NCBI GenBank assembly: GCA_041661345.1
Contig: JBAZUO010000004.1
Location: 13,688 to 77,687, forward strand
Direction of reading: 5' to 3'
Length of the DNA: 64,000 bases
Source of the DNA: Candidatus Omnitrophota bacterium
Lineage (GTDB): Bacteria > Omnitrophota > Gorgyraeia > 2-01-FULL-45-10
Shown here one piece after another: positions 1 to 64,000 of the stretch. The position numbers were made by a program, and so were the translations under genes. The notes below the pieces were generated by a model. It worked only from the letters and a program-made list of their open reading frames with translations. It searched no databases and was not told the origin of the DNA. Each line of letters begins with the position of its first letter. Positions within the stretch are counted from its first letter, which is position 1.

Positions 1-1550
1 CTAGACTTACCATGCCCTCGAAAATCGAACGTGATAACATCATATTCTTTGCTGAATGCTTCAGCCATCCCTTTAAATAAAGCCGTATCCTTGTTAGTAT
101 AAAAACCATGCGCGATAATAACAACCTTAGAAAACCCTCCTTTAATGTGAGAAAAGGCGATGCGTTTCCCATCTTCGGTTATCATGTAGCGATCAGGTTC
201 ACTCTCTCCCGTAGGGCAAGAAATTGCACCCTCGTGGAAGTCTCCGGTCGTGTCGCAAATCTTTTTGGGTTCTGTTTTTTGAAAATTGCCTTCAAATACC
301 GATTTTGCTATGGCTTTAATAAAATTAGTGTAAATATCCCACTCCGCTTTCATGCGCCACAAGAAAAGATACCGCGAACTGTTTTTCTTGCCCACGGAAA
401 TAGATTTTCTTGACCTGACATTTTCATAAATTTCCAGCATGCGCTTGGCAGAAACATTTATCGGATATTTCTGTACCGTCATTCTTACGAGCTGCTTTAT
501 GGTTTGCAGATCTTCGGTAGTCCGAGATAAAGCCCAAATAAGAGCATCGACGTAACTTTGCTGATCCATCTGGCTAAGCAATCGGCCGTTATGATAATCT
601 TTTATTACATCCCGCGCTCCCGGGGCATCCAATGCTACCACGGGAATACCTGCTGCCATGGCTTCAATGAGAACCATCCCTTGAGTTTCGCTTAATGAAG
701 TAAATGCAAAAACATCCATGGCAAAATAAGCATCAACCAAATGCTGATAATGTAAGACTCCCGTTAAATGCAATCTACTTTCAAGACCGGCCTGTTTAAA
801 GGTATCCTTGATCATTTTTTCCGCTGGGCCAAGTCCCACAATCAGAGCATGAACCTTTGGATCCTTTTTTAACGCTTCAACCATGCAATTTATCAGGAAA
901 TCCATATTCTTCTCCGGCGCCAACCGCCCCGCATGTCCTATAACTTTAGCGTCGAGAGGGATCTGATTCTGCTGGCGAAAAGCAATTCTGTCGCTTTTTG
1001 AAAAACGTTCCAGATCTACCCCCGTTGGAACAACCTCTATGGGAGTTTTGACACCTCTTTTAAGTAAAATATCCCGCACGCTTTCCGAAGGGGCAATCAC
1101 CTGGTCCGTTAAATTAGCATATCCTGCGGCATACTTGACCATAAATCGCTTCATTCCCTCATTTTGAATCGGCAAAAAATGGACATACTGCTCAAACATC
1201 GTGTGGTAAGTAAAAACTAATGGTATGGCGTGCTGCCGACTGAGGCGCAGGGCAAAATCTCCCATGAAAAATGGACTATGACTGTGTACTATATCCGGTG
1301 AAAAATCTTTCATGTACCGCGTTAACAGCTCGGAGGACGGAAAGTTAATGGAGAAGATAGTCCCGTTAACTTTTTGAAAGGCAGGAATGCGGATAACGCC
1401 CGGCTCCTCTATCGGCATCCCTTCAAAGGCCGGAGTAACTATCAAAATCTCATGCCCCAAGCTTTTAAATTCTTCGCTGAAAGAATAAATCGATTGCTCT
1501 ATCCCTCCTACGATCGGGAAATAGGTATTACTCATCATTAAAATTCTCAT
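1..1550 (-). CDS. Family 4 glycosyltransferase (GT4) fused to a C-terminal alpha/beta-hydrolase domain. Truncated at the 3' end by the window edge.
   Basis: My own reverse-complement translation from the ATG at 1548-1550. N-terminus MRILMMSNTYFPIVGGIEQ..., and a GT4 E-x7-E region EAMAAGIPVVALDAPG. After a linker the frame continues into IIAHGFYTNKDTALF...FDFRGHGKS, an alpha/beta-hydrolase nucleophile-elbow start, and runs off at position 1. The ORF track lists no complete ORF in this frame because it has no stop in the window. The middle of the ORF was translated by eye, so exact residues there are approximate. Confidence 0.7.
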   Translation of the reverse strand, partial: MRILMMSNTYFPIVGGIEQSIYSFSEEFKSLGHEILIVTPAFEGMPIEEPGVIRIPAFQKVNGTIFSINFPSSELLTRYMKDFSPDIVHSHSPFFMGDFALRLSRQHAIPLVFTYHTMFEQYVHFLPIQNEGMKRFMVKYAAGYANLTDQVIAPSESVRDILLKRGVKTPIEVVPTGVDLERFSKSDRIAFRQQNQIPLDAKVIGHAGRLAPEKNMDFLINCMVEALKKDPKVHALIVGLGPAEKMIKDTFKQAGLESRLHLTGVLHYQHLVDAYFAMDVFAFTSLSETQGMVLIEAMAAGIPVVALDAPGARDVIKDYHNGRLLSQMDQQSYVDALIWALSRTTEDLQTIKQLVRMTVQKYPINVSAKRMLEIYENVRSRKSISVGKKNSSRYLFLWRMKAEWDIYTNFIKAIAKSVFEGNFQKTEPKKICDTTGDFHEGAISCPTGESEPDRYMITEDGKRIAFSHIKGGFSKVVIIAHGFYTNKDTALFKGMAEAFSKEYDVITFDFRGHGKS

Positions 1551-3004
1551 TATTTGTCCTTTAATCCTATCAGTGCTTTTCTGGCAGCCACACATATCGC
1601 TTCATAACAATCTTGCGCGCCACAAGCCAACCCTTCCTTTTCCAGATCTTTGACAAGAAACGGTTTACCGAATCTCACTTTGATCGGATAACATTTGGGG
1701 TACTGTTCCGTACTGGACCAGGCCTCGTGAGCTCCTTCTATGGCCACAGGTACGAGCTGTGCCCCCGTCTCCTTAGCCAAAATACCGAATCCTTTTTTAA
1801 ATTTCCCGACTTCGCCTGTACTGCTGCGTATTCCTTCCGGAAAGAAGCACAAATTTTTGCCGTGGTCTAACACATAATAACAGCTGCGCAAGCTCTCCAG
1901 AAAATGCGTTGAAAAATCAAAGGGAATGAATCTTTCCATCTTTACGACATTCCTTAATAGACGAGATTTTATGAACGGCCTGAAAAAATACGGTATGAAG
2001 ATGAAGTAAAAGATCTGGAACCCCCGTATACGCGGCAGGCTTGCGGCAATGGCCGGCCCATCAAGAAAACTCGTATGGTTGGGATAAAAAATACAAGCCC
2101 CCTCCGTAGGTACGTTCTCTTGTCCTTCCACCTTAATCCTAAAAAATAATTTCATGATAGAATAAAATATGGCTGTTATAGTAAATCGAAATAGCCAGGC
2201 AAAGAAACCGTTACCCAATTCGATCGCTCCCAGATGTTCTTCCTTCGGCGGTATTTGTAAATTTTTTTTCCAGTAGTTCGGCCCCAGAGATAACTCTTTA
2301 TCCTCCATGGGGATGTCTTTGGCTCCGCCCAATGCATCCGTTATCCCCAAAATAAGATCTTTTACACTAAAGGCTCTCGAGATCGCTTCATCTTTTATAT
2401 CCGCGCTAAAAGCCAACTCAAGGCACGAAGCAAGCTCTATCCTGCCTAATGAATCTATACCAAGGTCCAGCTCTAAAGAATCCTCGAGCGTTATAGGTCT
2501 TCTGATACCGCATAGCTCCTTTAAGGATTCCAAAATTTTTATGCCAATCTCGGATCCTATTAATAGACTGTCCTCATTCGTCAGCTCTCCTCGAACCGGA
2601 GGAGGGCCTTTTATCCCCTCGATGACTCTACGTTCATACATCTTCTTGATCATATATCTTTTTAGCTTACCAAACCGGATATGCGGCAGATCCTCCAGCG
2701 TAATAGTAAAACCTTTAAGCCTTTTATAAGAAGGCAGCGACGGCGAGGCATTGTCAAATTTCTCCTTAAGGACTAAGCATAGATTCACTTCGGCAAATTC
2801 CCTGAATTTATCAAGATCCGGCTGGATGACAGCCCAAAGAACTTTCGATTTTTTTACGCCTCCCATTCCGGAAACTATAAAGACGCACATCTCTTTGATG
2901 GGAGCAACTTTTGAATAGAACTCCTCGATCTCTTCCGGGCAAATTTTCTCCCCTGACTTCAATATGATAAAATCTCTAAATATATCTGTGATGGCTTCTG
3001 TCAT
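1550..3004 (-). CDS. Tri-domain lipid acyltransferase: orphan AMP-binding C-terminal subdomain, then an acyl-carrier (PP-binding) domain, then a PlsC-type lysophospholipid acyltransferase domain.
   Basis: N-terminus GEKICPEEIEEFY...LPHIRFGKLKR resembles the A9/A10 region of adenylate-forming enzymes. The ACP motif LELDLGIDSLGRIEL is present. The PlsC motifs NHTSFLD (H-x4-D) and FPEGIRSSTGE are present. The start ATGA overlaps the stop of the upstream gene, which suggests translational coupling. Confidence 0.7.
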   Translation of the reverse strand: MTEAITDIFRDFIILKSGEKICPEEIEEFYSKVAPIKEMCVFIVSGMGGVKKSKVLWAVIQPDLDKFREFAEVNLCLVLKEKFDNASPSLPSYKRLKGFTITLEDLPHIRFGKLKRYMIKKMYERRVIEGIKGPPPVRGELTNEDSLLIGSEIGIKILESLKELCGIRRPITLEDSLELDLGIDSLGRIELASCLELAFSADIKDEAISRAFSVKDLILGITDALGGAKDIPMEDKELSLGPNYWKKNLQIPPKEEHLGAIELGNGFFAWLFRFTITAIFYSIMKLFFRIKVEGQENVPTEGACIFYPNHTSFLDGPAIAASLPRIRGFQIFYFIFIPYFFRPFIKSRLLRNVVKMERFIPFDFSTHFLESLRSCYYVLDHGKNLCFFPEGIRSSTGEVGKFKKGFGILAKETGAQLVPVAIEGAHEAWSSTEQYPKCYPIKVRFGKPFLVKDLEKEGLACGAQDCYEAICVAARKALIGLKDK

Positions 3005-5418
3005 TTATCAATACCATTTTTCAATTCTATTGCATTCGTTCCGGGCGAAATTCTTACATTCGCAAAACCAGGTAATTGAATATCTATCGGCGGCTCTTTC
3101 GTAAACCAAATTCCTTGCCATTCGACAAGGACATTTTCTTCCTGAGGTTTTATGGAAATTTGAATAATGCCAAATCTTGTCGGCGCGGGCCCAAACGCGA
3201 TCGTTTGTTTTTTACTTAACCAGATTCGCGGTATCCCCGAACATAATATTAATCGGCCGTTTTCTTCACGTACAAAACAATTTCTTATCATCAAAACCCA
3301 TTCCGCCGCGGCCCACACATGCTGCCCGTCCCCCATGCATCCGCCGCCTGTGCGTGGATGCACCGACTCAGGCCATTGTCCCGTTGGTGAAGCCAGTTTA
3401 GCCACCGCTGTCATTAAACCAAAATATCTTGGATCGCCTGCGCGCAAAAGCACCTGGGCTAAATGCAGTGTAAGGTAAGGATTGATCCCAGAATGGGTCA
3501 TATCATGAAAGAATCCGCCATGGATCAAACAATTTTTCATTAAATAATCAACTGTATCTAAAATCCTTGGATCATTCTGTTTAAAAATACGAAGCGGATA
3601 GCCGGCAACCAAAGAGCCAATCGCCCCCGCATCCAAGCGGCGATAAGGAGATGCTGGTATCGCAGGCCTTTTCAAACGAACTTCGACTTTTTTCAAGCTT
3701 TTGTCAATACTCTCCAGTAAAGAATTTGATTCAACTTCAAAATAAAGAGCACGATCATTATCCTTGTAAGCAGTGCATAAAAAAGCTGCTGCTTTTAATC
3801 CCGCTACAGCCCAGAAATCATCCCAATAATAAAAATCATTCGGCCCCAGATGTTCGGCGCTGAATCCCGACGGTAATAAGCCTGCATGAGGAAATCGTAA
3901 ATCGCCGGATAAACGCTTTTTACAGATCCACTTACCGGCTTTACTGATCGATTCTTTCCATTCTTCCGGTGGTACATTTCCCGTCATCTCACAATACTGA
4001 CGCATGATCCACAGGGCCTCACCGTTGGAATCCCACTCCCCTTCTTGAGAGAGGAAATAACCATCAGCTGTCTGACGGGAGCGGAAACAATCTAAGGCTC
4101 GTCGAACGCGCTCGGTTAACCCGGCAGATAACATGGCAGATAATATAAAAGCGGCATCGCGAAACCAAAATCGCCGGTAAATATAAGGACCTGGATAAAC
4201 TTCCTTCGGAGAATGCAAAATCATTGTGTGGATAGCGGCTTCGTAAAGAAATTGAATTTGTTCATCTGGAATTTGCAATATACAGATGCCTTGAAGACTT
4301 TTCTTCCACTCCACCTGAGCAGCCTCTTGAGGGTACCTATAAGATCCTCTTTCAATTTTATTTTTCGTTAAAGGTACCAAAACGGTTATTTCTTGTAATT
4401 CTCCCGTCTCCAATATAAAAACGGCTGCGGAGCTGGCCATACCGACTTTGCATGAAATTTCTTTTTCAAATTCATTCGATGATAAACGGCTATAAACATC
4501 ACCTCGATAATAGTTCGAAAATACGTATTGATCCGGACACTTATCAAAATATATAAAATTTTCCTGATTTACCTTCCAGCCCAACGAATCTTCGAGTAGG
4601 GTAATGCTATTTATAAAGCTCACGCCTTCGGGGTTATAAGGCCTGAGAGAAACGACTAGCCGCGCATTAGTGGAACCAGACCCTGTGATTTTAACCTGGC
4701 AAATAGGTTCTTTGGCTGGACCAATAACTTGCGCTTTCAATTGAAGCTTTAATTGCCCAAGACTTGATTCTGTGATCACGCAAAGATTATCATCGAAAGT
4801 CATCTTTTGCGATACATTTGGCATGCGCGACGGAATTAATGGCTCTCCCTCTTTTGGAATAATCCAGGCGTCAATGGACCACCCATCATAATAGGGCGTA
4901 ACAAGGCCGCGTGGATCTATAATAGGAAATTCGGTGCTGTCAGGAACGCCTAAAGCTGTCCAATTTCTATGGGTGAGATTAATTTGAGTCAGTGAAAAAG
5001 ACCGCGGTATAAACGCCGGATCTTCAGGATCATATTGACATTCTACCCAATAAGGCCAGATCCAATCAAGGTTATGTTGAATGGCTAAGCTATTTATTAA
5101 ACCACGAGCGTGCATGACAGCCCCTGAACGCAACAGCTCCGTCGGAGCTGCCACCTCCGAGGGTTGCGCAAAACTCTGTAATCGAGAAATCAATTTAACA
5201 GGATCTAAAAACCCCTGCCTGCGCGCAGCATCGCTCAATAAAAATTTCCACGGTAACCATTTCCACCATATAAAATAAGCCCGCTCTTTCAACAAGATTC
5301 TAAAAACCCACCACTTAAAGCAGATAAAGGCAAATAAGGCTGTCAACGTTGTAGCGATAATCAACGCTGCAAAAATAGCCCCGGGCCACAAGTTAAGGAT
5401 ACTTTGATTTATTAACAT
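3001..5418 (-). CDS. Membrane-anchored six-hairpin glycosidase-like protein of 805 aa (GH15/GH63/GDE_C-like (alpha/alpha)6 barrel).
   Basis: N-terminal TM helix (AIFAALIIATTLTALFAFICF). The segment YRRFWFRDAAFILSAMLSAGL...EGEWDSNGEALWIMRQY is typical of glucoamylase-like six-hairpin glycosidases. The family assignment is by motif only. Confidence 0.5.
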   Translation of the reverse strand: MLINQSILNLWPGAIFAALIIATTLTALFAFICFKWWVFRILLKERAYFIWWKWLPWKFLLSDAARRQGFLDPVKLISRLQSFAQPSEVAAPTELLRSGAVMHARGLINSLAIQHNLDWIWPYWVECQYDPEDPAFIPRSFSLTQINLTHRNWTALGVPDSTEFPIIDPRGLVTPYYDGWSIDAWIIPKEGEPLIPSRMPNVSQKMTFDDNLCVITESSLGQLKLQLKAQVIGPAKEPICQVKITGSGSTNARLVVSLRPYNPEGVSFINSITLLEDSLGWKVNQENFIYFDKCPDQYVFSNYYRGDVYSRLSSNEFEKEISCKVGMASSAAVFILETGELQEITVLVPLTKNKIERGSYRYPQEAAQVEWKKSLQGICILQIPDEQIQFLYEAAIHTMILHSPKEVYPGPYIYRRFWFRDAAFILSAMLSAGLTERVRRALDCFRSRQTADGYFLSQEGEWDSNGEALWIMRQYCEMTGNVPPEEWKESISKAGKWICKKRLSGDLRFPHAGLLPSGFSAEHLGPNDFYYWDDFWAVAGLKAAAFLCTAYKDNDRALYFEVESNSLLESIDKSLKKVEVRLKRPAIPASPYRRLDAGAIGSLVAGYPLRIFKQNDPRILDTVDYLMKNCLIHGGFFHDMTHSGINPYLTLHLAQVLLRAGDPRYFGLMTAVAKLASPTGQWPESVHPRTGGGCMGDGQHVWAAAEWVLMIRNCFVREENGRLILCSGIPRIWLSKKQTIAFGPAPTRFGIIQISIKPQEENVLVEWQGIWFTKEPPIDIQLPGFANVRISPGTNAIELKNGIDK

Positions 5419-5704
5419 TGATCCCTAAAGCTAATGAGTTGACTAGTACATACCGGCCAAATTCAGCATAAGACGGTTTGTTGTATTGAAATGTCCAGTA
5501 TTTATAAAGTAAATACCCTACAATACCCGCGCATGTAAAAGAAATCCCCTTAGACATGCCAAAGGACAGAAAATGAAATAAAATATAATAAATAGTAAAG
5601 TCTGTTGCATTTACAATGGTCCCGGAAATTAAAAACCGTATTATTTGTTTATTATTCTTCATATCAGTTTTTAAAAGATGCGGGACAGGATCAGTGCCCC
5701 GCAT
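5393..5704 (-). CDS. GtrA-family membrane protein (a polyisoprenyl-phosphate glycoside translocation accessory protein).
   Basis: RFLISGTIVNATDFTIYYILF...YKYWTF is the GtrA signature. The true start may be the internal Met (MKNNKQ) at 5661. Confidence 0.6.
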   Translation of the reverse strand: MRGTDPVPHLLKTDMKNNKQIIRFLISGTIVNATDFTIYYILFHFLSFGMSKGISFTCAGIVGYLLYKYWTFQYNKPSYAEFGRYVLVNSLALGINVNKSKYP

Positions 5705-5723
5705 CTTTACCTTCTTTTACAGT

Positions 5724-5855
5724 TTAGTTACCGATATTGCTGACATGCTTTCCCGCATCCTGTATATCTTTTCCTGCGCCTCTGGCTGCATTGCATCCGG
5801 TAAGTGCGCTAGCTAAAAACACAATTGCTAATACTGCTAAAGCAATTTTTTTCAT
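5724..5855 (-). CDS. Entericidin EcnA/B-family small lipoprotein (43 aa).
   Basis: This CDS is not in the ORF track. Hand translation gives MKKIALAVLAIVFLASALTGCNAARGAGKDIQDAGKHVSNIGN. It has a lipobox LTGC and the entericidin-like CNxxRGxGxD motif. An AGGAG RBS lies upstream. Confidence 0.65.
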   Translation of the reverse strand: MKKIALAVLAIVFLASALTGCNAARGAGKDIQDAGKHVSNIGN

Positions 5856-5869
5856 ATAACTCTCCTTTC

Positions 5870-6250
5870 TTATTTATTTTTAAGTGCACCGTTAATAAAT
5901 TTAACCAGCTCCCTGTCATTAAATGGTTTTTGCAAATACCCCGTTGCCCCTGCTGCCATAGCTCGCTCATGATTTACGCCGCTTTTGTCTGCTGAAATAA
6001 TGATAACCGGACGTTTGGATCCGGATTTAATAATCAACTTTAATGTTTCCCATCCATCCAGCCCCGGCATATGGATGTCTAATATCAAACAACCGGGAGA
6101 GTTATGGGGCACATCACGAAAAAAATCCTTTGCTGAAGTAAAGGTGTCGACTTTAAATCCGTATGTAATCAGCAGAATACCCAACGCGCAGCCTACCGAG
6201 GCATCGTCATCCACAATAAATATTTGATTATGCGACTTTTTTGGTTTCAT
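5870..6250 (-). CDS. Single-domain response regulator (CheY-like receiver).
   Basis: IFIVDDD...LILDIHMPGLDGWET...K. The start is taken at the internal MKPKKSHNQ, because the longer ORF would overlap the upstream small gene. Confidence 0.8.
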   Translation of the reverse strand: MKPKKSHNQIFIVDDDASVGCALGILLITYGFKVDTFTSAKDFFRDVPHNSPGCLILDIHMPGLDGWETLKLIIKSGSKRPVIIISADKSGVNHERAMAAGATGYLQKPFNDRELVKFINGALKNK

Positions 6251-6266
6251 ATACGGTTTATGGGGA

Positions 6267-6416
6267 TTAAAGCACTTTTCGGCCGCTGATGAGGCGCAAA
6301 ATAATAACGATAACGGCAATAACGAGCAGTATGTGAATAAATCCGCCTATTGTGTACGACGAAATCAATCCTAACAACCAAAGCACAATCAAAACAACTG
6401 CAATTGTGTACAGCAT
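6267..6416 (-). CDS. lmo0937-family small membrane protein (49 aa).
   Basis: Not in the ORF track. Hand translation gives MLYTIAVVLIVLWLLGLISSYTIGGFIHILLVIAVIVIILRLISGRKVL. It has an AGGAGG RBS and its own TTGACC-N17-TACAAT promoter upstream. Confidence 0.6.
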   Translation of the reverse strand: MLYTIAVVLIVLWLLGLISSYTIGGFIHILLVIAVIVIILRLISGRKVL

Positions 6417-6515
6417 ATCTTACCTCCTGCTTTATTTATGTTTGCATTGTATAGGAAAATAAAAAAGTGGTCAATTGTACCTGGGTATAACCTTGGATTA
6501 AAGAAGAAACTAGTA

Positions 6516-7136
6516 CTAGGAGGAAGCGATGCCTGCTTTTTGTGCGAAGTGGATAAGTTCAGTCACAGTTTTAGCCTTCATCTTCTGCATAACCCGGCCG
6601 CGATGAACCTTGATCGTTTGTAGGGAAGTCCCCCGCTTGAAGGCAATATTTTTACTCATCATCCCCTTGGCTACAAGTCGAAAAACTTCCAGTTCTCGCG
6701 GAGACAAAGTTCTGATACGACGTTTTATTTTTGCTATTTCGGCTTCTTTATTATTTTGAACTGTGCTTTTTAAGATGGCAAGCGTAATAGCATTAAGCAG
6801 CTTCTTTTTTGTAACGGGTTTAGTAAGAAAATCAACAGCTCCTGCCTTCATAGTTTTTACACTCATTGGGATATCGCCGTGTCCGGTGATAAATATAATA
6901 GGAATGGTAATGGCCCGTCGTGTCATAACATCTTGAAGGGCAAGTCCATTGATATCCGGCAGGCGTATATCCAGGATCAGGCATGATGGCAGCTTGGGGT
7001 GCTTATATTCCAGGAAGGAGCGAGCGTGCGTAAACGTTTTAACTTCAAACCCGTGCGATTTTAACAATAAGGTTAGGGATCTGCATATGGAAACGTTGTC
7101 ATCAACGACATATATAAGCGGCTTGCGCTTATTCAT
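6516..7136 (-). CDS. Two-component response regulator of the FixJ/LuxR (NarL) family, with a receiver domain and a LuxR-type HTH.
   Basis: LIYVVDDN...LILDIRLPDINGL, and a C-terminal LSPRELEVFRLVAKGMMSKNIA HTH motif. Confidence 0.85.
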   Translation of the reverse strand: MNKRKPLIYVVDDNVSICRSLTLLLKSHGFEVKTFTHARSFLEYKHPKLPSCLILDIRLPDINGLALQDVMTRRAITIPIIFITGHGDIPMSVKTMKAGAVDFLTKPVTKKKLLNAITLAILKSTVQNNKEAEIAKIKRRIRTLSPRELEVFRLVAKGMMSKNIAFKRGTSLQTIKVHRGRVMQKMKAKTVTELIHFAQKAGIASS

Positions 7137-8053
7137 CAGGCATCCTTCATGCCAATAGGAATGGTGAAATAAAAGGTAGCGCCGCGATCAGTATTCCTCT
7201 TTACGTCCAGTCGGCCGCCATGTGATTCAACGATGGAGCGGCTAATAGACAACCCCATACCCAAACCATCCGGCTTGCTCGTAAAAAAGTGAGTGAAGAG
7301 CTTGGGCATATTGTGCTTGGGTATCCCGCATCCGGAATCCTTTACCGCTACCATGATCGTATTAGTATTTTTACGTGATGTACATATCAATATTTCATGT
7401 TCACCCCGGCTATTCTCCAGGGCATCAAAACTATTGCTGATAAGATTCAAGAGAACCTGTTGCAGCTGTACCCGGTCGCCGTGAACAGGCGGAAGATTAT
7501 CCTCAAGTCCGATTTTTAAGGCAGTATTTCTTATGGCGGCATCAGTAGCAATAAGCGCAATAGTCTCATTAATAACGGTATTAATGTCCAGCAGTTTCGT
7601 TTCAGGATTACCTTTCTTTAACAGTGAACGCAATCGCTGAATAACCTCAGACGCCCGATGGTCATCATTAATGATATAGGATAGAATTTTCTGTAGTTCA
7701 GGCTCTCTGTCTGCAAGCATACGTTGGGCAGCTTGAGCGTACGAGAGAATAGCCGTAAGAGGTTGACTGATTTCGTGGGCAAGCGAAGAAACAAACTCCG
7801 CAAGTTTTCCTACCCTGGTGACGTGCAGAAGCTCCGCGCGCTGTTTAAGTATCTCCAGGTCCTTCTTCCGTATTAATGTAGCATCTATCTTTATCTGCTT
7901 TTCTGCGCCTTTCTGTTTTTTTATCCCATTCTTTAGTTGCCCGTTTTTAATCTTGAGCTCACCGGCTTGCTGCCGGACTACCCCCTTTAGACGCACGCGC
8001 TCACCGTTCCGGATTTTATTTCTCGATACTGGCTTTTTTGTTTTCTTTTTCAT
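7136..8053 (-). CDS. Soluble sensor histidine kinase (HisKA plus HATPase_c). It has a Lys-rich coiled-coil N-terminus and no TM or obvious sensor domain.
   Basis: H-box LAHEISQPL. G-boxes GCGIPKHNMPKLF and GLGMGLSISRSIVESHGG. The gene overlaps the response regulator by 1 nt. Confidence 0.8.
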   Translation of the reverse strand: MKKKTKKPVSRNKIRNGERVRLKGVVRQQAGELKIKNGQLKNGIKKQKGAEKQIKIDATLIRKKDLEILKQRAELLHVTRVGKLAEFVSSLAHEISQPLTAILSYAQAAQRMLADREPELQKILSYIINDDHRASEVIQRLRSLLKKGNPETKLLDINTVINETIALIATDAAIRNTALKIGLEDNLPPVHGDRVQLQQVLLNLISNSFDALENSRGEHEILICTSRKNTNTIMVAVKDSGCGIPKHNMPKLFTHFFTSKPDGLGMGLSISRSIVESHGGRLDVKRNTDRGATFYFTIPIGMKDA

Positions 8054-8243
8054 TTATGGTAATTTCTTTACCCATTTTTCTAACAATAAGGATACTATCA
8101 GGCTATATAACCTCTAATATGTGTATTTTACTAATCACAAAAAACTTGTCAACAAATTTTAAGACCGCGAAATGGCACTTGTTCAAAATAATAAAATATG
8201 GAAAAAGGAAGAGCTACATTAAATAGAAACTACGCTTCTCTTT

Positions 8244-8338
8244 AAAAACGTTTGGCCGCGAGACCTGCTATAGTCTACATGTTGGCAAGGCGAAGGGCAA
8301 AAGCAGACTACGCTTTTGCCCGAAGCCCGAACGTTGTT
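8244..8338 (-). repeat. tRNA-trailer structured element, copy A. It abuts the CCA of tRNA-Glu.
   Basis: aaacgtttggccgc...gcccgaagcccgaacgtt. Its termini are inverted-complementary, with a G.U-compatible change relative to the other copies. The copy is mosaic: its 5' half matches copy D and its 3' half matches copy E. Confidence 0.6.
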
Positions 8339-8416
8339 TGGTAGCCCCGTGGGGATTTGAACCCCGGTCTTCAGGCTGAGAACCTGACGTCCTAGACCAG
8401 GCTAGACGACGGGGCC
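8339..8416 (-). tRNA. tRNA-Glu, anticodon CUC.
   Basis: Reverse complement gives GGCCCCGTCGTCTAGCCTGGTCTAGGACGTCAGGTTCTCAGCCTGAAGACCGGGGTTCAAATCCCCACGGGGCTACCA. The anticodon loop is TTCTCAG, the T-arm is GGGGTTCAAATCCCC, and the CCA is encoded. Confidence 0.85.
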
Positions 8417-8447
8417 ACCGAAAAAAATTACGCGAACAGAATTTGCT

Positions 8448-8512
8448 CCTTTTCCAATATATTTTGGAAAAGGAATATTAAGGAAAACCTTTTTAGAAAA
8501 GGTTTTCCTTAA
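8448..8512. repeat. Two adjacent perfect hairpins: ccttttccaatatattttggaaaagg, and ttaaggaaaacctttttagaaaaggttttccttaa (the conserved element-associated hairpin).
   Basis: Direct inspection. The second hairpin is homologous to the hairpins at 9526, 47010 and 47981, with compensatory changes. Confidence 0.6.
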
Positions 8513-8629
8513 AACGATTTGGCCGCAAGGCCGCTGTTGCCAGCGTGTCGGCGGGCGAAGGGCGAAAAACAATACAACATTTTTCGGCCCGAAGCCCAAA
8601 TCGCTAAATGGTGCGCGGGACAGGACTTG
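8511..8629 (-). repeat. tRNA-trailer structured element copy B (8511-8608), followed by a 21-nt duplicate of the 3' end of tRNA-Leu (8609-8629).
   Basis: Element: aaaacgatttggccgc...ggcccgaagcccaaatcgctaaa. The segment tggtgcgcgggacaggacttg is identical to 8746-8766, which is the real tRNA-Leu 3' end. Confidence 0.6.
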
Positions 8630-8745
8630 GTCCTTCGGTTCGCAGTGCTCACCTTCGGACCGGCCAATTTGCTGTCGGGCATAGCCCTTTTCTTCCTATT
8701 CGTCAGCGCAAATTGGCTTCAAGTCCATATCCGGACTGACTAAAA

Positions 8746-8830
8746 TGGTGCGCGGGACAGGACTTGAACCTGCAAGGGTTGCCCCAACAGCCCCTCAAAC
8801 TGTCGTGTCTGCCAGTTCCACCACCCGCGC
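8746..8830 (-). tRNA. tRNA-Leu, anticodon GAG, with a long variable arm.
   Basis: Reverse complement gives GCGCGGGTGGTGGAACTGGCAGACACGACAGTTTGAGGGGCTGTTGGGGCAACCCTTGCAGGTTCAAGTCCTGTCCCGCGCACCA. The anticodon stem is ACAGT/GCTGT with loop TTGAGGG. Confidence 0.85.
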
Positions 8831-8840
8831 AAAAATTATC

Positions 8841-9002
8841 TCAATTAGCTTCTCGTAGTTTACGGCGCGCCAACTTCTGCTGTTTCGATAATACCATATC
8901 CGCAAGCTCGTTCATTAATCTAATGCCTTCCAGTTTTTTTTCTGCGGATATTTTAACACCTCTTATAATCTTTTCTTTTCGCGGCTCCCACCCAGAAATC
9001 AT
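8841..9002 (-). CDS. Hypothetical 53-aa basic helical protein, translationally coupled (ATGA overlap) to the upstream nucleotidyltransferase-like gene.
   Basis: Not in the ORF track. Hand translation gives MISGWEPRKEKIIRGVKISAEKKLEGIRLMNELADMVLSKQQKLARRKLREAN. It ends 10 nt before the tRNA-Leu 5' end. Confidence 0.35.
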   Translation of the reverse strand: MISGWEPRKEKIIRGVKISAEKKLEGIRLMNELADMVLSKQQKLARRKLREAN

Positions 9003-9490
9003 ATTACCTTTCTAACTAATTTTAGCTCTTCAATATCTTTTAAATCTTTATCACGCCCTGATGCTCTTTTCATTTTTATAAAATCTTTCGGCGATAAAAT
9101 TATAAGGTTTAGGCCTTTTATTTTAACTTTTAGGGCGTTTTTTATAGCGTTCTTAAAATTAACCGGCGAATCAATAACTATATCAACTTCTTCATAACTT
9201 TTTTCACCCTTGTAAAAATTAAACGCCTTCATATTTTTATTTTCAATCCAATCTTTGCGTGTTTTCGCATCTGCTATCATTGCAGGATCTACCGGTTGTT
9301 TGACATGATACCCGGCCTTCCTCAATATCTTAACTATCTTTCCAAGATTCTCATCCGTCATTTCAACCAGGATGTCCATGTCGAGCGTATTTCTCTGTCC
9401 TCCAAGGAGATTAAATGCCATGCCTCCCACGAGGACATATTTTACCTTCTTGCTCTGAAATTCTTTAAGTATCTCTTCGTACAGTATCAC
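8999..9490 (-). CDS. Minimal nucleotidyltransferase-fold (Pol-beta superfamily, MNT-like) protein.
   Basis: VGGMAFNLLGGQRNTLDMDILV fits the G[GS]-x9-13-D-x-[DE] nucleotidyltransferase motif. The gene lies between tRNA-Leu and tRNA-Gln. Confidence 0.45.
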   Translation of the reverse strand: MILYEEILKEFQSKKVKYVLVGGMAFNLLGGQRNTLDMDILVEMTDENLGKIVKILRKAGYHVKQPVDPAMIADAKTRKDWIENKNMKAFNFYKGEKSYEEVDIVIDSPVNFKNAIKNALKVKIKGLNLIILSPKDFIKMKRASGRDKDLKDIEELKLVRKVI

Positions 9491-9525
9491 ATCAAGCCCT
9501 TAATTATGCTTTTGAAAAAAGAACA

Positions 9526-9654
9526 TTAAGAAAAACCCTTTCATAAAAGGTTTTTCTTAAACAAATTTGGGCGCTAGCCCCACTGGCTATTGCTTTGTCG
9601 GTGGGCCGAAGTCAAAAACCAGACAACAGTTTTTGGCGGAGGCCAAATTTGCAT
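9526..9654 (-). repeat. Conserved hairpin (9526-9560, ttaagaaaaaccctttcataaaaggtttttcttaa) plus tRNA-trailer element copy C (9559-9654), abutting the tRNA-Gln CCA.
   Basis: aaacaaatttgggcgc...ggcggaggccaaatttgcattgg. The terminal stem caaatttgg/ccaaatttg covaries relative to copies B and D (cgatttgg/ccaaatcg). Confidence 0.6.
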
Positions 9655-9728
9655 TGGTTGCCCAGCTAGGATTCGAACCTAGACTAAATGGTTCAGAGCC
9701 ATTCGTGCTACCATTACACCACCGGGCA
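9655..9728 (-). tRNA. tRNA-Gln, anticodon CUG.
   Basis: Reverse complement gives TGCCCGGTGGTGTAATGGTAGCACGAATGGCTCTGAACCATTTAGTCTAGGTTCGAATCCTAGCTGGGCAACCA. It has the U1:A72 pair typical of tRNA-Gln and the anticodon loop CTCTGAA. It sits immediately downstream of glnS. Confidence 0.85.
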
Positions 9729-9778
9729 ATGATCACTCTTACGTTACCCGTAAATCTTATACTAAAACCGGACTTTTT

Positions 9779-11464
9779 TCAACGCTTTCTTTGCTCGAGC
9801 TTCACCCACTCATCTTTCAGCGTCACTGTCCTGTTAAAAATACGCTTCCCGTTTTTTAAAGCTATAGGATCGAGATAAAAATAGCCCAGGCGCTCAAATT
9901 GATAGCGGCTTCCGGGCAAGGCTCCTTTTAGCGACGGCTCAAGCTTGCAGGACGTTAGGATTTCGAGAGATTTCGGATTAAGGTTGGAGCGAAAATCCTT
10001 GCCTTCGAGTGCATCGTCAGGATCGCGCTTAGTGAATAGTAGATCATAGAGCCGGACCTCCGCGTCGATAGCATGGCTTGCCGAAACCCAGTGGAGCGTA
10101 GCCTTCACTTTGCGGCCATCAGAAGCATCTCCTCCCCGCGTAGCAGGATCATATATGCATCGGATCTCGGTAATCTCGCCCGTCTTGGGGTCCTTGATGA
10201 CTTCCGTACATTTCACGAAATACGCATATCTCAGCCTTACTTCTTTCCCTGGAGATAACCGGAAAAATTTTGGCGGGGGAACTTCTCTAAAATCATCCCG
10301 TTCGATATATATCTCCCGGCCAAACGACACTTTGCGGGTTCCGGCGGCCGGGTCTTCTGGATTATTGATGGCGTCGAGCTCTTCCGTTTTACCTTCCGGA
10401 TAATTCGTTATGACAAGTTTAATGGGCCTTAGGACCGCCATTACACGCGGTGCGGTCTTATTCAATTCTTCCCGTATCGCATTTTCGAGCACGGCGATCT
10501 CTATTATGGAATCCATCTTCGAAACGCCGATCCCATCGCAGAATTGGCGGATCGCGTTCGGCGTGTAGCCACGCCGCCTGAAACCGGATATAGTCGGCAT
10601 GCGCGGGTCATCCCATCCGTCTACCGATTTCTCCGTAACAAGCTGAAGCAATTTACGTTTGCTTAAAACCGTATGACTTAAATTAAGCCTCGCAAATTCG
10701 ATCTGCTGCGGATGGTAGGCTTTTAATGTATCAAGTATCCAATCATAGAGCGGACGGTTATTCTCAAATTCAAGCGTACAGATGGAGTGCGTTATCCCTT
10801 CGATAGAATCGGAAATACAGTGCGCAAAATCATACATAGGATAGATGCACCATTTGTCGCCGGTGCGATGATGGTGCTCGCGCTTTATGCGATATAGGAC
10901 AGGGTCGCGCATGATAATATGCGGATCCGCCATATCGATCTTGGCGCGCAAAGTTTTGCTGCCGTCGGGAAACTCGCCCTTCCTCATGCGCGCAAAGAGG
11001 TCGATATTCTCATCGACCGAACGGCCACGATATGGACTATCCTTGCCGGGTTGGGTAAGCGTTCCACGGTATTCCCGCATCTCATCGATATTCAGGTCGC
11101 AGACATACGCTTTGCCTAATTTTATAAGCTGGACGGCACATTCATAAAGCCTTTCGAAATAGTCCGACGCGTAGAAGAGACGATCTCCCCAGTCGAATCC
11201 GAGCCAGCGGACATCTTCGACGATCGAGTCGACATATTCGCTCTCTTCCTTTGCGGGATTCGTATCGTCCATTCGCAGGTTGCACAGGCCTTTGTAATCG
11301 CGGGCGATGCCGAAACTGATACAGATAGCTTTGGCGTGGCCGATATGCAGATAACCGTTCGGCTCGGGCGGAAAACGCGTGTGAACCTTCCCCTTGAACC
11401 TGCCTGTCTTAAGGTGTTCGTCGATTATCTCTCTTATGAAATTTTGATCTTGAGTTTTTTCCAT
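9779..11464 (-). CDS. glnS: Glutaminyl-tRNA synthetase.
   Basis: [42 protein letters not shown] is near-identical to the GlnRS HIGH region. Confidence 0.9.
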
Positions 11465-11478
11465 CCTATTTCGCCCTT

Positions 11479-12759
11479 CTAGACAACTGCTTTTCTCATT
11501 CTCTCTAGAGCCTTCGATTTGCCCAAAACCTCCATCATCTCGAATAGGCCCGCCCCGGTGGTCTTACCGCTTATAGCGACACGGGTAGGATGAATAATCG
11601 CGCCGGGTTTCAATTTCATTTCTTCGGCCATCGATCGACATTCTCCTTCGATGGCACTGTGGGAAAAGTCGTTCAACCGTTCTAATCGGGCGGCGAACTC
11701 ACGCAAGGCATTTTTTGATTCCGGCGAGACAAGATGCTTGCCCGCAGCCTTCTCATCGATCGAATAGTCGTCACTGAAGAAATAATCGGTCATTTGCACA
11801 AATTCGGAAAGCGTCTTAATGCGCACTTTGTAAAGTTTTATAACCTCGAGAAGCTTGTCGTCCGTCGCCGGGCAAGCCTTACCGGTATCAAGCATCTGTT
11901 TCTTGATCAGTTCCAGCAGTTCCTTATCGGGTTTTGCGGCAATATACTCGCCGTTCATCCATCTAAGTTTCTGGATATCAAACTTTGCCTGCACGCCTTT
12001 CATATTATTAATGTCGAATGCCTTGACAGCCTCTTCTATGGGTATTATTTCACGGTCTGATCCCGGCGACCATCCGAGGAGAAGGAGGTAATTAACGAGC
12101 GCTTCCGGCAAAAATCCTTCGCGCTTATACTCTTCAACGGAAACACCGCCGTGCCGTTTTGAAAGCTTTGCCCCGTCCATTCCCATGATAAGCGGCATGT
12201 GGCCAAACTGCGGGATCGCCAACCCCATCGCCTCATAAAACAGGATCTGCTTCGGTGTGTTTGAGACATGGTCGTCGCCGCGTATGATATGGGTTATCTT
12301 AAGGAACGCGTCATCGATGACACAGCAGAAATTATATACGGGGGAACCGTCCGACTTTATCATCACCTGGTCCTTGATCTCGTCGGTGTTAAACGTGATC
12401 TTGCCGTGTATCATATCGTCGATCTCGATCGTCCGGCCTTTCGGGACCCTGAAGATATACGCCTCGCCCTCGCGGTATCCCAAACCCTGCTTCACGATCT
12501 CCTCGGCGGCCTTGCGGTAGATCTCGAACCGCGCCGACTGGTGGACCGGCTCCTCGTCCCAATCTATACCGAGCCATTTGAGATCCATCACTATCTCATC
12601 CAGGAAACGTTTTTCGGAGCGGGTGCGATCCGTATCTTCGATGCGTAAAAGTAGTTTGCCTTTATAGCGGCGGGCATATAACCAATTGAATAACGCTGTC
12701 CTCGCGCTGCCTATATGGAGATAACCGGTGGGACTTGGGGCGAACCTTACTCTTACCAT
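11479..12759 (-). CDS. gltX: Glutamyl-tRNA synthetase.
   Basis: [23 protein letters not shown] (HIGH motif) and KLSKRHG (KMSKS motif). Confidence 0.9.
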
Positions 12760-13340
12760 TAACTTTTATAACCTTTATCGAGGGCCTTCTTATTTATTAC
12801 AAAGAGCTCCTCTTTGTTTTTGAAGGCTTCCTTAAGCATATTGGCAACATTTCTTATCGAGAGCATCCTGGATCTGGCGGCGAGCGCTCCTATAGCTACC
12901 ATATTTGCACATCTTATATCACCGAACTTATGCGCTATCTCCGTCATGGGTATGTTAAGAACCCTTATGCCTTTTCTTTTGGGAAAATCTCCGACGAGCG
13001 ATTTGTTCGATATCAATAGCCCGCCCTCTTTCAATTTTCCCTCGTATTTAACCAGGGATAATTTGTTCATCACAATCAAAATATCGGGATCGGTGACTAT
13101 CGGGCTTGCGATCTGGCCTGATGATATCTTTACCATCGAATAGGCAGTGCCGCCTCTTACCTCGGCGCCGTACGACGGCATCCATGTAACATGCGCGCCG
13201 CCCTCAAGGCCGGACGCAGCAAGCAGTTTCCCCAGGAACATTATGCCCTGGCCGCCGAAACCGGCGCATAGTATCTCCTCGCAAACAACGCGTTTCGTTT
13301 TCGGCTTTCGGCTTTCGGCTTTCATTTTCTTTTTAGACAT
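12759..13340 (-). CDS. porG: 2-oxoacid:ferredoxin oxidoreductase gamma subunit.
   Basis: CAGFGGQGIMFLGKLLA is the gamma-subunit signature. The gene is operonic with the alpha, beta and delta subunits. Confidence 0.85.
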   Translation of the reverse strand: MSKKKMKAESRKPKTKRVVCEEILCAGFGGQGIMFLGKLLAASGLEGGAHVTWMPSYGAEVRGGTAYSMVKISSGQIASPIVTDPDILIVMNKLSLVKYEGKLKEGGLLISNKSLVGDFPKRKGIRVLNIPMTEIAHKFGDIRCANMVAIGALAARSRMLSIRNVANMLKEAFKNKEELFVINKKALDKGYKS

Positions 13341-14126
<786 letters not shown>

Positions 14127-14131
14127 GGCCT

Positions 14132-15184
14132 TTAAACCAATGCTTCTATCTTTTCCAGTATTTCCGATTCCGTGGGAATGCCGCCGCCCATGCGCCCATA
14201 GAAATCTACTTTCGCGCGCCCGTTCACCGCAAGCCTCACGTCCTCGACCATCTGGCCGGCGCTCATCTCTACAACTAGAAACTTTTTCGCTATATTGCAA
14301 GCATCTTCTATCAATTTTTCCGGGAAGGGCCATAGCGTTATCGGCCGTATCATACCAACCTTTAATCCTTTATCTCTTGCCATATCCATCGCCGCCCTGG
14401 CGATCCTCGCGGCAGAGCCGTAAGCAACGAGCACTATTTCGCTGTCCTTTGTGTGAAAAGTTTCGGCGCGCACTTCCGTGTCTTTAATCAGTTTAAATTT
14501 TTCCTGCAATCTCTTATTATGTGCTTCCAGAGCGCCGTCGCCCAAATAAAGCGATTTGATTATATTCGGCTTCCTACCCCTACACCCCGTAAGGGCCCAC
14601 GGCTTTTCTATTAGCTTGGGGTTATAGTCTACAGGCTGCATCTGGACCGGCTCCATCATCTGCCCGAGAAGCCCATCGCCGAGTATCAGCGCCGGATTTC
14701 TGTATTTATCGGCAAGATCAAATGCCAAAAATGTATACTCCAATAGTTCCTGCGCACTCGATGGCGCCAGGACCATTATCTTGTAATCTCCGTGCCCGCC
14801 GCCCTTGACCGATTGAAAATAATCACCTTGCGAGGGGGCTATGTTGCCTAAGCCGGGGCCGCCTCTCTGCATATTCACTATAACGCAAGGCAGTTCGCAG
14901 CCGGTCAAATATGATATCCCTTCCTGCTTCAGGCTTACTCCCGGGCTCGATGACGATGTCATCGCCCGCATGCCTGCCGCCGCAGCGCCAAATACCATAT
15001 TTATCGCGGCCAGTTCCGATTCCGCCTGTATAAATACGCCGCCGGTCTCATACATGCGCTTGGCCATATAAGCGGTCAATTCATTCTGTGGAGTTATCGG
15101 ATAGCCGGCATAAAACCTGCAGCCGGCAAGAACCGCCCCTTCGCCGCATGCATCATTTCCGCACATCAATATTTTTTTAGCCAT
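14132..15184 (-). CDS. porA: 2-oxoacid:ferredoxin oxidoreductase alpha subunit.
   Basis: YAGYPITPQNEL...FIQAESELAAINMVFGAAAAGMRAMTSSSSPG. Confidence 0.85.
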   Translation of the reverse strand: MAKKILMCGNDACGEGAVLAGCRFYAGYPITPQNELTAYMAKRMYETGGVFIQAESELAAINMVFGAAAAGMRAMTSSSSPGVSLKQEGISYLTGCELPCVIVNMQRGGPGLGNIAPSQGDYFQSVKGGGHGDYKIMVLAPSSAQELLEYTFLAFDLADKYRNPALILGDGLLGQMMEPVQMQPVDYNPKLIEKPWALTGCRGRKPNIIKSLYLGDGALEAHNKRLQEKFKLIKDTEVRAETFHTKDSEIVLVAYGSAARIARAAMDMARDKGLKVGMIRPITLWPFPEKLIEDACNIAKKFLVVEMSAGQMVEDVRLAVNGRAKVDFYGRMGGGIPTESEILEKIEALV

Positions 15185-15193
15185 GCCTCTTCC

Positions 15194-15394
15194 CTACTTA
15201 TATACAACGATCCCGCAATCCGGGCACATGACCGCGCACATTCTGCATCCTGTGCATTTTCCGCTCGAAAATACCGCGGGCCTCACGCCCTTCACATTAA
15301 GCGTTTTGGAAACTTTAATAAGCCCGTTAGGGCAGTTCACTACGCAGAGATAGCATCCCTTACACCTGTCCTTATCTATTTTGATCTTCGGCAT
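15194..15394 (-). CDS. porD: 2-oxoacid:ferredoxin oxidoreductase delta subunit (a 2x[4Fe-4S] ferredoxin).
   Basis: CKGCYLCVVNCP...CTGCRMCAVMCPDC. Confidence 0.8.
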   Translation of the reverse strand: MPKIKIDKDRCKGCYLCVVNCPNGLIKVSKTLNVKGVRPAVFSSGKCTGCRMCAVMCPDCGIVVYK

Positions 15395-17262
15395 TATTTT
15401 ATGACCTCATTAACAATTACATCGCAAATAGCGTCGGGTGTCAAGTTATACTTTAAAAATAGTTCGCTCCTTTTACCATGTTCTATAAATTTGTCGGGAA
15501 GGCCTATTCTACGCACTTTTACATCTTTGAAACCGTATCGCTCTATAAATTCCAGCACCGCGGAGCCAAAACCGCCCTCCAAAATACCATCTTCCAGCGT
15601 TACTATACTTTTTACGTCCCTACAGAGGCCGGAAAGCATATCCCCGTCGAGAGGCCTTACGAAACGGGCATTGATAACCGTTGATCTTATCCCTTTTTTC
15701 GATAGAATATCAGCCGCTTTTAACGCTATCTCGGCCATACCGCCGATCGAGACGATCGCAAGATCCGCGCCTTTCATCAATATTTCGGCCCTTCCCAGCT
15801 TTATCGGGTCGGATGACGCGGTTTTTAACGATGAAGAGCCTTTCGGATAACGTATCGCAACCGGCCCATTCAGTGTCAACGCGAATTTAAGCATATCTTT
15901 AAGCTCATCCGGCGACGCCGGCGCCATGAATGTAAGATTCGGTATGCCGCGCAGATATGCGATGTCAAAAACGCCATGGTGTGTCGGGCCATCCTCTCCT
16001 ACCAAGCCCGCCCTGTCCAGGCAAATGACAACGGGAAGATCCTGCAGGCATATATCGTGAATTATCTGATCATATCCCCGCTGTAAAAATGTGGAATATA
16101 TAACCGCAACGGGTTTATAGCCGCTCCTTGCAAGACCAGCGGCAAAACCCATCGCATGGCCTTCCGCGATGCCCACATCAAAAAACCGGTCCGGAAACTT
16201 TGCCGCAAAATCGTTAAGGCCTGTCCCATCCAGCATCGCGGCAGTTATAGCAACTATTCTTTTGTCTTCACCCGCAAGATCCGTAAGTGTCCGGCCGAAC
16301 GCATCCGTAAATGTCGGGGCGTTTTTCGACTCAACCTTTTTGCCTGTCTCCGGATCGAACGGGCCTGTTCCATGAAAGGAGCCTGGATCGTTCTCCGCCG
16401 GACGAAAGCCGCGGCCTTTCTTCGTTATAACGTGTATCAATATCGGTTCGTTCAGGTCCTTCAGATTTCTGAATGTAGCTATAAGCCTCGGTATGTTATG
16501 GCCGTCTATCGGGCCAAAGTATCTGAATCCAAGTTCCTCGAAAAGCATACCCGGCACCAGAAGGTTCTTCAGCCCCTCTTCGAGTTTCCTCGCAGCCCTA
16601 TAGGCACGAAAGCCAAATCTGGGGATGCGTTTCAGAAGGCGTTCAACGTCATTTCGTATCTTATTATACGACGGGTTGGCCATTATCCTGTTTAGATATC
16701 CGCTCAAGGCGCCGACGCTTTTGGATATCGAGCGCTCGTTGTCATTAAGGACGACTATGACATCTTTATTAAGATGCCCCGCGTGATTAAGAGCCTCGAA
16801 TGCCATGCCGCCTGCCAGTGACGCATCGCCTATGACCGCGATAATTTTATTCTTACCCCCGGCCAGATCACGCGCAACTGCGGCGCCAAGCGCCGTCGAT
16901 ATGGATGTGGAACTATGTCCGCACGTAAATATGTCATATTCAGGGCTTTCGTCTTTATTTGGAAAACCACTTAATCCGCCCAGCTGTCTTAAAGTAGGAA
17001 ATTTTTTTAATCTGCCTGTAAGCATCTTGTGCGCGTATGTCTGATGGCCGACATCCCAGAAAATACGGTCTTTCGGGGCGTCAAAAACATAGTGCAGCGC
17101 TATCGTAAGCTCTACCGCGCCGAGCGATGAGGCTATGTGGCCGCCTGTCTTGGAAGTGGTAGCCAGGATTTCAGCCCTGATCTCGCCGGCAAGAGGGCCA
17201 AGCTCGGTTAAGCTTAGCTTTTTTAAATCCGCGGGACTATTTATATTTTCTATCAAGCTCAT
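15394..17262 (-). CDS. dxs: 1-deoxy-D-xylulose-5-phosphate synthase.
   Basis: GGHIASSLGAVELTIALHYVFDAPKDRIFWDVGHQTYAHKMLTGR; 622 aa. Confidence 0.95.
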   Translation of the reverse strand: MSLIENINSPADLKKLSLTELGPLAGEIRAEILATTSKTGGHIASSLGAVELTIALHYVFDAPKDRIFWDVGHQTYAHKMLTGRLKKFPTLRQLGGLSGFPNKDESPEYDIFTCGHSSTSISTALGAAVARDLAGGKNKIIAVIGDASLAGGMAFEALNHAGHLNKDVIVVLNDNERSISKSVGALSGYLNRIMANPSYNKIRNDVERLLKRIPRFGFRAYRAARKLEEGLKNLLVPGMLFEELGFRYFGPIDGHNIPRLIATFRNLKDLNEPILIHVITKKGRGFRPAENDPGSFHGTGPFDPETGKKVESKNAPTFTDAFGRTLTDLAGEDKRIVAITAAMLDGTGLNDFAAKFPDRFFDVGIAEGHAMGFAAGLARSGYKPVAVIYSTFLQRGYDQIIHDICLQDLPVVICLDRAGLVGEDGPTHHGVFDIAYLRGIPNLTFMAPASPDELKDMLKFALTLNGPVAIRYPKGSSSLKTASSDPIKLGRAEILMKGADLAIVSIGGMAEIALKAADILSKKGIRSTVINARFVRPLDGDMLSGLCRDVKSIVTLEDGILEGGFGSAVLEFIERYGFKDVKVRRIGLPDKFIEHGKRSELFLKYNLTPDAICDVIVNEVIK

Positions 17263-17275
17263 ATCGATGGTTAGG

Positions 17276-18043
17276 TTATTTTTTTCTATTTAATACGAGA
17301 TCCGATATTTTAATAAGAGATCCGGCGTTTTTGCCAAAGACCCGAAGCGCCTTTTTTGACGAAGCTGTCAAGGCCTGGGCGTCTTTACGTGAAAGAGCGC
17401 CCTCCCCGTCGAGAATATCATCGACCATCTGGAACGCTTCGCCCAGATATGCGCCAAAATACGCCGCGGCCTTCACCCGGCCCGAGCCGGCACCTGCAGC
17501 CATCGCGCCGAGAATAGCGGATGCCTCGAATAATTTCGATGTCTTAAGCCGGTTTATCTTTATGGCTGTTTTTTTATCTTTCTTGATATTTTTAAATTCG
17601 ATATCGAGCGCCTGGCCGCCAACCATACCTTTCGTGCCGATGGCCTCGGACAGCTGTCTCGTCATCATGACGGCAATCTTCGGCTCATACTCCCGCGATA
17701 CGATGTTGAACGCCAGCGTAAGGAGCGCGTCTCCCGCAAGTATGGCATTTGCTTCTCCGAACACCTTGTGGCAGGAAGGTTTACCGCGCCGGAAATCATC
17801 ATCATCCATCGACGGGAGGTCGTCATGGATCAATGAATATGTGTGAACGAGCTCGATCGCGCAAGCTGCCGCGATAGCGGCCATATATTTCCCGCCGCAT
17901 GCCTTGCAGATCTCTATCGCGATAGTGGGGCGGACCCTTTTGCCGCCCGAAAATACGCTATAGTGCATCGCCTTATGTAAAATTTTAGGCTCTTCTGACG
18001 CCTTCGGCAAATACCTGTCAAGCGCGCTATCTATATCGATCAA
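17276..18043 (-). CDS. ispA: Farnesyl/geranyl-diphosphate synthase (a short-chain polyprenyl synthase).
   Basis: IHDDLPSMDDDDFRRGKPSCH carries the first DDxxD motif. Confidence 0.85.
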   Translation of the reverse strand: MIDIDSALDRYLPKASEEPKILHKAMHYSVFSGGKRVRPTIAIEICKACGGKYMAAIAAACAIELVHTYSLIHDDLPSMDDDDFRRGKPSCHKVFGEANAILAGDALLTLAFNIVSREYEPKIAVMMTRQLSEAIGTKGMVGGQALDIEFKNIKKDKKTAIKINRLKTSKLFEASAILGAMAAGAGSGRVKAAAYFGAYLGEAFQMVDDILDGEGALSRKDAQALTASSKKALRVFGKNAGSLIKISDLVLNRKK

Positions 18044-18335
18044 AATAATGCGTCTTCCGATTTTGATTTCCTCTTCTTCGTTTCACCCTGCGGTTTCGCC
18101 TCTTCCCCTGCCGTCTTTTCATCGAAGGGTTTAAGCTCGACGGAGCCGTTTTCCGACTTAAGGAGTATCTCGACCTTCTTCCTTGCAACCTCAAGTTGCT
18201 TGGCGCACATCTTGGAAAGCCTTATACCTTCTTCATATTTCTCGAGGGATTCATCCAATGAAAGATTACCGTCCTCAAGGCCTCCGACTATCTTCTCCAA
18301 TTTCTCAACGCTTCTTCAAATTTCATCTCGGCCAT
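18040..18335 (-). CDS. xseB: Exodeoxyribonuclease VII small subunit, disrupted by a -1 frameshift in an A-run after codon 11.
   Basis: The ATG at 18333-18335, 1 nt after the xseA stop, gives MAEMKFEEALRNWRR*. The rest of the gene, LEKIVGGLEDGNLSLDESLEKYEEG..., is in the -1 frame. One extra A in gagaaattgg would restore MKFEEALRKLEKIVGG, the canonical XseB N-terminus. The ORF track shows only the TTG-initiated remnant. Confidence 0.75.
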
Positions 18336-18336
18336 A

Positions 18337-19545
18337 TTATCCTATCTCCTCTATCCTGCTTCTGAATTTTCCCTTGCCCAGTTTCGTCTCGACTATATCG
18401 TCTTTCTTCAATTCGGACGCATCTTTAATTATAAAAGCGCCTGGCAATTTCGTCGTAATGCTGTACCCTCTACCCAATATTGCAAGCGGGCTTAAGGAAT
18501 CAAGTTTCCCAGCGAGAAACTTGAAATTTTCCTGCCGCATCTTCACCAGGTGATCGACCCTTATCGCGAGGCCCTTACGTAAATCATCTATCTTCTGTTC
18601 ATGCTGTATAATTATATTAAGCGGCTGCCTCAGTATATAGCTTTCTTTTAGCGTCGTGAATCTTTCGGTCAGGATATCAAGTTTAGTTGTAAGCGCATTC
18701 CTAAGCCTCGTCGCAGCCGTATTTATAAGATTAGCGAGGTCTTCTTTTCTTGGAATAACGAGCTCCGCCGCTGCGGACGGAGTCGGCGCCCTGAAATCCG
18801 CCACAAAGTCCGATATCGTGTAATCGATCTCGTGCCCGACCGCGCTTATCACCGGAATTTCCGAATCATATATAGCTCTCGCCACAACCTCTTCATTGAA
18901 CGGCCACAGGTCCTCGAGGCTTCCTCCGCCGCGAGTCACTATCATCACGTCGACATTATTCAATTCGTTGAACTGCCTTATCGCGGCGGCAATCTCGTCC
19001 TTTGCGTCGGCGCCCTGCACCTTCACGGGATTTATTATTATTTCGTTATGTGAAAATCTGCGCCTGACGATATTAAGAATGTCGCGGATGGCCGCGCCCG
19101 TCGGGCTGGTGACGATACCGATCCTGGTCGGCAGGTGCGGGATCGCGACTTTATGGCGTTCATCAAACAGGCCTTCCTTTGCCAATCTCTCTTTCAACTG
19201 CTGAAATTGCAGCTGAAGAGCTCCGATGCCTTTAGGCTCTATCTCCTCGACGATCAGCTGATAGTCGCCGCGTGCCTCGTAAACGCTCGCTCTTCCGAAG
19301 CAGATCACCTTCATGCCGTCTTTGGGCTTAAATTTCAGTTTCGCGTTCGAGCGCGCGAACATGGCGCATTTCAGCGTCGAGCCGGCGTCTTTTAACGTGA
19401 AATACATATGCCCGGACGAATGCAGGACGAAGTTCGATATCTCGCCCTCTACCCAGATCGATGGGAACGAGTCCTCGAGAATGACGCGGATATACTTCGT
19501 CAATTCCGAGACGGTATATATATGCTTCTCTTTCTGCTCGTTCAT
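18337..19545 (-). CDS. xseA: Exodeoxyribonuclease VII large subunit.
   Basis: YTVSELTKYIRVILEDSFPSIWVEGEISNF... The start is probably MNEQKEKH at 19545; the track ORF extends to 19623. Confidence 0.9.
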   Translation of the reverse strand: MNEQKEKHIYTVSELTKYIRVILEDSFPSIWVEGEISNFVLHSSGHMYFTLKDAGSTLKCAMFARSNAKLKFKPKDGMKVICFGRASVYEARGDYQLIVEEIEPKGIGALQLQFQQLKERLAKEGLFDERHKVAIPHLPTRIGIVTSPTGAAIRDILNIVRRRFSHNEIIINPVKVQGADAKDEIAAAIRQFNELNNVDVMIVTRGGGSLEDLWPFNEEVVARAIYDSEIPVISAVGHEIDYTISDFVADFRAPTPSAAAELVIPRKEDLANLINTAATRLRNALTTKLDILTERFTTLKESYILRQPLNIIIQHEQKIDDLRKGLAIRVDHLVKMRQENFKFLAGKLDSLSPLAILGRGYSITTKLPGAFIIKDASELKKDDIVETKLGKGKFRSRIEEIG

Positions 19546-19825
19546 GCTACTCCCAAATTTTACGGGTCCTGCCGCTCCCTCGGCTTTTCTTTCTAGGGCT
19601 CGCACGGGGTTCACAATCAACATGTAAAAGCTCGAGTGGTGTCTGTATGCCCGCCAGGATTGCCTGCAACAGGACTATTAAAACTAGGGCGCGGGCTTAC
19701 TATTATGCAATCCTAAACGGCGGGCACCCCCATCCCATGCTCGCCCATAATCGAAAAGCCTTCAGTCGCGTCACCCGTAAAATTTTCTGCCTGCCTTTCA
19801 GTAAAATTTTTCGACTTCTCCAAAA

Positions 19826-20000
19826 ATGTGATGTGGCGATGTGGTGAGCAGGGCCTGAAAATTTTTTGGAGATTGGTCCGCCGACAAAGTCGGCGGGACA
19901 AAAAATTTTCCCCGGAGCGAGGACTGCCGCTGGAGCAGTCCGAGCGTCCCTGCGAACCACGTTGACACAGCACATTACACTGCTATATCGAAAAATTTTT
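19826..20000. repeat. Copy 1 of a ~175-nt structured element: three AnTn tracts, two covarying hairpins and a tandem GATGTGG repeat. It is the inverted homologue of 56320-56495 at the origin.
   Basis: Aligns to the reverse complement of 56320-56495 at about 75% identity. tgtgatgtggcgatgtggtgagc is 23/23 identical. The hairpins ggactgccgctggagcagtcc and ggtttgctccagcggcaaacc differ by compensatory substitutions. Confidence 0.6.
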
Positions 20001-20781
20001 ACCCCAACTTTTTCTGGATACGCTTGATGGAATCTGCTTTTCCTGTCTTATCGTCTATATCTATGATAACGCCGTGGAGCTGAATATCTCCCTCGGCCAT
20101 TTCGAACTTGGTGGGCATCTGGGTGAGAAATCTGTTCAATATCTGCTCTTTCTTCCTGCCGATAACGCCTTCGAACGGCCCGGTCATACCGGCGTCCGAT
20201 ATGAAGGCGGTCCCCTGCGGCAGGATCTTCTCGTCAGCAGTCTGGACATGCGTATGCGTACCGGCTATCGCGCTCACAGATCCATCGAGATACCAACCGA
20301 GCGCGATCTTTTCGCTTGTAGCCTCGGCATGCATATCGACGATTATTATTTGAGCCTTGCCTTTAAGCCTTTCGACTTCCCTTTTGGCAGTTTTGAACGG
20401 GCACTCGACAGCCTGCATAAAGATACGGCCAATGAGGTTTATAACTCCGACGGAGACGCCGGATTCAGAGCGCACAACTGTCGAGCCGGACCCCGGCGCG
20501 TCGTTCGGATAGTTTGCCGGCCTTAAAAGCCTTGCGTCCGAAGCGAGTTTATCGTATATCTCTTTTCTCTTCCATATGTGGTCGCCGGAGGTAAGGACAT
20601 CGATACCGTAGTTAAACAGCTCGTCGGCAAGGGCCGGCGTAACGCCGCTTCCGGCGGCGACATTCTCGCAATTTGCGACGACGAATTCCACGCCTTCCGA
20701 TTTTTTTATCTTCGGGAGCAGTTCCTTTATCGCGCGCCTTCCCGGCTCGCCGACTATATCACCGATGAATAATATCTTCAT
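19999..20781 (-). CDS. ymdB: YmdB-like metallophosphoesterase (2',3'-cyclic-nucleotide phosphodiesterase, TIGR00282).
   Basis: [11 protein letters not shown]...NCENVAAG...GDHIW...MHAEATSEK. It lies downstream of rny, as in Bacillus. Confidence 0.85.
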
Positions 20782-22352
20782 TTGGCGTATTCCACGGCTC
20801 TCGTCTCGCGTATCACGGTCACCTTTATCTGGCCCGGATATTCTAGGCCTTCCTCGATCTTCTTGGTTATATCGCGCGCCAGCACCGCCGCCTGCGCGTC
20901 ATTGATCTTCTCGGGCTGAACTATCACGCGTATCTCGCGGCCCGCCTGGATCGCGTATGCCTTGTCGACACCCTTGAACGAATCGGCGATCGACTCCAAT
21001 TTCTCAAGCCTTTTCACATACGTCTCGAGCGTCTCGCGTCTCGCGCCCGGACGCGACGCGCTTATCGCGTCCCCCGCCTGGACGAGCACCGCCAGAAGCG
21101 TCTTTGGCTCGATATCCTGATGGTGCGCCTCTATCGCATGGCATATATTTTCGCTCTCGCCGTACTTTCTGGCAAGATCGGCGCCCAGCTTCGAGTGCGT
21201 TCCCTCCACTTCATGGCTTATGGCTTTACCTATATCGTGCAGAAGCCCTATCCTCTTCGCCAGGCTGAAGTCGAGTTTCAGTTCGCTCGCCATAACACCC
21301 ATAAGGTTCGCGACTTCTTTCGAATGCTCAAGCACATTCTGCCCGTAACTGGTCCTATATCTTAACCGTCCTAATAATTTTATTATTTCCGGATGAACGC
21401 CGTGTAGGCCTGTATCGAATAGCGCCTTTTCGCCTTCTTCTTTTATCGTCGTCTCCATATCCTTCTTAACCTTTTCCACAACCTCTTCGATCCTGCCCGG
21501 ATGAATGCGGCCGTCTTGAAGAAGCTTCTCCAACGCAAGACGGGCTATCTCTCTCTTTATAGGATCGAACCCGGAAAGTATTACGGCCTCCGGCGTATCG
21601 TCGATGATAACATCAATGCCGGTAGCTATTTCGAGCGCGCGGATATTCCTTCCCTCGCGGCCTATGATCCTGCCCTTCATCTCATCGCTGGGCAGGTGCA
21701 CTACGCTTACCGTCGTCTCGACGGTGTGCTCCGCAGCGCATCTTTGTATCGCCAGGCCTATTATCTTGCGGGCTTCCTTGTCGGCCTTTTCCTTTGCCTC
21801 ATCCTCGGTTCTCTTTATCATTATGGCTGCTTCCTGCTTCACTTCGTCCTCAAGTTTTCTTAAGAGAAGCTGCCTTGCCTCGTCCCTGGTCATGCCGGAA
21901 ATGTTCTGGAGCTTCTCTTTTTCTTCCTGTAATACTTTCTCTATCTCTCTTTCCTTCGATACATATAATTTTTCTCTATCAACTAAAGAATTGCCGCGCC
22001 GCTCGACATCTTTTTCTTTTCTGTCGATGACATCGACCTTTCTGTCAAGATTCTCTTCTTTCTGGATCAGCCTCTTCTCCAGGATCACCAGTTCCTGGCG
22101 GCGATCCTTCGTCTCCTTTTCAAATTCTGTCCTCAGCTTCAATAAAAGATCCTTGGCATGAAGCTCCGCCTCATGGCGGATCTTATCGGCCTCTGATTTG
22201 GCCGTTTCCGTCAGTTTTTTCGCCTTATCCTCTGCATTCTTTACCTTCTTCTTGGCATGGTATTTCCTTAAAAAATAACCAAGGGCAAAAAATACGGATG
22301 CGGCAAGCGCAGCAAGCCCTATGTAGATCGCGGTAACTTCCTGATGTTGCAT
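20778..22352 (-). CDS. rny: Ribonuclease Y.
   Basis: N-terminal TM helix, coiled coil, KH domain [15 protein letters not shown], and HD domain LLHDIGKA. Confidence 0.9.
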
Positions 22353-22437
22353 GGTGTCCTCCGATTTTTCGATAGAAAAATCGTTCCTAGAACGCGACCA
22401 AAGGAAGCGTTCGAGGAACCTCTATCTTTGAGTTAGG

Positions 22438-22986
22438 CTATGCTGTGATGGTTTTCCAGACGGGAATATCGTGTGAGTCTTTCGGAAGATCTTCAACGAC
22501 TTGGAAGTCGAAAGCGAGGCCTATGGTTCTGGTGCCATTCGGTATGCCTGATAGGAATCTATCGTAGTACCCATGCCCTCGGCCCAGCCTCATATTGCTC
22601 TTATCAAAGGCTACCCCGGGGACAATAACTAAGTCTATATTTTCTAAAGGCACTTCTTTCACATGCCCTTCCTTAGGCTGATAGATTCCGAAATGCTGGC
22701 GTTCCAAATCTTCGCTCCTATTCCTGATTTCACCTGCTACTAGCCGCTTTTCTTCTTTAAGAATCACGGGAACACAAACCCTCTTTCCCGCCTTTACCGC
22801 CTCGTCTATCATCGAAAGTGTGCTAACCTCATCCTTTAACGAGACGTAAAACATCACTACACTAGCTTTTTTGAACTCCTCTTCATTAAATAACTTGCCC
22901 TTAATTATATCACTTTTCCTGGATTTTTCAAGGTCTGAACGATCTTTTATCTTTTGGCGTATGTGATGACGTATTTTGTGCTTCAT
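22438..22986 (-). CDS. 5-formyltetrahydrofolate cyclo-ligase.
   Basis: VVMFYVSLKDEV...VPGVAFDKSNMRLGRGHGYYDRFL. Confidence 0.8.
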   Translation of the reverse strand: MKHKIRHHIRQKIKDRSDLEKSRKSDIIKGKLFNEEEFKKASVVMFYVSLKDEVSTLSMIDEAVKAGKRVCVPVILKEEKRLVAGEIRNRSEDLERQHFGIYQPKEGHVKEVPLENIDLVIVPGVAFDKSNMRLGRGHGYYDRFLSGIPNGTRTIGLAFDFQVVEDLPKDSHDIPVWKTITA

Positions 22987-22995
22987 GCTTAATTT

Positions 22996-23385
22996 TTAGG
23001 CTTTTTTCTTCTTTTTAGCTAAATAATCATCTATCGCGGATCTCAGCGCCTGTTCGGCAAGCACCGAACAATGCATCTTTATCTTTGGTAATCCGCCAAG
23101 CGCCTCGGCCACCGCGTGATTTGAAACTTTTAGCGCCTCGGGAATGGTTTTGCCTTTAACAAGTTCGGTAACCATGCTGGATGTAGCTATGGCCGCTCCG
23201 CAACCGAATGTCTTAAACTTAGCATCTGTGATGATCTCGTTTTCGCCGACCTTTATATAAAGCCTCATTATGTCCCCGCAGACGGGATTCCCGACGTTGC
23301 CGATACCGCTGGCGTCCGGGATCTCACCGACATTGCGCGGGTTCCTGAAGTGCTCCATCACCTTTTCCGAATATTGCCCTTCCAT
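22996..23385 (-). CDS. iscU: Fe-S cluster assembly scaffold of the IscU/NifU N-terminal type.
   Basis: GNPVCGDIMRLYIKV...FGCGAAIATSSM...HCSVLAEQAL. Confidence 0.85.
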   Translation of the reverse strand: MEGQYSEKVMEHFRNPRNVGEIPDASGIGNVGNPVCGDIMRLYIKVGENEIITDAKFKTFGCGAAIATSSMVTELVKGKTIPEALKVSNHAVAEALGGLPKIKMHCSVLAEQALRSAIDDYLAKKKKKA

Positions 23386-23386
23386 T

Positions 23387-24556
23387 TTATTTGCCTTTCT
23401 CGTATAGCGGCGACATATCGCGAAGCCGCTTGATTATCGGAGGCAGGACCTGCAAAACGTAGTCCATATCTTCCTTCGTATTATCTCTTCCCAAAGAAAA
23501 TCTTATCGAACCCTGCGTCTCGGCCGGATCAACGCCCATCGCAGTTAATACATGGGACGGCTCAAGACTGCCCGAGGTGCAGGCAGAACCCGTCGAAACC
23601 GCGATACCTTCCATGTCAAGATTTAAGACTATCGATTCTCCCTCGAGATATTTGAATCCGACGTTCAGCGTATTGGGCAGCCTCTTTTCGGGATGGCCGT
23701 TTAAACGCACTGACTCGATCCTGGATATGATACCTTTATAAAGGTAATCTCTTAAGGCCGTCAGATCTTTATTCTCGATGAGCGTTTCTTTCTTCGCAAG
23801 CCGGGCGGCTTCGCCCAACCCTACAATACCGGCGACGTTTTCAGTCCCGGCGCGTTTTCCCATCTCATGGTGGCCGCCCTGCATCTGCGGCGAAATTTTC
23901 GTCCCCTTCCTGATGTAGAGCGCACCTACGCCTTTTGGCCCGTAAATTTTATGCGCTGACATCGAAAGAAGATCTATGTTCGAATTCTTTACCTCCAACG
24001 GAACCTTTCCAACCGCCTGGACCGCGTCGGTATGAAAACATATGCCCTTCCCTTTTGCTATCTTTGCCGCCTCTTCTATCGGCTCTATTGTACCGACCTC
24101 GTTATTCGCGTACATTATCGATATAAGTATCGTCTTATCCGTTATCGCCTTCTTCAAATCCTCCGGGTCGATAATGCCATATTTATCAACCTTCAAGCAT
24201 GTTACCTTGCAACCTTCTTTCTCCAAAAATTTACATACATTCAGCACAGCGTGGTGTTCGATCGAGGATGTTATGATATGGTTGCCTTTCGCCTTCAGCG
24301 CGTGAGCTACGCCCTTCACCGCTAAATTATCGGCCTCCGTGCCGCTGCCGGTAAATATTATCTCCTCCTGACTTGAGGCGCCCAAAAGAGACGCTACATT
24401 CTGCCGCGCCTGATCAATTGCCTGCCGCGCAGCCCTGCCGAACCCATGCACGCTCGACGCGTTACCGTAAATATCCTTATAGTATGGAAGCATCGCCCCT
24501 AAAACCTCTTCCCGCATCTTTGTTGTGGCGTTATTATCTAAATATACTTTCCGCAT
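23387..24556 (-). CDS. iscS: Cysteine desulfurase.
   Basis: FTGSGTEADNLAVKG...TSSIEHHAVLN...SMSAHKIYGPKGVGALYIRKG...SGSACTSGS. Confidence 0.9.
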   Translation of the reverse strand: MRKVYLDNNATTKMREEVLGAMLPYYKDIYGNASSVHGFGRAARQAIDQARQNVASLLGASSQEEIIFTGSGTEADNLAVKGVAHALKAKGNHIITSSIEHHAVLNVCKFLEKEGCKVTCLKVDKYGIIDPEDLKKAITDKTILISIMYANNEVGTIEPIEEAAKIAKGKGICFHTDAVQAVGKVPLEVKNSNIDLLSMSAHKIYGPKGVGALYIRKGTKISPQMQGGHHEMGKRAGTENVAGIVGLGEAARLAKKETLIENKDLTALRDYLYKGIISRIESVRLNGHPEKRLPNTLNVGFKYLEGESIVLNLDMEGIAVSTGSACTSGSLEPSHVLTAMGVDPAETQGSIRFSLGRDNTKEDMDYVLQVLPPIIKRLRDMSPLYEKGK

Positions 24557-24568
24557 ATGATCAACCTT

Positions 24569-25216
24569 TTATATTGTAAGCTGCCTGGGCTTTGTGGCCT
24601 TTGTATGGTCTTTAGGCGGCTTGGTCGACTTCAATAGATCAAGCCGGCCCTTTTTCTTTAACTCATTATATATCAATATCCAGGTACAGTCCCTATTTTT
24701 ATCGACCTCGCACTTTCCTTTATCCTGTCCGCCGCACGGGCCGTTCAAAAGGGATTTCGGGCAGCGCGTTATCGGGCAGATCAAACCTGTAAGTTCAAGT
24801 ATGCAATCACCGCAGGCCGAACATTTCTCCAAAAATGTGCCGGTTGAATCGATCGCACCCATGAAGAGCGTATCGCATCCAACATGAACAGCCTTATCTG
24901 CCCTTAGGTTCTCTTTTACCGATTGGATACCGAGGCCGCATGCCATTACAAGCACTGCGTCGGAAGATTCTATTAATTTCCTGTTTTTAGCGAGCTCCAA
25001 CTTAACTTTTGCCGCAATACACGGCGCTTCTGGCACACAATACCCGGTAATATGTTTACCTTCCTTCTCGAGGGTTTCCTTAATCTTCTTAATTTCCTCC
25101 TCGCCGCCCGTCTTGCAGGTCGTCGAGCATTCCCCGCAGCCGATCAGAAATATATTCTTCCCGCCTTCGAGATATTTCAGTATATCTTTTAATTCTTTCT
25201 GCTTCGTAATGACCAT
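24569..25216 (-). CDS. Cys-rich Fe-S protein with an MTHFR C-terminal-like zinc-ribbon domain.
   Basis: LIGCGECSTTCKTGG...CPITRCPKSLLNGPCGG. The start is taken at MVITKQ (ATGA overlap with the upstream Nfu-like gene). Family assignment is by motif. Confidence 0.45.
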   Translation of the reverse strand: MVITKQKELKDILKYLEGGKNIFLIGCGECSTTCKTGGEEEIKKIKETLEKEGKHITGYCVPEAPCIAAKVKLELAKNRKLIESSDAVLVMACGLGIQSVKENLRADKAVHVGCDTLFMGAIDSTGTFLEKCSACGDCILELTGLICPITRCPKSLLNGPCGGQDKGKCEVDKNRDCTWILIYNELKKKGRLDLLKSTKPPKDHTKATKPRQLTI

Positions 25217-25218
25217 AC

Positions 25219-25440
25219 CTATATCACCGCTTCGACTTTCTTTACCTCCGGCACCGCTTTTTTGAGCTCCGCCTGGACGAAGTTGGTTAGGGTCATCTGG
25301 CTCATCGGACAACCGCTGCACGCGCCTTTAAGGCGCACCTTCACAACACCTTTATCGATACTTACCAATTCGATATCCCCGCCGTCCTGCTTTAAACCAT
25401 TGCGGATCCCCTCTAATGCCTTCTCGATCTTCTCTTTCAT
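25219..25440 (-). CDS. NifU C-terminal (Nfu-type) domain protein.
   Basis: GGDIELVSIDKGVVKVRLKGACSGCPMSQMTL. Confidence 0.75.
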   Translation of the reverse strand: MKEKIEKALEGIRNGLKQDGGDIELVSIDKGVVKVRLKGACSGCPMSQMTLTNFVQAELKKAVPEVKKVEAVI

Positions 25441-25934
25441 TTCAGTAGCTCCTTTATGTCGTTTTCGAACACGGATTTCGGCCTGGCGCCGATATAAAAT
25501 CTAACGATCTTCAAATCCCTATCCAGCACGAACGTCGTCGGGATCGATCTGATCGGGCCGTAAAGGCCGCTCACCTTTTCGTCGTCCATAACTACAGGAT
25601 AATTTATGCCCTTCTGAGAGGCAAACTTCTTTGACTCATCCATATTAACAAGGCTCACGCCGATCATCACGAAGCCTTTATCTCCGTACGCCTTCTGCAG
25701 TTCTATGAAATCCGGTATCTCCTGCCTGCACGGCGGGCACCAGCTCGCGAAAAAATCGAGGATCACGACCTTACCCTTAAATTCCGAAAGAGATACCGTT
25801 TTCCCATCTATACTATGAAGGGTGAAGTCCGGGGCTGTTTCTCCGATCTCAACCGCGCTGCTCTTGGCGCATGCGCCGAGTAAAAACAAAGCTGCTATAA
25901 AGGCAAAAATTTTAGATGATGCCATTTTTTTCAT
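25437..25934 (-). CDS. TlpA/ResA-like thiol-disulfide oxidoreductase lipoprotein.
   Basis: Lipobox LLGAC and the redoxin motif FFASWCPPCRQEIP. Confidence 0.8.
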   Translation of the reverse strand: MKKMASSKIFAFIAALFLLGACAKSSAVEIGETAPDFTLHSIDGKTVSLSEFKGKVVILDFFASWCPPCRQEIPDFIELQKAYGDKGFVMIGVSLVNMDESKKFASQKGINYPVVMDDEKVSGLYGPIRSIPTTFVLDRDLKIVRFYIGARPKSVFENDIKELLK

Positions 25935-25945
25935 ATCGTTTCCCC

Positions 25946-26668
25946 CTATCTTGTAAAGCCTGTCAAAAATTTTTCCGACATTACCGATAAATAGCCCGTG
26001 GCGACTAAAATCCCGACAATTATTAAAAATGCTCCTCCAACAATATTAATAACACCGATAATCTTCTTAAACCTGTTGAAGTATTCCAGAAATACATCTA
26101 CGAGAAGCCCCGTTAGGAAAAACGGTACGGCTACGCCGAGCGAATAGGCGGTCAGAAGCACAGCGCCCTGGGCAACATTCGCCTTGGTGCCCGCCAATAC
26201 AAGTATCGAGCCAAGTATCGGCCCCGCGCACGGCGTCCAGGCCGCGGCGAACGTAACGCCGACCAGGAAAGATCCGACATAACTGGCGCCTTTTTTCGAA
26301 TATTTAAACCGCCATTCTCTCATAAGAAAACCGAGCCTCAAAATGCCCGTCAGATAAAGGCCAAATACCGCTATCAATATGCCGCCGGCGATCCTTATAT
26401 ACTTCTGGTACGCGAAAAGCGTTTTTCCTATAAATGTCGCCGTAAGGCCCAAGAGGATGAATACAACTGAAAACCCAGCTATGAAAAAAATGCTGTGTAA
26501 AACAGCCTTTTTCCTTACCTCGGCCTTCTTACCCTCAGCCCTAAGCTCGCTGAACGAAACCCCTGTTATATAGGCTATAAACGACGGCACAAGCGGCAGG
26601 ATGCACGGCGAGAGAAACGTTAAAATACCGGCTGTGAATGCTACTATGTACGATACATGTTCCTGCAT
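25946..26668 (-). CDS. ccdA: Cytochrome c-type biogenesis thiol-disulfide transporter, CcdA/DsbD family.
   Basis: FLSPCILPLVPSFIAYITG...AAWTPCAGPILGSIL. Confidence 0.8.
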   Translation of the reverse strand: MQEHVSYIVAFTAGILTFLSPCILPLVPSFIAYITGVSFSELRAEGKKAEVRKKAVLHSIFFIAGFSVVFILLGLTATFIGKTLFAYQKYIRIAGGILIAVFGLYLTGILRLGFLMREWRFKYSKKGASYVGSFLVGVTFAAAWTPCAGPILGSILVLAGTKANVAQGAVLLTAYSLGVAVPFFLTGLLVDVFLEYFNRFKKIIGVINIVGGAFLIIVGILVATGYLSVMSEKFLTGFTR

Positions 26669-26669
26669 A

Positions 26670-26891
26670 TTATTGTAGCTGCGTTACTCTCATCTTTATC
26701 ACAGCCATCTCCTGCTTAATAAAATTTATGGACTCCATTATCGCCTTTTGATTAGTCAATATCGCGTCAAGCTTCCTTAATATGTCCGAATCTCCGGCGG
26801 CATTTTGCGCCCTCAAGGAACCGGTTGATATAAATAATACGCTCGCGATGACTGATAATATAACCAGGCATACTATGATATTCTTTTTCAT
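26670..26891 (-). CDS. Hypothetical small secreted coiled-coil protein.
   Basis: Signal peptide MKKNIIVCLVILSVIASVLFISTGSLRAQ. No recognisable family. Confidence 0.35.
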   Translation of the reverse strand: MKKNIIVCLVILSVIASVLFISTGSLRAQNAAGDSDILRKLDAILTNQKAIMESINFIKQEMAVIKMRVTQLQ

Positions 26892-26917
26892 CTGGCCCTC
26901 CATTTTTGACCTATATC

Positions 26918-27823
26918 TTACCACAAACTCTGGGCAACTTGAAATCCAATTCCGAGCATAAGCGTCAACACGATCAACGTACCTAAAAATATAGTTAAAA
27001 CCTTAGTGCCGTACTCTTTTCCTAAGACAAGCATCGTTCCGTAGCTCGTTACCGGCCCTATCAGGAGAAGCGTCATCGCGGCGCCCAGGCTCATTCCCTG
27101 CCCTATGAGGCTGTCAACTAATGGAACGCTTGCCGTCGAGCATATATATGTCAATACACCGAATACTATACTGAATACGTAGCCGAACCACCCGCTTAAA
27201 TATAATTTTACAAGGTGCCCTATGGGAATGAATGTCGCCACAAACGCGGCTAATATTATCCCTATCAAGAGCTCGAGGCCTATCTCTTTGGGAAGATCGA
27301 TGTACGCGTATTTTAGCGCTGATATCATCTTAATTTTAAGTGATTTTTTTTGATGCGTATGAATATGTTCCGGATTTAATTCACAGTGCGGACAGGTTAT
27401 CTTCTCATGCGTCTTTTGGGTGTATGGAATCATATTGCCGATTATACCCATCGCAAGACCCATCGCTATTACGGCAAAGAAGATATATACGGTAAATCCC
27501 AGGCCGAGGACACTGTAGGCAACCAAGAGGGCACTAACGCTCGTCGCCGGAGTAGCCACGAGAAAGGCAAGCACGGGGCCAAGACGGGCGCCTTTCTTGT
27601 AGAAACTTATCGCTATAGGAAGGCTGCCCCAACAGCAGATCGGCAACAGAGTCCCGATGAGGGTTGAGTAGAATATTGGTTTTATGCCGCCTGCGCCCAG
27701 ATATCTCAGGACCTTGTCTTCGGGGATAAGTTCGTGAACGAACCCGCTTATCAGAAATCCTATCGCCAGGGCAGGCACTACTTCGATACAGTAGTGAATA
27801 AATACCCGGATAAAATCCTGCAT
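26918..27823 (-). CDS. Predicted permease of the PF03773 (ArsP/DUF318-like) family, with a CPHC..H.H.H metal-binding loop.
   Basis: LPICCWGSLP Cys motif and CPHCELNPEHIHTH. Confidence 0.55.
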   Translation of the reverse strand: MQDFIRVFIHYCIEVVPALAIGFLISGFVHELIPEDKVLRYLGAGGIKPIFYSTLIGTLLPICCWGSLPIAISFYKKGARLGPVLAFLVATPATSVSALLVAYSVLGLGFTVYIFFAVIAMGLAMGIIGNMIPYTQKTHEKITCPHCELNPEHIHTHQKKSLKIKMISALKYAYIDLPKEIGLELLIGIILAAFVATFIPIGHLVKLYLSGWFGYVFSIVFGVLTYICSTASVPLVDSLIGQGMSLGAAMTLLLIGPVTSYGTMLVLGKEYGTKVLTIFLGTLIVLTLMLGIGFQVAQSLW

Positions 27824-27826
27824 CTC

Positions 27827-29038
27827 TTACTCCTTCACGGGCCTTTCTTTCAGCGGCTTGAACGCAATGCCGGAATCAGCCCCCGGCAACGGCTGGACAT
27901 ATTCAGTCAGATAAAATTTCTTATCCTTTATCCATTTCTTCAACTCCTCGGATATCTCCACAGCCTTCGGATAACTTGAAAGCGAGGCCGTCGGCACCTC
28001 TTTACCTTTAATCGTGATCTTGCCGGACTTCAATTGTTTGTAATTGACCTCGCCAAGCGAGCCGACCCTGCCTTCGGGATAATCTTCGCTATAATCTACA
28101 ACCTGGGCCCAAAGATCTTCGTCTTTAATAGCCGCGGATTTCAGTATATCCTCGTCGAGGATCGGTATCGGGATGCCCAGCCCTACGGTAAGCGTAACCC
28201 CATAGCCCTGGAACGATGTCCCCCTCAGCCATTCGGCCTTCATACCTTTAAGATCGCCCATAACGGCAAGCGTGCCCGCCGGCGCTTGCGGCACACCGGA
28301 CTCTTTCCTCTTCACCATCGGGTTATGCTGCGTCCCTTGCCAATAAACATAGCCGGTGCCGCCGCCCAAAAATATCCTTGTCCCGACACCTATCGTCCTG
28401 TAATACGGGTCTTTTAGAAGCGGTGATAGCTGGCCAGCCGAACAATAATTAGCATTACCGATATTCGGCTTCAATGCGCCCATGTAGGTATATATCGTCT
28501 TCTTATTAGAGAGGTTGACAGCCACGTTGTAATTTTGATAGCAATTCCGCGGGTTCAAAAGAACCGCCTCGTTCACGTCCTTGATGTTTATATACGTCTT
28601 TAGCTGTTTGCGTGGATAACAGTCCGTTCCATACGCCAAGGCCTCAAGCACTACGTCCTTGCCTCCGGCGAGTTCCTCTATGACATGAGCGCCGCCGTAT
28701 TTGAACTCGCCCGGATATACCTTATTGCGCGGATCGTCGTCGGGCATAGCGGTAGCGCCCATATAAATATCGACCGCGGCAAAACCCGTATAGGCAGGCA
28801 CACCGTTTAGCGTAACCCTGCCGCCGCCCAGCTTTATCTTTGGTTTCGTGTGGCCCACATTTAAGTAAGCGCCGCTTGAGCACATCGGCCCGAATGTCCC
28901 GGTTGTGACTACATCAACGTGGCGCGCCGCCTCTTTGAGGCCCTTCTTTTCGACGAGATCTATAACCTCCTCGGCTGTCACGACTACAACGTCGCCCGAT
29001 TTTATCTTCTCGTTTATCTCTTTTATCGTCTTAGCCAT
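27827..29038 (-). CDS. DUF39/COG1900 homocysteine-biosynthesis (sulfur-incorporation) protein.
   Basis: MAKTIKEINEKIKSGDVVVVTAEEV...VDVVTTGTFGPMCSSGA matches DUF39-type proteins as I remember them. Adjacent to cysK. Family assigned from memory. Confidence 0.5.
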   Translation of the reverse strand: MAKTIKEINEKIKSGDVVVVTAEEVIDLVEKKGLKEAARHVDVVTTGTFGPMCSSGAYLNVGHTKPKIKLGGGRVTLNGVPAYTGFAAVDIYMGATAMPDDDPRNKVYPGEFKYGGAHVIEELAGGKDVVLEALAYGTDCYPRKQLKTYINIKDVNEAVLLNPRNCYQNYNVAVNLSNKKTIYTYMGALKPNIGNANYCSAGQLSPLLKDPYYRTIGVGTRIFLGGGTGYVYWQGTQHNPMVKRKESGVPQAPAGTLAVMGDLKGMKAEWLRGTSFQGYGVTLTVGLGIPIPILDEDILKSAAIKDEDLWAQVVDYSEDYPEGRVGSLGEVNYKQLKSGKITIKGKEVPTASLSSYPKAVEISEELKKWIKDKKFYLTEYVQPLPGADSGIAFKPLKERPVKE

Positions 29039-29050
29039 TTCATTCTCCTA

Positions 29051-29965
29051 TTATTTCATCATCGAAATATACCGTTCGCCGGTATCGGGCAATATTGTAA
29101 CGACCGTTTTACCCTGTCCCAATTTTTTCGCGGTTTCCATTGCAGCCCATACCGCCGCGCCGCTCGATATCCCCGCAAACAACCCTTCATGTTTTGAAAG
29201 GGCCCTCGCTGTTTCAATAGCATCCTCGTCCGCAACCTGGATTACACTATCGATTATCTTTCTGTTTAAAACATCCGGGATGAAGCCTGCTCCGATCCCC
29301 TGTATCTTGTGCGGCCCCGGTTTTCCACCGGATAAAACAGGGCTTTTCTTCGGCTCCACGGCAATTATCTTTATCTTAGGATCGTGAGCCTTCAGCGTCT
29401 CGCCCACCCCTGTGATCGTCCCGCCGGTTCCGACACCGGCGACAAATGCATCGAGCACGCCGGCCGTATCATTCAGTATCTCTTTGGCTGTCGTCCGGCG
29501 ATGAGCCTCCGGGTTTGCAGGATTCGTAAACTGCTGCGGCACGAAACTATCTTTAGTTTTTTTCGACAGTTCTGCGGCCTTCTGGCAGGCGCCTGCCATA
29601 CCTTGGGCGCCCGGCGTAAGAACGATCTCGGCGCCGTACGCCTTCAGGATCTCTCTTCGCTCTACGCTCATCGTATCGGGCATCGTAAGAACGCATTTAT
29701 ATCCCCTTGCCGCGGCGATCATCGCAAGCCCTATACCGGTATTGCCGCTTGTAGGCTCGACGATAGTCGAACCTTTTTTGATGAGGCCCTTCTTCTCGGC
29801 ATCCTCTATCATCGCAAGGCAGATCCTGTCTTTGATGCTTCCGCCCGGATTAAAATATTCAAGCTTTACCAGGATTTTCGCCATGCCGGGCTCGACTATA
29901 CGGTTAAGCGGCACCATCGGCGTATTGCCGATAAACCCCGTTATATCTTTAAATAGAATATTCAT
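29051..29965 (-). CDS. cysK: Cysteine synthase A (O-acetylserine sulfhydrylase).
   Basis: [22 protein letters not shown]...[24 protein letters not shown]. Confidence 0.9.
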
Positions 29966-30407
29966 AAATAGATTTTACTCCTATGCGGCGTTCTTTATAC
30001 CTCAATATAAGCTCTTCGAAGGTAAGCGTATCTACAACCACGGATATCGCTTCACCGACTTCTTTCCAGACATCACGAAATATACAGCCGGCCATGTCCT
30101 TGCACCCCTTGTAGTGTTCCTCGCTGATGCATGATATGGGCTCGATAGGGCCTTCGATGAATCTTATAACTTCACCGACCGTTATGTCTTTTGGGTGGCG
30201 CGCCAGTAAGAAACCGCCATTTATACCGCGCTTACTCTTTACAAATCCGCCTTTGCTTAATGTAAGGAGGATCTGCTCAAGAAATTTTGTAGGCATGTCT
30301 CCCGGCTTAGCGATTTCGGTAATAGAGACAACGCCGCCTTCACTATATTTCAGCGCAAGCTGAAATAGCGCCTTTAACGCGTAATCTCCTTTATATGTGA
30401 TCTTCAT
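29949..30407 (-). CDS. Rrf2-family transcriptional regulator (IscR/CymR-like).
   Basis: [19 protein letters not shown]...[16 protein letters not shown] and three Cys residues. Confidence 0.85.
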
Positions 30408-30424
30408 TTCAAAACCCCATAAAT

Positions 30425-30444
30425 ATGATTGACTTAGTCATAAT
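30425..30444. promoter_or_regulatory. Palindromic candidate operator atgatTGACTtAGTCAtaat upstream of the Rrf2 gene.
   Basis: Direct inspection; about 20 nt upstream of the Rrf2 start. Confidence 0.35.
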
Positions 30445-30489
30445 TATACACCAAAAAAATAATTTGTCAAGTAGGCTTTCAAAATATTT

Positions 30490-31557
30490 TCATGTGAAAT
30501 ATCTCTTTCTAAAATACAGCGACACATTAACAAGGCTTATAAGAACAGGGACTTCTACCAGGGGACCGATTACCGCGGCAAATGCGGCTCCGGAATTGAT
30601 GCCAAAAACAGCCACGGAAACGGCAATAGCCAGCTCAAAATTGTTGCTCGCCGCTGTAAATGAAAGAGTGGCTGTTTTTGGGTATCCCGCCCCTGCCCGC
30701 CTGCCCATATAGAAGGACGCCAAGAACATGACAAGAAAATAGATAATTAGCGGAATAGCTATGCGGACTACATCAAGAGGAATCTTGACAATATATTCGC
30801 CTTTAAGAGAAAACATAACCATGATGGTAAATAGTAAGGCTATCAAAGTCAGCGGGCTTATCATTGGAATAAATTTGTTCTGATACCACTCTTTATTTTT
30901 TATTTTAATAAGGGTAAAACGTGTAATAATCCCGGCTAAAAAAGGAATGCCCAGGTAAATAAAAACGCTGCGGGCTATCTGTGCCATAGTAACGTTAACC
31001 GCGGCCCCTTTTAAGCCAAACCAGGCGGGCAAAATCGTGATAAACACCCAGGCGTAGACCGAATAAAATAATACCTGAAAAATAGAATTAAACGCTACAA
31101 GCCCGGCACAATATTCGGTATCGCCGCCCGCCAAATCATTCCATACTATGACCATGGCAATACAGCGAGCTAAGCCGATCATGATCAATCCCACCATATA
31201 CTCAGGATAGCCGTGCAAAAAAACTATCGCCAACAAAAACATCAAAACCGGACCGATAATCCAGTTCTGCGCTAAAGATAATCCTAGAACTTTAAAATTA
31301 CGAAACACATCGCCTAATTCTTCGTATTTTACCTTCGCCAGCGGCGGATACATCATAAGGATCAATCCTATGGCAATAGGGATATTCGTAGTTCCCACCT
31401 GAAAGCTATTCCAGAAATTCACGATCTGCGGATAGAAATACCCTGACAAAACACCGGTACCCATAGCTAAAAATATCCATAAAGTCAAAAATCTATCCAA
31501 AAACGACAGTTTTTTAACAATGCTCTCGCTCATCCCTATTTCCTTTTTCTTGATCAC
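30490..31557 (-). CDS. acr3: ACR3-family arsenite efflux transporter.
   Basis: [20 protein letters not shown]... and a multi-TM ACR3 profile. Confidence 0.8.
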
Positions 31558-31573
31558 ACGATATCTGATACTT

Positions 31574-32263
31574 TTAAAATAATCTCAAAATATATATCCC
31601 TGTGTAATACAGGCCAACAAGAATAAATATAACTCCTGTAATCTTTCGAGTATAATATTCAAGCCGCGTGATCCTATGAAACCAATGGCTCAAGGATGTC
31701 ACACCCAATGCGATGGCAACAGCAAATACAAGAACCGGTAACCCTGTGCCGATTCCGTAAATGAATGGCAGGACAATGCCGCCTTTGCTGTTAATCGCTA
31801 AGGGGATAAGGCTCCCGAAGTATAACGCCGCCGAAATAGGGCAAAACGCCAGAGCAAAGATGAAACCAAGCAAAAAGGCGCCCGGAGCGCCTGACTCCGC
31901 AAGTTTATTATGATGTTTTTGTGAAAGCACCACTCCCGGCAGATGAATAGTAATTATCTCAAGTAAAATGAGCCCGGTAAGAATTAATAGCGGGCCCAGA
32001 GCCTTGCCCATGTATTTCTGTAAGAACTGGGCAACCTGGGGAACGCTTAAAAGAGAGCTAATGATAATCCATCCAAGAACAGTATAAGAAGCCATCCGCC
32101 CCAGCGTATACGCCAATCCTGAAATAAACACAAGCGCTGGATGCGCTATTCTTTTAGATAAAAAAGAAATAGCGGCCACATTACTGGCCAAAGGACACGG
32201 GCTGATAGAAGTCAGAATCCCCAGCCATAATGCTGACGCAAATCCTATAAATATCTCTGTCAT
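31574..32263 (-). CDS. DsbD_2/CcdA-like transmembrane thiol-disulfide protein.
   Basis: [12 protein letters not shown] and multiple TM helices. Confidence 0.5.
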
Positions 32264-32697
32264 TCTGTTTCCTTCAATAAATTGGCAACTCCACTCTTCA
32301 CATAATCAATAAATCTCTGCTTATTGCCGACATATTCCCAGATCTTATTCATATTATTCCACTTTGTTTCCTTGCCATCTTTATTCAATGACAAAATAAG
32401 CGATTTTGTGTAAAGCTGATAATCGCCGGTATAGTGTTCGTTGCCTTTGTCTTCTACATTAACGACTTTAAACTCTAATTTTCCAGATCGAAGCGAATCT
32501 TTAAAATTAGCCTCTATCGCTTCCCTTGAATACTGCTCCAACTTATAGCAAGTAGGACAACGCATTGTTCCATGAAAATAATACGCAATCACATGCGCGC
32601 CTTTTACATTCTCTTCGGCGTGAGTCAACGGCGAAATAAATATACTGTTATTGCTTAGTGCGACAACTATCAGAAGAACGAGAAATAACTTACTCAA
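32260..32697 (-). CDS. Secreted thioredoxin-fold-like protein with a CPTC motif (hypothetical).
   Basis: Signal peptide and HGTMRCPTCYKLEQ. Confidence 0.4.
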   Translation of the reverse strand: MSKLFLVLLIVVALSNNSIFISPLTHAEENVKGAHVIAYYFHGTMRCPTCYKLEQYSREAIEANFKDSLRSGKLEFKVVNVEDKGNEHYTGDYQLYTKSLILSLNKDGKETKWNNMNKIWEYVGNKQRFIDYVKSGVANLLKETE

Positions 32698-32709
32698 TTC
32701 TTCCTCCCG

Positions 32710-32943
32710 TTATTTTGAGATGATTTTTTTGATCTCATCTTTACTTAATACCTTTCCGAATGAAACCACAGCACCGTCTATCGCAAGAGCAGGCGTCATC
32801 ATAACGCCGTATTCTGAAATTTTGATAATATCGGTGACTTTGGAGATTTCGGCTTGAATATTCAATTCTTTCACCGCTGCTTCGGCATTCGCAGTAAGCT
32901 GTTTACACCTTGGGCAACCTGCTCCCAATATTTCGATTTTCAT
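32710..32943 (-). CDS. Small thioredoxin-family protein (redox-active disulfide protein 2 type).
   Basis: MKIEILGAGCPRCKQLTANAE...GVMMTPALAIDGAVVSFGKV. Confidence 0.7.
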   Translation of the reverse strand: MKIEILGAGCPRCKQLTANAEAAVKELNIQAEISKVTDIIKISEYGVMMTPALAIDGAVVSFGKVLSKDEIKKIISK

Positions 32944-32977
32944 ATTATGCCTTCCGTTATATATTTTCCCAAATTCG

Positions 32978-34282
32978 TCAATGTATCACCATTCCAAAAA
33001 CATATCCCACAATAGTCGAAAATCCAATTACGAGCAAACAGAATACAAGTGTTTTGCGCCACTTTAATATTTTGTTAATGACTAAAATACTAGGGAGGGA
33101 CAATGCCGGGCCCGCCAGAAGAAGCGCAAGCGCCGGCCCTTTGCCCATTCCGAGACGCATTAACATCTGTGTAATTGGTATCTCGGTCAGTGTCGCAAAA
33201 TACCAAAGCGCGCCGATGAATGAAGCGAAAAAGTTCGAGAATAGGCTGTTGCCTCCTACAAAGGCCGCAACCCCCTTATCGGGAAGAAGCCCTCCGATGA
33301 ACCCTGTTACGAAGACACCCCCGAATAGAAGCGGAATAATCATCATCCCAAAATCCCATGTTGCAGCCATCCATTCCTTAATCTCCGCACGGGTAAACCA
33401 CTTCCTTAACATAAGAAGGATGGCCAATCCCATAAACCCTGCTAGATACCATTTTATAGCGTTGACTCTCATAACAAAATTATCTTCGGGTTTTATTTCG
33501 GCGATATCTGCCCGATTAAGGCGTAGGCTGTCAATAGCCATCTTCCCATCCGGTGCGTAAGCTTTCACTTCTATGAAGTCCTGCGTGGAATACTGAACAT
33601 TTGCTTTCATTATGGCGCTATTTTTTAGCGTAATCGTAACTTCGTTCGTATCATACCAGTCGCTAAAAACTAGGAATAATATCATACATAGAAAATAAAG
33701 GCCTGTTTTCCACAGAGGCCTTGTCGGATGCGGTGCAGGCGGCATGGATATCGCCGCCTTGGTACGAGCATGTTCCGATTTCTTGAAGATAAACGCCATG
33801 GAAAGGCCTATAATAAAAGCAAAGCCGATCGCGCCGAGCGCGCGGGCAAGCCCTATATCAAACCCGAGAACACGCGCCGAAAGAAATATGGCCATAATAT
33901 TGATCGCCGGTCCGGAATAAAGAAAGGCGCTCGCGGGCCCAAGCCCCGCTCCCATGGTATAGATGCCGGCAAACATGGGGAGCACACTACATGAACAAAC
34001 TGCCAGAACAACTCCCGAAACAGACGCTACCGTATAAGCCAGCGCGCGATTCGCATCGGGCCCAAGATACCGCATGACAGATGCTTGAGACAGGAATGTT
34101 GATATAGCGCCCGCGATAAACATAGCTGGCACGACGCAAGCCAACGTATGATTAATGACATACCATTGAAGAAGTTTAAACGCTTCAAAGATGGCGTTCG
34201 TTACCTTGGGGTTACCAAGTGGTAAAAAATACATAACAATAAATATACCGACAAGCCAGTATAATTTCTTTAGGCCTTTCAT
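32978..34282 (-). CDS. arsP: ArsP-like (PF03773) permease carrying the organoarsenical-permease Cys motif.
   Basis: LAVCSCSVLPMF matches the ArsP TPFcSCSxxP motif. About 10 TM helices with a central soluble insert. Confidence 0.65.
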   Translation of the reverse strand: MKGLKKLYWLVGIFIVMYFLPLGNPKVTNAIFEAFKLLQWYVINHTLACVVPAMFIAGAISTFLSQASVMRYLGPDANRALAYTVASVSGVVLAVCSCSVLPMFAGIYTMGAGLGPASAFLYSGPAINIMAIFLSARVLGFDIGLARALGAIGFAFIIGLSMAFIFKKSEHARTKAAISMPPAPHPTRPLWKTGLYFLCMILFLVFSDWYDTNEVTITLKNSAIMKANVQYSTQDFIEVKAYAPDGKMAIDSLRLNRADIAEIKPEDNFVMRVNAIKWYLAGFMGLAILLMLRKWFTRAEIKEWMAATWDFGMMIIPLLFGGVFVTGFIGGLLPDKGVAAFVGGNSLFSNFFASFIGALWYFATLTEIPITQMLMRLGMGKGPALALLLAGPALSLPSILVINKILKWRKTLVFCLLVIGFSTIVGYVFGMVIH

Positions 34283-34584
34283 CTCGTCTTCCCTCTTATT
34301 ACCTTACAACAACCACCTTCGATCCTGATAGCCTTGATGTTTACAAGGCCGTCGGCAATCTTATTGCGGGCCGATGACACGATCCTTGAGAATGTCGGCC
34401 TGGATATTTTAAGCCTTTTAGCCGCGTCAACTTGTTTAAAACCTTCAAGGTCGGCGAGTCTTACAGCCTCAAACTCATCCAAGGAAAGGCTTACAACTTT
34501 TAATTTATTCAGGGGCCTGCATATCGGCTTAAAACATCTCTCACCGGGCATGCATTTGACCCATCTGGTCTTTTTGGGGCGCAT
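34279..34584 (-). CDS. DUF134 (UPF0251) putative DNA-binding protein.
   Basis: MRPKKTRWVKCMPGERCFKP...LSLDEFEAVRLADLEGFKQVDAAKRLKISRPTFSRIVSSARNKIADGL. Confidence 0.65.
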   Translation of the reverse strand: MRPKKTRWVKCMPGERCFKPICRPLNKLKVVSLSLDEFEAVRLADLEGFKQVDAAKRLKISRPTFSRIVSSARNKIADGLVNIKAIRIEGGCCKVIRGKTR

Positions 34585-34664
34585 ATCATCCTTCCGTAGT
34601 TATGAACATATGCTCATAACCAGTTTATCACATATTGACAAACTGTCAATAGATTCTTGAATTA

Positions 34665-35699
34665 TTATTTTTTAAGGTATTCTTCGAATTTGGCCCAGAA
34701 CGGGTCTGTTTTAGGATGCCCAAGTAACTCTTTCCTGCCTTTACTACATATATGAATACCTTTTGCGCACGGCACGGCCTCTCCGGCTATGCAAGCGGGG
34801 ATGCCTTCGTTTTCCAGGGCTTTCACGACAGCCTTTGCCTTATTTTTTTTGGCTGTGGCAAGAAGCGTGCCTTCGCTTATCGCGCGATACGGATCGATAT
34901 CGAAGCAAGCGCAGGTTTTTTTAACGACATCCTGCATAATGATATCATCAACGTAGATATCCAGCCCTATCTTACTATGTACGGCCATCTCATATAGTCC
35001 GCCGAAGACACCGCATTCGGTAGCATCGTGCATCGCTGTAACGCCGCCTACCTTTGCGGCAATAGCCGCGTCTTTCACCGTCGACATCTGATAATAAACA
35101 TCCTGGGCCTTTTTAACAAACGATTTGCCGTATTTCTCTTCCAAAAATTTCGGGAAATACGCCGACATGAGTCCCGTCGTTTCTATCGCCGGCCCTTTTG
35201 AAATTATGAGAGAATCGCCTACGCTTATTTTTGGTTCGATCAGTTTCGATTTATGATCGATCCCGAACATCGTCGCGCCGCCGACCATCGGATAATTGCA
35301 TCCCGCGTATCTGGCGGTGTGCCCCGTTACGACGGCTATACCCAATTTTTTGCATTCGCCGTGAACCTCTTCCCACATCCGGGTAAGTTCGCCCTCTGTC
35401 ATGTCAGGCGGAAGGTTCAGGTCTACTGCCAGATATCGAGGGCAGATTCCGCTAACCGCGACGTCGCTTGCGAGGATATGCACGGCAAACCATGCCGCTT
35501 TTTCTATACCCAGCTCTTTTGCAATATAGAAAGGGTCTGTGGATAATACCATTACCTCATCGCCTAGATCTATGACGCCGAAATCGACGCCATGCTGCGG
35601 CCCGATGATAACGGACTTATCCGCGCTTCCAAGCCGCGGATATATTACTTTGTTGAAGAATTCCGGGTGGATCTTGCCGAGCTCAGGCAGCTTTTCCAT
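34665..35699 (-). CDS. AIR-synthase-related (PurM-superfamily) protein, possibly the ThiL/HypE-like thiamine-monophosphate kinase given thiE next door.
   Basis: GVDFGVIDLGDEVMVLSTDP...GVTAMHDATECGVFGGLYEMA. Confidence 0.65.
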   Translation of the reverse strand: MEKLPELGKIHPEFFNKVIYPRLGSADKSVIIGPQHGVDFGVIDLGDEVMVLSTDPFYIAKELGIEKAAWFAVHILASDVAVSGICPRYLAVDLNLPPDMTEGELTRMWEEVHGECKKLGIAVVTGHTARYAGCNYPMVGGATMFGIDHKSKLIEPKISVGDSLIISKGPAIETTGLMSAYFPKFLEEKYGKSFVKKAQDVYYQMSTVKDAAIAAKVGGVTAMHDATECGVFGGLYEMAVHSKIGLDIYVDDIIMQDVVKKTCACFDIDPYRAISEGTLLATAKKNKAKAVVKALENEGIPACIAGEAVPCAKGIHICSKGRKELLGHPKTDPFWAKFEEYLKK

Positions 35700-36277
35700 A
35701 TTTTCGTTTCCTCCTCGATATCATCGGATTCCAGGATAGCGCGGATAACGGCTACATTACAGGCACCTTTTGTCAAAAGTCCGCCGATATTATTAAGACT
35801 TATACCACCGATGAAAAATACCGGTTTCTCTGAAATTTTCAGCACCTTTTCGATCTCTTTTGTTCCAACACATTTTTCTTTAACAACCGTCGGGAAGACA
35901 GGGCCGAATCCGATATAATCTATATCTTTCTTACTATTTGCTTCTTCGACATCTTTTATGGAACTTGTGGAAATGCCTATTATCTTATCTTTACCTAAAA
36001 TCGCCCGCGCTTCTTCCACTTTGAACAATGCCAGGTCCTCTTGCCCCAGGTGGACGCCGTCAGCATCGACCTGTTTCGCAAGAATAGGGTCATCATTTAC
36101 AATAAATGTAACGCCGGCTTCTTTGCAAAGGCCTGCAAGCATATTTCCAAGGGAAACGAACTCATCGCGCGGCTTATTCTTCTCACGCATCTGTATAATG
36201 TCGGCGCCGCCGGCTATCGCAGATTTCGCTATATCGACCGCACCGCGGCCGTGGCCATATTTTTCACTTATAATCAA
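35645..36277 (-). CDS. thiE: Thiamine-phosphate synthase.
   Basis: GADIIQMREKNKP...GVHLGQEDL...IGISTSS...DYIGFGPVFPT. Confidence 0.85.
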   Translation of the reverse strand: MIISEKYGHGRGAVDIAKSAIAGGADIIQMREKNKPRDEFVSLGNMLAGLCKEAGVTFIVNDDPILAKQVDADGVHLGQEDLALFKVEEARAILGKDKIIGISTSSIKDVEEANSKKDIDYIGFGPVFPTVVKEKCVGTKEIEKVLKISEKPVFFIGGISLNNIGGLLTKGACNVAVIRAILESDDIEEETKIWKSCLSSARSTRNSSTK

Positions 36278-36288
36278 ATAAAGGCCGC

Positions 36289-37287
36289 TCAGATTCTTAA
36301 TCGTTCTACCTCGTCTGTATTCGCCGGAGCTATCGATATCATTCTAATGTTATCTGTATTTCCAGCGCACCAAAAATTCACTTCGATCGAGTTTTCGTTC
36401 CTAAATTTTGTATGGTATGCCGCGATTGACGCCGCATGCTCAATAACATCGTCATCTTGCCTGTTAACTAACAATGAAATGGGGCCCTGGCGCGCCTTTA
36501 ATTTAAGAATGATGTCATGCTGCGCGGCAAGGGATTCCAGTGCTTTGTTCTCAAACTCATCTCTTCCGACTATGAGTTTCGCGCCTCCGTCAATCCGAAA
36601 ATGCCTGCCTATTTTCAGCAGTTTCAGATTATCTACGTTCAATTCATCATATTTTATCAGATCTTTGACGCGCTTTGTAAAACCAGGGTCGGTTAACAGG
36701 CACCCGCCTGCCGGATTGGGATATTCTTTAATGCCGAATTTCTCGGCGAGGGCCATCTGCGGTTTTCGTGAGCGGCCGCGGATATCTAAAAGTTTCTCCC
36801 TGTCAATGACGCCTTCCTTTTCGGGCAGTGTGGGTTCCAAAAGTTTTGCCGAAAGCGGCCGCAGCAATATGCCGCGCACGCCTGCTTGTTTCTCGATCAG
36901 GTTCAGCGCGTCCTTTCGCTGAGACATCGGACGCTCGCCCAGGACTTCGCCTGTCACAAGAAACGACGCGCCGGATTTTTCCATATATTCCTTGGCTTTC
37001 TTCAGCATGAAGATTTTGCAGTCTATGCAGGGATTGATATTCGCACCATAGCCATACCGCGGATTCTTAAACATTTCGAGATATTCGCTTGTGATATCAA
37101 ATACTTTCAGGGGAATGCCGAGCGCCTTCGATGCCTTCGCGGCCGCGCCTTCGTCGCCTCCGACGCATGCGGCAAAATCGATATAATAATGCGCCGCTTC
37201 GACCTCGATCCCAAGTTCAATCATAAGCCGCGCGGCAAGAATGCTGTCGAGTCCGCCGGACATTAGAACGACCGCTTTTTTATTCAT
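36289..37287 (-). CDS. ThiI-like PP-loop ATPase (sulfurtransferase/adenylyltransferase family; no THUMP domain).
   Basis: VVLMSGGLDSILAARLM (PP-loop) and GEVLGERPMSQRKDAL. Confidence 0.6.
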   Translation of the reverse strand: MNKKAVVLMSGGLDSILAARLMIELGIEVEAAHYYIDFAACVGGDEGAAAKASKALGIPLKVFDITSEYLEMFKNPRYGYGANINPCIDCKIFMLKKAKEYMEKSGASFLVTGEVLGERPMSQRKDALNLIEKQAGVRGILLRPLSAKLLEPTLPEKEGVIDREKLLDIRGRSRKPQMALAEKFGIKEYPNPAGGCLLTDPGFTKRVKDLIKYDELNVDNLKLLKIGRHFRIDGGAKLIVGRDEFENKALESLAAQHDIILKLKARQGPISLLVNRQDDDVIEHAASIAAYHTKFRNENSIEVNFWCAGNTDNIRMISIAPANTDEVERLRI

Positions 37288-37329
37288 ACAGCAAGATTAT
37301 ATATTAAAGCGCAGGAAATAAAAAGTGTT

Positions 37330-39411
37330 TTAATTGCGCCACACCCATGATTCTATCGTGTCTTTAAAAAACAGGGTTTGCTTACTGATATTTTTTCGCG
37401 GGATAAATAACTGAGATGTATGGCCATTTCTTATTGCACCCTTGGCAAAAATTGCGTTCTCTTTTATAACGGCTCTTATTCGCATTTCCGCGTTATTGTA
37501 ATTATTTCCTTCGTCATCGTATAAGTGCAGCCATTCTTTAATGAGTGCGGGATAAAAATGACATAGCTTTTTCCATATAAACCATCCTCCTTCGCGTTTT
37601 GATTTTTTAGTATCGCCTATATCGCTGTCAAAATACCGTCGAACCATCAGATTCTTTCTGGCTATACAAACTGATATCTTCCCCTTAAAGGCTTTTTTTT
37701 CATCCTCGGTCATACCATCGATAAATTTTTTGGATATCGGGTTGTCTTTGTCCAAAACCTCGTATTGATTTTTGCCATTGCCCGAAAATTCCTCACTTTT
37801 GGTTTTCCAATTTTCAAAAGAATTTTCATACGCCGTGCTTTCGGGCGTATATTTCCAGTAACCATTTTGATGTTTCGGCGGTGGAGCAGTAGATGGGGGG
37901 CGCAAATGATTTCCCTTGTCCAGAGTAATTTCAGCCCCCGGCTCTTTCCAAAGCCTTTCAAATTCATCTGCATATTCTTCCACTATGGAAGGTATGATTA
38001 CGAGGTTCTCGTTATTTTTCTGCCACGCCGACTTGGTCCAATTATAGCTTCCTGTGACGGTGGTATTCCCGATAATGGCGAATTTATTATGCATCGTGAC
38101 GCCTTCGATGCGATGGTATCTTATTTTTAACGAACCTCTTCCCCGGGAAGGCAGGCCTTTGTTATTCGCTTTTTGCTGTAGATCGAATAGATGTTTTACT
38201 ACCGAGTCTTTTCGTGATTCCTGGGTCTTGTCGAGCAGTATCTCTATATCAAAACCCTTTTCTTTCGCCTCGAAAAGTTTTTCCGCGATCTCATTATCGG
38301 TAAAGAAATAGAGAGCTATCTGTATCTTGGTGGGTATGCCGGCGGGATTTTCCTTGATGGCCTGCGATATTATATTCTTTATACATTCATTACAGCGGTC
38401 GCGCGGAGAGAATAGCACGCCTACGCGCCCGGGAGGCGCAGTATCACGCTGCGGCCAGAGCTTATCTTTCTCGCCTTCCCACATGTACTTAAACTCTTCC
38501 ATGAAAGGCGTCGCGCATGGCAACACTATCACGTTTTCTCTGTTGGATTCGGCCTTATCGGTCCAATTGTAGCTTCCGCTGTAAACTATTTCATTGTCTA
38601 TTATCATGAACTTATCGTGCATGAGTCCGCTCTTTCTCAGTTTACTTCTTACGTCAAACCCTTCCTTCTTCAGGCGCTTTTCGATTTTACTATTATTGTG
38701 CAAATGCACCCTTATTTTTACGCCCCTGCTCTTGGCCCGCTCGAGAGCCTGGACTATTTCTTCATTGTCGAAATTGAATATCGCCGCGTCGATGCAATTT
38801 TGCGCGCTATCGATAGCATCTGCTATGGCTCTGTGACAATGGCCCTCGGGAGTGAAAAGTACTTTTATTTCTTTCTTTAATCCGACAAACTCCGCCTCGG
38901 TGATCTCCTCTATGTATACGGGCTTTTCGAAATCATCTTTAATTAATTTATATTTGCCTGTATGCGAATTTTCCTCTTTTATAAAGTAATGCGCTATTCG
39001 TTCAGGACTATTTTTATCTTCTCTATACTTGATATACAGCCCTTCATTTTTCGGTATCTTAAATACATGAACGCTGCCTTTCGTTGTACGAGACAGCAAT
39101 TGCTGCAGCGCGTATATAGGATAATTATATTTGATTACTTTTGCCGTGATGAGGTGAGTCTGAAGCAGGCAGGCGTCGCGCCTGAATTCTTCGGAAACTA
39201 ACTTGTCGTTTTCGCAAAGCACAGCGTCGGACCCGTTTACTGCTATCTGCGGCGCCTCGCAAAAGCGTGAGCGTGGGCTTATAGTTTGGGCGGTACATTC
39301 CGGAGGGGCAAGCGAAGAAACTGTAGTGATTAAAAAAGACCATATAGTTATGCCTATTACGCACATCCTATATGGCCGTTTACCTGAACTGCGCCAAGCC
39401 CATGCTACCCT
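37330..39411 (-). CDS. Secreted phospholipase D-superfamily protein with two HKD motifs and a ~200-aa uncharacterised C-terminal domain.
   Basis: HDKFMIIDNEIVYSGSYNWT and HNKFAIIGNTTVTGSYNWT. N-terminal signal peptide CVIGITIWSFLITTVSSLA. Confidence 0.75.
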   Translation of the reverse strand, partial: RVAWAWRSSGKRPYRMCVIGITIWSFLITTVSSLAPPECTAQTISPRSRFCEAPQIAVNGSDAVLCENDKLVSEEFRRDACLLQTHLITAKVIKYNYPIYALQQLLSRTTKGSVHVFKIPKNEGLYIKYREDKNSPERIAHYFIKEENSHTGKYKLIKDDFEKPVYIEEITEAEFVGLKKEIKVLFTPEGHCHRAIADAIDSAQNCIDAAIFNFDNEEIVQALERAKSRGVKIRVHLHNNSKIEKRLKKEGFDVRSKLRKSGLMHDKFMIIDNEIVYSGSYNWTDKAESNRENVIVLPCATPFMEEFKYMWEGEKDKLWPQRDTAPPGRVGVLFSPRDRCNECIKNIISQAIKENPAGIPTKIQIALYFFTDNEIAEKLFEAKEKGFDIEILLDKTQESRKDSVVKHLFDLQQKANNKGLPSRGRGSLKIRYHRIEGVTMHNKFAIIGNTTVTGSYNWTKSAWQKNNENLVIIPSIVEEYADEFERLWKEPGAEITLDKGNHLRPPSTAPPPKHQNGYWKYTPESTAYENSFENWKTKSEEFSGNGKNQYEVLDKDNPISKKFIDGMTEDEKKAFKGKISVCIARKNLMVRRYFDSDIGDTKKSKREGGWFIWKKLCHFYPALIKEWLHLYDDEGNNYNNAEMRIRAVIKENAIFAKGAIRNGHTSQLFIPRKNISKQTLFFKDTIESWVWRN

Positions 39412-39575
39412 CATACGAATCCACCCCCTTTGAGAGTCGGGCTTAATAAAAAATGCCTGGCAAAAATCTGTGCCAAGCATTGCATCATTTCTTTAATAAA
39501 TCCCAGGTGACAGTAAGTTTACCTTATAATATGAGGATTTACAATAGGCTCTCCCCTTACTTTTTCATTTCTAAA

Positions 39576-40889
39576 CTACCGCTTTTTACCATCCAGCTGT
39601 TCGAGCCACTCCTTGATCTTCTTCTCATGCCCGATTTTGGTGGGAATATAATAGATTTTATCGGAAGGCTTATATTCCTGCTTCACGTAATGGTTGTCGA
39701 AATCATGCGCATATTTATAATCTTTGCCGTGGCCGAACTCTTCACCATCGAGAGTGGCGTCCTTCAGGTGATCCGGTACATCCAGGACCTTGCCCTCCTC
39801 GACATCCTTTAACGCGGCTTCTATTCCCAGATACGCGGCGTTGGACTTCGGCGCGCACGCGACATAAACTGCCGCCTGCGCAAGCGGGATACGCGCCTCC
39901 GGCATCCCGACGAATTCCGAGACTTGCAATGCCGCGTTCGCGATAACTATCGCCTGGGGATCGGCGTTGCCGACGTCTTCCGCCGCGCATATGACGATGC
40001 GCCTGGCTATGAACCTCGGATCTTCGCCCGCGTAGATCATCTTCGCAAGCCAATAGAGCACAGCGTCGGGGTCGGACCCTCTCATGGATTTGATAAATGC
40101 CGATATCGTATCATAATGTCCGTCTTCATCTTTGTCGTACACCACGGCCTTCTTCTGAATAGACTCTTCCGCGACTTTCATCGTGAAACTGATCTTCTTA
40201 TCTTTACCTGCAGGCGTCGTTAACGCCCCCACCTCCAACGCCGAGAGCGCGCGCCGAGCGTCGCCTTCAGAAACATTTGCCAGATGCTTTAACGCATTTT
40301 CGTCCATCTCGACCGGAATTTTGCCCAGCCCTTTTTCCTTGTCGGAAAGCGCTGATTTTAATACTCTTATTATATCGTCGTCGGATAATTTTTTGAATTC
40401 GAATATCTGCGAGCGGGAGATAAGCGCCGCGTTGACGTAGAAAAACGGATTGTGGGTCGTCGTGCCAATAAGGATGGGGTTGCCGGCCTCAACGTCAGGC
40501 ATCAGGACATCCTGTTGGGCCTTATTGAAACGGTGAATTTCATCGATCAGCAGGATCGTGCGTTTCCCGTTTATGGATTCGCGTTTTTTCGCCTGGTCAA
40601 TGATGCGCCTTATATCAGCAACGTTGTTCGAGGCAGCGTTAATACGTTCAAAATACGATTTTGTCCTGTCGCTGATTATTAACGCGAGCGTCGTCTTGCC
40701 GCATCCAGGCGGGCCGTAAAGGATTATCGAAGAAATCTTGTCCGATTCTATCAGGCGGCGCAGCAGTTTGTCCGGGCCGAGAATATGTTCCTGGCCGATG
40801 AAATCATCGAGTTTTGACGGCCGCATTCTCGCCGCCAGCGGCTCGTTTCCGCCTTTCTCCTTCGTCTTTTCTTTATCGAACAGGTCCAT
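39576..40889 (-). CDS. rarA: Replication-associated recombination protein A (an AAA+ ATPase).
   Basis: [14 protein letters not shown]...[22 protein letters not shown]. The start is taken at MDLFDKEK. Confidence 0.85.
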
Positions 40890-41119
40890 AAAAAATCCCC
40901 GCGAGTGCCGTGTCAAGCTGAATTATCTTGATCCTGTTATTTACAGGTGGGTGCCCTCTTATAGATACCGAGGTATCCGTAAAGTTAGGCTCCCTAGTTT
41001 AGTGCTAATGGCTCAAGATTCTCCATTCGAATCACGCGCACCGCAGGGAATTTATCCTTCTAAAAAAAGTATATCACAAATTCCATGGAATGCAATCCTG
41101 CTTCGCAGGACAGGCTTTC

Positions 41120-43156
41120 TCACCTCAGCTTCGCGCCGAATTTTTCTTCGAGGGAACGGAGAACATCTGAATGGACGCCCAAAACCTCTTTATCTTCGAG
41201 GGTTTTCGCGTTATCCCGGTATTCGAGCCTGTAAGTCAGGCTTATCTTACCGTCGGGTATCTGTTTCCCGGCGTATCTGTCAACAAGCCTGACATCTTTC
41301 AGTATTGTGGCGCCTTTACTTTCGATCAAAGAGATGATATCTGCGTTTGAAATTCCTTTATTCACGACTATCGATATATCCCTGAAGACGGACGGATATC
41401 TCGGAAGCTCCATAAATCTTTTCTCGAGGTTTACGTGTTTTAAAATAGAGTCGATATCTACCTCCGAATAGTAAACGTTCTCTTTTATATCAAAATCCGT
41501 AAGCGTTCTCCGGCTGACCTCACCTAAAACACCTATATTGTCCTGGCCGGCATTGATGGACGCGCGGGCGGAAGGCGAAAGATTGCCGTCGCCTGTATCT
41601 GTGAATGAAACGTCTTTCACGCCGAGTTCCGACAATAATACCTGAATAACGCCTTTCAGATCGAAGAAGCTCGATTTCCGCGGACCGGATGATCCATCGG
41701 CAATCTCCCCCGCCATCCCTATCGAAAGGTGTTTTCTCTCGACAAATTTGCCATCCCCGTCTTTAATGTAGATATTTCCCAACTCAAAAAGTTTAAGGTC
41801 CTTCGTCTTTCTGTTTATGTTCCAAATGATGGAATTCAGCATCCCTCCGGCCAGATTCACTCTCATCGCCTCCTGCTCCCCCGATAGAGGATTTTTTACT
41901 TCTACGATTGCCTCCGGCAGTGATCCTGATTTTAAAATTATATCTTTGCTTAAAAGACTGTAAGTGATGATCTCATCTAACCCCATGCCGGTGAGAAGCG
42001 CCCTGATGAATTGCGCGATAGTTATATCATGCGATTCCCTGGCCGGGGACGCGGCCATGCCGGGTATCGTATCCGGTATCTTATCATATCCGTAAATTCT
42101 TGCCGCTTCTTCTATAAGGTCTATCTCATTTTTCAGGTCGCTCCTGAAACCGGGTATCGAGAATTTTATCTTATCTTTCGATGACGATATTATTTTAAGC
42201 CCCAGCGCAGTTAAGATCTTTTTGGCCTTTTGGGCCGGGATCTCAACGCCTAATACCGAATTTAACCTCGAGAACCTTAGTTCGACAGGCTTATTCTTTT
42301 CCTGTTTAGAACCGATATCTATAAACGCCTTCTCCTGGCCGCCGGCGAGCTCCATGATCATAGCGCTTGCCCTGGCTGACGCGTAGGAGATATTGGCAAG
42401 GTCGACCTTTCGTTCGAATCTATAGCTCGATTCGGATGGAAGCCCCAGCACCCTCGATGTTCTTCTTATGGATATCGGATCAAATGCCGCCGCCTCCAAC
42501 AGAATATTCTTAGTCGAAGCCGTAACTTCGGTATTCAACCCTCCCATTACACCTGCAACAGCAACGGGCCTTGAATCATCCGCTATTACAAGCACCCCCT
42601 CCTCGAGGGTTCTTTCCACGCCGTCTATCGTTGTGATCCGTTCGCCCTTTCTCGAAGTCCTTACTATTATTTTGCCTCCGGAGAGCCTGTCGAGATCGAA
42701 CGCATGCATCGGCTCACCCGTTTCGAACAGACAGAAATTTGTGATATCCACTACGTTATTTACGCTCTTTAGCCCCATTGCCTCGATGCGGGATTTAAGC
42801 CATTCGGGCGACTCTTCGATCTTGATATTTGATATCACCCGCGCCGTGTATCTCGGGCAGAGTTTTTTGTCCTCGATCTTCACATTAATAAGGTTCTTGG
42901 TTTCGGATTTGCGGTTTGCAGTAATAAGCGGTATTTTCAAAATCTTGCCGGTAAGCGCCGCGATCTCTCGCGCAACACCGATATATGAAAGCCAATCCGG
43001 CCTATTCGACGTTACCTCGATCTCGAGGATAGCATCATCGCCTTTTCTTTCCAGCGAATCCACCGTAAGCCCGGACATCGTCAAAAGCTCAGCGAGCTTT
43101 TCCGGGCTCAATTTAACATCAATATAATCTTTTAGCCAATTGTAATTTATCTTCAT
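41120..43156 (-). CDS. pheT: Phenylalanyl-tRNA synthetase beta subunit.
   Basis: MKINYNWLKDYIDV...; 678 aa (short form). Confidence 0.9.
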   Translation of the reverse strand: MKINYNWLKDYIDVKLSPEKLAELLTMSGLTVDSLERKGDDAILEIEVTSNRPDWLSYIGVAREIAALTGKILKIPLITANRKSETKNLINVKIEDKKLCPRYTARVISNIKIEESPEWLKSRIEAMGLKSVNNVVDITNFCLFETGEPMHAFDLDRLSGGKIIVRTSRKGERITTIDGVERTLEEGVLVIADDSRPVAVAGVMGGLNTEVTASTKNILLEAAAFDPISIRRTSRVLGLPSESSYRFERKVDLANISYASARASAMIMELAGGQEKAFIDIGSKQEKNKPVELRFSRLNSVLGVEIPAQKAKKILTALGLKIISSSKDKIKFSIPGFRSDLKNEIDLIEEAARIYGYDKIPDTIPGMAASPARESHDITIAQFIRALLTGMGLDEIITYSLLSKDIILKSGSLPEAIVEVKNPLSGEQEAMRVNLAGGMLNSIIWNINRKTKDLKLFELGNIYIKDGDGKFVERKHLSIGMAGEIADGSSGPRKSSFFDLKGVIQVLLSELGVKDVSFTDTGDGNLSPSARASINAGQDNIGVLGEVSRRTLTDFDIKENVYYSEVDIDSILKHVNLEKRFMELPRYPSVFRDISIVVNKGISNADIISLIESKGATILKDVRLVDRYAGKQIPDGKISLTYRLEYRDNAKTLEDKEVLGVHSDVLRSLEEKFGAKLR

Positions 43157-43157
43157 A

Positions 43158-44138
43158 TTAGAACTGCCTTAAGAATCTGACATCATTTTCGAAGAACATT
43201 CTTATATCGCCTATACCGTACTTCAACATCGCTATTCTCTCGACACCCATCCCGAAGGCAAGGCCCGTGACCTTTTTAGGATCATATCCGACGTTGGCGA
43301 AGACCTTCGGGTTGACCATTCCCGCACCGAGGATCTCGAGCCATCCCTTGCCCCATCTTATATCCATCTCCGCGCTCGGCTCGGTGAACGGGAAGAAGCT
43401 GGGCCTGAACCGCGTCTGTATGGAATTTCCGAACATCGTTTTGGCAAATATGTTTAATACGCCTTTAAGATCGGAAAATTTTATATCACTGCCAACGGCA
43501 AGGCCTTCCACTTGATGGAACATGAATGAGTGCGAGGCGTCGGTCGCGTCGGGCCTGAAAACCTTCCCCGGGACTATTATGGAAAATGGCGGCTTATTCT
43601 TCTCCATAAAGCGTGTCTGAACCGGAGAAGTGTGGCTGCGCAATAAGAATTTCTCTTCGGATTTTAAATAGAATGTGTCGAACGCGTCGCGCGAGGGGTG
43701 CTCGAGCGGGATATTAAGCGTCTCGAAATTATAATGCTCCGTCTCTATCTCCGGCCCTTCAACGACTCTAAATCCAAGCCCCGAGAATATCCGGCATATG
43801 TCCGATATCGTCCTGGTTATGGGATGAATTTTACCCGGTCTTTGCGATATGCCCGGCAGTGTTATGTCGAGACGGTCTTTCGATTCTTCCGTCGCGGCAG
43901 CGGACTTGATCTTATCGTTAAGGGCCCTGGCGACATTCTCTTTTACAATGTTAATGAGCTTGCCGATCTCGGGACGGTCCTCCGGCGGAAGAGAGCTCAT
44001 CTTCTTGAAAAGTTCGGTCAGGATGCCTTTTCTACCCAGATATTTAATACGCAGTGTCTCAAGCAGATCCCTATTGGGTAAAGAAAGCCCTATCTCCTTA
44101 AGGGCCTCTTCCTCAAAGCGTTTTAGAGCGTCTTTCAT
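43158..44138 (-). CDS. pheS: Phenylalanyl-tRNA synthetase alpha subunit.
   Basis: HPITRTISDI...FRPSFFPFTEPSAEMD.... Confidence 0.9.
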   Translation of the reverse strand: MKDALKRFEEEALKEIGLSLPNRDLLETLRIKYLGRKGILTELFKKMSSLPPEDRPEIGKLINIVKENVARALNDKIKSAAATEESKDRLDITLPGISQRPGKIHPITRTISDICRIFSGLGFRVVEGPEIETEHYNFETLNIPLEHPSRDAFDTFYLKSEEKFLLRSHTSPVQTRFMEKNKPPFSIIVPGKVFRPDATDASHSFMFHQVEGLAVGSDIKFSDLKGVLNIFAKTMFGNSIQTRFRPSFFPFTEPSAEMDIRWGKGWLEILGAGMVNPKVFANVGYDPKKVTGLAFGMGVERIAMLKYGIGDIRMFFENDVRFLRQF

Positions 44139-44145
44139 CTGTAAT

Positions 44146-44493
44146 TTACGCCTTAATGGCCTCGATCAATTTCGTAAACGCCTTGGCATCCGATACCGCA
44201 AGTTCAGCGAGCATCTTCCTGTCTATCGCGATCTTGGCCTTCTTCATGCCCTGCATAAAACGTGAATACGATATACCGTGCAACCTGCAGGCGGCATTGA
44301 TACGCACTATCCAGAGCGAACGGAAATCGCGTTTGCGTGCTTTCCGGTCTCTGTAACTGTACATCATGCCTTTTGCTACAGACTCCATGGCGCGCTTATG
44401 AAAACGTGACCTGCCGCCCCATTGGCCTTCCGCGGCCTTCATTACCCGTTTTTTACGCTTGTGAGCTGCGACTGCGTGTTTTACTTTTGGCAT
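44146..44493 (-). CDS. rplT: 50S ribosomal protein L20.
   Basis: MPKVKHAVAAHKRKKRVMKAAEG.... Confidence 0.95.
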   Translation of the reverse strand: MPKVKHAVAAHKRKKRVMKAAEGQWGGRSRFHKRAMESVAKGMMYSYRDRKARKRDFRSLWIVRINAACRLHGISYSRFMQGMKKAKIAIDRKMLAELAVSDAKAFTKLIEAIKA

Positions 44494-44514
44494 TGTGTCC
44501 TCCGATTTGCTATT

Positions 44515-44715
44515 TTACGCTCCGTATGGCAGCAATTTATTGATACTCTTTATCATGCCTTTTGACACAAAGGCGGGTTTACCAAGATGCCTCTTTCTTT
44601 TCGCATTCTTACTGGTTAACAGATGGCGCCTGCCGGCCTTAAAATACCTGGCCTTACCGGATTTCGTTATCCGCATCCTCTTTTGAACGCTTCTATTCGT
44701 CTTAAGTTTAGGCAT
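44515..44715 (-). CDS. rpmI: 50S ribosomal protein L35.
   Basis: MPKLKTNRSVQKRMRITKSGK.... Confidence 0.95.
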   Translation of the reverse strand: MPKLKTNRSVQKRMRITKSGKARYFKAGRRHLLTSKNAKRKRHLGKPAFVSKGMIKSINKLLPYGA

Positions 44716-44731
44716 ATATTTTCTCTTTCTC

Positions 44732-45241
44732 CTATTTCGCCCTTATCACCATATTGATGAACCTGCCCTCTTGTCTCGCAGGTTCTTCTATCTCGCCTAT
44801 TTGCGAGATGTCACTCGACAGCCTCTCCAGAAGTTTCCTGCCTAAATCCACGTGGGCCATCTCCCTGCCCCTGAACATCATGGTGACTTTCACCTTGTCG
44901 CCTCTTTTAATAAAATCTTCGAGATTTCTTAATTTAAACTGATAATCGTGCTCGCCTATTTTAGGGCCAAGACGTATCTCTTTTAAATGTATGACCTTCT
45001 GCTTCTTGCGCGCCTCTTTCTCCCTTTTTTCCTGCTCGTATTTATATTTGGAATAATCCATTATTCTGCATACCGGTGGAACTGCCGTCGGTGCAACCTC
45101 AACAAGATCCAACCCCGCTTCCTCGGCACGCTTCAACGCTTCTTCAGTAGCCAACACGCCGAGTTGCTCGCCATTTTCGCCCACCGCCCTGACTTCTCTC
45201 ACTCTGATCCTATTATTGATCCTCAGCTCTTTCTTAGCGAT
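44732..45241 (-). CDS. infC: Translation initiation factor IF-3, probably starting at a non-AUG codon (ATC at 45239-45241).
   Basis: In frame, upstream of the track's internal start, the sequence reads IAKKELRINNRIRVREVRAV, the canonical IF-3 N-terminus. A GGAGGTG RBS lies 5 nt upstream of the ATC. There is no in-frame ATG/GTG/TTG in this stretch. Confidence 0.8.
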   Translation of the reverse strand: MAKKELRINNRIRVREVRAVGENGEQLGVLATEEALKRAEEAGLDLVEVAPTAVPPVCRIMDYSKYKYEQEKREKEARKKQKVIHLKEIRLGPKIGEHDYQFKLRNLEDFIKRGDKVKVTMMFRGREMAHVDLGRKLLERLSSDISQIGEIEEPARQEGRFINMVIRAK

Positions 45242-45256
45242 AAACCCACCTCCTGT

Positions 45257-46972
45257 TTATTTTATCTTTTCGTCGATTTCTTTTTTCAACATCTGCACAA
45301 ACTCTTCTATAGTTTTCTTGCCCATATCGCCCTGAGTCTTCGACCTTACAGACAAGGTCCCTTCGGCAGCTTCTTTCTCGCCCAGCACTATCATGTACGG
45401 GACCTTATCCATCTCGGCGTCCCTTATCTTCTTCTGCAAACGCTCATTACGCGAATCAAGGCTGACCCTGATCTCCAGGGCCGTCAGGATCGACTCTACC
45501 TTCTTCGCGTACTGAAAGGCCTTCTCCGATACCGGTATTATAGCACATTGGGTCGGCGCAAGCCACATGGGCATCGCCCCGGCAAAATGTTCGATGAGGG
45601 CGCCCATGAAGCGTTCGAGCGAGCCCAGTATTACCCTGTGAAGCATTATCGGGCGCTGTTTATTGCCTGTCTCGTCTATATAAGCGAGATCGAATCTCTC
45701 GGGAAGCGCAAAATCGCACTGGATAGTGGCACATTGCCACTCGCGCTTCAATGCGTCCTTCAGTTTAATATCTATCTTCGGCCCGTAGAAGGCGCCGTCG
45801 CCTTCGTTGATCGTGTAATTTAAATATTTTCTCTTCAATGCGCCGACCAGGGCACGCTCGGCCGCGGCCCAATCCGCGTCATTTCCGATCGATTTTTCGG
45901 GACGGGTCGATATCTCGACGGAGAAATCTTCGAATCCGAATACGTTCAATGTATCGATTACGAAATCTATGACCTTTATGATCTCGTCTTCCACCTGGTC
46001 CCTTAAACAGAATATATGCGCATCGTCCTGGGTGAACCCTCTTACGCGCAGGAGCCCGTGGAGAACCCCGGATTTCTCATTTCTGTAGACGGTGCCTAAT
46101 TCAAAATATCTGATCGGAAGGTCACGGTAACTTCTCGTCTTCGATTTATACACGAGAATATGGCCGGGGCAGTTCATAGGTTTTATCGCGTACTCTTGCC
46201 CCTCTATTTTGAATATGTACATGTTCTCTTTGTAATAATCGTAGTGACCCGACGTCATCCATATGTCGCTCTTCATTATGTGGGGGCCCAGAACAAGCTC
46301 ATACCCCCTCTTCAGGTGTTCCTTTCTTATGTAGTTTTCGATTATGCTCCTCAACATCGCCCCTTTCGGGTGATATAAGACAAGCCCCGGCCCAACCTCT
46401 TCGTTGAAGCTGAAATATTCCAGCTGTTTACCGAGCAGCCTGTGATCGCGCCTCTTGGCCTCTTCGATCATGGCGAGATATGCCTTTAAATCTTTTTCGG
46501 TCTCGAACGCGGTCCCATATATTCTCTGAAGCATCGGATTCGTCTCGATGCCGTGCCAATACGCCCCCGCGATCGAAAGAAGTTTGAACGCCTTTATCTT
46601 ACCGGTAGATTCGATATGCGGCCCGCGGCATAGATCCGTAAAATCCCCGTCTTTGTAGATCGTGACCGTATCTTCCGGGATCCTTTCTATCAATTCCAAT
46701 TTATACTTCTCGCCCATATTTTTGAAAAGCCTGATGGCGTCCTCTTTTTTCAGCTCCGTCCTCTCGAAGGTGCAATTCTTTTTTATGATCTCACGCATCT
46801 TAGCTTCGATCTTCTCGAGGTCTTCGGGTGTAAAAGGCTCTTCTTTGTCAAAATCATAATAAAAGCCGTCCTCGATCGATGGGCCTATGCCCAGGCGTAT
46901 CTTTGGCCACAGGCTTTTAACCGCCTGCGCCATCACGTGCGATGTCGAATGTCTTAGTACCGATAAATCCAT
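45257..46972 (-). CDS. thrS: Threonyl-tRNA synthetase (lacks the N-terminal TGS domain).
   Basis: Class II synthetase core; 571 aa. Confidence 0.9.
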   Translation of the reverse strand: MDLSVLRHSTSHVMAQAVKSLWPKIRLGIGPSIEDGFYYDFDKEEPFTPEDLEKIEAKMREIIKKNCTFERTELKKEDAIRLFKNMGEKYKLELIERIPEDTVTIYKDGDFTDLCRGPHIESTGKIKAFKLLSIAGAYWHGIETNPMLQRIYGTAFETEKDLKAYLAMIEEAKRRDHRLLGKQLEYFSFNEEVGPGLVLYHPKGAMLRSIIENYIRKEHLKRGYELVLGPHIMKSDIWMTSGHYDYYKENMYIFKIEGQEYAIKPMNCPGHILVYKSKTRSYRDLPIRYFELGTVYRNEKSGVLHGLLRVRGFTQDDAHIFCLRDQVEDEIIKVIDFVIDTLNVFGFEDFSVEISTRPEKSIGNDADWAAAERALVGALKRKYLNYTINEGDGAFYGPKIDIKLKDALKREWQCATIQCDFALPERFDLAYIDETGNKQRPIMLHRVILGSLERFMGALIEHFAGAMPMWLAPTQCAIIPVSEKAFQYAKKVESILTALEIRVSLDSRNERLQKKIRDAEMDKVPYMIVLGEKEAAEGTLSVRSKTQGDMGKKTIEEFVQMLKKEIDEKIK

Positions 46973-47009
46973 AATCTAACCTTCCTACCTTCCTTAAAGG
47001 AAAGGATCC

Positions 47010-47135
47010 TTGAAGGGAAACCTTGGTTTCCCTTCAAAACGATTTGGTCGCAAGACCTGCTGTTGTTTGACAGCCGACAGGGCGGAGGGCAAAAAACAAC
47101 ACAACATTTTTTGGCCCGAAGCCCAAATCGTTTAG
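47010..47135 (-). repeat. Conserved hairpin (47010-47037, ttgaagggaaaccttggtttcccttcaa) plus tRNA-trailer element copy D (47036-47135), abutting the tRNA-Leu(UAA) CCA.
   Basis: aaaacgatttggtcgcaagacctgctg...ttttttggcccgaagcccaaatcgtttag. The 11-bp terminal complementarity is perfect. Confidence 0.6.
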
Positions 47136-47221
47136 TGGTGGGCAAGGAGGGAGTCGAACCCTCATGGCCTTGCGGCCAGTGACTTTTAAGGCCACCGTGT
47201 ATGCCTTTCCACCACTTGCCC
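47136..47221 (-). tRNA. tRNA-Leu, anticodon UAA, with a long variable arm. Continuous; no intron.
   Basis: Reverse complement gives GGGCAAGTGGTGGAAAGGCATACACGGTGGCCTTAAAAGTCACTGGCCGCAAGGCCATGAGGGTTCGACTCCCTCCTTGCCCACCA. The anticodon stem is GTGGC/GTCAC with loop CTTAAAA. Confidence 0.85.
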
Positions 47222-47231
47222 GAAAATTATT

Positions 47232-47945
47232 TTAAGCACTCACACAACAAACTGTTTTACTTTTGCTCCAGCCTTTATATGAATCAAGACATTGCCGAGC
47301 TAATTTTATTTTCCTATCTAATCCTAAGCAATTTTTGTAATAACACTGTCTAGCAATTTCTTTTGCTGCCATCTTCCCGTATTTTAAAATCCATTGTGTT
47401 TCGGATTCTTTATGAACCCTGCCGCTAACATGTAGAAAGCATTCCGTTACATAATTTAACCATTTTATAAAAACTCCAGATCCTGAATAGATTCGTAAAT
47501 TCCACTGTTCCTTTTTATTAGTAGGGTGAAGCCATCGCCGGATACATCCGTCACCATCGATCAATCCTCTCAAAAAATCAACATAATATCTACGAGAAAC
47601 GTTTAGAGCGCCTATTGTTAACGACTTGTGTGGCCTAAGGCCAATTAACATTAGAAGATTGTAGAAATTCTTGTTACCAATTTGTATGCGACAGGCGCGT
47701 TGTTTTCTTGCGCCATATTTACTGCCTATCTTATTGCCTATCCCGGTTGCCACTTTAATCTTCTCGAGAAAAGCATATTCTTTAGCTGTTATATCAATAT
47801 GTCGTCCGTCCGAAGACAAGCATCCGTCGCTTGTAATCAGTCCAACAAGATACCAAAGATTTGATCCTGTAATGTTTAGATCTTTTCGTTTACGAGGCAT
47901 ATGCTTTCTTGCGTCTGCCAATTCCGCCATCCCGGCCATCCGCAA
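47232..47945 (-). CDS. Free-standing double-motif LAGLIDADG homing endonuclease.
   Basis: Two LAGLIDADG-like motifs: WYLVGLITSDGCLS and VDFLRGLIDGDGCI. The gene ends 10 nt upstream of tRNA-Leu(UAA). TTG or internal ATG start. Confidence 0.7.
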   Translation of the reverse strand: MRMAGMAELADARKHMPRKRKDLNITGSNLWYLVGLITSDGCLSSDGRHIDITAKEYAFLEKIKVATGIGNKIGSKYGARKQRACRIQIGNKNFYNLLMLIGLRPHKSLTIGALNVSRRYYVDFLRGLIDGDGCIRRWLHPTNKKEQWNLRIYSGSGVFIKWLNYVTECFLHVSGRVHKESETQWILKYGKMAAKEIARQCYYKNCLGLDRKIKLARQCLDSYKGWSKSKTVCCVSA

Positions 47946-47980
47946 ATCTTAATCATCCTTCCTTTTAAGGAAGAGATATA

Positions 47981-48102
47981 TTAAAGAGAAACTACGTTTC
48001 TCTTTAAACAAATTTGGGCGCGAGCCCCGTCGTTGCTTTACGCATTGGCGGGCCGAAGCCAAAAAGCAGACTACACTTTTTGGCGGAGGCCAAATTTGTG
48101 TA
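47981..48102 (-). repeat. Conserved hairpin (47981-48007, ttaaagagaaactacgtttctctttaa) plus tRNA-trailer element copy E (48007-48102), abutting the tRNA-Val CCA.
   Basis: aaacaaatttgggcgcgagcccc...ggcgggccgaagcc...ttttggcggaggccaaatttgtgta. In minus-strand sense it contains a GGCUUCGGCC tetraloop hairpin. Confidence 0.6.
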
Positions 48103-48179
48103 TGGTGGACGCGACAGGACTCGAACCTGTGACCCCTACCATGTCAAGGTAGTGCTCTAACCAACTGAGCTACGCGTCC
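48103..48179 (-). tRNA. tRNA-Val, anticodon GAC.
   Basis: Reverse complement gives GGACGCGTAGCTCAGTTGGTTAGAGCACTACCTTGACATGGTAGGGGTCACAGGTTCGAGTCCTGTCGCGTCCACCA. Confidence 0.85.
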
Positions 48180-48181
48180 CT

Positions 48182-48256
48182 TGGAAGCGTGGGCGAGAAT
48201 TGAACTCGCGTATAGGAGTTTTGCAGACTCCTGCCTTACCGCTTGGCTACCACGCC
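48182..48256 (-). tRNA. tRNA-Cys, anticodon GCA.
   Basis: Reverse complement gives GGCGTGGTAGCCAAGCGGTAAGGCAGGAGTCTGCAAAACTCCTATACGCGAGTTCAATTCTCGCCCACGCTTCCA. A 2-nt spacer separates it from tRNA-Val. Confidence 0.85.
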
Positions 48257-48678
48257 GCTTTAACCCATTCGACGGAGCCATCACGCTTAAGAATATTTTT
48301 CCCAGCCTTGCCGTGATTTCCGTCAAAATCTTCGACGAGAATTTCCTTCGGGTTCGACGATTCCGTCAAACCCGCTTTGTAATTGTAATCACTCTTATCT
48401 TTGGTGCCCGCCGCCTTAGAGGCAGGGCAGTCAAAAACGTTCTGATTGTCAATGTAATTCGGATAAAGCTCCCCCAGCGCCGCAGGAAAGGCCTCATTGT
48501 GATCAAGTGCATACGCATGAAGACCCAAGCTTATCCGGCGCAAATTCTCCATACATTCCAGGGTGTGGGCGCGGTTTTTTGCCATATTGACAAATGGGGC
48601 CAACACCGCGATCATCGCAAAAAAAATCGCGGTCACAACCACCAGTTCAATCACCGTAAAACCGCTTCTCTTATTCAT
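48247..48678 (-). CDS. Prepilin-type N-terminal cleavage/methylation domain protein with an H-X9-DG (DUF1559) C-terminus.
   Basis: RSGFTVIELVVVTAIF and a C-terminal DGSVEWV. Confidence 0.8.
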   Translation of the reverse strand: MNKRSGFTVIELVVVTAIFFAMIAVLAPFVNMAKNRAHTLECMENLRRISLGLHAYALDHNEAFPAALGELYPNYIDNQNVFDCPASKAAGTKDKSDYNYKAGLTESSNPKEILVEDFDGNHGKAGKNILKRDGSVEWVKAAW

Positions 48679-48684
48679 AAAATT

Positions 48685-49335
48685 TTAATATATATTACAG
48701 TTTAACACCTTGTCAACGATAATCTTCGCAAGCTCGGCCTTGGGCTTATTTTGAACCTTGATAAGGCCTCCCGCCCTGTCTATGATCAGCACATCGGTCT
48801 TGCCTTTGCCAAATGGACTTCTCCCGGCTTTCAATCTATTTGCTATAATGATATCGAGGTTCTTTTCGTGTAATTTTTTACGCGCGTTTCGCTCCAAATT
48901 CTCTGTTTCCAGCGCAAAACCCGCCAAAATTGCCCTTTTACGTCTGCCTAGCTGTTTCAATATGTCCGGATTTTGAACGAGCTCAAGCATTATCCGGCCG
49001 CGGCCTTTTTTGATCTTATTTGCGGATATACTTGCCGGCCGCCAATCGCATACCGCCGAGGCCATTATTACGCAGTCACATCTTTTGACGTTTTCAAGGA
49101 CCGCGCTAAGCATCTCCCGGGCGCTCTCTATGCTTATAAATTTAACTCCGCGCGGAGCCTTAAGTGTTGTCGGCCCGCTTATTAAAATCACTTTGAGCCC
49201 TGATCTTCTCGCGGCCTTGGCGATCTCATAACCAAAGGAACCTGTGGAATAGTTTGAGATGAATCGGACGGGATCTATCTTTTCCCGCGTGGGCCCTGCG
49301 GTAATAAGAACTCTCTTAACCGGCGCGTCCTTCAC
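48685..49335 (-). CDS. coaB: Phosphopantothenate--cysteine ligase (CoaB), encoded separately from CoaC.
   Basis: VLITAGPTREKIDPVRFISNYSTGSFG. GTG start overlapping the coaC TGA stop (GTGA). Confidence 0.85.
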   Translation of the reverse strand: MKDAPVKRVLITAGPTREKIDPVRFISNYSTGSFGYEIAKAARRSGLKVILISGPTTLKAPRGVKFISIESAREMLSAVLENVKRCDCVIMASAVCDWRPASISANKIKKGRGRIMLELVQNPDILKQLGRRKRAILAGFALETENLERNARKKLHEKNLDIIIANRLKAGRSPFGKGKTDVLIIDRAGGLIKVQNKPKAELAKIIVDKVLNCNIY

Positions 49336-49871
49336 TTCAGGAGCCTTTTCGCTTCCCTGAGAATGTCATTCGTTTCGGCGATGTGGCCGATGCCTTCATA
49401 GCCGCACGCCAGATGCCCCTTGACCGGCCCTATAAATTTATAACCGATCTCTTTTAATTTTTCAATGTTACGCTGTACGATCTTATGCTTATACATCTTC
49501 TCGTTCATGGCCGGCGCGATCAATACCGGCGCCTTCGTAGCAAACACAACGCACGTCAGAATATCGTCGCAGATACCCGAGGCGAGTTTCCCTATGACAT
49601 TTGCCGTCGCCGGCGCTATCAATACAAGGTCTGCCTTATCGGCTATCGACGTGTGTATAGGGTCCCACTTATCCGGCAACTCGAACATATCCTCAATGAC
49701 CTTATTATGCGATAACGTTTGCAGGGTCAACGGTGTAATAAACGCCTTAGCCTCTTTCGTCAAAAGGATCTGGACATCGAAAGACTCCCTGACGAGCGCG
49801 CTCGTTATCTCGCATGCCCTGTATGCAGCAATGCCCGCTGTCACTCCTAATATTATGGATTTACGTGCCAC
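49332..49871 (-). CDS. coaC: Phosphopantothenoylcysteine decarboxylase flavoprotein (CoaC).
   Basis: SIILGVTAGIAAYRACEI...PAMNEKMY. Confidence 0.85.
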   Translation of the reverse strand: MARKSIILGVTAGIAAYRACEITSALVRESFDVQILLTKEAKAFITPLTLQTLSHNKVIEDMFELPDKWDPIHTSIADKADLVLIAPATANVIGKLASGICDDILTCVVFATKAPVLIAPAMNEKMYKHKIVQRNIEKLKEIGYKFIGPVKGHLACGYEGIGHIAETNDILREAKRLLK

Positions 49872-50074
49872 TATTTTTTCTCTTTCACCTTATAAGAGAT
49901 CTTTCCCTCCGCGATTTCTTTTATCGCAACGTTCACCGGCTTCGCCGTCGCCTTTTCTCCGACGAGATTAGCGGCGCCGTCGCTTAGCTCAATGGCCCTC
50001 ATGGAAGTAAGCACGACGAACTTATACAAGCTGCCTGTCTTATTCAAAAGAGTATCTATTGCCAGATCCTTCAT
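49871..50074 (-). CDS. rpoZ: RNA polymerase omega subunit.
   Basis: KFVVLTSMRAIEL. Confidence 0.85.
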   Translation of the reverse strand: MKDLAIDTLLNKTGSLYKFVVLTSMRAIELSDGAANLVGEKATAKPVNVAIKEIAEGKISYKVKEKK

Positions 50075-50075
50075 T

Positions 50076-50666
50076 TCATTCTCCTTTTAATTCCGAAATG
50101 ATCACATTTTTCAGCTGTTTATACGCGCTGTCGAGGCGGTCGTTAACGATCTTGTAATCGTATCGATCTTTGTAAGACAGCTCTTTCTTCGCAAGCCCCA
50201 GTCTCGTCGAAAGAGACCTCGTATTCTCACTCTTGCGTCCGCGAAGCCTCTTCTTCAATATACCTATCGACGGCGGCAGTATGAATATCAGGACGCTTTC
50301 TTTCGGATAAGCAAGCCTGACCTTCATCGCTCCTTTTACATCGATACTTAAAAGCACGCTTTTATTTTTATTGAGGCTGTCTTCGATAAATTTCCTGGGC
50401 GTGCCGTACAGAAACCCGAAGTTTTCTTCGCGTTCCAAAAAACCGTTCTTAGCCGCAATACCGCGAAAATCTTTCTCTGATACGAAGAGGTAGTCGGTGC
50501 CTTCCGCTTCCCCCGGCCTCGGCGAGCGCGTCGTCATCGATACCGAGTGCGCCAGCCCTAGATCGTCGGCGAGCAGTTTCTTGCAGAGCGTCGTCTTGCC
50601 GCAACCCGACGGCGCAGATATGATAAACAACTTCGCCGAACCCTTTGGCTTCGCCTTCGTCATCAC
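50076..50666 (-). CDS. gmk: Guanylate kinase.
   Basis: IISAPSGCGKTTLCKKLL. Confidence 0.9.
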   Translation of the reverse strand: MMTKAKPKGSAKLFIISAPSGCGKTTLCKKLLADDLGLAHSVSMTTRSPRPGEAEGTDYLFVSEKDFRGIAAKNGFLEREENFGFLYGTPRKFIEDSLNKNKSVLLSIDVKGAMKVRLAYPKESVLIFILPPSIGILKKRLRGRKSENTRSLSTRLGLAKKELSYKDRYDYKIVNDRLDSAYKQLKNVIISELKGE

Positions 50667-51541
50667 TCTAAATTCTTCGCTTGCTCGCGTATCTTCTCTA
50701 TCTCGCCTTTTATCTCGATGACGCTTTTCGATATCTTGAAATCACTCGCCTTGGAGCCGATGGTATTGATCTCTCTGTGAAGTTCCTGGGCGATAAAATC
50801 TATCTTTTTCCCCACCTCGCCGCCCTCGGCCATGGTTTTGTTAAAGTTCACCAGGTGGTTTGCAAGCCTCGTTATCTCTTCGGAAATGTCGCAGTTCTTT
50901 GCGTATATTGCGACTTCCATCTCAAGCCTGCCCAGATCGATATTCCTGCCGCCTGTCATCTCTTTCACGCGCTCCTCGAATTTTTTTTTGTACTCTTCTA
51001 TATTGAGATGGGCGCGGGATCTTATGATGGATAACATGCTTTCTATCTTCTTGGTTCTTTTGGTGAGGTCCAGAGCAAGGGCTTTCCCTTCTTTCCCCCT
51101 GTCAATAGCCAATTTATCCACAGCCTTATCGAGGACTTTTTTTATCTTCGGCCAGATCTTCGCGATCCGCTCGTCATGTGCCTTGTAGTTAAGGACCCCC
51201 GGGAGCGTTAAAACATCGCGCGTCGCTATCTCATCCCGGATGCTCAAGCAATTTTTAAGGGCGCACAGGTCACGGTAGTAATTTTTGGCAACGGCTTTAT
51301 TTATGATTATCTTCTCTTCCTTCAGAAGCGCTCCGTCGAGGACCAGGTTCAAATTCACCTTTCCCCTTCTTATCTTTTTCTGCAGGATCTCCTTGATCCT
51401 GTCCTCGAAGTAAGTGATGCCGTTGGGGAGTTTAAGCGTTCCGTCGAAAAATTTGTGGTTGACTGTTTTTATCTCGACGGTGATCTTCCCGCCTGAAAAA
51501 CTCTCCGAAGCCTTGCCGAAGCCCGTCATTGAACGTATCAA
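50663..51541 (-). CDS. yicC: YicC/YloC-family protein.
   Basis: MIRSMTGFGKA. Confidence 0.85.
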   Translation of the reverse strand: MIRSMTGFGKASESFSGGKITVEIKTVNHKFFDGTLKLPNGITYFEDRIKEILQKKIRRGKVNLNLVLDGALLKEEKIIINKAVAKNYYRDLCALKNCLSIRDEIATRDVLTLPGVLNYKAHDERIAKIWPKIKKVLDKAVDKLAIDRGKEGKALALDLTKRTKKIESMLSIIRSRAHLNIEEYKKKFEERVKEMTGGRNIDLGRLEMEVAIYAKNCDISEEITRLANHLVNFNKTMAEGGEVGKKIDFIAQELHREINTIGSKASDFKISKSVIEIKGEIEKIREQAKNLE

Positions 51542-51578
51542 CTATCTATCTCCTATGGTTCTACTTGTTTGACTAATG

Positions 51579-52085
51579 TTATGCCCAGATCTTTTTCTCC
51601 GCCGCCTTCTTAACAATCTTCGTCGGATATATATCCATGATAATGTCGTCCGGCTGAAACCAGAGTTTTATCTCGCGTTCCGCCTCTTCCATATTGGTAG
51701 AGGCATGAATGACATTTTCGTAAACACCCTTCGTCGTGATCCTTCCGTATGCGCCTCGTATCGATACGGGATCGGCTTCCTCGGGGTTGGTCGCACCGCA
51801 CATCTGCCTCACCTTCAGTATCGCATCCTCGCCCGCATAAACCAGGGCCATCACTTTCTTTTTATGGTACTCCCCCATTATGTACTTTACCAGTTCCGGA
51901 AAGAAAGGCTTGTCCTTCAGCGCCATGTAATGCGCCTCTGCCAGTTCGCGTGAAACCTTGACCACCTTCGCCGCGATGATATCAAGCTTCGTCTCAGAAA
52001 GGCGCGTAAGCACATTGCCCGTAAGTGATTTCTTAAGTCCATCCGGCTTTATCAATATCAATGTCTGTTGTACCATATACGACAA
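51579..52085 (-). CDS. ndk: Nucleoside-diphosphate kinase, with a C-terminal extension.
   Basis: QTLILIKPDGLKK...NVIHAS. Confidence 0.8.
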   Translation of the reverse strand: MSYMVQQTLILIKPDGLKKSLTGNVLTRLSETKLDIIAAKVVKVSRELAEAHYMALKDKPFFPELVKYIMGEYHKKKVMALVYAGEDAILKVRQMCGATNPEEADPVSIRGAYGRITTKGVYENVIHASTNMEEAEREIKLWFQPDDIIMDIYPTKIVKKAAEKKIWA

Positions 52086-52130
52086 TGCTCCTATTAAGAT
52101 GTTATATTCTATTAGCTAAATGCGTTCCCG

Positions 52131-52979
52131 TCAAGACTTTTTAGGTGTGAAGATATCAAGGATCCGGTTCAGGTCTTCATGCGAATAATACTCTATCTGG
52201 ATCCTCCCCCTCTTTTTACCGTGGCATATTTTCACGCGGGTACCGAATAATTGCTGAAGCTGGCTTTCTATATCCACAATATTCTGGTCTTTTCTGATCG
52301 TCGTGCTTTTTTCGGGCGAATTCTTTTTGGCTGTCAGATTTTCAGCCTCTCTTACGGATAAGCCTTTTTTTATTATGATATCGGCCGCCTTCAGCTGTGC
52401 GGCTTCCGTCGGTAAAGCAAGAAGGGCCTTTGCGTGCCCGGCCGAAATCGTATTCTTCGATATATAATCCTGGATCTTTTTAGGCAGCCCCAAAAGTCTG
52501 ATCGTATTCGCGATCGTCGAGCGGTCTTTGCCAAGCACCTTTGCTATTCTTTCCTGCGTGAAATTAAAATCTGTGATAAATTTTTCGAATGACCGCGCCT
52601 CTTCTATCGCATTAAGCTCTTCCCTCTGGATATTCTCTATCAGGGAGATCTCAAGCATATCGATATCAGCAACATTTTTTACAATCGCGGGGATTTTATC
52701 GATACCTAAAAATTTAATTGCTCTAAACCGTCTTTCGCCGGCAATCAATTCGTATCCTTCCCCCACCTTTCGGACGAGAACCGGCTGTACGACGCCTTTT
52801 TCTCTTATCGAATCTATCAACTCGTTAAGTCTTTCCTGATTAAAATCAGTCCTAGGTTGATATTTATTAGTTTTAATACACGAAATTGGTATCTGTAATA
52901 TCGTTTCGGTAGAATCAAAAGCTGGTTCTTTTTCAGGTATAAGGGCGCTTAAACCTCTTCCGAGTGCTCTCTTTTCCAT
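52131..52979 (-). CDS. parB: Chromosome partitioning protein ParB.
   Basis: GLSALIP...QPRTDF...LIENIQREELN. Confidence 0.9.
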   Translation of the reverse strand: MEKRALGRGLSALIPEKEPAFDSTETILQIPISCIKTNKYQPRTDFNQERLNELIDSIREKGVVQPVLVRKVGEGYELIAGERRFRAIKFLGIDKIPAIVKNVADIDMLEISLIENIQREELNAIEEARSFEKFITDFNFTQERIAKVLGKDRSTIANTIRLLGLPKKIQDYISKNTISAGHAKALLALPTEAAQLKAADIIIKKGLSVREAENLTAKKNSPEKSTTIRKDQNIVDIESQLQQLFGTRVKICHGKKRGRIQIEYYSHEDLNRILDIFTPKKS

Positions 52980-52990
52980 AATTTAACCTT

Positions 52991-53818
52991 TCATTCCTTT
53001 ATTTTCTCTAACTCATTTGTATTATTGATGTTCTGTTCTTCAATAATAATATTGTCTTTTTTTTCTCCTAACAATTCTTTCATAAATTCCTGATATTTTT
53101 GCGCTCCAATTGATGTTTTATCATAAAAAGCTATTGGTTTTCCAAACCCAGGAGCCTCTGTAAGCCTGATATTTCTTGGTATTACAGTCTGATACACTTT
53201 GGCTTTAAAAAATTCACGCACTTCTTTAATAACTTCGTTAGTCAAATTTGTCCTGAAATCAGCCATAGTAAGAAGCACACCTTCGACCTCAAGAGAAGGA
53301 TTTATATTTTCTTTGACTAGATTTATCGTATTAACAAGTTGACTTAATCCTTCTAAAGCATAATACTCACATTGTATAGGTATCAGTACAGAACCCGCTG
53401 CGGCAAGTGCATTAACGGTTAATAAGCCAAGCGATGGCGGACAATCGATGAGTATGAAATCATATTCGGTAAGGATGGGGGAGAGGGCCTTTTTTAGCCT
53501 GTATTCGCGTCCCATGATGCCTACAAGCTCGACTTCCGCACCAGTGAGGCTTAGAGTCGAAGGGATGAGAAAAAGATTATCTATGCCAGTTTTTATCGTA
53601 ATTACAGTAGGATTTATCTCATCTATAAGAAGATCATAGATACTCTGTTTTATATCGTGTTTATTAATACCAAGACCGCTTGTCGCATTGCCCTGTGGGT
53701 CGATATCGATAAGAAGTACTTTTTTGTCTGAAATCCCAAGGAATGTAGCGAGATTAATAGCAGTGGTTGTTTTACCAACTCCGCCTTTTTGATTGCAGAT
53801 CGCAATTACTCTTGACAT
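52991..53818 (-). CDS. parA: Chromosome partitioning ATPase ParA/Soj.
   Basis: CNQKGGVGKTTTAINLA. Confidence 0.9.
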   Translation of the reverse strand: MSRVIAICNQKGGVGKTTTAINLATFLGISDKKVLLIDIDPQGNATSGLGINKHDIKQSIYDLLIDEINPTVITIKTGIDNLFLIPSTLSLTGAEVELVGIMGREYRLKKALSPILTEYDFILIDCPPSLGLLTVNALAAAGSVLIPIQCEYYALEGLSQLVNTINLVKENINPSLEVEGVLLTMADFRTNLTNEVIKEVREFFKAKVYQTVIPRNIRLTEAPGFGKPIAFYDKTSIGAQKYQEFMKELLGEKKDNIIIEEQNINNTNELEKIKE

Positions 53819-53838
53819 TAGAATTTATACCCTTGCGG

Positions 53839-53868
53839 TGTTCCACGAGGAACTATTTCCACGTGGAA
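53839..53868. promoter_or_regulatory. Two parS-like palindromes, gTTCCACGAGGAAc and tTTCCACGTGGAAc, 16 bp apart, immediately upstream of parA.
   Basis: TTCCACGTGGAA is a perfect 12-bp palindrome. It is a variant of the parS consensus TGTTTCACGTGAAACA. Confidence 0.5.
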
Positions 53869-53904
53869 CTATTTACTAAAATATACCCTACAGATGAGAC
53901 TTTG

Positions 53905-55508
53905 TCAAGTTACGTTGGTATTTTTTAAGATGGCTTTCTGTTCAACTATGGTCAAAATCGTATTAACCACCCAGTATAAAACCAGCCCAGACGGCATGTT
54001 GTAGAATATAAATCCGAACATTATCGGCATTATGATCAGCATCATTTTCTGCTGCTGCTTTTGCTCATCGGTAACTGCGCTTCCCATCGACTTCGTCGAC
54101 ATTTCTGTTGGACCACCATTGCGGCTATCATTATGAGTGGTAAAATATTTATAGTATTACCGATGATTGGAAATGAGATGGGTAGCGGTATCGCTTCCGG
54201 TGACGAGAGGTCTTTGATCCATAAAAAAGATGCACCCCTAAGCTCAATTGATTTCATCAACGCCTGATAAAGTGCGATGAATATCGGCATCTGCAATAAC
54301 ATCGGCAAGCATCCGCTCATAGGATTAATATTGTATTTTTTGTATAACTCCATGATCTCTTTGTTGAGTTTCTGTGGATTGTCTTTGAGCTGGATTTTAA
54401 GTTTCTCCATCTGCGGATGTAATTCCTGCATTTTCTGCATAGATTTGAAACTTTTCACCGTAAGAGGGAAGAGAATGATATTTAAAAATATGGATAGTAA
54501 AATGATTGAAAGGCCCCAACTACGAACCACTGCGTAACTCAGTTTAAGCACTACTATCAGCGCCTTACTTATCCCGCCAAAGAAGCCGTAATTTATTGTC
54601 TCCTCGAACCCAAGCCCCTGCTCTTTCAGGACGGGAATGCTGGACGGGCCTATGTATAGAACGTATTTATTCTCTAATGAAGAACCTGGCTGCAGAATTA
54701 CCTTGTCTGTTTCAACGCCCATAAACAGGTTGCCGTCGCTATCATCACCATGGAATTGCCCTTTTGTTATTACAGTCGGCTTCAATATAACTGAAAAATA
54801 TTTGTTCTTAAGAGCCGCCCACCCTACAATGCCGGGGTTGAATATTCTCTCATTTACTCTTGGGCGTTTATAACCAACATGTTTGCCATCTATTTTTGAA
54901 GTTACCTCTATAGAGTTTTTGTCCTGCGCATTTGCCTCACTGACACCCGATCCGCCAATTATTTTATAGGACAACTCTGTGGGCGAGCTGGATATATTCT
55001 TGATTAAAAACTGTAACTCTATGTACTGCTTAGATTTATGTAAAATATACTTTTTCGTTATATCAAAATTGCCTGATCTGCTATGGCATATGACAGCGTC
55101 ATCTTTTCTCTCTACATCATAGCCTGACAGATCCGGCATCGCGATATCGGCCGGGGTGGTCGTTGCGCATAGATATTGTGCCGGATTTTTTATATGAACT
55201 AATTCCAGCAGCTCTTTTGTCTTCAGATTATCAAAATCTTTAAGCCTTGCATCTTTTATGGCTCCACCGATATTGGAAAACGTTAAAATATATTTGCCGG
55301 TTTCGAAAACGAATTCCTTTTCCTCGACGGAGGGCTTCGGCGGGACATAGGACAGCGCGGCAGGGGCTGCCGACATAGGCTGCCCGGCCAGTTTATCTAC
55401 CGCTGGTGTAGGAGCGCTTACTTGAACGCTGGGTTTTGCCACAAAAAATTGAAACGCTACCATAATGAGGATGGAGAGCGCTATAGCAGTTATCAGTTTT
55501 TTTTCCAT
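53905..55508 (-). CDS. yidC: Membrane protein insertase YidC, disrupted by a -1 frameshift in an A-run near codon 470.
   Basis: The 54042..55508 frame ends ...MIAAMVVQQKCRRSRW.... The conserved YidC C-terminus (MSTKSMGSAVTDEQKQQQKMMLIIMPIMFGFIFYNMPSGLVLYWVVNTIL) is in the adjacent frame (53905..54102). One extra A in cagaaatgtcg would give VVQQKMSTKS, the canonical junction. Confidence 0.8.
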
Positions 55509-55523
55509 ATTATTTCCTTTATT

Positions 55524-55733
55524 TTAGCGCACTGGATCGTAGCCGCCGCGCGAGAACGGATGGCACCGCATAAGCCTTTTAAGCCCTTTAAAGATACCCT
55601 TAAAAACACCATATTTTTCTATAACCTCTATTGTATATTCCGAACAGGATGGATAGAATCTGCAGCATTGTAACTTAAATGGTGACAAGTAGTTACGATA
55701 AAATTTTACTATTGATATTATTGCTTTTTTCAT
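55524..55733 (-). CDS. yidD: Membrane protein insertion efficiency factor YidD.
   Basis: FYRNYLSPFKLQCCRFYPSCSEY. Confidence 0.85.
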   Translation of the reverse strand: MKKAIISIVKFYRNYLSPFKLQCCRFYPSCSEYTIEVIEKYGVFKGIFKGLKRLMRCHPFSRGGYDPVR

Positions 55734-56090
55734 CTAAAAAACCCCAGCGCTTTTTATAAGCCTTGAGAACAATACCTCGGCCTTATCATATGAAAAATGT
55801 TTGCCCGGATCTTTTCTTGTTATGATGACCATGTCGAATCCAGCCTTCAGATCTTTCTTTTTCTTGCGATAGACTTCCTTGAACATTCTGCGCATCCTGT
55901 TGCGCGAGCTTGCGAGCTTTACGCTTCTGGAGCTTATAGAAAAACCTATGCGGTTAAATCCAAGGCCGTTTGGGAGGCAGCACAAAACTAAAGTATCGGT
56001 TTTGCGCGAGAAGCCTTTTTTATAGATCTTCCTGAAGTCTGCGGATTTTAAAATATGCTCGTTTTTGCCCAGGCTCTCGTCGGGGATCAT
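55734..56090 (-). CDS. rnpA: Ribonuclease P protein component.
   Basis: [22 protein letters not shown]. Its ATG overlaps the rpmH TGA stop (ATGA). Confidence 0.85.
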
Positions 56091-56224
56091 ACCGTAAGCT
56101 TGTGCCGGCCTTTCCGTCTTCGACGGCTTAAAACTTCCCTGCCGTGCCGGTCTGACATTCTCTTCCGAAAGCCGTGTTTGTGCTTTCTTTTGATATTTGA
56201 TTTCGCGGTCAGATTATATTTCAT
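56087..56224 (-). CDS. rpmH: 50S ribosomal protein L34 (45 aa).
   Basis: Not in the ORF track. Hand translation gives [54 protein letters not shown]. Confidence 0.9.
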
Positions 56225-56252
56225 GTTCTATGGCTCCTTATGTATGCGCTAG

Positions 56253-56280
56253 ATTATAACACATATTTATTTTGAGTCAA
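56253..56280 (-). promoter_or_regulatory. Near-consensus sigma70 promoter for rpmH: TTGACT-N16-TGtTATAAT (extended -10).
   Basis: Reverse complement of 56250-56290 reads ttgactcaaaataaatatgtgttataat. Confidence 0.6.
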
Positions 56281-56319
56281 CAAGTTAAATTTTCCGGGAT
56301 CCCGCCTATACCCCAAGCA

Positions 56320-56495
56320 AATTTTTCGCTCTTACTGAAATGTGCTGTGTCGAGTGGTTCGCTTAGGACGTTCGGTTTGCTCCAGCGGCAAACCTCACTC
56401 CGGGGAAAATTTTTTATGCCGCCGCTAGGCTTCAACAGCGGACCAATCCATAAAAAATTTTCAGGCCTAAGCTCACCACATCGCCACATCACATT
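56320..56495. repeat. Copy 2 of the ~175-nt structured element (see 19826-20000), lying between the divergent rpmH and dnaA promoters at the origin.
   Basis: Reverse-complement alignment to copy 1; covarying hairpins; AnTn tracts (gaaaattttttat, cataaaaaatttt, gcaaattttt). Confidence 0.6.
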
Positions 56496-56530
56496 TCTCG
56501 CTGTGCCGAAAAATTTACCTTATTTTTTGC

Positions 56531-56636
56531 TTGCAAATGCCTTTCGGCTCCGCTATAATATGCGCTCATGGCTGTGCACAACATGTGCATAACTTATGGA
56601 TTTGTGTTGAAAATGTGCTTATTTTTCTGTGGATAA
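56531..56636 (+). promoter_or_regulatory. dnaA promoter TTGCAA-N17-TATAAT (56531-56559), followed by three DnaA boxes: tgtgcacaa at 56573, tgtgcataa at 56584, and a perfect TGTGGATAA at 56628.
   Basis: Direct inspection. Genes switch strand at this point, consistent with oriC and an autoregulated dnaA. Confidence 0.65.
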
Positions 56637-56654
56637 GAGTTAGAAGAGGTATTA

Positions 56655-58025
56655 ATGCCCGAAATAGACCCGGCGCTGTGGTTAAAGGCGCTAGATTATA
56701 TTAAAAAAGAAGTCGATAATGAGCAGACTTTTAATATCTGGTTTAAGCCTATAAAATTTATCTCTATTCGGGATGATAAAATAACGCTCGAGGTACCAAA
56801 TAAATTTTTCAAGGATTGGCTTTTACGATATGCCAAGACGCTGTCTTCGGGATTGGAAAAAGCGTCGGGCAAAGATCTTGCGGTAAATTTTGTTCTAAGC
56901 GAGTCGGATGTTGAGGATCTCCCAAAACAAAACAAGCCGGACCCCGACAAAAAAGAGCAGAAACCCTTTTGGCCTTTTACGCGTCCGGCCCAGGAGAGCG
57001 CAAAAGAAGTGGGGCTTACACCAAAGCATACTTTTGAGAGTTTTGTCGTAGGCCCAAGCAACAGATTCGCACATGCCGCTTCGGTCGCGGTGTCCGATTC
57101 CCCGGCAAAAGCATATAACCCTTTATTCATCTATGGCGGGGTAGGATTGGGCAAAACACATCTGATGCATGCCGTCGGCCAGCGTGTTATACAAAAATTC
57201 CCAAAATCAAAAGTGCTATATATAACAAGCGAGGATTTCACCAATCAGATGATAAGCGCGATACAGAATCGCACAATGCAAAAATTCAGAGAAAAGTACC
57301 GGCATGTCGATATACTTCTTATAGACGACATACAATTTATAGCCGGGAAGGAATCCACCCAGGAAGAATTTTTCCATACCTTTAATACGCTCTATGATGC
57401 GCACAAACAAATCATCGTCTCAAGCGATCGGCCGCCTAAAGAGATACAGTCGCTGGAAGAGAGGCTCATATCCAGATTTGAGTGGGGGCTCGTGACGGAT
57501 ATTCAACCGCCCGATTTTGAGACACGGGTCGCCATATTAAAGAAGAAGTCCGAGAAGGAAACGATCGCGCTCCCCGAAGATGTCCTCTACTTTTTGGGGG
57601 AGAAGATAAAGTCCAACATCAGAGAGCTTGAGGGGGCGCTTATCAGGGTCGTCGCCTACGCCAAACTCATCGGTAAAGAGGTTTCTGTCGAGATGGCAAG
57701 AGAGGTTTTAAAGGATATGATCATAGAGGGTGAGAAGAAGATCACTATAGATCTTATACAAAAAAAGACTGCGGAATATTTTGACATAAAACCGTCGGAT
57801 ATGCGGGCAAAGAAGAGGAGTAGGGCCATCGCCTATCCGCGGCAGGTGGCGATGTACCTAGCGCGTTTACTAACAGATTTTTCATTGCCGGAAATCGGTG
57901 ACCAGTTTGGTGGTAGGGATCATACGACTGTTATTCATGCTTGCGACAAAATAGAGAACGATTTAAAAGAGAAGTCAGGATTTAAAACTTTAATAGATAA
58001 GCTCATTCAGAGTATAAAAAGTTAA
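56655..58025 (+). CDS. dnaA: Chromosomal replication initiator protein DnaA.
   Basis: GGVGLGKTHLMHAVG (Walker A) and a C-terminal DNA-binding domain; 456 aa. Confidence 0.95.
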   Translation: MPEIDPALWLKALDYIKKEVDNEQTFNIWFKPIKFISIRDDKITLEVPNKFFKDWLLRYAKTLSSGLEKASGKDLAVNFVLSESDVEDLPKQNKPDPDKKEQKPFWPFTRPAQESAKEVGLTPKHTFESFVVGPSNRFAHAASVAVSDSPAKAYNPLFIYGGVGLGKTHLMHAVGQRVIQKFPKSKVLYITSEDFTNQMISAIQNRTMQKFREKYRHVDILLIDDIQFIAGKESTQEEFFHTFNTLYDAHKQIIVSSDRPPKEIQSLEERLISRFEWGLVTDIQPPDFETRVAILKKKSEKETIALPEDVLYFLGEKIKSNIRELEGALIRVVAYAKLIGKEVSVEMAREVLKDMIIEGEKKITIDLIQKKTAEYFDIKPSDMRAKKRSRAIAYPRQVAMYLARLLTDFSLPEIGDQFGGRDHTTVIHACDKIENDLKEKSGFKTLIDKLIQSIKS

Positions 58026-58193
58026 GAGTCTTATAATTTGTGGGGTATGTTGATAACTTTTTTAGTTGCCTGGCTTGTTGTGCGTTGTGTAACTTGTTAT
58101 TATTAGCTGTGTTATACCCTTACCAACATATCAACAGGTGTTACTACGGCTATTGCTTTTTAAATATAGAAAAACAATAATAGAAGGGGGATT

Positions 58194-59297
58194 TTGGGGA
58201 TGAAATTCACCACAACAAAAGAGATGTTAATAAAAGGTATACAAGAAGTGCAGGCAGCTATAAACACAAAATCAACCCTGCCAATCCTGTCAAATATATT
58301 AATAGAGGCTTTAGATGAGAATATCGTTCTCACAACAACCGACTTAGATATAGGGATAACATCAAAAATACCAATCAAACCGCAAATTACGGGTGCTATA
58401 ACAATACCAGCAAAAAAGTTTCTGGATATTATTAAGGAATTACCAGAAAATGAAACCATACAAATATCCGTGAAAAAAAACAATCTTGTGAATGTTGAAT
58501 GCGAGAAGAATATATTCAAAATCATGGGCCTGCCAAAAGAGGAATTCCCACAACTGCCGGAATATAAAGATAAAGAGTTTATTCTTATGGAGCAGAAGAA
58601 ATTGAAGAAGATGATAAATCTAACCAGCTTTGCTATAAGCCACGATGAGTCGAGATATGTTTTAAATGGTATTCTATTTGTTATCAAGCCAACCAACATA
58701 AAACTTATTGCCACAGATGGCAGGCGGCTTGCTGTAATTGAGGAAAAAATGCAGCTGCCAAAAACACTCGAACGAAAAGTTGTGGTCCCGACAAAGGCGG
58801 TTAATGAGCTCGGCAGGATCTTGAAAGACGAGGGCGATGTGAAGATATCATTCGCCCAGACGCAGGTTTTTTTCGACATAGGACAAACAAGGATCGTTTC
58901 GCGCTTGATAGAAGGGGAATTTCCCAACTATGAACAAGTAATACCAAAAGAGGTGAAGGATAAAGTTGTAGTCTCAAGGGCCCTTATTCTTGCGGCGATT
59001 AAAAGGGTGGCGCTTTTCACAAATCAGGATTCCGTGGCTGTTAAAATAGAACTTGCGAAAGATAAGATCGTTGTGTCGAAAAGCACCCCATATCTCGGCG
59101 AGGCGCGCGTTGAAGTGGACGCGAATTACAAGGGCAGGGATATTACCGTCGGGTTCAACCCCGATTACTTGATAGAATTATTGAAGAGCATAGACCAGGA
59201 GACAATAAGTTTCGAGATGACAGACCCGGAGAAACCCGGCGCTGTGAGGATTGGATCAGAATACATATATGTGGTGCTTCCCATGCAGATAAACTAA
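58194..59297 (+). CDS. dnaN: DNA polymerase III beta sliding clamp.
   Basis: MKFTTTKEMLIKGIQEVQ...; 367 aa. Confidence 0.95.
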   Translation: MGMKFTTTKEMLIKGIQEVQAAINTKSTLPILSNILIEALDENIVLTTTDLDIGITSKIPIKPQITGAITIPAKKFLDIIKELPENETIQISVKKNNLVNVECEKNIFKIMGLPKEEFPQLPEYKDKEFILMEQKKLKKMINLTSFAISHDESRYVLNGILFVIKPTNIKLIATDGRRLAVIEEKMQLPKTLERKVVVPTKAVNELGRILKDEGDVKISFAQTQVFFDIGQTRIVSRLIEGEFPNYEQVIPKEVKDKVVVSRALILAAIKRVALFTNQDSVAVKIELAKDKIVVSKSTPYLGEARVEVDANYKGRDITVGFNPDYLIELLKSIDQETISFEMTDPEKPGAVRIGSEYIYVVLPMQIN

Positions 59298-59304
59298 ACT
59301 TTTT

Positions 59305-62140
<2,836 letters not shown>

Positions 62141-62150
62141 CAGCACGGTT

Positions 62151-62222
62151 AGTTTACAGTAAACAGGTTACAGTTAACAGCAAAAGCTTTTACTGTAAAC
62201 TGTGAGCTGTAAACTGTAAACT
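62151..62222. repeat. Heptad-repeat long imperfect palindrome: (ACAGNNN)x4, then caaaagctttta, then (CTGTNNN)x4, between gyrB and gyrA.
   Basis: gtttACAGtaaACAGgttACAGttaACAGcaaaagcttttaCTGTaaaCTGTgagCTGTaaaCTGTaaac. Confidence 0.6.
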
Positions 62223-62243
62223 AAAATAAGGAGTTAGCGAAGG

Positions 62244-64000
62244 ATGTACACACGTAACGAAAAGATCATAACCAGGTATATCGAAGAGGAAATGAAGGAT
62301 TCCTACATCAATTACGCGATGAGTGTAATTGTAGGAAGGGCCCTCCCGGATGTCCGGGACGGTTTAAAGCCTGTTCACAGGCGCATTCTCTTCGCGATGA
62401 GAGAGCTCGGCGTAGAACACAATAAACCGTATAAAAAATCCGCGAGAATAGTCGGTGACTGTATGGGTAAATATCACCCGCACGGGGACGCAGCGATTTA
62501 CGATACCATCGTCAGGATGGCGCAGGATTTTAGTTTGCGGTATCCGCTGGTCGACGGCCAGGGAAACTTCGGTTCGGTTGACGGAGATGCGGCTGCGAGC
62601 ATGCGTTATACGGAAGCGCGGCTTGCCCATATATCGGATTGGATGCTTCTCGACATAGATAAGAATACAGTCGATTTTATGCCGAACTTCGACGGGTCGT
62701 TGCAGGAACCGACGGTTTTACCGGCATGTCTGCCGAATCTTCTCGTGAACGGTTCCAGCGGTATAGCCGTGGGCATGGCGACGAATATCCCGCCGCACAA
62801 TTTAAGAGAAGTCGCCGAAGCCATAGTATATGTTATCGATACCCCGGATTGCGAACCGAAAGATCTTTTGAAGAAGATAAAAGGCCCGGATTTCCCGACG
62901 GGCGGTATTATCAGAGGAACCGACGGCATAAAGAACGCCTATACTACAGGCCGCGGCATTATCAGGATCAGCGCCAAAGCCTTCATCGAAGAACAAAAGA
63001 GCGGGAAAGAAGCTATCATTATAAAAGAGATTCCTTATCAGGTGAACAAGGCAAACCTCATAGAATCTATCGCCGACCTTGTCCAGAATAAGAAAATAGA
63101 AGGCATTACGGATCTTCGGGACGAATCCGATAAAGACGGCATGAGGATCGTAATAGAGCTTCGTCGCGGCATAAACGCGAACGTTTTACTGAATCAATTA
63201 TACAAACACACCCAAATGCAGGTGACATTCGGTGTGATAATGCTGGCGCTTGTTGACGGGAGGCCGCGCGTTCTGAATCTTAAAGAGGTGCTGGACGAAT
63301 TTATTAAACATCGCAAGACGGTCATCGTAAGAAGAACGAAATTTGAGCTGGAAAAGGCGCAGGATCGGGCCCATATTCTCGAGGGGTTGAAGATAGCCCT
63401 TAAAAACCTGGACCGCATTATTAAAGTGATAAAAGAGTCGGCCAACCCGCAGATAGCGAAGGCGGAGTTGATGAAAAAGTTCGACCTATCCGACAAGCAG
63501 GCGCAGGCGATACTCGAAATGCAGCTGCAGCGGCTTACCGGACTCGAGGTCGACAAGATCGAGAAAGAGTACCTGGAGCTGATAAAAAAAATAGAGTTTT
63601 TAAAATCAATACTCGCAAGCGAAAAGAAGGTCCTCGAGATAGTCAAGGATGAGATGAAGGTGCTTGTTGAGAAATTTGGTGACGACCGCCGCACCGAAAT
63701 AGCGCCGGCAGCCGAAGAGTTTGATATAGAGGATCTTATCGCCGAAGAGGATGTAGTTGTAATGATAAGTCATGCGGGCTATATCAAAAGGCTTCCCGTT
63801 TCAAGCTACAGAAAACAACGCCGCGGCGGCAAAGGCGTAACCGGCGCGGATATAAAAGAAGAGGATTTTGTTGAGCACCTCTTCATCGCATCGACGCATG
63901 ATTATGTGCTCTTCTTCACAAACAAAGGCGTGGCGCACTGGCTGAAAGTTCACGAGATACCCGAAGCGGGTCGCACGTCGAAAGGTAAGGCGATAATTAA
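62244..64000 (+). CDS. gyrA: DNA gyrase subunit A, truncated at the 3' end by the window edge.
   Basis: [49 protein letters not shown]...[17 protein letters not shown]. Absent from the ORF track because there is no stop within the window. Confidence 0.95.

Follow-up and report, generated by a model that had tools for sequence, protein, structure and literature searches.

Lipid remodelling by the PlcP-Agt system of marine and soil bacteria involves a phospholipid-degrading enzyme and a GT4 glycosyltransferase that are encoded as an operon-like pair, and the glycosyltransferase adds a hexose onto diacylglycerol at the cytoplasmic membrane (PMC4796936, PMC8231724). The module described here is similar in that its GT4 is fused or adjacent to domains of the lipid-hydrolase type (alpha/beta hydrolase, phosphodiesterase-EEP, patatin). 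It differs in that there is no PlcP-type metallophosphoesterase, the GT4 is about 400-440 aa and nearest to the Mgs/PimA types rather than to the 334-aa Agt/GTcp clade, and an obligatory GH15-like protein, X, and a flippase-like partner are present, neither of which is found in PlcP-Agt. Additionally, the regions upstream of the proteobacterial clusters showed no enrichment of a Pho box, which leaves a parallel to phosphate-starvation remodelling without regulatory support.

Four other described systems resemble individual parts of the cluster. These include the Gtr O-antigen glucosylation system (GtrA, GtrB, GtrC/V), Aas (2-acyl-GPE acyltransferase/acyl-ACP synthetase), the glycosyltransferases Mgs (alpha-monoglucosyl-diacylglycerol or MGlcDAG synthase; NCBIfam NF049988) and PimA (PDB 2gej, 4n9w), and the GH15 enzymes glucoamylase, glucodextranase, and dextran dextrinase (1lf6, 1ug9, 9ju0; clan GH-L). 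The cluster shares the GtrA-family four-helix membrane domain with the Gtr system but has neither a GtrB-type GT2 nor a GtrC-type transferase, and its GtrA is joined to a glycosidase-like domain, predicted to be cytoplasmic, rather than standing alone. Aas, which re-acylates lyso-lipids from an ACP-bound acyl chain, combines a PlsC-type acyltransferase with adenylate-forming sequence as does the 484-aa protein of the cluster; the latter has the reversed domain order, a built-in ACP, and only the C-subdomain of the adenylation domain, the N-terminal core being wholly missing. Mgs and PimA share the GT-B fold, GT4 family membership, the EX7E motif, and a full-length alignment with the cluster GT4, which unlike them is fused to an alpha/beta hydrolase (here) or to a PilZ or phosphodiesterase-EEP protein (in relatives). 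The GH15 enzymes have the N-terminal beta-sandwich and (alpha/alpha)6 barrel of X as well as a Y..W.RD substrate-binding segment that aligns with it. X differs from them in its extra conserved N-terminal helical module and C-terminal beta domain and in being, by prediction, membrane-tethered and cytoplasmic.

Gene organization of the cluster

The window is a 64-kb stretch of Omnitrophota DNA, and an ORF check placed all cluster ORFs on its minus strand with the coordinates of the original prediction (Table 1). The genes had been described as tightly packed and partly overlapping, which agrees with the close junctions ATGA (3001-3004) and TAATG (1550).

Table 1. Features of the cluster and of the genes upstream of it
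Feature	Coordinates	Strand	Remarks
ORF 1	5704..5393	-	103 aa
GtrA-X 5' part, GtrA helices 1-3	5393..5662	-	frame closes at premature stop 5395-5393
Frameshift site, GTTTTA to GTTA	5413..5416	-	between GtrA helices 3 and 4; DNA and protein alignments
ORF 2, rest of GtrA-X	5418..3001	-	805 aa; no Pfam family; predicted fold
(alpha/alpha)6 catalytic barrel of X (putative)	3274..4326	-	alignments of 82 and 47 diverse members
ORF 3, A_C-ACP-PlsC protein	3004..1550	-	484 aa; Pfam PP-binding and Acyltransferase; paralogue alignment
ORF 4, GT4-alpha/beta hydrolase	1550..<1	-	first 516 of 694 codons, open at window start; Pfam
RNA hairpin, then U-run	5674..5708	-	just 3' of small lipoprotein gene; encloses ATG at 5704
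Lipoprotein-like ORF, MKKIALAVLAIVFLASALTGC...	5724..5855	-	43 aa; directly upstream of cluster; read from sequence
Receiver-only regulator	5870-6319	-	ORF and Pfam; upstream two-component gene
Response regulator with GerE domain	6516-7136	-	ORF; upstream two-component gene
Histidine kinase	7136-8053	-	ORF; upstream two-component gene

The original prediction counted four genes, of which the first encoded GtrA and the second a membrane-anchored glycosidase-like protein. We count three because ORF 1 matches only part of GtrA, the homologues are single proteins, and DNA alignment reveals the loss of two nucleotides; ORFs 1 and 2 are one frameshifted gene, GtrA-X. The Pfam match of ORF 1 (GtrA_DPMS_TM, E 1.7e-11) is confined to the first 79 of the 117 profile positions, and a stand-alone GtrA used as the tblastn query matched at 5662-5435. 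The fourth GtrA helix, absent from ORF 1, is the helix (aa 12-42) that had been taken for the anchor of the 805-aa ORF. Thus a GtrA domain and a membrane helix are indeed present, the former as the N-terminal domain of the glycosidase-like protein and the latter as a part of that domain. At 73-85% identity, each homologue is one protein of about 877-921 aa with a complete GtrA domain, and more than 100 relatives have GtrA and X in one protein of about 890 aa. The DNA alignment with loci L083, L084, and L001 places a clean 2-nt loss at about 5414-5415, the frameshift is also seen in protein comparisons with P0002, P0005, and P0006, and it accounts for the premature stop. The ATG at 5704 lies within a strong hairpin, and translation most probably begins at 5662 instead (ATG; MKNNKQIIRF), in agreement with the N-termini of the homologues (MKNKKQIIRF).

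The interrupted frame is either a sequence error or leaves a one-helix-anchored X as the sole product. A third explanation, that the cluster is decaying in this genome and GtrA-X was inactivated by the deletion and is non-functional as sequenced, is judged very unlikely. The GtrA domain is broken in a gene that is intact in the closest relatives, as decay would have it, but there is no further lesion: the 805-aa ORF and both remaining genes are unbroken and share 70-87% identity with their Omnitrophota orthologues. The two nucleotides are missing from a run of T in a genome assembled from a metagenome, which makes an assembly or polishing error plausible, the in-frame ATG at 5418 could yield the one-helix-anchored X, and in some Omnitrophota GtrA and X are naturally two genes.

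The stem of the hairpin is 14 bp long (-22.2 kcal/mol, z -5.66), and none of 200 shuffled sequences folded equally well. It was not picked up by a simple terminator scan, and is probably a terminator that delimits the cluster on its 5' side. In L083 and L084, the gene tables contain a 43-aa gene in the position of the lipoprotein-like ORF, and the two-component genes (5870..8053) adjoin the cluster in the same order in L001, L002, L083, and L084.

Fold and topology of X

Pfam and NCBIfam searches assigned the 805-aa part to no family, and the GH15 Pfam model did not match the X of the window. The AlphaFold model (pLDDT 92.9, pTM 0.92) and Foldseek do uphold the predicted six-hairpin glycosidase likeness at the level of fold. 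Following GtrA helix 4, the protein continues with a Trp-rich amphipathic segment. Residues 46-128 make up a conserved helical module, residues 181-349 a beta-sandwich, residues 365-715 an (alpha/alpha)6 barrel, and residues 716-801 a C-terminal beta domain. The best Foldseek matches were the GH15 entries 1ug9, 1lf6, and 9ju0, with GH94 and GH65 next. Identity to the GH15 structures is about 11-12% with TM-scores of 0.5-0.6, and phosphorylases of GH65 and GH94 are almost equally good matches, so that a hydrolase, a phosphorylase, and a transglycosylase are indistinguishable for X.

The profile of X matches glucoamylase weakly, and its Y-x3-W-x-R-D segment lines up with YHLVWSRD in 1lf6 (glucoamylase) and with YHAVWARD in 1ug9 (glucodextranase). 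Across both family alignments D421, D533, and E684 are invariant and R420, E461, D463, E522, D528, R593, D596, D697, and H700 nearly so. With its confident fold, GH15 segment, and invariant acidic residues, X looks like an active enzyme, putatively an undescribed glucoamylase-like one of GH15-like (clan GH-L) type.

The GtrA-X N-terminus, loop 2, and the stretch after helix 4 are rich in K and R, and by the positive-inside rule X is predicted to face the cytoplasm. It would therefore not be an outer-face trimming enzyme that acts after flipping by GtrA, a reading of the trimming and flipping in the original prediction that is left unsupported.

The best structural matches (glucoamylase, glucodextranase, dextran dextrinase) raise the question of whether the GT4 synthesizes an alpha-glucoside or alpha-glucan in soluble form (for example a storage glucan, a trehalose-like compound, or an osmolyte) and X hydrolyzes it like a glucoamylase or trehalase, the lipid neighbours being coincidental. 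The weak matches of the GT4 to glycogen-synthase models, a TreT-like trehalose synthase in the L016 cluster, and the numerous halophilic or marine hosts are consistent with this. We nevertheless find it quite improbable, as in more than 100 proteins X shares its polypeptide chain with a four-helix membrane domain, and elsewhere it begins with an amphipathic segment rich in Trp and Arg. At more than 100 loci the recurrent neighbours are membrane proteins and lipid enzymes, and the GT4 is fused to domains of the lipid-hydrolase type. No sugar-phosphate phosphatase, sugar kinase, or sugar transporter is recurrent among the neighbours.

The acyltransferase and glycosyltransferase fusions

The domains called by Pfam in the cluster are GtrA, PP-binding and Acyltransferase (PlsC type), Glyco_transf_4 and Glycos_transf_1, and the first 41 residues of the alpha/beta hydrolase; the predicted domains thus mostly hold, with the six-hairpin and AMP-binding_C domains lacking a Pfam call. 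The HX4D, DSL, and EX7E motifs are intact in the window proteins. The two fusions were said to be non-standard, which is the case with respect to curated families, but both architectures are common and stable within Omnitrophota.

The AMP-binding_C/ACP/PlsC organization proposed for the 484-aa protein is borne out by Pfam for the ACP and PlsC and, for AMP-binding_C, by the 40% identity of the protein to residues 438-907 of a 907-aa AMP-binding/ACP/PlsC paralogue in L001. Residues 1-125 form an orphan adenylation C-subdomain that retains the A10 Lys (FGKLKR) and has weak NCBIfam matches to acyl-CoA ligase C-termini (aa 6-121). The ACP (aa 156-217) has its serine in GIDSL and the PlsC acyltransferase (aa 289-422) contains NHTSFLD as the HX4D motif and FPEGIRS. 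The nearest PDB entry is PlsC 5kym, and in NCBIfam the PlsC part is matched best by Aas, with scores far under the cut-offs. This form, of about 485 aa and at least 70% identity, is found in at least 120 Omnitrophota clusters. Because the adenylate-forming core is missing, the ACP would be loaded in trans; the full-length paralogue is absent from the 64-kb window and from within 10 kb in L002.

The GT4 with its C-terminal alpha/beta hydrolase was correctly predicted, as seen from Pfam for the window part and from the Ser-Asp-His triad motifs (GFSFG, HGEKDW, GGHAE) of P0405, the full 694-aa product, to which the window protein is 100% identical across 516 residues. Residues 14-344 comprise the N and C domains of the GT4, with SETQGMVLIE as the EX7E motif; after a linker, the hydrolase begins (aa 476-516) with its HG oxyanion motif. 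This fusion is found in about 60 clusters. The best NCBIfam match of the GT4, at full length, is the MGlcDAG synthase model, where the L001 orthologue scores 139.6 bits against an equivalog cut-off of 400, so that the acceptor could differ from diacylglycerol. The nearest solved structure is PimA (full length, E about 8e-19), and some orthologues are named 1,2-diacylglycerol 3-alpha-glucosyltransferase by JGI.

Conservation and proposed function

The gene order GtrA-X, A_C-ACP-PlsC, GT4 is kept in nearly all of the sampled GtrA-type Omnitrophota loci (L001, L002, L003, L006-L015, L083, L084), as expected from the original prediction. Across many phyla the conserved core, judged by gene neighbourhood, is the pair of X and a retaining GT4, a point that the prediction did not contain. 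Among 165 X loci, 141 had enough downstream room to test for GT4, and 115 of these encode a GT4 homologue within 2 kb downstream on the same strand (directly adjacent in 91). Hosts beyond Omnitrophota include Marinobacter, Methylobacter, Thiohalophilus, Desulfobulbaceae, Planctomycetes, Nitrospinae, and Fibrobacteres.

GtrA is fused or adjacent to X in 25 loci and VTT/DedA is adjacent in 58. From these features, X is predicted to be kept at the membrane via the fused or adjacent GtrA domain in Omnitrophota and, in most other phyla, via a Trp/Arg-rich amphipathic N-terminus beside a DedA/VTT protein. A phosphodiesterase+EEP protein is present in 58 X loci and is fused to the GT4 in L022, L093, L121, L135, and L142. 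Patatin is upstream in 8 Omnitrophota loci, a diacylglycerol kinase gene overlaps the X stop in L164, a full AMP-binding/ACP/PlsC protein is directly upstream of X in L034 (an alphaproteobacterial MAG), a PlsC-GH1 fusion is close by in L083, and a gene for DUF374, an LPLAT-like family, is upstream in L088.

The GtrA, DedA, and DUF368 families each include polyprenyl-phosphate(-sugar) translocases. These ties, which for DUF368 concern one locus, point away from a glycerolipid and toward a polyprenyl-phosphate-linked sugar or glycan that the GT4 would extend and X would trim or recycle at the cytoplasmic face, with the GtrA, DedA, or DUF368 partner translocating the carrier. Besides the GtrA and DedA/VTT counts, a DUF368 (VCA0040-like) gene directly upstream of a distant X member, a peptidoglycan transglycosylase adjoining the X-GT4 pair of L085, and a weak match of one VTT partner to the UptA model (21.7 bits, the cut-off being 250) would fit. 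We regard this as unlikely, since the other recurrent partners are acyl-glycerolipid enzymes (PlsC-type acyltransferases, patatin, lysophospholipase-type alpha/beta hydrolase, diacylglycerol kinase, AMP-binding/ACP/PlsC protein), the GT4 is nearest to diacylglycerol- and phosphatidylinositol-dependent enzymes, and neither a GT2 polyprenyl-phosphate sugar synthase nor a GT-C transferase is encoded in the clusters read.

With moderate confidence, we favour reading the cluster as the form that a widespread, uncharacterised module takes in Omnitrophota. The module would synthesize and turn over a membrane glycolipid on the cytoplasmic side of the inner membrane, with acyl remodelling best read as an Omnitrophota addition. 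Synthesis or editing of an acylated glycolipid or lipid-linked glycan had been predicted; the MGlcDAG synthase/PimA-like GT4 and the lipid-enzyme partners speak for this, though not for a given substrate or product. From homology and neighbourhood, we infer the following chemistry. An acceptor, diacylglycerol or a lyso-lipid, would be supplied by a lipid hydrolase (here the alpha/beta hydrolase fused to the GT4, elsewhere the phosphodiesterase-EEP protein, sometimes GT4-fused, or patatin), and the GT4 domain would transfer a hexose from a nucleotide sugar onto it. A lyso intermediate may then be re-acylated by A_C-ACP-PlsC from the acyl chain on its own ACP, loaded most plausibly by the full-length AMP-binding/ACP/PlsC paralogue, which is a few kb away in relatives. 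X would cleave or transfer the alpha-linked sugar head group and might set the amount or length of the glycolipid, as may be compared with polysaccharide synthase operons that have their own glycosidase. The GtrA domain would anchor X and may carry the lipid product across the membrane.

Among the relatives there is also a GT4-PilZ variant (P0503), which is reminiscent of c-di-GMP-controlled polysaccharide synthases and counts against the glycolipid reading.

Gene layout and the interrupted GtrA-X gene

The cluster was originally predicted to contain four genes, but it consists of three, as ORF 1 and ORF 2 are the two parts of one GtrA-X gene split by a frameshift (X being the glycosidase-like protein of the 805-aa ORF). 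Homologues of this ORF with 73-85% identity are single proteins of ~877-921 aa that carry a complete N-terminal GtrA domain, and the named ones are all from Candidatus Omnitrophota MAGs. ORF 1 of the window covers positions 1-79 of the 117 in the Pfam GtrA family (PF04138); when the frameshift is bridged as in the relative protein P0002, the whole profile (1-117) is matched with an E-value of 4.6e-12. A DNA alignment with three relatives determined that 2 nt are missing at ~5414-5415 (GTTTTA to GTTA), a loss that may be genuine or may have arisen in assembly. The AlphaFold model of the GtrA domain has four helices (residues 3-120), and the fourth (…FICFKWWVF) is the anchor that had led to the 805-aa protein being described as TM-anchored. 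The anchor helix is real; it belongs to the split GtrA domain. GtrA and X are encoded by two adjacent genes in some Omnitrophota (loci L009 and L013-L015), where GtrA is complete, unlike in the window, where the break falls inside the GtrA domain.

The junctions between the genes are ATGA (3001-3004) and TAATG (1550). Translation of GtrA-X most likely begins at the ATG at 5662, which fits both the N-termini of homologous proteins and the boundaries of the tblastn match. A strong hairpin (5708..5674, -22.2 kcal/mol, z -5.7), located after a short lipoprotein-like ORF, includes the ATG at 5704 in its stem.

Features of the cluster and of its surroundings (nucleotide positions refer to the whole stretch, aa positions to the protein named)
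Feature	Size	Position	Strand	Basis
ORF 1 (GtrA part)	103 aa	5704..5393	-	Pfam GtrA
ORF 2 (X part)	805 aa	5418..3001	-	no Pfam family
ORF 3 (A_C-ACP-PlsC)	484 aa	3004..1550	-	Pfam PP-binding and Acyltransferase
ORF 4 (GT4 fusion), open at window start	516 codons	from 1550	-	Pfam GT4 domains and start of hydrolase
PP-binding, A_C-ACP-PlsC		aa 156-217		Pfam
Acyltransferase/PlsC, A_C-ACP-PlsC		aa 289-422		Pfam
One TM helix, X				AlphaFold model
Conserved helical module, X		aa 46-128		AlphaFold model
Beta-sandwich, X		aa 181-349		AlphaFold model
(alpha/alpha)6 barrel, X		aa 365-715		AlphaFold model
C-terminal beta domain, X				AlphaFold model
Lipoprotein-like ORF	43 aa	5724-5855	-	
Histidine kinase, GerE response regulator, receiver-only regulator		5870-8053	-	
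Adjacent class-I Glu/Gln-type tRNA synthetase genes	561 aa and 426 aa	9779-12759	-	
2-oxoacid:ferredoxin oxidoreductase ORFs		13341-15184 (13341..14333 and 14132..15184)	-	TPP_enzyme_C, and POR_N and PFOR_II

The glycosidase-like protein X and its loci across phyla

No Pfam family matched X even at E-values up to 10, no NCBIfam family matched its L060 orthologue, and a search of the PDB with the X sequence gave no usable match. An exhaustive search nevertheless placed at least 2,370 clusters, defined at 50% identity, in the family (E ≤0.001); most of these are proteins of ~750-800 aa that do not carry GtrA. Almost none of the distant members is named, and a single one is labelled GH15 family. 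Ten long family members contained no extra Pfam domains, and seemingly longer X ORFs at high-GC loci proved to be ORF-calling artefacts.

An AlphaFold model built on an alignment of 81 diverse family members reached a pLDDT of 92.9 and a pTM of 0.92; with close homologues only, the conserved N-terminal module was modelled poorly (pLDDT 73), which the diverse set cured. The top Foldseek ranks were taken by GH15 enzymes, namely glucodextranase (1ug9, E 5.8e-18), glucoamylase (1lf6, E 2.8e-17, TM 0.62) and dextran dextrinase (9ju0), followed by GH94 and GH65 phosphorylases, with identities of 10-12%. Profiles of the X family gave borderline E-values to glucoamylase and an archaeal debranching enzyme, and an HMM alignment paired the X segment Y-x3-W-x-R-D with YHLVWSRD and YHAVWARD of GH15, so that X has the beta-sandwich, the (alpha/alpha)6 barrel and the Y..W.RD segment of the GH15 fold. 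From the model, the Foldseek ranking and the profile alignments, the six-hairpin glycosidase-like fold proposed for this protein is therefore right. This does not extend to membership of the GH15 family, as the window protein did not reach the Glyco_hydro_15 gathering score and had no match to that family at any E-value up to 10. Weak Glyco_hydro_15 matches were found in 6 of 47 diverse relatives (best E 0.0074), and scattered members weakly matched several six-hairpin Pfam families. In the family alignments D421, D533 and E684 are invariant and R420, E461, D463, E522, D528, R593, D596, D697 and H700 are nearly so. We take YYWD(D/N)FW to resemble the GH15 general-acid segment DLWEE and WPE(S/A)(V/I)HP…GWAAAE to resemble the general-base segment SEQ…TWSYA, both as leads.

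The N-terminus of GtrA, its loop 2 and the stretch past helix 4 are rich in K/R, and loops 1 and 3 are not. By the positive-inside rule, this distribution would place X on the cytoplasmic side, where the nucleotide-sugar-dependent GT4 would also act. The N-termini of the stand-alone X proteins (M(P)WLKWLPWRFF.RR) are rich in Trp and Arg and look like interfacial amphipathic helices, not signal peptides.

When metagenomes and a single genome for each species were scanned, 165 X loci were recovered, of which 141 have at least 1.5 kb of room downstream of X. A GT4 homologue lies no more than 2 kb downstream on the same strand in 115 of these 141 and is directly adjacent in 91. DedA/VTT is adjacent in 58 loci, GtrA is fused or adjacent in 25, and A_C-ACP-PlsC is present in 27. 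A type-I phosphodiesterase plus endonuclease/exonuclease/phosphatase (EEP) protein (~800 aa) is encoded by a separate gene in 58 loci and is fused to GT4 in L022 (11387-15121), L093, L121, L135 and L142, giving products of ~1,224-1,250 aa. The hosts include Marinobacter, Methylobacter, Thiohalophilus, Bowmanella, Desulfobulbaceae, Planctomycetes, Nitrospinae and Fibrobacteres, with 51-56% identity to the window X, and the same range (51-56%) separates Omnitrophota from Gammaproteobacteria. Other lipid-related genes also adjoin X. A full AMP-binding/ACP/PlsC gene precedes it in an alphaproteobacterial MAG (L034), and a gene of DUF374, an LPLAT-like family, does so in L088. In L164 a diacylglycerol kinase gene (DAGK_cat and DAGK_acc, 9304-10350) overlaps the X stop codon and an 819-aa GT4 protein precedes X. 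At one locus only (the contig of P0264, JGI 3300072015), a distant X member has the gene for a DUF368 (VCA0040-like) membrane protein immediately upstream, making DUF368 the third flippase-like family seen beside X.

The acyltransferase and glycosyltransferase fusions

The original prediction of an AMP-binding_C/ACP/PlsC protein was borne out by Pfam for the ACP and PlsC domains. The 484-aa protein A_C-ACP-PlsC scored 27 bits against PF00550 (cut-off 20.8), has the phosphopantetheine serine motif GIDSL and matched ACPs in the PDB; it scored 63.9 bits against PF01553 (cut-off 23) and has the HX4D (NHTSFLD) and FPEG (FPEGIRS) motifs. The closest PDB entry to the PlsC part is 5kym (T. maritima PlsC), and the best NCBIfam matches of this part, in an orthologue, are Aas-type models. 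Pfam AMP-binding_C did not match the protein at E up to 10. The protein aligns at 40% identity with residues 438-907 of the full-length paralogue in L001, a 907-aa AMP-binding/AMP-binding_C/PP-binding/Acyltransferase protein, and begins exactly at the hinge (residue 438) preceding the adenylation C-subdomain. Its residues 5-125 align with this subdomain, FGKLKR with the A10 lysine is kept, and an orthologue weakly matched the C-termini of acyl-CoA ligases in NCBIfam (E 1e-4). The N-terminal adenylation core (PF00501) is absent from the protein, and no AMP-binding core was found elsewhere in the window. The truncated form is real and not an artefact, because at least 120 orthologous clusters of 480-499 aa (~485 aa), at least 70% identical to the 484-aa protein, share its length; the named ones are all Omnitrophota. 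The full-length paralogue directly follows the GT4 fusion in L001 and lies 4.8 kb downstream in L083; none was found in the 64-kb window or within 10 kb in L002.

The fourth ORF contains Glyco_transf_4 (E 4.2e-37), Glycos_transf_1 (E 5.9e-34) and the EX7E motif (SETQGMVLIE) of GT4 enzymes. The predicted fusion of GT4 to an alpha/beta hydrolase was confirmed in this ORF and in P0405, the complete 694-aa product, which is 100% identical over the 516 window residues. The first 41 residues of the hydrolase are inside the window (26.4 bits against a Pfam cut-off of 25.8), and the remaining 178 residues of the gene product, including the hydrolase triad, are beyond its start. P0405 has precomputed Pfam matches to PF00561, PF12146 and PF12697 and the motifs GFSFG, HGEKDW and GGHAE of a Ser-Asp-His triad, and it is on one NCBI contig (92,247 bp) with P0001 and P0283. 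L083 (87% identical) was used as a stand-in for the DNA beyond the window start.

The best NCBIfam model for the GT4 is alpha-monoglucosyl-diacylglycerol synthase (NF049988), matched at full length with 139.6 bits for the L001 orthologue and 115.6-155.5 bits for the L060 and L016 proteins; none of these three reached the equivalog cut-off of 400 bits. The next-best matches include models for GlcNAc-PG synthase and MshA, and among solved structures the GT4 is closest to PimA, followed by MshA and BshA. The cluster GT4 carries the alpha/beta hydrolase in ~60 clusters (670-740 aa), stands alone in ~55 and is fused to PilZ in one. In this last form, from one Omnitrophota lineage (P0503, 574 aa, on a 40,151-bp contig with P0013 and P0304), the hydrolase is replaced by a PilZ domain with RxxxR (RRKLIR) and DxSxxG (DISKEG) motifs, which hints at c-di-GMP control.

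The order GtrA-X, A_C-ACP-PlsC, GT4 was kept in nearly every GtrA-type Omnitrophota locus read, supporting the neighbourhood as originally predicted. The fixed order is histidine kinase, GerE response regulator, receiver-only regulator, GtrA-X, A_C-ACP-PlsC and GT4 with or without hydrolase. Patatin, GH1 or DUF3108 genes often adjoin the cluster; a stand-alone GH1 does so in L001, L005, L009 and L015, and in L083 (16675-17070, running off the locus) a 640-aa fusion of a PlsC-type acyltransferase and GH1 comes right after the full-length paralogue. No patatin, GH1, DUF3108 or VTT was found elsewhere in the window.

A candidate glycolipid module, its possible regulators and its flanks

The conserved unit is X plus GT4 at the membrane, which every lineage combines with two other components. 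One is GtrA or DedA, both small membrane proteins of a flippase-like kind, and the other is an enzyme for cleaving or rebuilding acyl-glycerolipids (phosphodiesterase-EEP, patatin, alpha/beta hydrolase, PlsC types or diacylglycerol kinase). The association of X and GT4 with lipid partners, together with a logic like that of PlcP-Agt, makes it somewhat probable that the window cluster is a glycolipid synthesis and turnover module, with putative substrates throughout. The GT4 would be the glycolipid synthase and X a matching alpha-glycosidase-like editor of its product. Deacylation and re-acylation would fall to the Omnitrophota-specific pair of alpha/beta hydrolase and A_C-ACP-PlsC. GtrA would be an anchor and possibly a flippase.

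The known system nearest in logic is PlcP-Agt, in which a phospholipase C supplies diacylglycerol to a glycolipid-making GT4 (PMC4796936, PMC8231724). The PlcP metallophosphoesterase gene is beside the glycosyltransferase in that system, whereas no such gene is present in any X cluster read. Pho-box-like sites upstream of 26 proteobacterial clusters were no commoner than in background sequence, and regulation by phosphate starvation was rejected. The partner membrane families of X are also tied to polyprenyl-phosphate carriers, and for these three reasons the analogy to PlcP-Agt is limited. The link of these families to such carriers would also suit a module that handles a carrier-lipid-linked (polyprenyl-phosphate) sugar and not a glycerolipid, which we consider improbable. 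The Gtr O-antigen glucosylation system has GtrB (a GT2 polyprenyl-phosphate glucose synthase) and a GtrC-type transferase as partners, whereas genes for these are not in the gene tables of L001, L002, L083 and L084 or in window positions 1-8053.

Beyond the glycolipid module itself, a broader proposal is tentative and rather doubtful. X may define a new GH-like family with the clan GH-L fold, whose members would process sugars bound to lipids at the cytoplasmic leaflet and might be phosphorylases or transglycosylases instead of plain hydrolases. X, GT4 and a dedicated GtrA or DedA may constitute an unrecognised and widespread cycle that makes, sizes and flips a glycolipid or carrier-lipid sugar. 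The Omnitrophota version of the cycle would be tied to acyl editing, carried out by a split adenylation/ACP/PlsC system in which the orphan C-subdomain would dock on the adenylation core of the paralogue.

A literature search on Omnitrophota GtrA, this domain combination and Omnitrophota glycolipids found no paper on the module. The cluster is not categorically new, as its parts are known superfamilies and the proposed logic has precedent. It stands out through an unnamed enzyme family that is both broadly distributed and conserved, through the GtrA fusion and through the orphan adenylation C-subdomain. X is widespread, yet has no Pfam or NCBIfam model or characterised member, and its tight link to a lipid-type GT4 and flippase-like proteins points to an unstudied bacterial membrane glycolipid route and offers a handle on the cargo of some DedA and GtrA proteins. 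Omnitrophota are uncultured and the cluster is among the most conserved non-housekeeping loci of the phylum, making it a well-defined subject for lipidomics and for expression in a heterologous host. Additionally, the orphan C-subdomain fused to ACP and PlsC is a natural test of whether adenylation domains function when split in trans.

The upstream two-component genes may regulate the cluster. The three regulators are kept in L001, L002, L083 and L084, and certain other lineages (L134, L128) have NarL-type regulators beside X-GT4. Just downstream of the cluster, L083 encodes a GGDEF-domain response regulator. Between the two-component genes and the cluster is the lipoprotein-like ORF (MKKIALAVLAIVFLASALTGC...), and L083 and L084 have a 43-aa gene at the equivalent place, where there is no Pfam entry. 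The tRNA synthetase genes of the window are followed by housekeeping genes (DXP synthase, polyprenyl synthetase, XseA), none of which, like the synthetases, is kept beside the cluster in relatives. The two oxidoreductase ORFs overlap by ~200 nt, which suggests a mis-set start codon or another assembly frameshift.

Follow-up and report, generated by a model that had tools for sequence, protein, structure and literature searches.

A phylum-wide family of structured modules at the 3' ends of tRNA genes in Omnitrophota

Each tRNA gene or tRNA pair in the 64-kb stretch of DNA analysed here (the window), taken from a Candidatus Omnitrophota MAG, is closed by one copy of a structured module that is undescribed and has no counterpart in Rfam. 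With slightly less than even confidence, we interpret this Omnitrophota family as a tRNA 3' trailer and terminator cassette that would be co-transcribed with the tRNA and would spread slowly between tRNA loci. Six tRNAs were found in the window by ARAGORN, arranged in five units, and the five module copies (about 125–135 nt each) all lie on the minus strand, which is the tRNA sense (Table 1). The initial annotation, that every tRNA or tRNA pair carries an element, thus holds for five of the five units. All five copies start 0–4 nt past a CCA end, that of copy B being the CCA of a duplicated tRNA 3' end. The originally stated position, 0–2 nt from the tRNA CCA, is right in that copies A, C, D and E adjoin the tRNA (spacing 0–4 nt), and wrong for copy B, which lies behind element X and a 21-nt duplicate. 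A covariance model made from the five copies scored them at 113–131 bits; run on the window, it detected no copy after the 6S RNA and no match above 25 bits in the remainder, and it was then run on Omnitrophota contigs.

Table 1. Positions of the module copies, their tRNAs and neighbouring features in the window
Feature	Position	Strand	Evidence
Promoter-like site TTGACA-16-TAAAAT, for next operon, past copy A tail	8152-8125	-	
Copy A, pyrimidine-rich tail after HP1	8205-8219	-	
Copy A, whole, after tRNA-Glu	8215-8338	-	covariance-model match 8215-8339, 118 bits
Copy A, terminal hairpin HP1, 10 bp, one mismatch and one G-U	8220-8244	-	sequence, fold
Copy A, four-way-junction body: closing stem P1, long arm P2-(3x3 loop)-P2b-P3, P5/J region, P4	8245-8338	-	sequence, alignment, fold
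tRNA-Glu(CTC), encoded CCA, upstream partner of copy A	8339-8416	-	ARAGORN; Rfam tRNA
Copy B, second hairpin HP2	8448-8472	-	
Copy B, whole	8474-8608	-	covariance-model match 8474-8608, 119 bits
Copy B, hairpin HP1, 16 bp, perfect, with tail TATTCCTTTT	8478-8512	-	terminator-like flag, minus strand
Copy B, four-way-junction body	8513-8608	-	covariance-model match, fold
Exact 21-nt duplicate of tRNA-Leu(GAG) 3' end, T-loop C56 to CCA76	8609-8629	-	repeat search
Element X, 116 nt, second novel structured family	8630-8745	-	sequence, alignment
Element X linker	8727-8745	-	
tRNA-Leu(GAG)	8746-8830	-	ARAGORN; Rfam
Copy C, whole, after tRNA-Gln	9522-9654	-	covariance-model match 9522-9655, 118 bits
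Copy C, hairpin HP1, 16 bp, with tail TGTTCTTTTT	9526-9560	-	terminator scan
Copy C, four-way-junction body	9561-9654	-	covariance-model match
tRNA-Gln(CTG)	9655-9728	-	ARAGORN
Promoter-like site TTGAAA-17-TAAGAT, upstream of tRNA-Gln	9782-9754	-	
Copy D, whole, after tRNA-Leu(TAA)	47007-47135	-	covariance model, 113-115 bits
Copy D, hairpin HP1, 13 bp; tail and Shine-Dalgarno-like region then lead into ThrRS start at 46972	47010-47037	-	
Copy D, four-way-junction body	47038-47135	-	covariance-model match
tRNA-Leu(TAA); allele unlike that of close relative L001	47136-47221	-	ARAGORN
Copy E, whole, after tRNA-Cys/Val pair	47977-48102	-	covariance-model match, 131 bits
Copy E, hairpin HP1, 12 bp, perfect, with tail TATATCTCTT	47981-48007	-	terminator scan
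Copy E, four-way-junction body	48008-48102	-	covariance-model match
tRNA-Cys(GCA) 48182-48256 and tRNA-Val(GAC) 48103-48179, 2 nt between	48103-48256	-	ARAGORN

The module folds into a four-way junction, followed by an AU-rich hairpin of 12–17 bp and a U/C-rich tail. The junction is made of the closing stem P1; a long arm (P2, a U-N-C/U-Y-C 3x3 internal loop, P2b and P3) with an invariant A:U tract and a loop of about 11 nt; the short, variable and A-rich arm P5; and arm P4, of 4 bp, with a UNGC loop on top. The hairpins had been described as perfect and 12–17 bp long, which was confirmed for four of the five; that of copy A contains one mismatch and one G-U. In the alignment of the module family (95 distinct copies), canonical pairs occupied 94.7% of 3543 pair cells, and double-sided changes were observed in 26 of 38 pairs; a single P1 pair appeared as CG in 49 copies, AU in 35, GC in 4 and UA in 4. 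None of 500 shuffled controls matched these values, and slid controls gave 34–63%. Between copy D and its probable orthologue (L017), P4 and HP1 show paired changes. The complementary termini with compensatory changes, noticed at the outset, proved to be real in the window alignment and fold, and the wider alignment obtained with the covariance model argues for selection on base pairing. Because the window copies are only 55–71% identical to one another and the fold is kept in all, they are not decaying MITE copies, as the initial annotation had held; the evidence supports a genuine family selected for base pairing.

Conserved unpaired positions are confined to the 3x3 loop and the P4 loop, the junction being almost wholly paired. 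Loop L3 is semi-conserved, alike within lineages and differing between them, and the J/P5 region is A-rich and unpaired. The UUCG tetraloop hairpins proposed earlier were ruled out by the covariation of P2/P2b: the GGCUUCGGCC-type strings are the 3' strand of arm P2/P2b with its conserved 3x3 internal loop, and the corresponding segment of copies B and D, GCCCTTCGCCC, allows no local hairpin. The argument for the RNA strand built on these tetraloops was wrong, the strings being strands of the long arm. Two further candidates were rejected. A pseudoknot between L3 and J was seen by eye in copy A (TAGTCT/AGACTA) and in copies B and D (TGTTG/CAACA), with none in copy E and with L3 varying by lineage; and the idea that P1 complements the T-loop of whichever tRNA lies upstream was dropped, since P1, unlike element X, did not covary with tRNA identity. 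The helices are almost purely Watson–Crick, G-C/A-U switching pairs having few or no G-U intermediates, a pattern more typical of DNA or both-strand selection than of classical RNA.

The covariance-model search recovered 95 distinct copies in about 90 Omnitrophota contigs, all matches being about 125–190 nt long, and restriction of the element to one locus is thereby refuted. Viral contigs gave zero matches. Of the 95 copies, 65 follow an intact tRNA in the same orientation and start no more than 3 nt from its 3' end; these tRNAs cover 28 anticodon classes, and most of the other copies adjoin a duplicated tRNA 3' fragment ending in CCA. In one genome (L028) the tRNA-Val has no encoded CCA, and the spacing of the module from the discriminator base is still kept. 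In the 610 kb of related loci, all copies but about six lie at tRNA ends. These observations support a strict, phylum-wide tie of the module to tRNA 3' ends. The closest kin of the window copies belong to other genomes, in many cases behind the corresponding tRNA (Gln 77%, Leu-TAA 85%).

When the window was scanned with Rfam 15 at gathering thresholds, only tRNAs and 6S RNA passed, with no family for the module; hammerhead, HDV, hatchet, pistol, twister, twister-sister, tRNA-like and small RNA families were included in this comparison. A permissive scan (E <= 10) of positions 8150–9800 gave nothing spanning the junction, only spurious microRNA and plastid matches on the AU-rich hairpin, and the trailers of relatives L001 and L004 matched no Rfam family. 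The statement that no such class had been described agrees with these scans and with the literature searched, in which nothing describes the element; a 2024 review of prokaryotic MITEs never mentions tRNA (PMC10969869). The same review lists SPRITE among structured intergenic repeats carrying terminator-like hairpins (PMC10969869). SPRITE, BOX, RUP (Streptococcus pneumoniae), REP/BIME, ERIC and Correia resemble the module in being small (about 100–150 nt), multi-copy, non-coding, stably folded and located in transcribed intergenic regions, and different elements of this class often cluster and nest, as here. They are, however, scattered in both orientations and are mostly simple or imperfect hairpins, whereas the module is a four-way junction plus hairpin that lies almost exclusively at +1 to +4 past a tRNA 3' end and always in tRNA sense. 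For several of them the mobilising enzymes are known (RAYTs, IS transposases) and target-site duplications occur, neither of which was found for the module. Against REP/BIME-RAYT in particular, where short palindromes with a conserved 5' tetranucleotide alternate in orientation and flank a RAYT gene, it keeps one orientation relative to the tRNA and forms a four-way junction, not a 20–40-nt palindrome.

The tail behind the hairpin is the only clear strand-asymmetric signal of the module. The hairpins had been denied a terminator role for want of a U-run; a canonical U-run is indeed absent, but the conserved tail is 84% pyrimidine and 46% T in the tRNA sense, against 43% pyrimidine in the antisense, and at least 5 T within 8 bases were counted in 37 of 84 copies in sense versus 1 of 84 in antisense. 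By a lenient terminator scan, the hairpins of copies B, C and E were flagged as terminator-like on the tRNA strand. Contrary to the first view, the hairpin is probably a weak terminator. For copy D, the ThrRS start codon lies about 40 nt past the hairpin, and termination would therefore be incomplete there, with read-through needed. Promoter-like sites were located upstream of tRNA-Gln and just downstream of the copy A hairpin, and this bracketing suggests units of the form promoter-tRNA-junction-hairpin; the scan of the window found no sigma-70 promoter inside the element or driving the antisense strand. Taken together, orientation, spacing, the sense-specific pyrimidine tail and the promoter-like sites around the units indicate that the module is probably co-transcribed with the tRNA.

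From these sequence features we infer a course that would lead from transcription and termination to cleavage, with a possible benefit to the host, and to copying by some mechanism. The module would be transcribed together with the tRNA as its 3' trailer, and the hairpin with its pyrimidine tail would end or attenuate the transcript. The self-contained junction would prevent base pairing between the trailer and either the tRNA or RNA further downstream, and would also block 3' exonucleases; we therefore propose that the tRNA would be freed by an endonucleolytic cut just past CCA, which would leave a stable by-product RNA of about 130 nt. Over evolutionary time, the cassette would be copied between tRNA loci. 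RNAs from tRNA 3' external transcribed spacers, such as 3'ETS-leuZ of Escherichia coli, and other small RNAs derived from trailers are encoded between a tRNA 3' end and the operon terminator and are freed by tRNA processing. 3'ETS-leuZ is a single-locus sponge with a short complementary seed, whereas the module is a paralogous four-way-junction family behind dozens of tRNAs.

The alternative that survives best, though we regard it as rather unlikely, is a selfish non-autonomous element (MITE-, PATE- or CIME-like) with strand-specific insertion at tRNA 3' ends, moved in trans by a putative integrase, HUH/Y1 transposase or reverse transcriptase. Such an enzyme would recognise the fold as single-stranded DNA or RNA, or else the fold would keep the insertion harmless to tRNA maturation. 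Since the precise junction is repeated behind 28 anticodon classes, the module must have spread. It is present in the window and in L001 and absent from the same slot in L002–L004, relatives without the module in the orthologous slot having ThrRS 83–84% identical. From this patchy presence among close relatives it follows that the module does move, and that it is not essential. Such movement also fits the occupation of the orthologous Leu(TAA)-ThrRS slot, with conserved flanks, by subtypes D and F of only about 60% identity, the lack of copy E in L001, and the kinship of some copies with ones at other tRNAs (Leu-dup with Ala, 84%; Val with Met, 77%). Near-pure Watson–Crick helices with no G-U excess likewise suit the reading as a selfish element. 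A Y1 transposase gene is present in L001, but no module copies flank it. No integrase, nuclease or transposase gene was found adjoining the copies, and neither the window nor 610 kb of related loci yielded a full-length element with a transposase sharing the module ends. LAGLIDADG (found only in the window) and nucleotidyltransferase (just an orthologous neighbour) were considered as genes belonging to the element and rejected, neither being a recurrent neighbour.

The ends of the module also speak against a transposon. No direct repeat surrounds the junction-plus-hairpin unit as a target-site duplication, in contrast to MITEs. The P1 ends, which might pass for terminal inverted repeats, pair but covary between copies, whereas transposase-binding ends would be conserved; on its 3' side the module is bounded by the hairpin and tail instead of by an inverted repeat of its 5' end. 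Within a genome the copies are old (55–71% identical) and all keep the fold, unlike inactive transposon relics, and the roughly six exceptions in 610 kb are the only ones away from tRNA ends. Integron attC sites have RYYYAAC ... GTTRRRY boxes that close an imperfect hairpin, and lie in cassette arrays near an integron integrase gene; the P1 strands of the module, AAACGATTTGG and CCAAATCGTTTT, misfit the R''/R' boxes on both strands, and their setting is not that of a cassette. For copies A, C, D and E, no repeat of the tRNA end follows within 700 nt and no integrase is adjacent, which sets them apart from integrase-type tRNA elements, bounded as these are by attL within the tRNA 3' end and by an attR repeat of that end, and equipped with an integrase gene.

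Duplicated tRNA ends do accompany other inserts. Copy B starts directly past the CCA of the 21-nt duplicate, and element X separates this duplicate from tRNA-Leu(GAG). The 5' arm of X, GGACTTG (from 8726), is complementary to the T-loop/T-stem part of the duplicate, and its core is a GA-rich three-way junction. Double changes were observed in 23 of 34 pairs of the X alignment (A6), the closing helix covaries with tRNA identity, and neither gathering nor permissive scans gave an Rfam family for X. In arrays, junction copies stand together with X and Y inserts, bounded by exact tRNA 3'-end duplicates; the insert segments are 54–330 nt long and non-coding, and the duplicate is always that of the local tRNA, across at least 10 tRNA species. 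These arrays resemble repeated insertions, as expected of a selfish element. A downstream duplicate was found for only 8 of 90 copies, always past an X or Y insert. Tyrosine-integrase elements and CIMEs place foreign sequence from the tRNA end on, and their tandem arrays are split by tRNA 3'-end repeats, a likeness that holds for X and Y inserts and for junction-plus-X composites. However, the segments here are 54–330 nt long with no integrase, the X arm complements the duplicated T-loop, and most junction copies have no right-hand duplicate. We propose that X, Y, Z and the junction are several families of "post-CCA" modules accreting at tRNA 3' ends in Omnitrophota.

It is decidedly unlikely, on our estimate, that junction, X, Y and Z form a new RNA-level class of tRNA-gene parasite or symbiont, whose RNAs would be joined to or primed from tRNA 3' ends and then copied into the genome. 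Every one of these modules starts right at the mature CCA end. X and Y regenerate the last 21 nt or so of the tRNA, and the X arm pairs with the T-loop part of this copy and covaries with tRNA identity, as such joining or priming would predict; the four-way junction would make insertion compatible with tRNA maturation. Possible routes of joining are ligation, a ribozyme-type transesterification at T-loop position 55/56, and reverse-transcriptase template switching onto CCA ends, a reaction known from Neurospora retroplasmids.

A shade more doubtful still is a released RNA of about 130 nt acting in trans as a structural or protein-binding small RNA, the tRNA serving only as a handle for transcription and processing. 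Stable bacterial small RNAs typically combine a structured body with a terminator-like hairpin at the 3' end, and a protein-binding platform could be formed by the invariant features (P3 A:U tract, 3x3 loop and P4 loop) together with the semi-conserved L3. The A-rich unpaired J/P5 region also speaks for this reading. Many paralogues per genome, with no conserved single-stranded seed, argue otherwise, as does dispensability in close relatives, and no partner protein or target has been identified. Structured non-tRNA RNAs that are transcribed together with a neighbouring tRNA or tRNA-like unit, and split from it by RNase P or RNase Z-type cleavage at the tRNA boundary, occur in plant dicistronic tRNA-snoRNA genes, murid herpesvirus 68 tRNA-miRNA units, MALAT1-mascRNA and the stable RNA species 1 and 2 from the tRNA cluster of phage T4. 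In these eukaryotic, viral or phage cases the tRNA gives the promoter or processing signal and the product class is known, whereas the module is bacterial and chromosomal; we know of no bacterial chromosomal tRNA-linked small RNA family of this kind.

We consider it very improbable that the module works from its antisense strand, as an RNA or single-stranded DNA running from hairpin through junction to antisense tRNA 3' end, like a TnpB/IscB omega-RNA-like scaffold with a flank-derived guide. Read in antisense, P4 has a GCNA loop (GNRA-like), the 3x3 internal loop becomes GRA/GNA (tandem G-A-like), and the scaffold adjoins conserved host sequence in fixed orientation. The minimum free energy of the whole element is about equal on both strands, being lower in antisense for 19 of 33 copies. 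Wobble pairs did not identify the strand: well-aligned helices contain 12 G-U versus 8 A-C in about 1010 cells, several of them alignment slips, folding-based G-U counts are confounded by refolding, and the antisense G-U surplus in P5 arises because the sense strand is A/C-rich. The pyrimidine tail lies on the sense strand, no promoter-like site drives the antisense, and no nuclease or transposase gene adjoins. Palindrome-associated elements derived from IS200/IS605 and TnpB/IscB scaffolds are likewise strand-specific, highly structured and about 100–200 nt long, and adjoin a defined flank. Here, no TnpA, TnpB or IscB is adjacent, the two hairpins are unrelated in sequence, and neither a conserved transposon-adjacent motif nor an antisense promoter was found. 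Least credible is a self-cleaving ribozyme that would cut at its own 5' edge in HDV-like or hatchet manner and so make the tRNA 3' end, for which the fixed start 0–4 nt past CCA, the compact multi-helix fold and the unconstrained upstream sequence of 5'-end cleavers might speak, but which is opposed by the lack of an Rfam ribozyme match even at E <= 10, very few conserved unpaired nucleotides (3x3 and P4 loops), a variable post-CCA linker with no complementary partner for an HDV-like P1, and the inconsistency of the L3-J pseudoknot across copies.

If the module acts as RNA, as in the trailer and terminator cassette that we tentatively favour, it would constitute a large, phylum-wide and strongly covarying non-coding RNA family that Rfam lacks. 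Its link to tRNA 3'-end formation, an essential step, would offer a handle on tRNA termination and processing in Omnitrophota, which are poorly known, ultra-small and often host-dependent bacteria. If mobile, it would be, to our knowledge, the first miniature element of prokaryotes whose specificity for the nucleotide past the tRNA CCA is near-absolute. The X, Y and Z neighbours, with exact 21-nt duplications of the local tRNA and a tRNA-matched X arm, point to a target-copying mechanism. Either way, the tRNA 3' ends of Omnitrophota appear to be organised accretion sites for small structured modules.

ARAGORN identified six tRNA genes in the window, all on the minus strand, which carries nearly all genes as far as ~56 kb. 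By sequence reading, five related stretches were found on the tRNA strand across both tRNA clusters, with a mean column identity of 72% after MAFFT alignment. A covariance model built from these five scored them at 113-131 bits and nothing above 25 bits in the rest of the 64 kb, indicating that the window holds five copies of the junction element, one per tRNA transcription unit. The initial annotation had placed an element directly behind each tRNA or tRNA pair. This holds for copies A (tRNA-Glu), C (tRNA-Gln), D (tRNA-Leu(TAA)) and E (tRNA-Cys/Val), which start 0-1 nt from an intact CCA, but for copy B the preceding CCA closes a 21-nt segment that exactly repeats the 3' end of tRNA-Leu(GAG), and a 116-nt insert, X, lies between the real tRNA and this duplicate. 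The 6S RNA gene (Rfam RF00013, 80 bits) has no junction element behind it, indicating that the module is tRNA-specific and not general to stable RNAs. Between copy C and tRNA-Leu(GAG) lie a gene for a DUF6036-type nucleotidyltransferase and a small ORF upstream of it; the same nucleotidyltransferase (60% identity) occurs downstream of tRNA-Gln and an element in the related locus L056, and is probably a toxin-antitoxin-like cargo of the tRNA cluster. At ~55.5-56.7 kb gene orientation flips and GC skew switches sign, and the neighbouring genes show rnpA-yidD-yidC-parA-parB synteny, with dnaA adjoining in the relative L004; these neighbours suggest a chromosomal replication origin.

Both RNAalifold and single-sequence folds gave the same architecture, a four-way junction followed by a hairpin, HP1, and a tail. 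The closing stem P1 (8-11 bp) reads AAACGAUUUGG/CCAAAUCGUUU in the majority of copies. The long arm runs from P2 (4 bp) through a conserved 3x3 internal loop (U-N-C opposite U-Y-C) to P2b and P3, whose A:U tract is invariant in 94 of 94 copies and whose cap, L3, is a semi-conserved loop of ~11 nt. P5/J is A/C-rich and variable, closed by GCC/GGC, and P4, a 4-bp stem (GGNC/GNCC) with a UNGC loop, stacks directly on P1. HP1 is an AU-rich hairpin of 12-17 bp, after which the conserved tail U(G/A)UUCCYCUUYC follows. The C(UUCG)G tetraloop hairpins once read in these elements had to be discarded: the strings make up the 3' strand of P2b, internal loop and P2, and the segment cannot fold locally in copies B and D. 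HP1 has an identical stem in copy E and in copy F, the copy in the relative L001, but with the loop reverse-complemented (GTA versus TAC); as judged from sequence, the palindrome has been inverted at the DNA level, a hairpin flip. The pyrimidine tail repeats the HP1 3'-arm core subtype by subtype, for example TTCCCCTTAA-TA-TTCCCCTTCC, and often pairs with the following GGAAGG, which the next gene (ThrRS, LAGLIDADG) uses as its Shine-Dalgarno sequence. The arrangement may permit alternative pairing or translational coupling, or could be mere shared ancestry.

Orthologous loci were fetched via ThrRS homologues, and a degenerate pattern was scanned over GTDB representative genomes (24 loci, almost exclusively in Omnitrophota MAGs), JGI metagenomes (66 loci) and viral contigs (no match). 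The covariance model gave 105 matches at 48-131 bits, 95 of them distinct, and the family thus extends beyond the window. Among the distinct copies, 65 begin within 3 nt of a same-strand ARAGORN tRNA 3' end, representing 28 anticodon classes; the others mostly lie at contig edges or behind the 3' fragment of a tRNA that terminates in CCA, and true exceptions to this placement number about six of the 95. For tRNA-Val of Omnitrophica RBG_13_46_9, which carries CGC instead of an encoded CCA, the element starts 6 nt past the discriminator base, the same distance as elsewhere, indicating that the spacing is set relative to the tRNA body.

Over the 95 distinct copies, 94.7% of 3543 pair cells are canonical, and both-side changes were observed for 26 of 38 pairs (432 cells). 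None of 500 shuffled controls equalled any measure, and canonical cells fell to 34-63% when partners were slid by 1-3 columns. Mutual identity among the window copies is only 55-71%, and their nearest relatives are found in other genomes, either at the same tRNA (Gln, 77%; Leu-TAA, 85%) or at a different one (Leu-duplicate versus Ala, 84%; Val versus Met, 77%). Between copy D and its likely orthologue in L017, paired substitutions were detected in P4 (U-A to C-G) and HP1 (G-C to A-U). The low mutual identity, the relatives elsewhere and the paired substitutions altogether indicate that the copies are old and that the fold was kept in each, which argues against inert transposon relics. Selection on base pairing, proposed in the initial annotation in place of decaying MITEs, is borne out by this covariation and by the fold kept among such divergent copies.

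Wobble pairs, used as a strand test on ~1010 cells of well-aligned helices, gave no G-U excess (12 G-U versus 8 A-C), and pairs toggling between G-C and A-U have few or no G-U intermediates. This scarcity is unusual for RNA and is the main point for selection on DNA or on both strands. Read in antisense, the P4 loop becomes GCNA and the internal loop GRA/GNA; an antisense guide-RNA-like scaffold is a lesser alternative. The one clear strand signal is the tail behind HP1, with 84% pyrimidine and 46% T in tRNA sense versus 43% and 27% in antisense, and 5 or more T among 8 bases for 37 of 84 copies versus 1 of 84; this asymmetry favours the tRNA strand. The hairpin had been considered no canonical terminator for lack of a U-run. 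The tail is indeed mixed U/C, but it is pyrimidine-rich and conserved, and HP1 of copies B, C and E was flagged as terminator-like on the tRNA strand by a lenient scan. Promoter-like sites upstream of tRNA-Gln and shortly downstream of the copy A hairpin (11/12 match) are consistent with putative promoter-tRNA-junction-hairpin units. As the ThrRS start codon lies only ~40 nt past the copy D hairpin, termination there must be partial.

X is well supported as a separate, second undescribed structured family of ~95-150 nt, without match in Rfam. It is flanked by an intact tRNA on one side and, on the other, by an exact duplicate of the final ~21 nt of this tRNA (T-loop C56/R57 to CCA); it also occurs in tandem (X-duplicate)n arrays. 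It folds into a three-way junction with conserved GA-rich core loops (CGCCGAnnnnnGGAGGAAAAGG, GACAG, CGAAG). Its closing helix joins the X 5' arm (GGAYTYG) to the T-loop/T-stem segment of the duplicate, and this arm covaries with the identity of the tRNA, with double changes in 23 of 34 pairs (alignment A6). The duplicate always starts at T-loop position 56/57 and agrees in every case with the local tRNA (those for Leu, Glu, Gln, Val, Gly, Arg, Met and His among them). Such tRNA-matched duplicates are not easily explained by a fixed attachment sequence carried by the element; a target-copying mechanism would explain them. Y, a third insert family (GGGATTnnTTCGCAGACG-hairpin-CTATGAGTTATGTCG...CCATAACTCATCTGCTCAnnAAAAATCC), likewise closes with a duplicated 3' end of the local tRNA. 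Z, a fourth post-CCA family, is a 77-nt repeat (GTTTTGCC...GGCAAAAC hairpin, then TGTCCCG...) that has the motif CGACGAATAGGAGG in common with X; in L001, the closest relative, tRNA-Cys and tRNA-Val each carry it behind their CCA, places taken in the window by a 2-nt spacer or by copy E. L004 shows further repeated trailers that begin at the CCA (TTCTGCTACGCCCGT...).

Positions of tRNA genes, inserts and associated features in the window and in related loci (L-numbers)
Feature	Sequence	Positions	Strand	Remark
tRNA-Glu	window	8339-8416	minus	ARAGORN
tRNA-Leu-GAG	window	8746-8830	minus	ARAGORN
tRNA-Gln	window	9655-9728	minus	ARAGORN
tRNA-Leu-TAA	window	47136-47221	minus	ARAGORN
tRNA-Val	window	48103-48179	minus	ARAGORN
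tRNA-Cys	window	48182-48256	minus	ARAGORN
tRNA-Leu(GAG) 3'-end duplicate	window	8609-8629
X + duplicate	window	8609-8745	minus
Nucleotidyltransferase	window	8999-9490	minus
Promoter-like sites	window	9782-9754; 8152-8125
6S RNA	window	40892-41052	minus
LAGLIDADG gene	window	47232-47945	minus
tRNA-Leu(TAA) fragment	window	47908-47936	minus
HP1 of copy E	window	47981-48007
HP1 of copy F	L001	9084-9110
Tail repeating HP1 3'-arm core	window	8205-8219; 8448-8477; 46973-47009; 47946-47980		same place in ~90 related copies
tRNA-Val without CCA, with element	L028	4140-4347	minus
X	L013	6632-6770
X	L019	6695-6807
X	L040	93-209
X	L054	2175-2294
X	L084	2939-3056; 3191-3312
X, first of three	L090	~5247-5366	minus	directly behind tRNA-Glu
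X, second	L090		minus	~33-200 nt downstream of junction copy 5111-5246
X, third	L090		minus	further downstream
Y	L067	~1921-2180	minus
Y	L072	~1720-1880	plus
Y	L090	~4700-4800	minus
Z	L001	8664-8740; 8820-8897
Z	L090	~4870-4910	minus	shortly downstream of second tRNA-Glu duplicate

Locus comparisons and arrays speak for turnover of the element. The relative L001 (94% identity) has a single copy, F, between tRNA-Leu(TAA) and thrS, and lacks copy E; in L002-L004 (83-84% identity) the orthologous slot is without element. The slot is occupied by subtype D in the window versus F in L001 (~60% identity), and the downstream ribosome-binding region is conserved. The array tRNA, junction-hairpin, X or Y, duplicate of the final ~21 nt of the tRNA was found in at least 8 cases, and tRNA, X, duplicate, junction in at least 14; that of L090 reads tRNA-Glu, X, duplicate, junction, X, duplicate, Z-like...Y. 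The main rival explanation, a selfish element targeted to tRNA ends with its structure serving mobility, we consider rather unlikely; no transposase, integrase or reverse transcriptase was found adjoining any copy, and LAGLIDADG is not recurrent among the neighbours of copies. In the window, a 29-nt fragment identical in sequence to nt 1-29 of the L001 tRNA-Leu(TAA) precedes a free-standing gene for a LAGLIDADG homing endonuclease (Pfam PF14528), behind which comes a complete tRNA-Leu(TAA) of different sequence. It appears that the endonuclease gene and the replacement tRNA overwrote the resident tRNA gene in its 3' part, breaking it in the anticodon stem.

No family of Rfam 15 matches the junction element, and literature searches found no description of it, in agreement with the initial annotation; tRNA is nowhere mentioned in a 2024 review of prokaryotic MITEs (PMC10969869). 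The closest kinds are terminator-bearing structured repeats (SPRITE, REP) and integrative elements accreting at tRNA genes, together with tRNA 3'ETS small RNAs and tRNA-linked small RNA genes; the junction element differs in defining properties from each known family testable here. A trans-acting small RNA and a ribozyme cleaving at its own 5' edge are lesser alternatives. We tentatively favour a co-transcribed tRNA trailer and terminator cassette, its transcription, processing and function being deduced from sequence. The trailer and selfish readings do not exclude each other: selection on a parasite of tRNA genes would favour leaving tRNA maturation undisturbed. As a trailer, the self-contained four-way junction would prevent interference with the tRNA and would force endonucleolytic release behind the CCA, and the cassette would have been copied from tRNA locus to tRNA locus over long times.

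Follow-up and report, generated by a model that had tools for sequence, protein, structure and literature searches.

Two structured intergenic elements of a Candidatus Omnitrophota genome as probable members of a dispersed, insertion-polymorphic repeat family

Introduction

ERIC (or IRU) elements are 127-bp imperfect palindromes of the Enterobacteriaceae, and the intergenic element of Candidatus Omnitrophota described here resembles them in several respects. Both are dispersed, non-coding imperfect palindromes of transcribed regions between genes or cistrons, in both the interior varies by insertion or deletion of modules (here giving type A, type B and a minimal form, L030), both have some copies at orthologous positions across species and others that are polymorphic, and neither has an assigned mobilising enzyme. 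However, the Omnitrophota element is not a plain hairpin but a three-way junction whose loops are conserved, is strongly biased in orientation, abuts stop codons and belongs to a different phylum. A search for homology with ERIC/IRU, by distant-mode blastn against 5,426 complete E. coli genomes, returned no match to the element.

REP sequences are palindromes of 20–40 nt with a conserved tetranucleotide head of the GTAG type, and are associated with RAYT (HUH) transposases. The REP/BIME repeats and the Omnitrophota element are alike in being short, repeated palindromes of intergenic DNA that follow the 3' ends of genes, often in tandem with short linkers, and strand-specific recognition of a hairpin is a plausible mechanism for both. 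The Omnitrophota units are nevertheless far longer, have AnTn termini and differ in architecture as well as size, and no RAYT-like gene was seen near the copies at the surveyed loci. The mycobacterial MIRU, which are 40–100 bp in length, likewise keep one orientation in the spacers between the cistrons of operons, with ends that overlap the flanking stop and start signals, but these are direct repeats with small ORFs as opposed to structured palindromes.

A further parallel is provided by the Correia (CREE/NEMIS) MITEs of Neisseria and other bacterial MITEs such as RUP and BOX, which like the Omnitrophota element are non-autonomous units of 100–250 bp with terminal inverted repeats, are insertion-polymorphic, are co-transcribed with their neighbours as long hairpins and can provide the gene that follows with signals for its expression. 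In Correia elements the terminal repeats are IS-like and a TA target-site duplication is clear; in contrast, the Omnitrophota element has no known parent IS. To our knowledge, deep covariation accompanied by arm replacement is not a described property of MITEs.

Finally, integron attC sites (including the VCR-type repeats of chromosomal integrons) are likewise imperfect palindromes that directly follow the stop codon of the preceding ORF and are repeated between co-oriented genes, in which the folding strand is antisense to the ORF and in which structure and unpaired bases are kept more than sequence. Here the Omnitrophota unit differs in being larger and branched, in lacking an adjacent integrase, and in having housekeeping neighbours between which only the non-coding unit is polymorphic. 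The attC R'' (RYYYAAC) and R' (GTTRRRY) motifs are absent from both of the copies considered below in the gene-sense orientation.

Results

The two copies in the window

An earlier note on the 64,000-nucleotide stretch of DNA analysed here (hereafter the window) proposed that it contains two diverged, inverted copies of an intergenic sequence with about 75% identity. That homology was borne out: positions 19826–20000 (copy 1) align with the reverse complement of 56320–56495 (copy 2) at 79% identity over 146 of 184 columns, the longest exact run common to the two copies is 26 nt, and BLAST within the window pairs 19804–19998 with 56516–56319 (E 1.7e-41). As regards the inversion between the copies raised in the earlier note, they have no exact run beyond those 26 nt in common. 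The 23-nt core TGTGATGTGGCGATGTGGTGAGC, noted previously as identical in the two copies, is indeed exact in both, and was found nowhere else in the window with up to three mismatches allowed, nor in any of 100 shuffles; the AnTn tracts ascribed to both copies are also present. As for the two hairpins thought to differ by compensatory substitution, the first (GGACTGC/GCAGTCC versus GGTTTGC/GCAAACC) represents a true double compensatory change, whereas the second is kept as a hairpin in both copies but with a different sequence and loop length in each. The element is present at the extent first proposed, although the real unit is slightly larger, at 19803–20000 and 56319–56516, and includes the termini AAAATTTTTCG...CGAAAAATTTT, which pair with each other. 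The features of the two units are as follows.

19803–20000, + strand (G-rich folding strand): copy 1, full family-1 unit of type A; match to covariance model R1 at 19817–19987, 164 bits
19803–19813: copy 1, 5' terminus AAAATTTTTCG
19814–19824: copy 1, variable segment, 5' side
19825–19845: copy 1, 5' arm of P1, including the GATGTGG core
19846–19847: copy 1, GA loop, 5'
19848–19853 paired with 19948–19953: copy 1, P2
19857–19910: copy 1, P3, comprising AnTn stem, GATTGGT loop and GC hairpin
19917–19945: copy 1, P4, GC-GA-GGACTGC(CGCTGGA)GCAGTCC-GA-GC, with the loop in parentheses
19954–19955: copy 1, GA loop, 3'
19956–19976: copy 1, 3' arm of P1
19977–19988: copy 1, variable segment, 3' side
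19989–20000: copy 1, 3' terminus CGAAAAATTTTT
56319–56516, - strand (G-rich folding strand): copy 2, full family-1 unit of type A; match to R1 at 56328–56503, 154 bits

Each whole unit is predicted to fold into a single structure on either strand, with an outer AnTn stem, a long helix in which the GATGTGG core pairs with CACAGCACATT, and two internal hairpins. On the TGTGATGTGG strand the MFE is -88.3 kcal/mol for copy 1 and -89.7 kcal/mol for copy 2, with z-scores of -8.1 and -7.3, respectively, and none of 200 shuffles was as stable; the corresponding MFE values for the complementary strand are -79.8 and -74.4 kcal/mol. Covariance model R1 identified copies 1 and 2 as the only members of the family in the window. 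Accordingly, terminus motifs at 51445 and 52578/52706, which were considered as possible additional copies, were attributed to chance since they lie within long ORFs and R1 sees two copies only. A 45-aa ORF on the G-rich strand of copy 1 was also rejected as a coding sequence, since it is not conserved in other subfamilies and the constraint is on base pairing.

Distribution and orientation of the family

An exact scan with 19 nt of the core, conducted with one genome per species, returned 32 loci, of which 28 reside in nine Candidatus Omnitrophota MAGs; the remaining four matches, in other phyla, are without the element. The scan placed at least 12 exact-core loci in fen_1320, six in RA.bin12 and four in fen_1322; with the other genomes represented by segments of 8 kb, these counts need not be the full copy numbers. 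When R1 was applied to all loci, 45 distinct members were recovered. The search for further copies and the covariance model suggested in the earlier note have thus been carried out, and in place of the two-copy, origin-associated element envisaged there they reveal a dispersed, multi-copy family.

Units of this family, referred to as family-1, are about 165–200 nt in length (up to 260 nt), with no conserved ORF and with neither a gene nor a promoter of their own. The copies recovered by the core scan have termini and arms in common, whereas the internal modules vary, being of type A (the window copies), of type B (the commonest) or absent (L030), and two short segments differ from copy to copy. 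Many of the MAG copies are interrupted by NN scaffold gaps, which reflect collapse of the repeat during assembly. The copies adjoin unrelated housekeeping genes, among them those for IscS-like, TatD/radical-SAM, HisRS, HU, DnaE, transketolase, MogA, ZnuA, RecO, DapB, CoaX and SpoIID proteins, and none of the proteins that flank the window copies was found at the locus of any other copy. Two L040 genes (458 and 365 aa) that were considered as dnaA and dnaN candidates proved to be a TatD/radical-SAM fusion and an unrelated ORF.

The copies are strongly biased in orientation relative to genes, with 32 of 39 scorable copies being convergent with the gene on their 3' side (in the orientation of the G-rich strand). 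Both neighbours are antisense to the G strand at 25 copies, and both run in the same direction as it at five. For 23 of the 32 convergent copies, no more than 40 nt separate the end of the R1 match from the stop codon; the median distance is approximately 11 nt, so that with the terminus included the element directly abuts the stop codon. At many copies the next start codon is just 12–40 nt away and, with stop and start codons so close, there is no room for a promoter. No sigma-70-like promoter was identified upstream of the window copies on the G strand, whereas the rpmH and dnaA promoters of the same genome are canonical. A TATAAT sequence and a T-run that flank copy A of L034/L040 were examined as potential parts of the element and discounted: copies A and B of L040 have the unit in common but not the flanks, and copy B is without both motifs, so that these do not form part of the element.

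Conserved fold and strand preference

Since an exact-core search fixes the 5' arm, the strand asymmetry apparent in the first set of copies was set aside as potential ascertainment bias and derived again from a second set, obtained by scanning metagenomes with a pattern from the internal P4 module. The P4-anchored scan returned more copies of the GATGTGG type together with new elements that have the same core enclosed by wholly different, complementary closing helices, several of them without AnTn termini. Six unrelated P1 arm sequences were distinguished in total, P1 being swapped wholesale between lineages.

The structure was defined on an alignment (A3) of 18 members. On the G-rich strand it comprises P1, an internal loop with 5'-GA and 3'-AG, P2 with P2a, and a three-way junction with P3 and P4. 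P3 is built from an AnTn stem, a GCUUGGU loop that is conserved and a GC hairpin that varies, whereas P4 contains a further GA/AG loop and ends in the loop CGCUGGA, which is invariant. Standard pairs occupy 90.6% of cells in A3, against 74.0% in shuffles (reached in none of 500), and double-sided changes were observed at 39 of 57 pairs, against 27.4 in shuffles. Similarly, the covariation score of 0.452 compares with 0.176 in shuffles (again reached in none of 500) and with 0.07–0.10 when partners are slid. Unpaired positions are also conserved, with GA/GA at both 2x2 internal loops in 17 of 18 members, and the AAAATTTT tracts of P3 and of the termini are kept at the sequence level.

With members trimmed to the exact elements, the G strand is the more stable in all 18 by RNA parameters (mean difference -7.8 kcal/mol) and in 17 of 18 by DNA parameters (mean -4.2 kcal/mol), and this advantage is present in all six arm lineages. 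The GC skew of copy 1 on the + strand (+0.06) is opposite in sign to that of its flanks (-0.11 to -0.16), hence a local mutational bias does not explain the G-richness. The argument made previously for the window copies, that pairing maintained despite divergence reflects selection on a folded nucleic acid as opposed to recent duplication, is strongly reinforced by these family-wide data; both the pairwise alignment and the covariation, either of which might have failed, held. The folded single strand, whether RNA or DNA, must matter to the element.

A search of the whole window with Rfam 15 at gathering thresholds returned only tRNAs and 6S RNA, with nothing on either copy, and no match was obtained at E ≤10 for the two window copies or at E ≤1 for ten diverse members. 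The 6S RNA of this genome is located at 40892–41052, away from both copies.

The ymdB–xseA junction

Copy 1 resides between ymdB and xseA, where the earlier note had placed it in an intergenic region with no obvious promoter partner. In fact it is not alone there. The spacer, of approximately 453 nt, contains copy 1, a 17-nt linker, a second palindrome designated element X, the tail GGGAGTAGC and the ATG of xseA, with element X thus occupying the rest of the region.

19999–20001, - strand: ymdB stop codon TAA, overlapping the last two bases of the terminal T-run of copy 1
19786–19802: linker of 17 nt that joins element X to copy 1 and is rich in purines on the gene-sense strand
19555–19785, - strand: element X, a second, distinct palindromic element, with termini AAATTTTACGGGT...ACCCGTAAAATTT forming a 13-nt inverted repeat
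19546–19554, - strand: GGGAGTAGC, Shine-Dalgarno-like tail between element X and the xseA start
19545–19543, - strand: ATG of xseA

Comparison with relatives places the xseA start at this ATG as opposed to 19623. Element X is unrelated to family-1, with which it lies in tandem, and folds better on the gene-sense (-) strand, with an MFE of -95.5 kcal/mol; a homolog in L013 again adjoins a type A family-1 copy.

The same junction is empty in several relatives. In L050/L051, in which YmdB and XseA are 97 and 96% identical to the proteins of the window, the ymdB stop codon is separated from the xseA ATG by 12 nt, and in L053 and L058 (YmdB 86 and 79% identical, respectively) the two genes overlap. 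Conversely, L052 (YmdB 88% identical) has at this very point a different AnTn element, approximately 240 nt long, whose termini are the same. When judged against these relatives, ymdB–xseA is an insertion-polymorphic site into which copy 1 and element X have been inserted. The GGGAGTAGC tail, which follows element X and is not part of the family-1 unit, is missing from the empty site of the closest relatives, L050/L051, and we infer that it would serve xseA as a new Shine-Dalgarno sequence.

The rpmH–dnaA region

Copy 2 is flanked by two strong, divergent promoters, those of rpmH and dnaA, and its end lies 14 nt upstream of the -35 hexamer of the latter.

56253–56280, - strand: rpmH promoter, TTGACT-16-TATAAT with TG; outside copy 2 and kept in relatives
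56287–56296, + strand: solitary motif AAATTTTCCG resembling a terminus, 22 nt past the end of copy 2; it may be what is left of the end of an element that once lay alongside (compare the linker pattern of L042)
56531–56559, + strand: dnaA promoter, TTGCAA-17-TATAAT; outside copy 2 and kept in relatives with or without the element
56573–56636: DnaA-box cluster TGTGCACAA, TGTGCATAA, TGTGGATAA, between the dnaA promoter and ATG; outside copy 2 and kept in relatives

The cumulative GC skew has its minimum near 56 kb, in agreement with the origin that had been placed near rpmH–dnaA. The proposal that the element itself has an origin or accessory replication function fared less well, as no DnaA box (TTATNCACA, with up to one mismatch) is present in either copy, and both sites are empty in relatives. 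Copy 2 was found with identical flanks at rpmH–dnaA in an independent assembly (L046), whereas L063 and L064 have no element at this position, and relatives without any element have DnaA proteins that are 79–80% identical. In four relatives some AnTn-terminated element occupies the same point upstream of dnaA; these include L060 and L062, where other bodies with the same termini lie just upstream of the dnaA -35, and L059, in which the contig breaks inside such an element. The bodies concerned are unrelated, with only the termini in common, which again speaks against the origin reading, while the promoters and DnaA boxes are conserved in relatives. Copy 2 is best regarded, from these comparisons, as an insertion and not as part of oriC, and a role as origin is not supported. 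Its presence at the origin would be accounted for if the spot upstream of the dnaA promoter were a permissive, repeatedly used insertion point. An element at this point may also confer some local benefit, given that four relatives have one there.

Termini and the search for a mobilising enzyme

The terminus motifs AAATTTTTCG and CGAAAAATTT occur 41 and 27 times, respectively, in 415 kb of loci, where about 0.4 would be expected. The same termini bound several unrelated, strongly folding bodies, which suggests that common machinery recognises the element ends. These other bodies are often in tandem with family-1 copies, with purine-rich GGAG linkers of 16–19 nt in between. The ends of L016 vary as inverted repeats and not as direct repeats. 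In addition, the empty site AAGATTTT resembles the terminus AAAATTTT and, the terminus being palindromic, a target duplication and an inverted repeat look alike.

Inspection of the surveyed loci revealed no transposase or other partner enzyme near the copies, and no related autonomous IS with the same termini and a transposase was detected in the 415 kb of loci. The only gene-sized pair of termini, a candidate for the autonomous parent, consists of two inverted elements around an ORF without a Pfam match. Recombinases at the surveyed loci are XerC/XerD-like only: in one MAG two copies adjoin XerC-like and XerD-like genes, an adjacency that was rejected as a clue to the mobiliser because it is not repeated in other genomes and the proteins resemble housekeeping paralogs. 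Searches of viral contigs, phages and plasmids gave no match to the element, and a literature search returned nothing relevant to it. Among the hallmarks of a MITE, the family shows short, non-coding units with terminal inverted repeats, dispersed copies, and presence/absence polymorphism at both ymdB–xseA and rpmH–dnaA; no related autonomous IS was found in these loci.

Discussion

On balance, it seems probable that both window copies belong to a family of non-coding, insertion-polymorphic, structured intergenic repeats of MITE/ERIC/REP-like character, present in Candidatus Omnitrophota and in metagenome relatives. The repeat family is previously undescribed, and searches of Rfam, phages, plasmids, E. 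coli and the literature gave no match to it.

A number of other explanations were considered. One is that the copies are genes of a multi-copy sRNA family of approximately 170 nt, each transcribed in its own right from the G-rich strand, in a direction converging with that of the upstream gene, in which the P1 helix would double as a bidirectional terminator and the GCUUGGU, CGCUGGA and GA/AG loops would bind protein or RNA. The strong covariation, the conserved loop sequences and the better folding of the G strand in all lineages fit such a model, and a transcription unit of its own could well lie antisense to both neighbours; copy A of L034/L040 even has its TATAAT 6 nt upstream of P1 and a run of seven T residues after it. 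However, copy B of L040 is without these promoter-like and terminator-like flanks, no sigma-70-like promoter precedes the G strand of the window copies, stop codons a few nt away and start codons 12–40 nt away confine many copies, and the copies are insertion-polymorphic, all of which makes the sRNA explanation rather unlikely. The same strand asymmetry could be read instead as that of a folded ssDNA recombination site, attC-like or REP/RAYT-like, whose G-strand fold, with its extrahelical or mismatched bases, would be recognised by a tyrosine recombinase or HUH enzyme, with the unit being inserted and excised at stop-codon junctions. In keeping with attC logic, the element is an imperfect palindrome in which structure prevails over sequence and unpaired bases fix the strand; the folded strand is antisense to the upstream ORF, whose stop codon it abuts; the G strand is favoured with DNA parameters too; and two copies adjoin the XerC-like and XerD-like genes of one MAG. 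Yet attC R''/R' core sites are missing, the unit with its three-way junction is larger than attC (57–141 bp) or REP, the flanks are core housekeeping genes, empty sites indicate that only the non-coding unit moves, with no cassettes, and the Xer adjacency, not repeated elsewhere, involves what look like ordinary XerC/XerD paralogs. Moreover, where genes lie on the leading strand, the G strand serves as template for leading-strand synthesis, and that template is not the strand normally exposed as ssDNA. A site of this kind is accordingly considered improbable, and more so than an sRNA.

An origin or accessory replication element, or a platform for a nucleoid protein in which phased AnTn tracts act as bends and the copy at 19.9 kb is datA/DARS-like, would be consistent with the location of copy 2 at the GC-skew minimum between rpmH and dnaA, with AAAATTTT tracts conserved in P3 and the termini, and with the AnTn-terminated elements at the same dnaA-upstream point in four relatives. 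This is very unlikely nonetheless, because the DnaA boxes lie outside the copies and are conserved regardless of the element, which some relatives with DnaA 79–80% identical lack and others replace with unrelated bodies; dozens of copies follow ordinary genes far from any dnaA; the closest relative is without copy 1; and the covariation indicates selection on intrastrand pairing and not on duplex binding sites. Least credible of all, to the point of being almost negligible, is that copy 1 is an assembly artefact, either a chimeric join or a misplaced repeat. The family does gap or break many MAG assemblies, with NN inside copies and the contig end of L059 within an element, but both junctions of the insert are coherent (the ymdB stop overlaps the terminus and a Shine-Dalgarno sequence precedes the xseA ATG), L052 has another element at the same junction, and copy 2 is confirmed by the second assembly, L046.

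If the copies are indeed mobile structured repeats, then the element could propagate as a folded single strand, ssDNA or RNA, recognised in trans by an enzyme, which would account for selection acting both on the structure and on certain unpaired bases. Its landing sites would be short junctions rich in A/T, located immediately behind stop codons or else ahead of promoters. Between co-directional genes, transcriptional read-through would place the complementary hairpin in the mRNA, where it may act in the manner of ERIC, REP or Correia sequences as a 3'-end, attenuator or stability element, and the tail downstream of the tandem insert, after element X, could supply the next gene with a Shine-Dalgarno sequence. 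Two observations sit uneasily with a MITE/ERIC/REP-like family. The strand that folds better is antisense to the host genes, where a function purely as a hairpin in co-transcribed mRNA predicts otherwise, and the core is conserved across unrelated arms to a depth uncommon among MITEs, which would also fit a functional RNA.

The depth of the covariation, the conservation of unpaired bases on one strand and the antisense position of that strand keep both the functional-RNA and the attC-like ssDNA readings alive. It is conceivable, and proposed here tentatively, that the three-way-junction core represents a new functional nucleic-acid domain with a dedicated partner enzyme, being either a structured RNA carried on a mobile unit or an attC-like ssDNA substrate. 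As RNA, the core might bind a protein, be akin to a ribozyme or serve a retroelement as its template; as ssDNA, it might be an attC-like substrate aimed at the stop-codon junctions of housekeeping genes. We know of no MITE, REP or ERIC family in which covariation, one-strand unpaired bases, antisense orientation and stop-codon abutment normally occur together, and the combined signature points to specific recognition machinery. If the core domain is what is proposed, it would define mobile elements of a new class, in a phylum about which little is known.

For the annotation of these genomes, the results remove a false lead at the origin, where the conserved parts are the promoters and DnaA boxes and not the 175-nt element, and R1 can be used to mask or annotate the elements in Omnitrophota genomes, whose MAG assemblies the family fragments through NN gaps and contig breaks. 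The family would also appear to remodel intercistronic junctions, as at ymdB–xseA, where overlapping genes have given way to a structured spacer of approximately 450 nt with a putative new ribosome-binding site, and the region upstream of the dnaA promoter is repeatedly occupied by such elements.

Elements adjoining copy 1 and related element families

Between ymdB and xseA, copy 1 of the dispersed structured intergenic repeat designated family-1 (19803-20000, + strand) stands in tandem with element X, a structured palindrome that is unrelated to it.

19555-19785, - strand, element X

Element X is terminated by a 13-nt inverted repeat (AAATTTTACGGGT/ACCCGTAAAATTT) and folds more stably on its gene-sense strand (-95.5 kcal/mol) than on the other (-80.4 kcal/mol). 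A homologue adjoins a family-1 copy at L013, which is of type A, the internal-module form of both window copies, and a 49-nt mini version occurs at L044. The longest xseA ORF (18337-19623, - strand) extends too far at its 5' end, running into an inserted element; on comparison with relatives, the true start is the ATG at 19545 (MNEQKEKH...).

At least three more families, whose elements fold strongly and measure 230-290 nt, share the termini AAATTTTTCG...CGAAAAATTT but differ in their bodies, and their members are frequently found in tandem with family-1 copies.

Further elements bounded by AAATTTTTCG...CGAAAAATTT, in locus coordinates
L004 4162-4395
L018 6503-6739
L054 about 3790-4020
L052 2876-3116
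L062 about 2022-2306
L012 3007-3271
L015 946-1185

A lone terminus-like motif, AAATTTTCCG, is present at window 56287-56296, 22 nt past copy 2 and directly upstream of the rpmH -35; a different element may once have ended here and left the motif as a relic.

Other structured sequences in the window

Two small families of repeated hairpins, exemplified by GGCGGGCCGAAGCCAAAAAGCAGACTACACTTTTTGGCGGAGGCC, adjoin - strand tRNA genes, and may serve as shared terminators flanking the tRNAs or as signals for processing. The 6S RNA gene, which matches Rfam RF00013 at 80 bits, has no relation to the family-1 element.

8284-8335, 9600-9651 and 48047-48098, repeated hairpin near tRNA genes
8553-8616 and 47080-47143, repeated hairpin near tRNA genes
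40892-41052, - strand, 6S RNA gene

Additionally, a near-perfect palindrome of 76 nt (62149-62224), with 38-nt arms that are 84% complementary and no spacer, is composed of repeated GTAAACAG/CTGTAAAC-like motifs.

Genomic neighbours and age of insertions

In MAG JBAZKH01, two of the three copies with an exact core abut the stop codons of tyrosine recombinase genes, one XerD-like and the other XerC-like.

L001 1626-2513 and L031 6597-7469, XerD-like and XerC-like recombinase genes

These recombinases share 40% identity, and each has HPRA as its C-terminal residues. This adjacency was not found in other genomes, and may be coincidental. At L041, a core-family element has its 5' end approximately 25 nt from a tRNA gene (853-923), indicating that elements sharing the three-way-junction core adjoin RNA genes also. 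A 258-aa ORF with no Pfam match is flanked by two inverted family-1 elements at L001 2564-3857, a layout resembling that of a composite unit.

The copy at L003 6914-7040 has an internal deletion between two AAATTTTAC repeats. Homologous flanking genes precede this copy and that at L006 7238-7413, which is in a different MAG, and the same is true of the copies at L009 and L015, again from different MAGs. Since copies follow homologous flanking genes in different MAGs, some of the insertions are old and have been retained.

Follow-up and report, generated by a model that had tools for sequence, protein, structure and literature searches.

A structured module that has no match in Rfam forms a real and strongly supported part of tRNA trailers in Omnitrophota. 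In the window, by which the whole analysed stretch of 64,000 nucleotides from an Omnitrophota genome is meant, every tRNA transcription unit ends in one copy of this element (5/5), and each copy lies in the orientation of its tRNA. The copies are flanked by a hairpin (H1), often followed by a pyrimidine/purine palindrome (H2). The role that we tentatively favour, reading it from the sequence, is that of a cis-acting RNA boundary between the tRNA and the next gene. The features of the loci are the following.

48182–48256, minus strand: tRNA-Cys, 2 nt upstream of tRNA-Val(GAC) (ARAGORN)
48103–48179, minus strand: tRNA-Val(GAC), last tRNA of its unit, with encoded CCA (ARAGORN)
48006–48099, minus strand: element copy E, beginning 3 nt past the CCA of tRNA-Val (covariance model, 90 bits)
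47981–48007, minus strand: hairpin H1 of module E, UUAAAGAGAAAC-GUA-GUUUCUCUUUAA
47957–47975, minus strand: pyrimidine/purine palindrome H2 of module E, CUCUUCCUUAAAAGGAAGG
47908–47936, minus strand: 5'-terminal 29-nt stub of the native (alpha-type) tRNA-Leu(UAA), with the identical sequence in the intact tRNA of L011 and L018
47232–47900, minus strand: LAGLIDADG homing-endonuclease gene, 222 aa, counted from the ATG at 47900
47136–47221, minus strand: beta-type (divergent) tRNA-Leu(UAA), with encoded CCA (ARAGORN)
47036–47132, minus strand: element copy D, beginning 3–5 nt past the CCA of tRNA-Leu(UAA) (covariance model, 100 bits)
47010–47037, minus strand: hairpin H1 of module D, UUGAAGGGAAACC-AA-GGUUUCCCUUCAA
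46988–47005, minus strand: palindrome H2 of module D, CCUUUCCUUUAAGGAAGG
46980–46986, minus strand: Shine-Dalgarno sequence AGGAAGG of thrS, 7 nt before the ATG at 46972
9559–9652, minus strand: element copy C, behind tRNA-Gln, with H1 at 9526–9560
8609–8745, minus strand: X module plus a 21-nt duplicate of the tRNA-Leu(GAG) 3' end, between the intact tRNA and copy B
8609–8629, minus strand: the 21-nt duplicate itself, within the X-module stretch
8511–8605, minus strand: element copy B, behind the duplicated 3' end of tRNA-Leu(GAG), with H1 at 8476–8514 and H2 at 8447–8474
8244–8336, minus strand: element copy A, behind tRNA-Glu, with H1 at 8219–8245
8251–8317, 8518–8584, 9566–9633, 47043–47111 and 48013–48080, minus strand: sites of the strict pattern

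The strict pattern, which was derived from the copies, occurs at exactly five sites in the window, all on the minus strand, and the number expected by chance is 0 (100 shuffles). The covariance model, run with its filters off, returns the same five copies and nothing further in the window; copies A, B and C score 83–90 bits, and the next-best score on the sense strand is 17.5 bits. The original prediction held that copies D and E belong with A–C to one family of one architecture, and the pattern and the covariance-model search that it proposed, both of which give exactly these five copies, bear this out. Its coordinates for D and E are correct to within 1–3 nt. The strings that it quoted in likening copy A to the other two are also present, gcaagacctgctg in D and aaaaagcagactacacttttt in E, each with its counterpart in A. 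Only the designation of these strings as the 5' half and the 3' half has to be exchanged, since the 5'-to-3' direction of the elements is that of the minus strand and the labels are therefore reversed relative to the tRNA.

The placement of the element is equally regular. An A/U-rich linker of 3–6 nt separates it from the CCA, and all full copies that were found start 3–6 nt after a CCA in the orientation of the tRNA (21/21), with the qualification that in L014 a further insert of 95 nt lies between a duplicated CCA and the element. The element thus has the position in a tRNA 3' trailer by which RNAs of the 3'ETS type are recognised.

Of these 21 full copies, 19 are distinct and were aligned to a fold model. 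They share a four-way junction of approximately 95 nt, built from the helices P1–P4 without unpaired bases at the junction. Pairing holds in 97.9% of the paired cells, and compensatory changes on both sides are found in 17 of the 32 pairs. None of 500 shuffles reaches these values, and controls in which the partner strand was slid pair in only 38–58%. P1 (8–9 bp) joins the two ends of the element. P2 is composed of a 3-bp base, a 3x3 internal loop of U/C, about 13 bp with a bulged C, and a GU-rich loop, and four A-U pairs of its upper helix are invariant. P3 has a 4-bp base and a variable top, with a 20-nt insertion in two copies, and P4 consists of 3 bp and a UNGC loop. In copy E, P1 is formed by ACAAAUUUG and CAAAUUUGU, and the junction is completed by a long P2, P3, and a P4 with the loop UCGC. 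The pairing at the junction is settled by the covariation of two copies, L016 and L003a, in which U-A replaces G-C at columns 9/118 and 55/107; an alternative pairing of column 9 with 55 and of 107 with 118 was rejected on the same changes. Kissing of the P2 loop with P3 was likewise considered, since by eye copies A, B, C and D would allow it, and was discarded on account of E, L007, L008 and L009, which do not fit. The element has only the four-helix topology in common with tRNA. ARAGORN detects six tRNAs in the window, on the minus strand throughout, and a search for tRNA-like character in the element with ARAGORN and RF00005 yielded only these six true tRNAs.

The fold does not favour one strand over the other. 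When two apical pairs are set aside, the 541 cells contain 7 G-U pairs and 5 A-C mismatches, and the folding energy is slightly better for the antisense strand (−39.6 kcal/mol) than for the sense strand (−37.5 kcal/mol). Neither G-U pairs nor folding energy gives the sense strand an advantage in assigning the strand, and the near absence of a G-U excess and of a strand signal is what a palindrome at the level of DNA would give.

When the whole window was searched with Rfam 15, only the tRNAs and 6S RNA reached the gathering score, and no family was reported for the element. With E-values up to 10, only three models, all below their gathering scores, cover much of an element: an antisense model of H. 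pylori (44.5 bits, with 59 needed), which takes in H1, H2 and part of tRNA-Val as well, and the far weaker tmRNA_permuted (17.9 of 47 bits) and SpF41 (19.4 of 52 bits), both of which extend into the adjacent tRNA. One genome per species was scanned for the element across 185,579 species. There were six matches, of which four are true copies, all from Omnitrophota and each adjoining a tRNA; the other pattern matches, in Chlorobiota and Pirellulales, were dismissed as chance, one of them lying inside a thrS coding region. In the metagenome scan, 10 of 10 matches are true copies. Most of these lie directly 3' of a tRNA, one stands behind a duplicated tRNA 3' end, one behind the extra insert of L014, and one is cut at a contig end. 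The true matches outside the window adjoin a tRNA or a tRNA 3' end without exception, and a scan of viral contigs gave no copy. Across the scans of genomes, metagenomes and viral contigs, the family seems to be confined to Omnitrophota. The Omnitrophota genomics paper that was consulted annotates RNA motifs via Rfam alone, and term matching in its text found no mention of the element (PMC10066038).

Behind every copy stands hairpin H1, 12–17 bp long, with the form UUAAGGrrAACC...GGUUyyCCUUAA and with compensatory variation. Hairpins of this type occur in the window only beside elements, in keeping with the element-plus-hairpin module that had been described, and the classical terminators of the window look different. 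The pyrimidine tract that comes after H1 is a repeat of the 3' arm of the H1 in the same copy; the longest string shared by arm and tract averages 5.7 nt, versus 4.9 nt when tracts are swapped among copies, and 0 of 2000 permutations reach the observed value. This tract often pairs with a purine partner that resembles a Shine-Dalgarno sequence, which gives H2. Intrinsic terminators are characterised by a G+C-rich hairpin, a U run directly after it, and a position at the end of a unit, and H1 does not conform to this description: it has 3–4 G-C pairs in 12–16, and its tail reads UAUUCC or UGUUCC. A promoter within the module was considered and rejected, as reading the sequences gave no −35/−10 arrangement and the conserved UUAA behind H1 is just where the stem ends.

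The modules are found at gene boundaries inside operons, as the idea of an inter-operon boundary anticipated. At module D, the distance from H1 to the start of thrS is 38 nt; at copy C, a nucleotidyltransferase ORF begins 35 nt past H1; and the next gene after module B is tRNA-Glu. Behind module A alone there is a promoter-like site, a strong one at 8152–8125. The order tRNA-Leu(UAA), element, H1, H2, thrS, infC, rpmI, rplT, pheST recurs in L011 and L018, in which ThrS is 81% and 94% identical, respectively, to that of the window; the element of L011 is clearly diverged in sequence from copy D. Since thrS begins 38 nt past the module and there is no room for a promoter, module D is probably transcribed together with its tRNA. 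The preservation of the order of tRNA-Leu, element and thrS in three genomes likewise points to read-through, and argues that H1 is not an efficient terminator. We infer that the module is co-transcribed with both the tRNA and the downstream gene.

It had also been proposed that the second palindrome supplies the Shine-Dalgarno sequence of the next gene, both for thrS and for the LAGLIDADG gene. With thrS this is right only as far as the motif is concerned. AGGAAGG is present in front of thrS and is kept in L011 and L018, and in the window it is a second copy that lies downstream of the palindrome at 46988–47005 and not in it; in L011, the Shine-Dalgarno sequence is the palindrome's own arm. 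For the LAGLIDADG gene, the proposal fails, as the ATG at 47900 is situated 56 nt beyond palindrome H2 of module E, and the 29-nt tRNA-Leu stub sits between them.

The occurrence of the element among relatives was followed at loci anchored on thrS, a sample that is not selected for the element. L018 carries it after tRNA-Leu only, and its Cys and Val tRNAs are followed by an unrelated trailer of about 80 nt that is present twice. L021 has the element after Val and none after Leu, and L019, L020 and L022–L024 are without it and possess other trailers instead. The other trailer families of L018 and L019 also fold closed and start directly after the CCA. The position of the trailer and its closed architecture are common across lineages, and it is the sequence family that changes.

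Within the window, the copies are about 40–95% identical per segment. They are old, with the fold rather than the sequence having been retained. Two subtypes, (B,D) and (C,E), recur as pairs across P1, P2 (base as well as apex) and P4, and copy A represents a third. The original prediction saw copy A as a mosaic of D and E, and from this concluded that the family is modular and has recombined between loci. The mosaic did not survive the comparison with further copies. L008, which belongs to another genome and stands behind tRNA-Val(UAC), is the nearest relative of A in P1, in the base and the apex of P2, and in P3; in the 10-nt P4, A ties with B, D and E at 0.8. Because A is closest to L008 in most segments, its likeness to D and to E is a matter of subtype traits and is not evidence of exchange. 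The wider conclusion stands on other copies, as the chimera L014 and copy L005b indicate that recombination within the family is real. L014 matches L012 over columns 1–111 save for one substitution and then continues as another subtype, a switch that leaves P1 with three unpaired positions and one G-U pair. L005b has exactly the P2 arm of D, together with P1 and P3 of the A/L008 type. Among informative site pairs, 61% are incompatible, and a PHI-type homoplasy test by site order gave p=0.03 at one test-window size and was not significant at two others.

Duplicated tRNA 3' ends stand directly before copies B, L003b, L005b and L013, and partial duplications of the module adjoin some copies; both kinds of duplication indicate insertion or recombination of DNA. 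A 24-nt junction repeat is found in L016. As a separate observation, other insert families (X, and inserts in the D-loop and T-loop) target the same tRNA genes, and the 5' closing strand of the X module is always the reverse complement of the T-loop of the neighbouring tRNA.

In the reading that we tentatively favour, D and E would be two of five composite modules that close the tRNA transcription units of the window, and each module would be transcribed together with the tRNA and the downstream gene. An endonuclease would cut the short linker at or near the CCA and free the tRNA, and on the downstream RNA no more than about 5 nucleotides would remain unpaired ahead of a closed fold of very high stability. 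With RNase E and RNase J, a structured start blocks the decay that depends on a free 5' end. A closed fold near the new 5' end would accordingly shield the downstream RNA from RNases that need such an end, and the pyrimidine tract and H2 would then set up the next ribosome-binding site. Recombination would reshuffle the copies among tRNA loci. The anatomy and the need for read-through are what the sequences show; both the cleavage near the CCA and the stabilisation of the downstream RNA are predictions.

It is also possible that the element is selfish DNA, that is, a non-autonomous element or recombination site that is specific for tRNA 3' ends, would be recognised as folded single-stranded or cruciform DNA in the manner of attC or REP, and whose transcription the host tolerates. 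The lack of strand bias, the differences among relatives in the set of tRNAs concerned, and the duplicated tRNA 3' ends make this nearly as likely as an RNA boundary, and the two readings are compatible. Helices that are almost purely Watson-Crick and without strand bias would be expected of folded DNA; turnover is fast, with close relatives differing in the presence of the element at orthologous tRNAs; and the duplicated tRNA 3' ends, the repeat in L016, the chimeric, re-assorted copies and the other insert families at the same tRNA genes all fit in. However, P1 is not flanked by a target-site duplication, no transposase or integrase lies nearby in the window, and copies of the same genome are so diverged that there is no sign of recent amplification. 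A Y1 transposase gene in L018 was considered as a link and given up, its flanks being unrelated, and the element is never met away from tRNAs or in viral contigs. A broader version is doubtful, in which a single undescribed mobile system of Omnitrophota that targets tRNA genes would comprise the element and the X module as well as the tRNA pieces that are duplicated or interrupted; such a system would find its target via folded single-stranded DNA or via a guide matched to the T-arm.

Readings that assign other RNA functions fare worse. It is improbable that the element, with or without H1, is excised from the tRNA precursor as a stable trans-acting small RNA of about 100–140 nt that binds a protein or acts as a sponge, as the leuZ 3'ETS or rtT RNA of E. 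coli. The P2 loop (UGUWGUNYUG), the four A-U pairs, the U/C of the internal loop and the P4 loop are indeed conserved beyond the needs of pairing, and several copies per genome would ensure a high dose, but the apical loop is changed in L018 and L021 and sister lineages are without the family. The idea of a seed was abandoned, since the complement of the P2 loop has 4 matches in the window against 1.55 expected, 2 of the 4 inside elements, and is not enriched. That the element and H1 together terminate or attenuate the tRNA units is very unlikely. In its favour are a lenient scan that marks H1 of B, C and E as terminator-like and the strong promoter-like site behind copy A; against it speak the few G-C pairs of H1, the lack of a U run after it, and the essential gene thrS, to which, in three genomes, the module leaves no space for a separate promoter. 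The least credible reading, for which we see hardly any chance, is that of a new self-cleaving ribozyme, with the four-way junction trimming the trailer of the tRNA. No ribozyme family (hairpin, twister-sister, hatchet, HDV-like, hammerhead) matches at E-values up to 10, and very few unpaired nucleotides are conserved, none of them at the junction, despite a loose resemblance of the junction and its conserved internal loop to the four-way forms of the hairpin and twister-sister ribozymes and a placement that suits 3' processing.

Several known systems share some of these properties. In E. coli, the 3'ETS of leuZ and the rtT RNA of the tyrT operon lie behind the last tRNA and are released by tRNA processing. 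Such 3'ETS RNAs are single-locus and end at a terminator, and we know of no multi-copy family of shared fold among them. The element is similar to them in being a structured segment directly behind the last tRNA of a unit, but its covarying junction repeats behind many tRNAs and appears to be read through into protein genes. REP/BIME, ERIC, Correia and BOX are multi-copy intergenic palindromes that are scattered over many sites and can affect mRNA processing or stability. They resemble the element in being multi-copy, sub-modular, reshuffled and transcribed within operons, whereas the element is found only 3–6 nt after a CCA, in one orientation, and as a four-helix junction instead of a simple hairpin. 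REP/BIME sequences are imperfect palindromes of 20–40 nt with a conserved 5' tetranucleotide and a RAYT transposase. The element, a 95-nt four-helix junction, is not of this kind, and a Pfam search for a Y1 transposase among five ORFs next to copies found none. Integron attC sites each consist of one imperfect hairpin, marked by extrahelical bases and R/L boxes, and are located beside an integrase platform. They share with the element a diverse sequence, a conserved and nearly pure Watson-Crick fold, and a position at gene-cassette boundaries, but no extrahelical bases, R/L boxes or integrase platform are seen with the element. The terminal inverted repeats of MITEs have an equivalent in P1, with its 8–9 bp. 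The flanks of the element (CCA-N3-6 before it, UU plus H1 behind it) contain no direct repeat that could be a target-site duplication, and in place of near-identical dispersed copies there are copies of about 40–95% identity per segment, all behind tRNAs. The mascRNA of MALAT1 offers a further parallel, a cloverleaf-shaped fold directly after an RNA that needs its 3' end made; unlike mascRNA and tRNA, the element scores on neither model, and it does not resemble a tRNA in its loops or in the lengths of its arms.

Omnitrophota are uncultured, very small bacteria, and their tRNAs lie in operons with essential genes such as thrS. A trailer module specific to the phylum could account for the separation and stabilisation of tRNA and mRNA in these cells. 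For catalogues of RNA motifs, the element would be a well-supported addition, with covariation that rivals that of curated families. If it acts as DNA, then tRNA 3' ends of Omnitrophota would be a hotspot for several families of small inserts, and the element would be a tractable case of structure-guided, site-specific mobility. Under either reading, the covariance model is directly usable for annotating Omnitrophota genomes.

The segment between copies E and D contains a second kind of change at a tRNA locus. The LAGLIDADG gene belongs to an ORF of 237 aa, 92% of which is covered by homologs. There are more than 500 of these, and the top-ranked ones measure 219–222 aa and come from Omnitrophota wherever the source is named; this length places the start of the gene at the ATG at 47900. 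The beta-type tRNA-Leu(UAA) begins 10 nt past the stop codon of the endonuclease gene. In L022–L024, an endonuclease gene is likewise followed within 7–19 nt by a divergent beta-type tRNA-Leu(UAA), and the endonuclease and the beta tRNA form a conserved cassette. L011, L018 and L020 are without the endonuclease gene and have an alpha-type tRNA-Leu(UAA); L019 has the beta type without the endonuclease gene. The cassette was considered as a carrier of the element and dismissed, as L022–L024 have the cassette and no element. The tRNA stub and the pattern of the beta-tRNA cassette indicate that the homing endonuclease has replaced the native tRNA-Leu gene of the window by its own allele. Phage T4 offers a parallel to this replacement in SegB, which belongs to the cluster of tRNA genes in that phage (PMC2330249).

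Among the loci compared from other genomes and metagenome contigs, one trailer copy (L014, 179-296) is a chimera, as its comparison with the copy in L012 (42-159) shows. The first 111 alignment columns of the two copies contain a 20-nt P3 insertion common to both and are identical except for one substitution. After column 111, L014 switches subtype, and as a result its P1 is left with three unpaired positions and one G-U pair. A direct repeat was observed in L016.

L016 300-345, minus strand: 24-nt direct repeat GCGTCCACCACTGAACGATTTTGC

This repeat runs from the tRNA-Val 3' end through the linker into the first P1 bases, and it recurs 3' of the palindrome H2. The module is therefore bracketed by the repeat in a manner that resembles an att-type or target duplication.

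Besides the trailer element there is another conserved structured unit, here called the X module, with six copies, each 3' of a different tRNA.

Window 8609-8745, minus strand: X module
L003 6680-6808: X module
L014 392-530: X module
L020 9550-9677: X module
L009 690-790: X module
L012 340-440: X module

Its core, GAAGCC(N)AAWTT...GGCYGG, is accompanied by a side hairpin with GAA loops, and no match to the module was found in Rfam. The 5' closing strand always starts with 2-5 nt of the neighbouring tRNA's T-stem and continues with the T-loop in reverse complement. The 3' closing strand duplicates the T-loop and the 3' half of the T-stem of the same tRNA, and in four copies this duplicate extends to the CCA (20-21 nt duplicated).

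At least two further families of tRNA trailers occupy the position of the trailer element in related genomes.

L018 8664-8742 and 8820-8899: other-family trailers
L019 9260-9345 and 9518-9610: other-family trailers
L020 9298-9420 and 9890-9985: other-family trailers
L022 3764-3830: other-family trailer
L014 298-391: other-family trailer

One family starts with GUUUUGCC...GGCAAAAC and another with UCYURCUUCGC. The trailers in L018 and L019 form closed folds that begin immediately 3' of the CCA; the two in L020 did not fold better than shuffled sequence.

Insertions were also found within a tRNA sequence itself.

L013 1700-1870, minus strand: interrupted tRNA-Val pseudo-copy

Structured inserts of about 55 nt in the D-loop (after AGTT) and 70 nt in the T-loop (after GGTT) split this pseudo-copy, and an intact tRNA-Val lies downstream of it. 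A 17-nt tRNA-Val stub fused to TCCGCCAAA occurs in L013 and again in L021 (8717-8745).

The tRNA-Leu(UAA) locus of the window looks like a case of intron-less homing in which the tRNA allele was replaced.

Window 47136-47936, minus strand: stub, LAGLIDADG endonuclease gene, and beta-type tRNA-Leu(UAA)

Here, a stub with 29 nt of the native alpha-type tRNA lies ahead of the endonuclease gene, and the divergent beta-type tRNA follows the gene after 10 nt. Three further Omnitrophota genomes (L022-L024) also have the endonuclease gene together with a beta tRNA upstream of thrS. The alpha tRNA is present in L011, L018, and L020, all of which are without the endonuclease gene, and L019 carries the beta-type tRNA with the endonuclease gene absent.

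Several other genes lie close to the trailer modules or to pheT.

Window 8870-9490, minus strand: DUF6036 nucleotidyltransferase ORF and small overlapping ORF
Window 9655-11464, minus strand: interval containing tRNA-Gln and the gene for a class I tRNA synthetase of the Glu/Gln type (561 aa)
L018 15965-16483, minus strand: Y1 (IS200-type) transposase gene
Window 40892-41052, minus strand: 6S RNA gene (80 bits)

The DUF6036 pair, which resembles a toxin-antitoxin cassette, is situated between tRNA-Leu(GAG) and the module behind tRNA-Gln and is another small cargo immediately behind a trailer module. The synthetase gene lies 50 nt upstream of tRNA-Gln, and this spacing places the enzyme next to its possible cognate tRNA. 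In the close relative L018, the transposase gene is inserted 3' of pheT, with flanks similar neither to the trailer nor to X. In the window, the 6S RNA gene lies immediately 3' of pheT and closes the same co-directional gene string.
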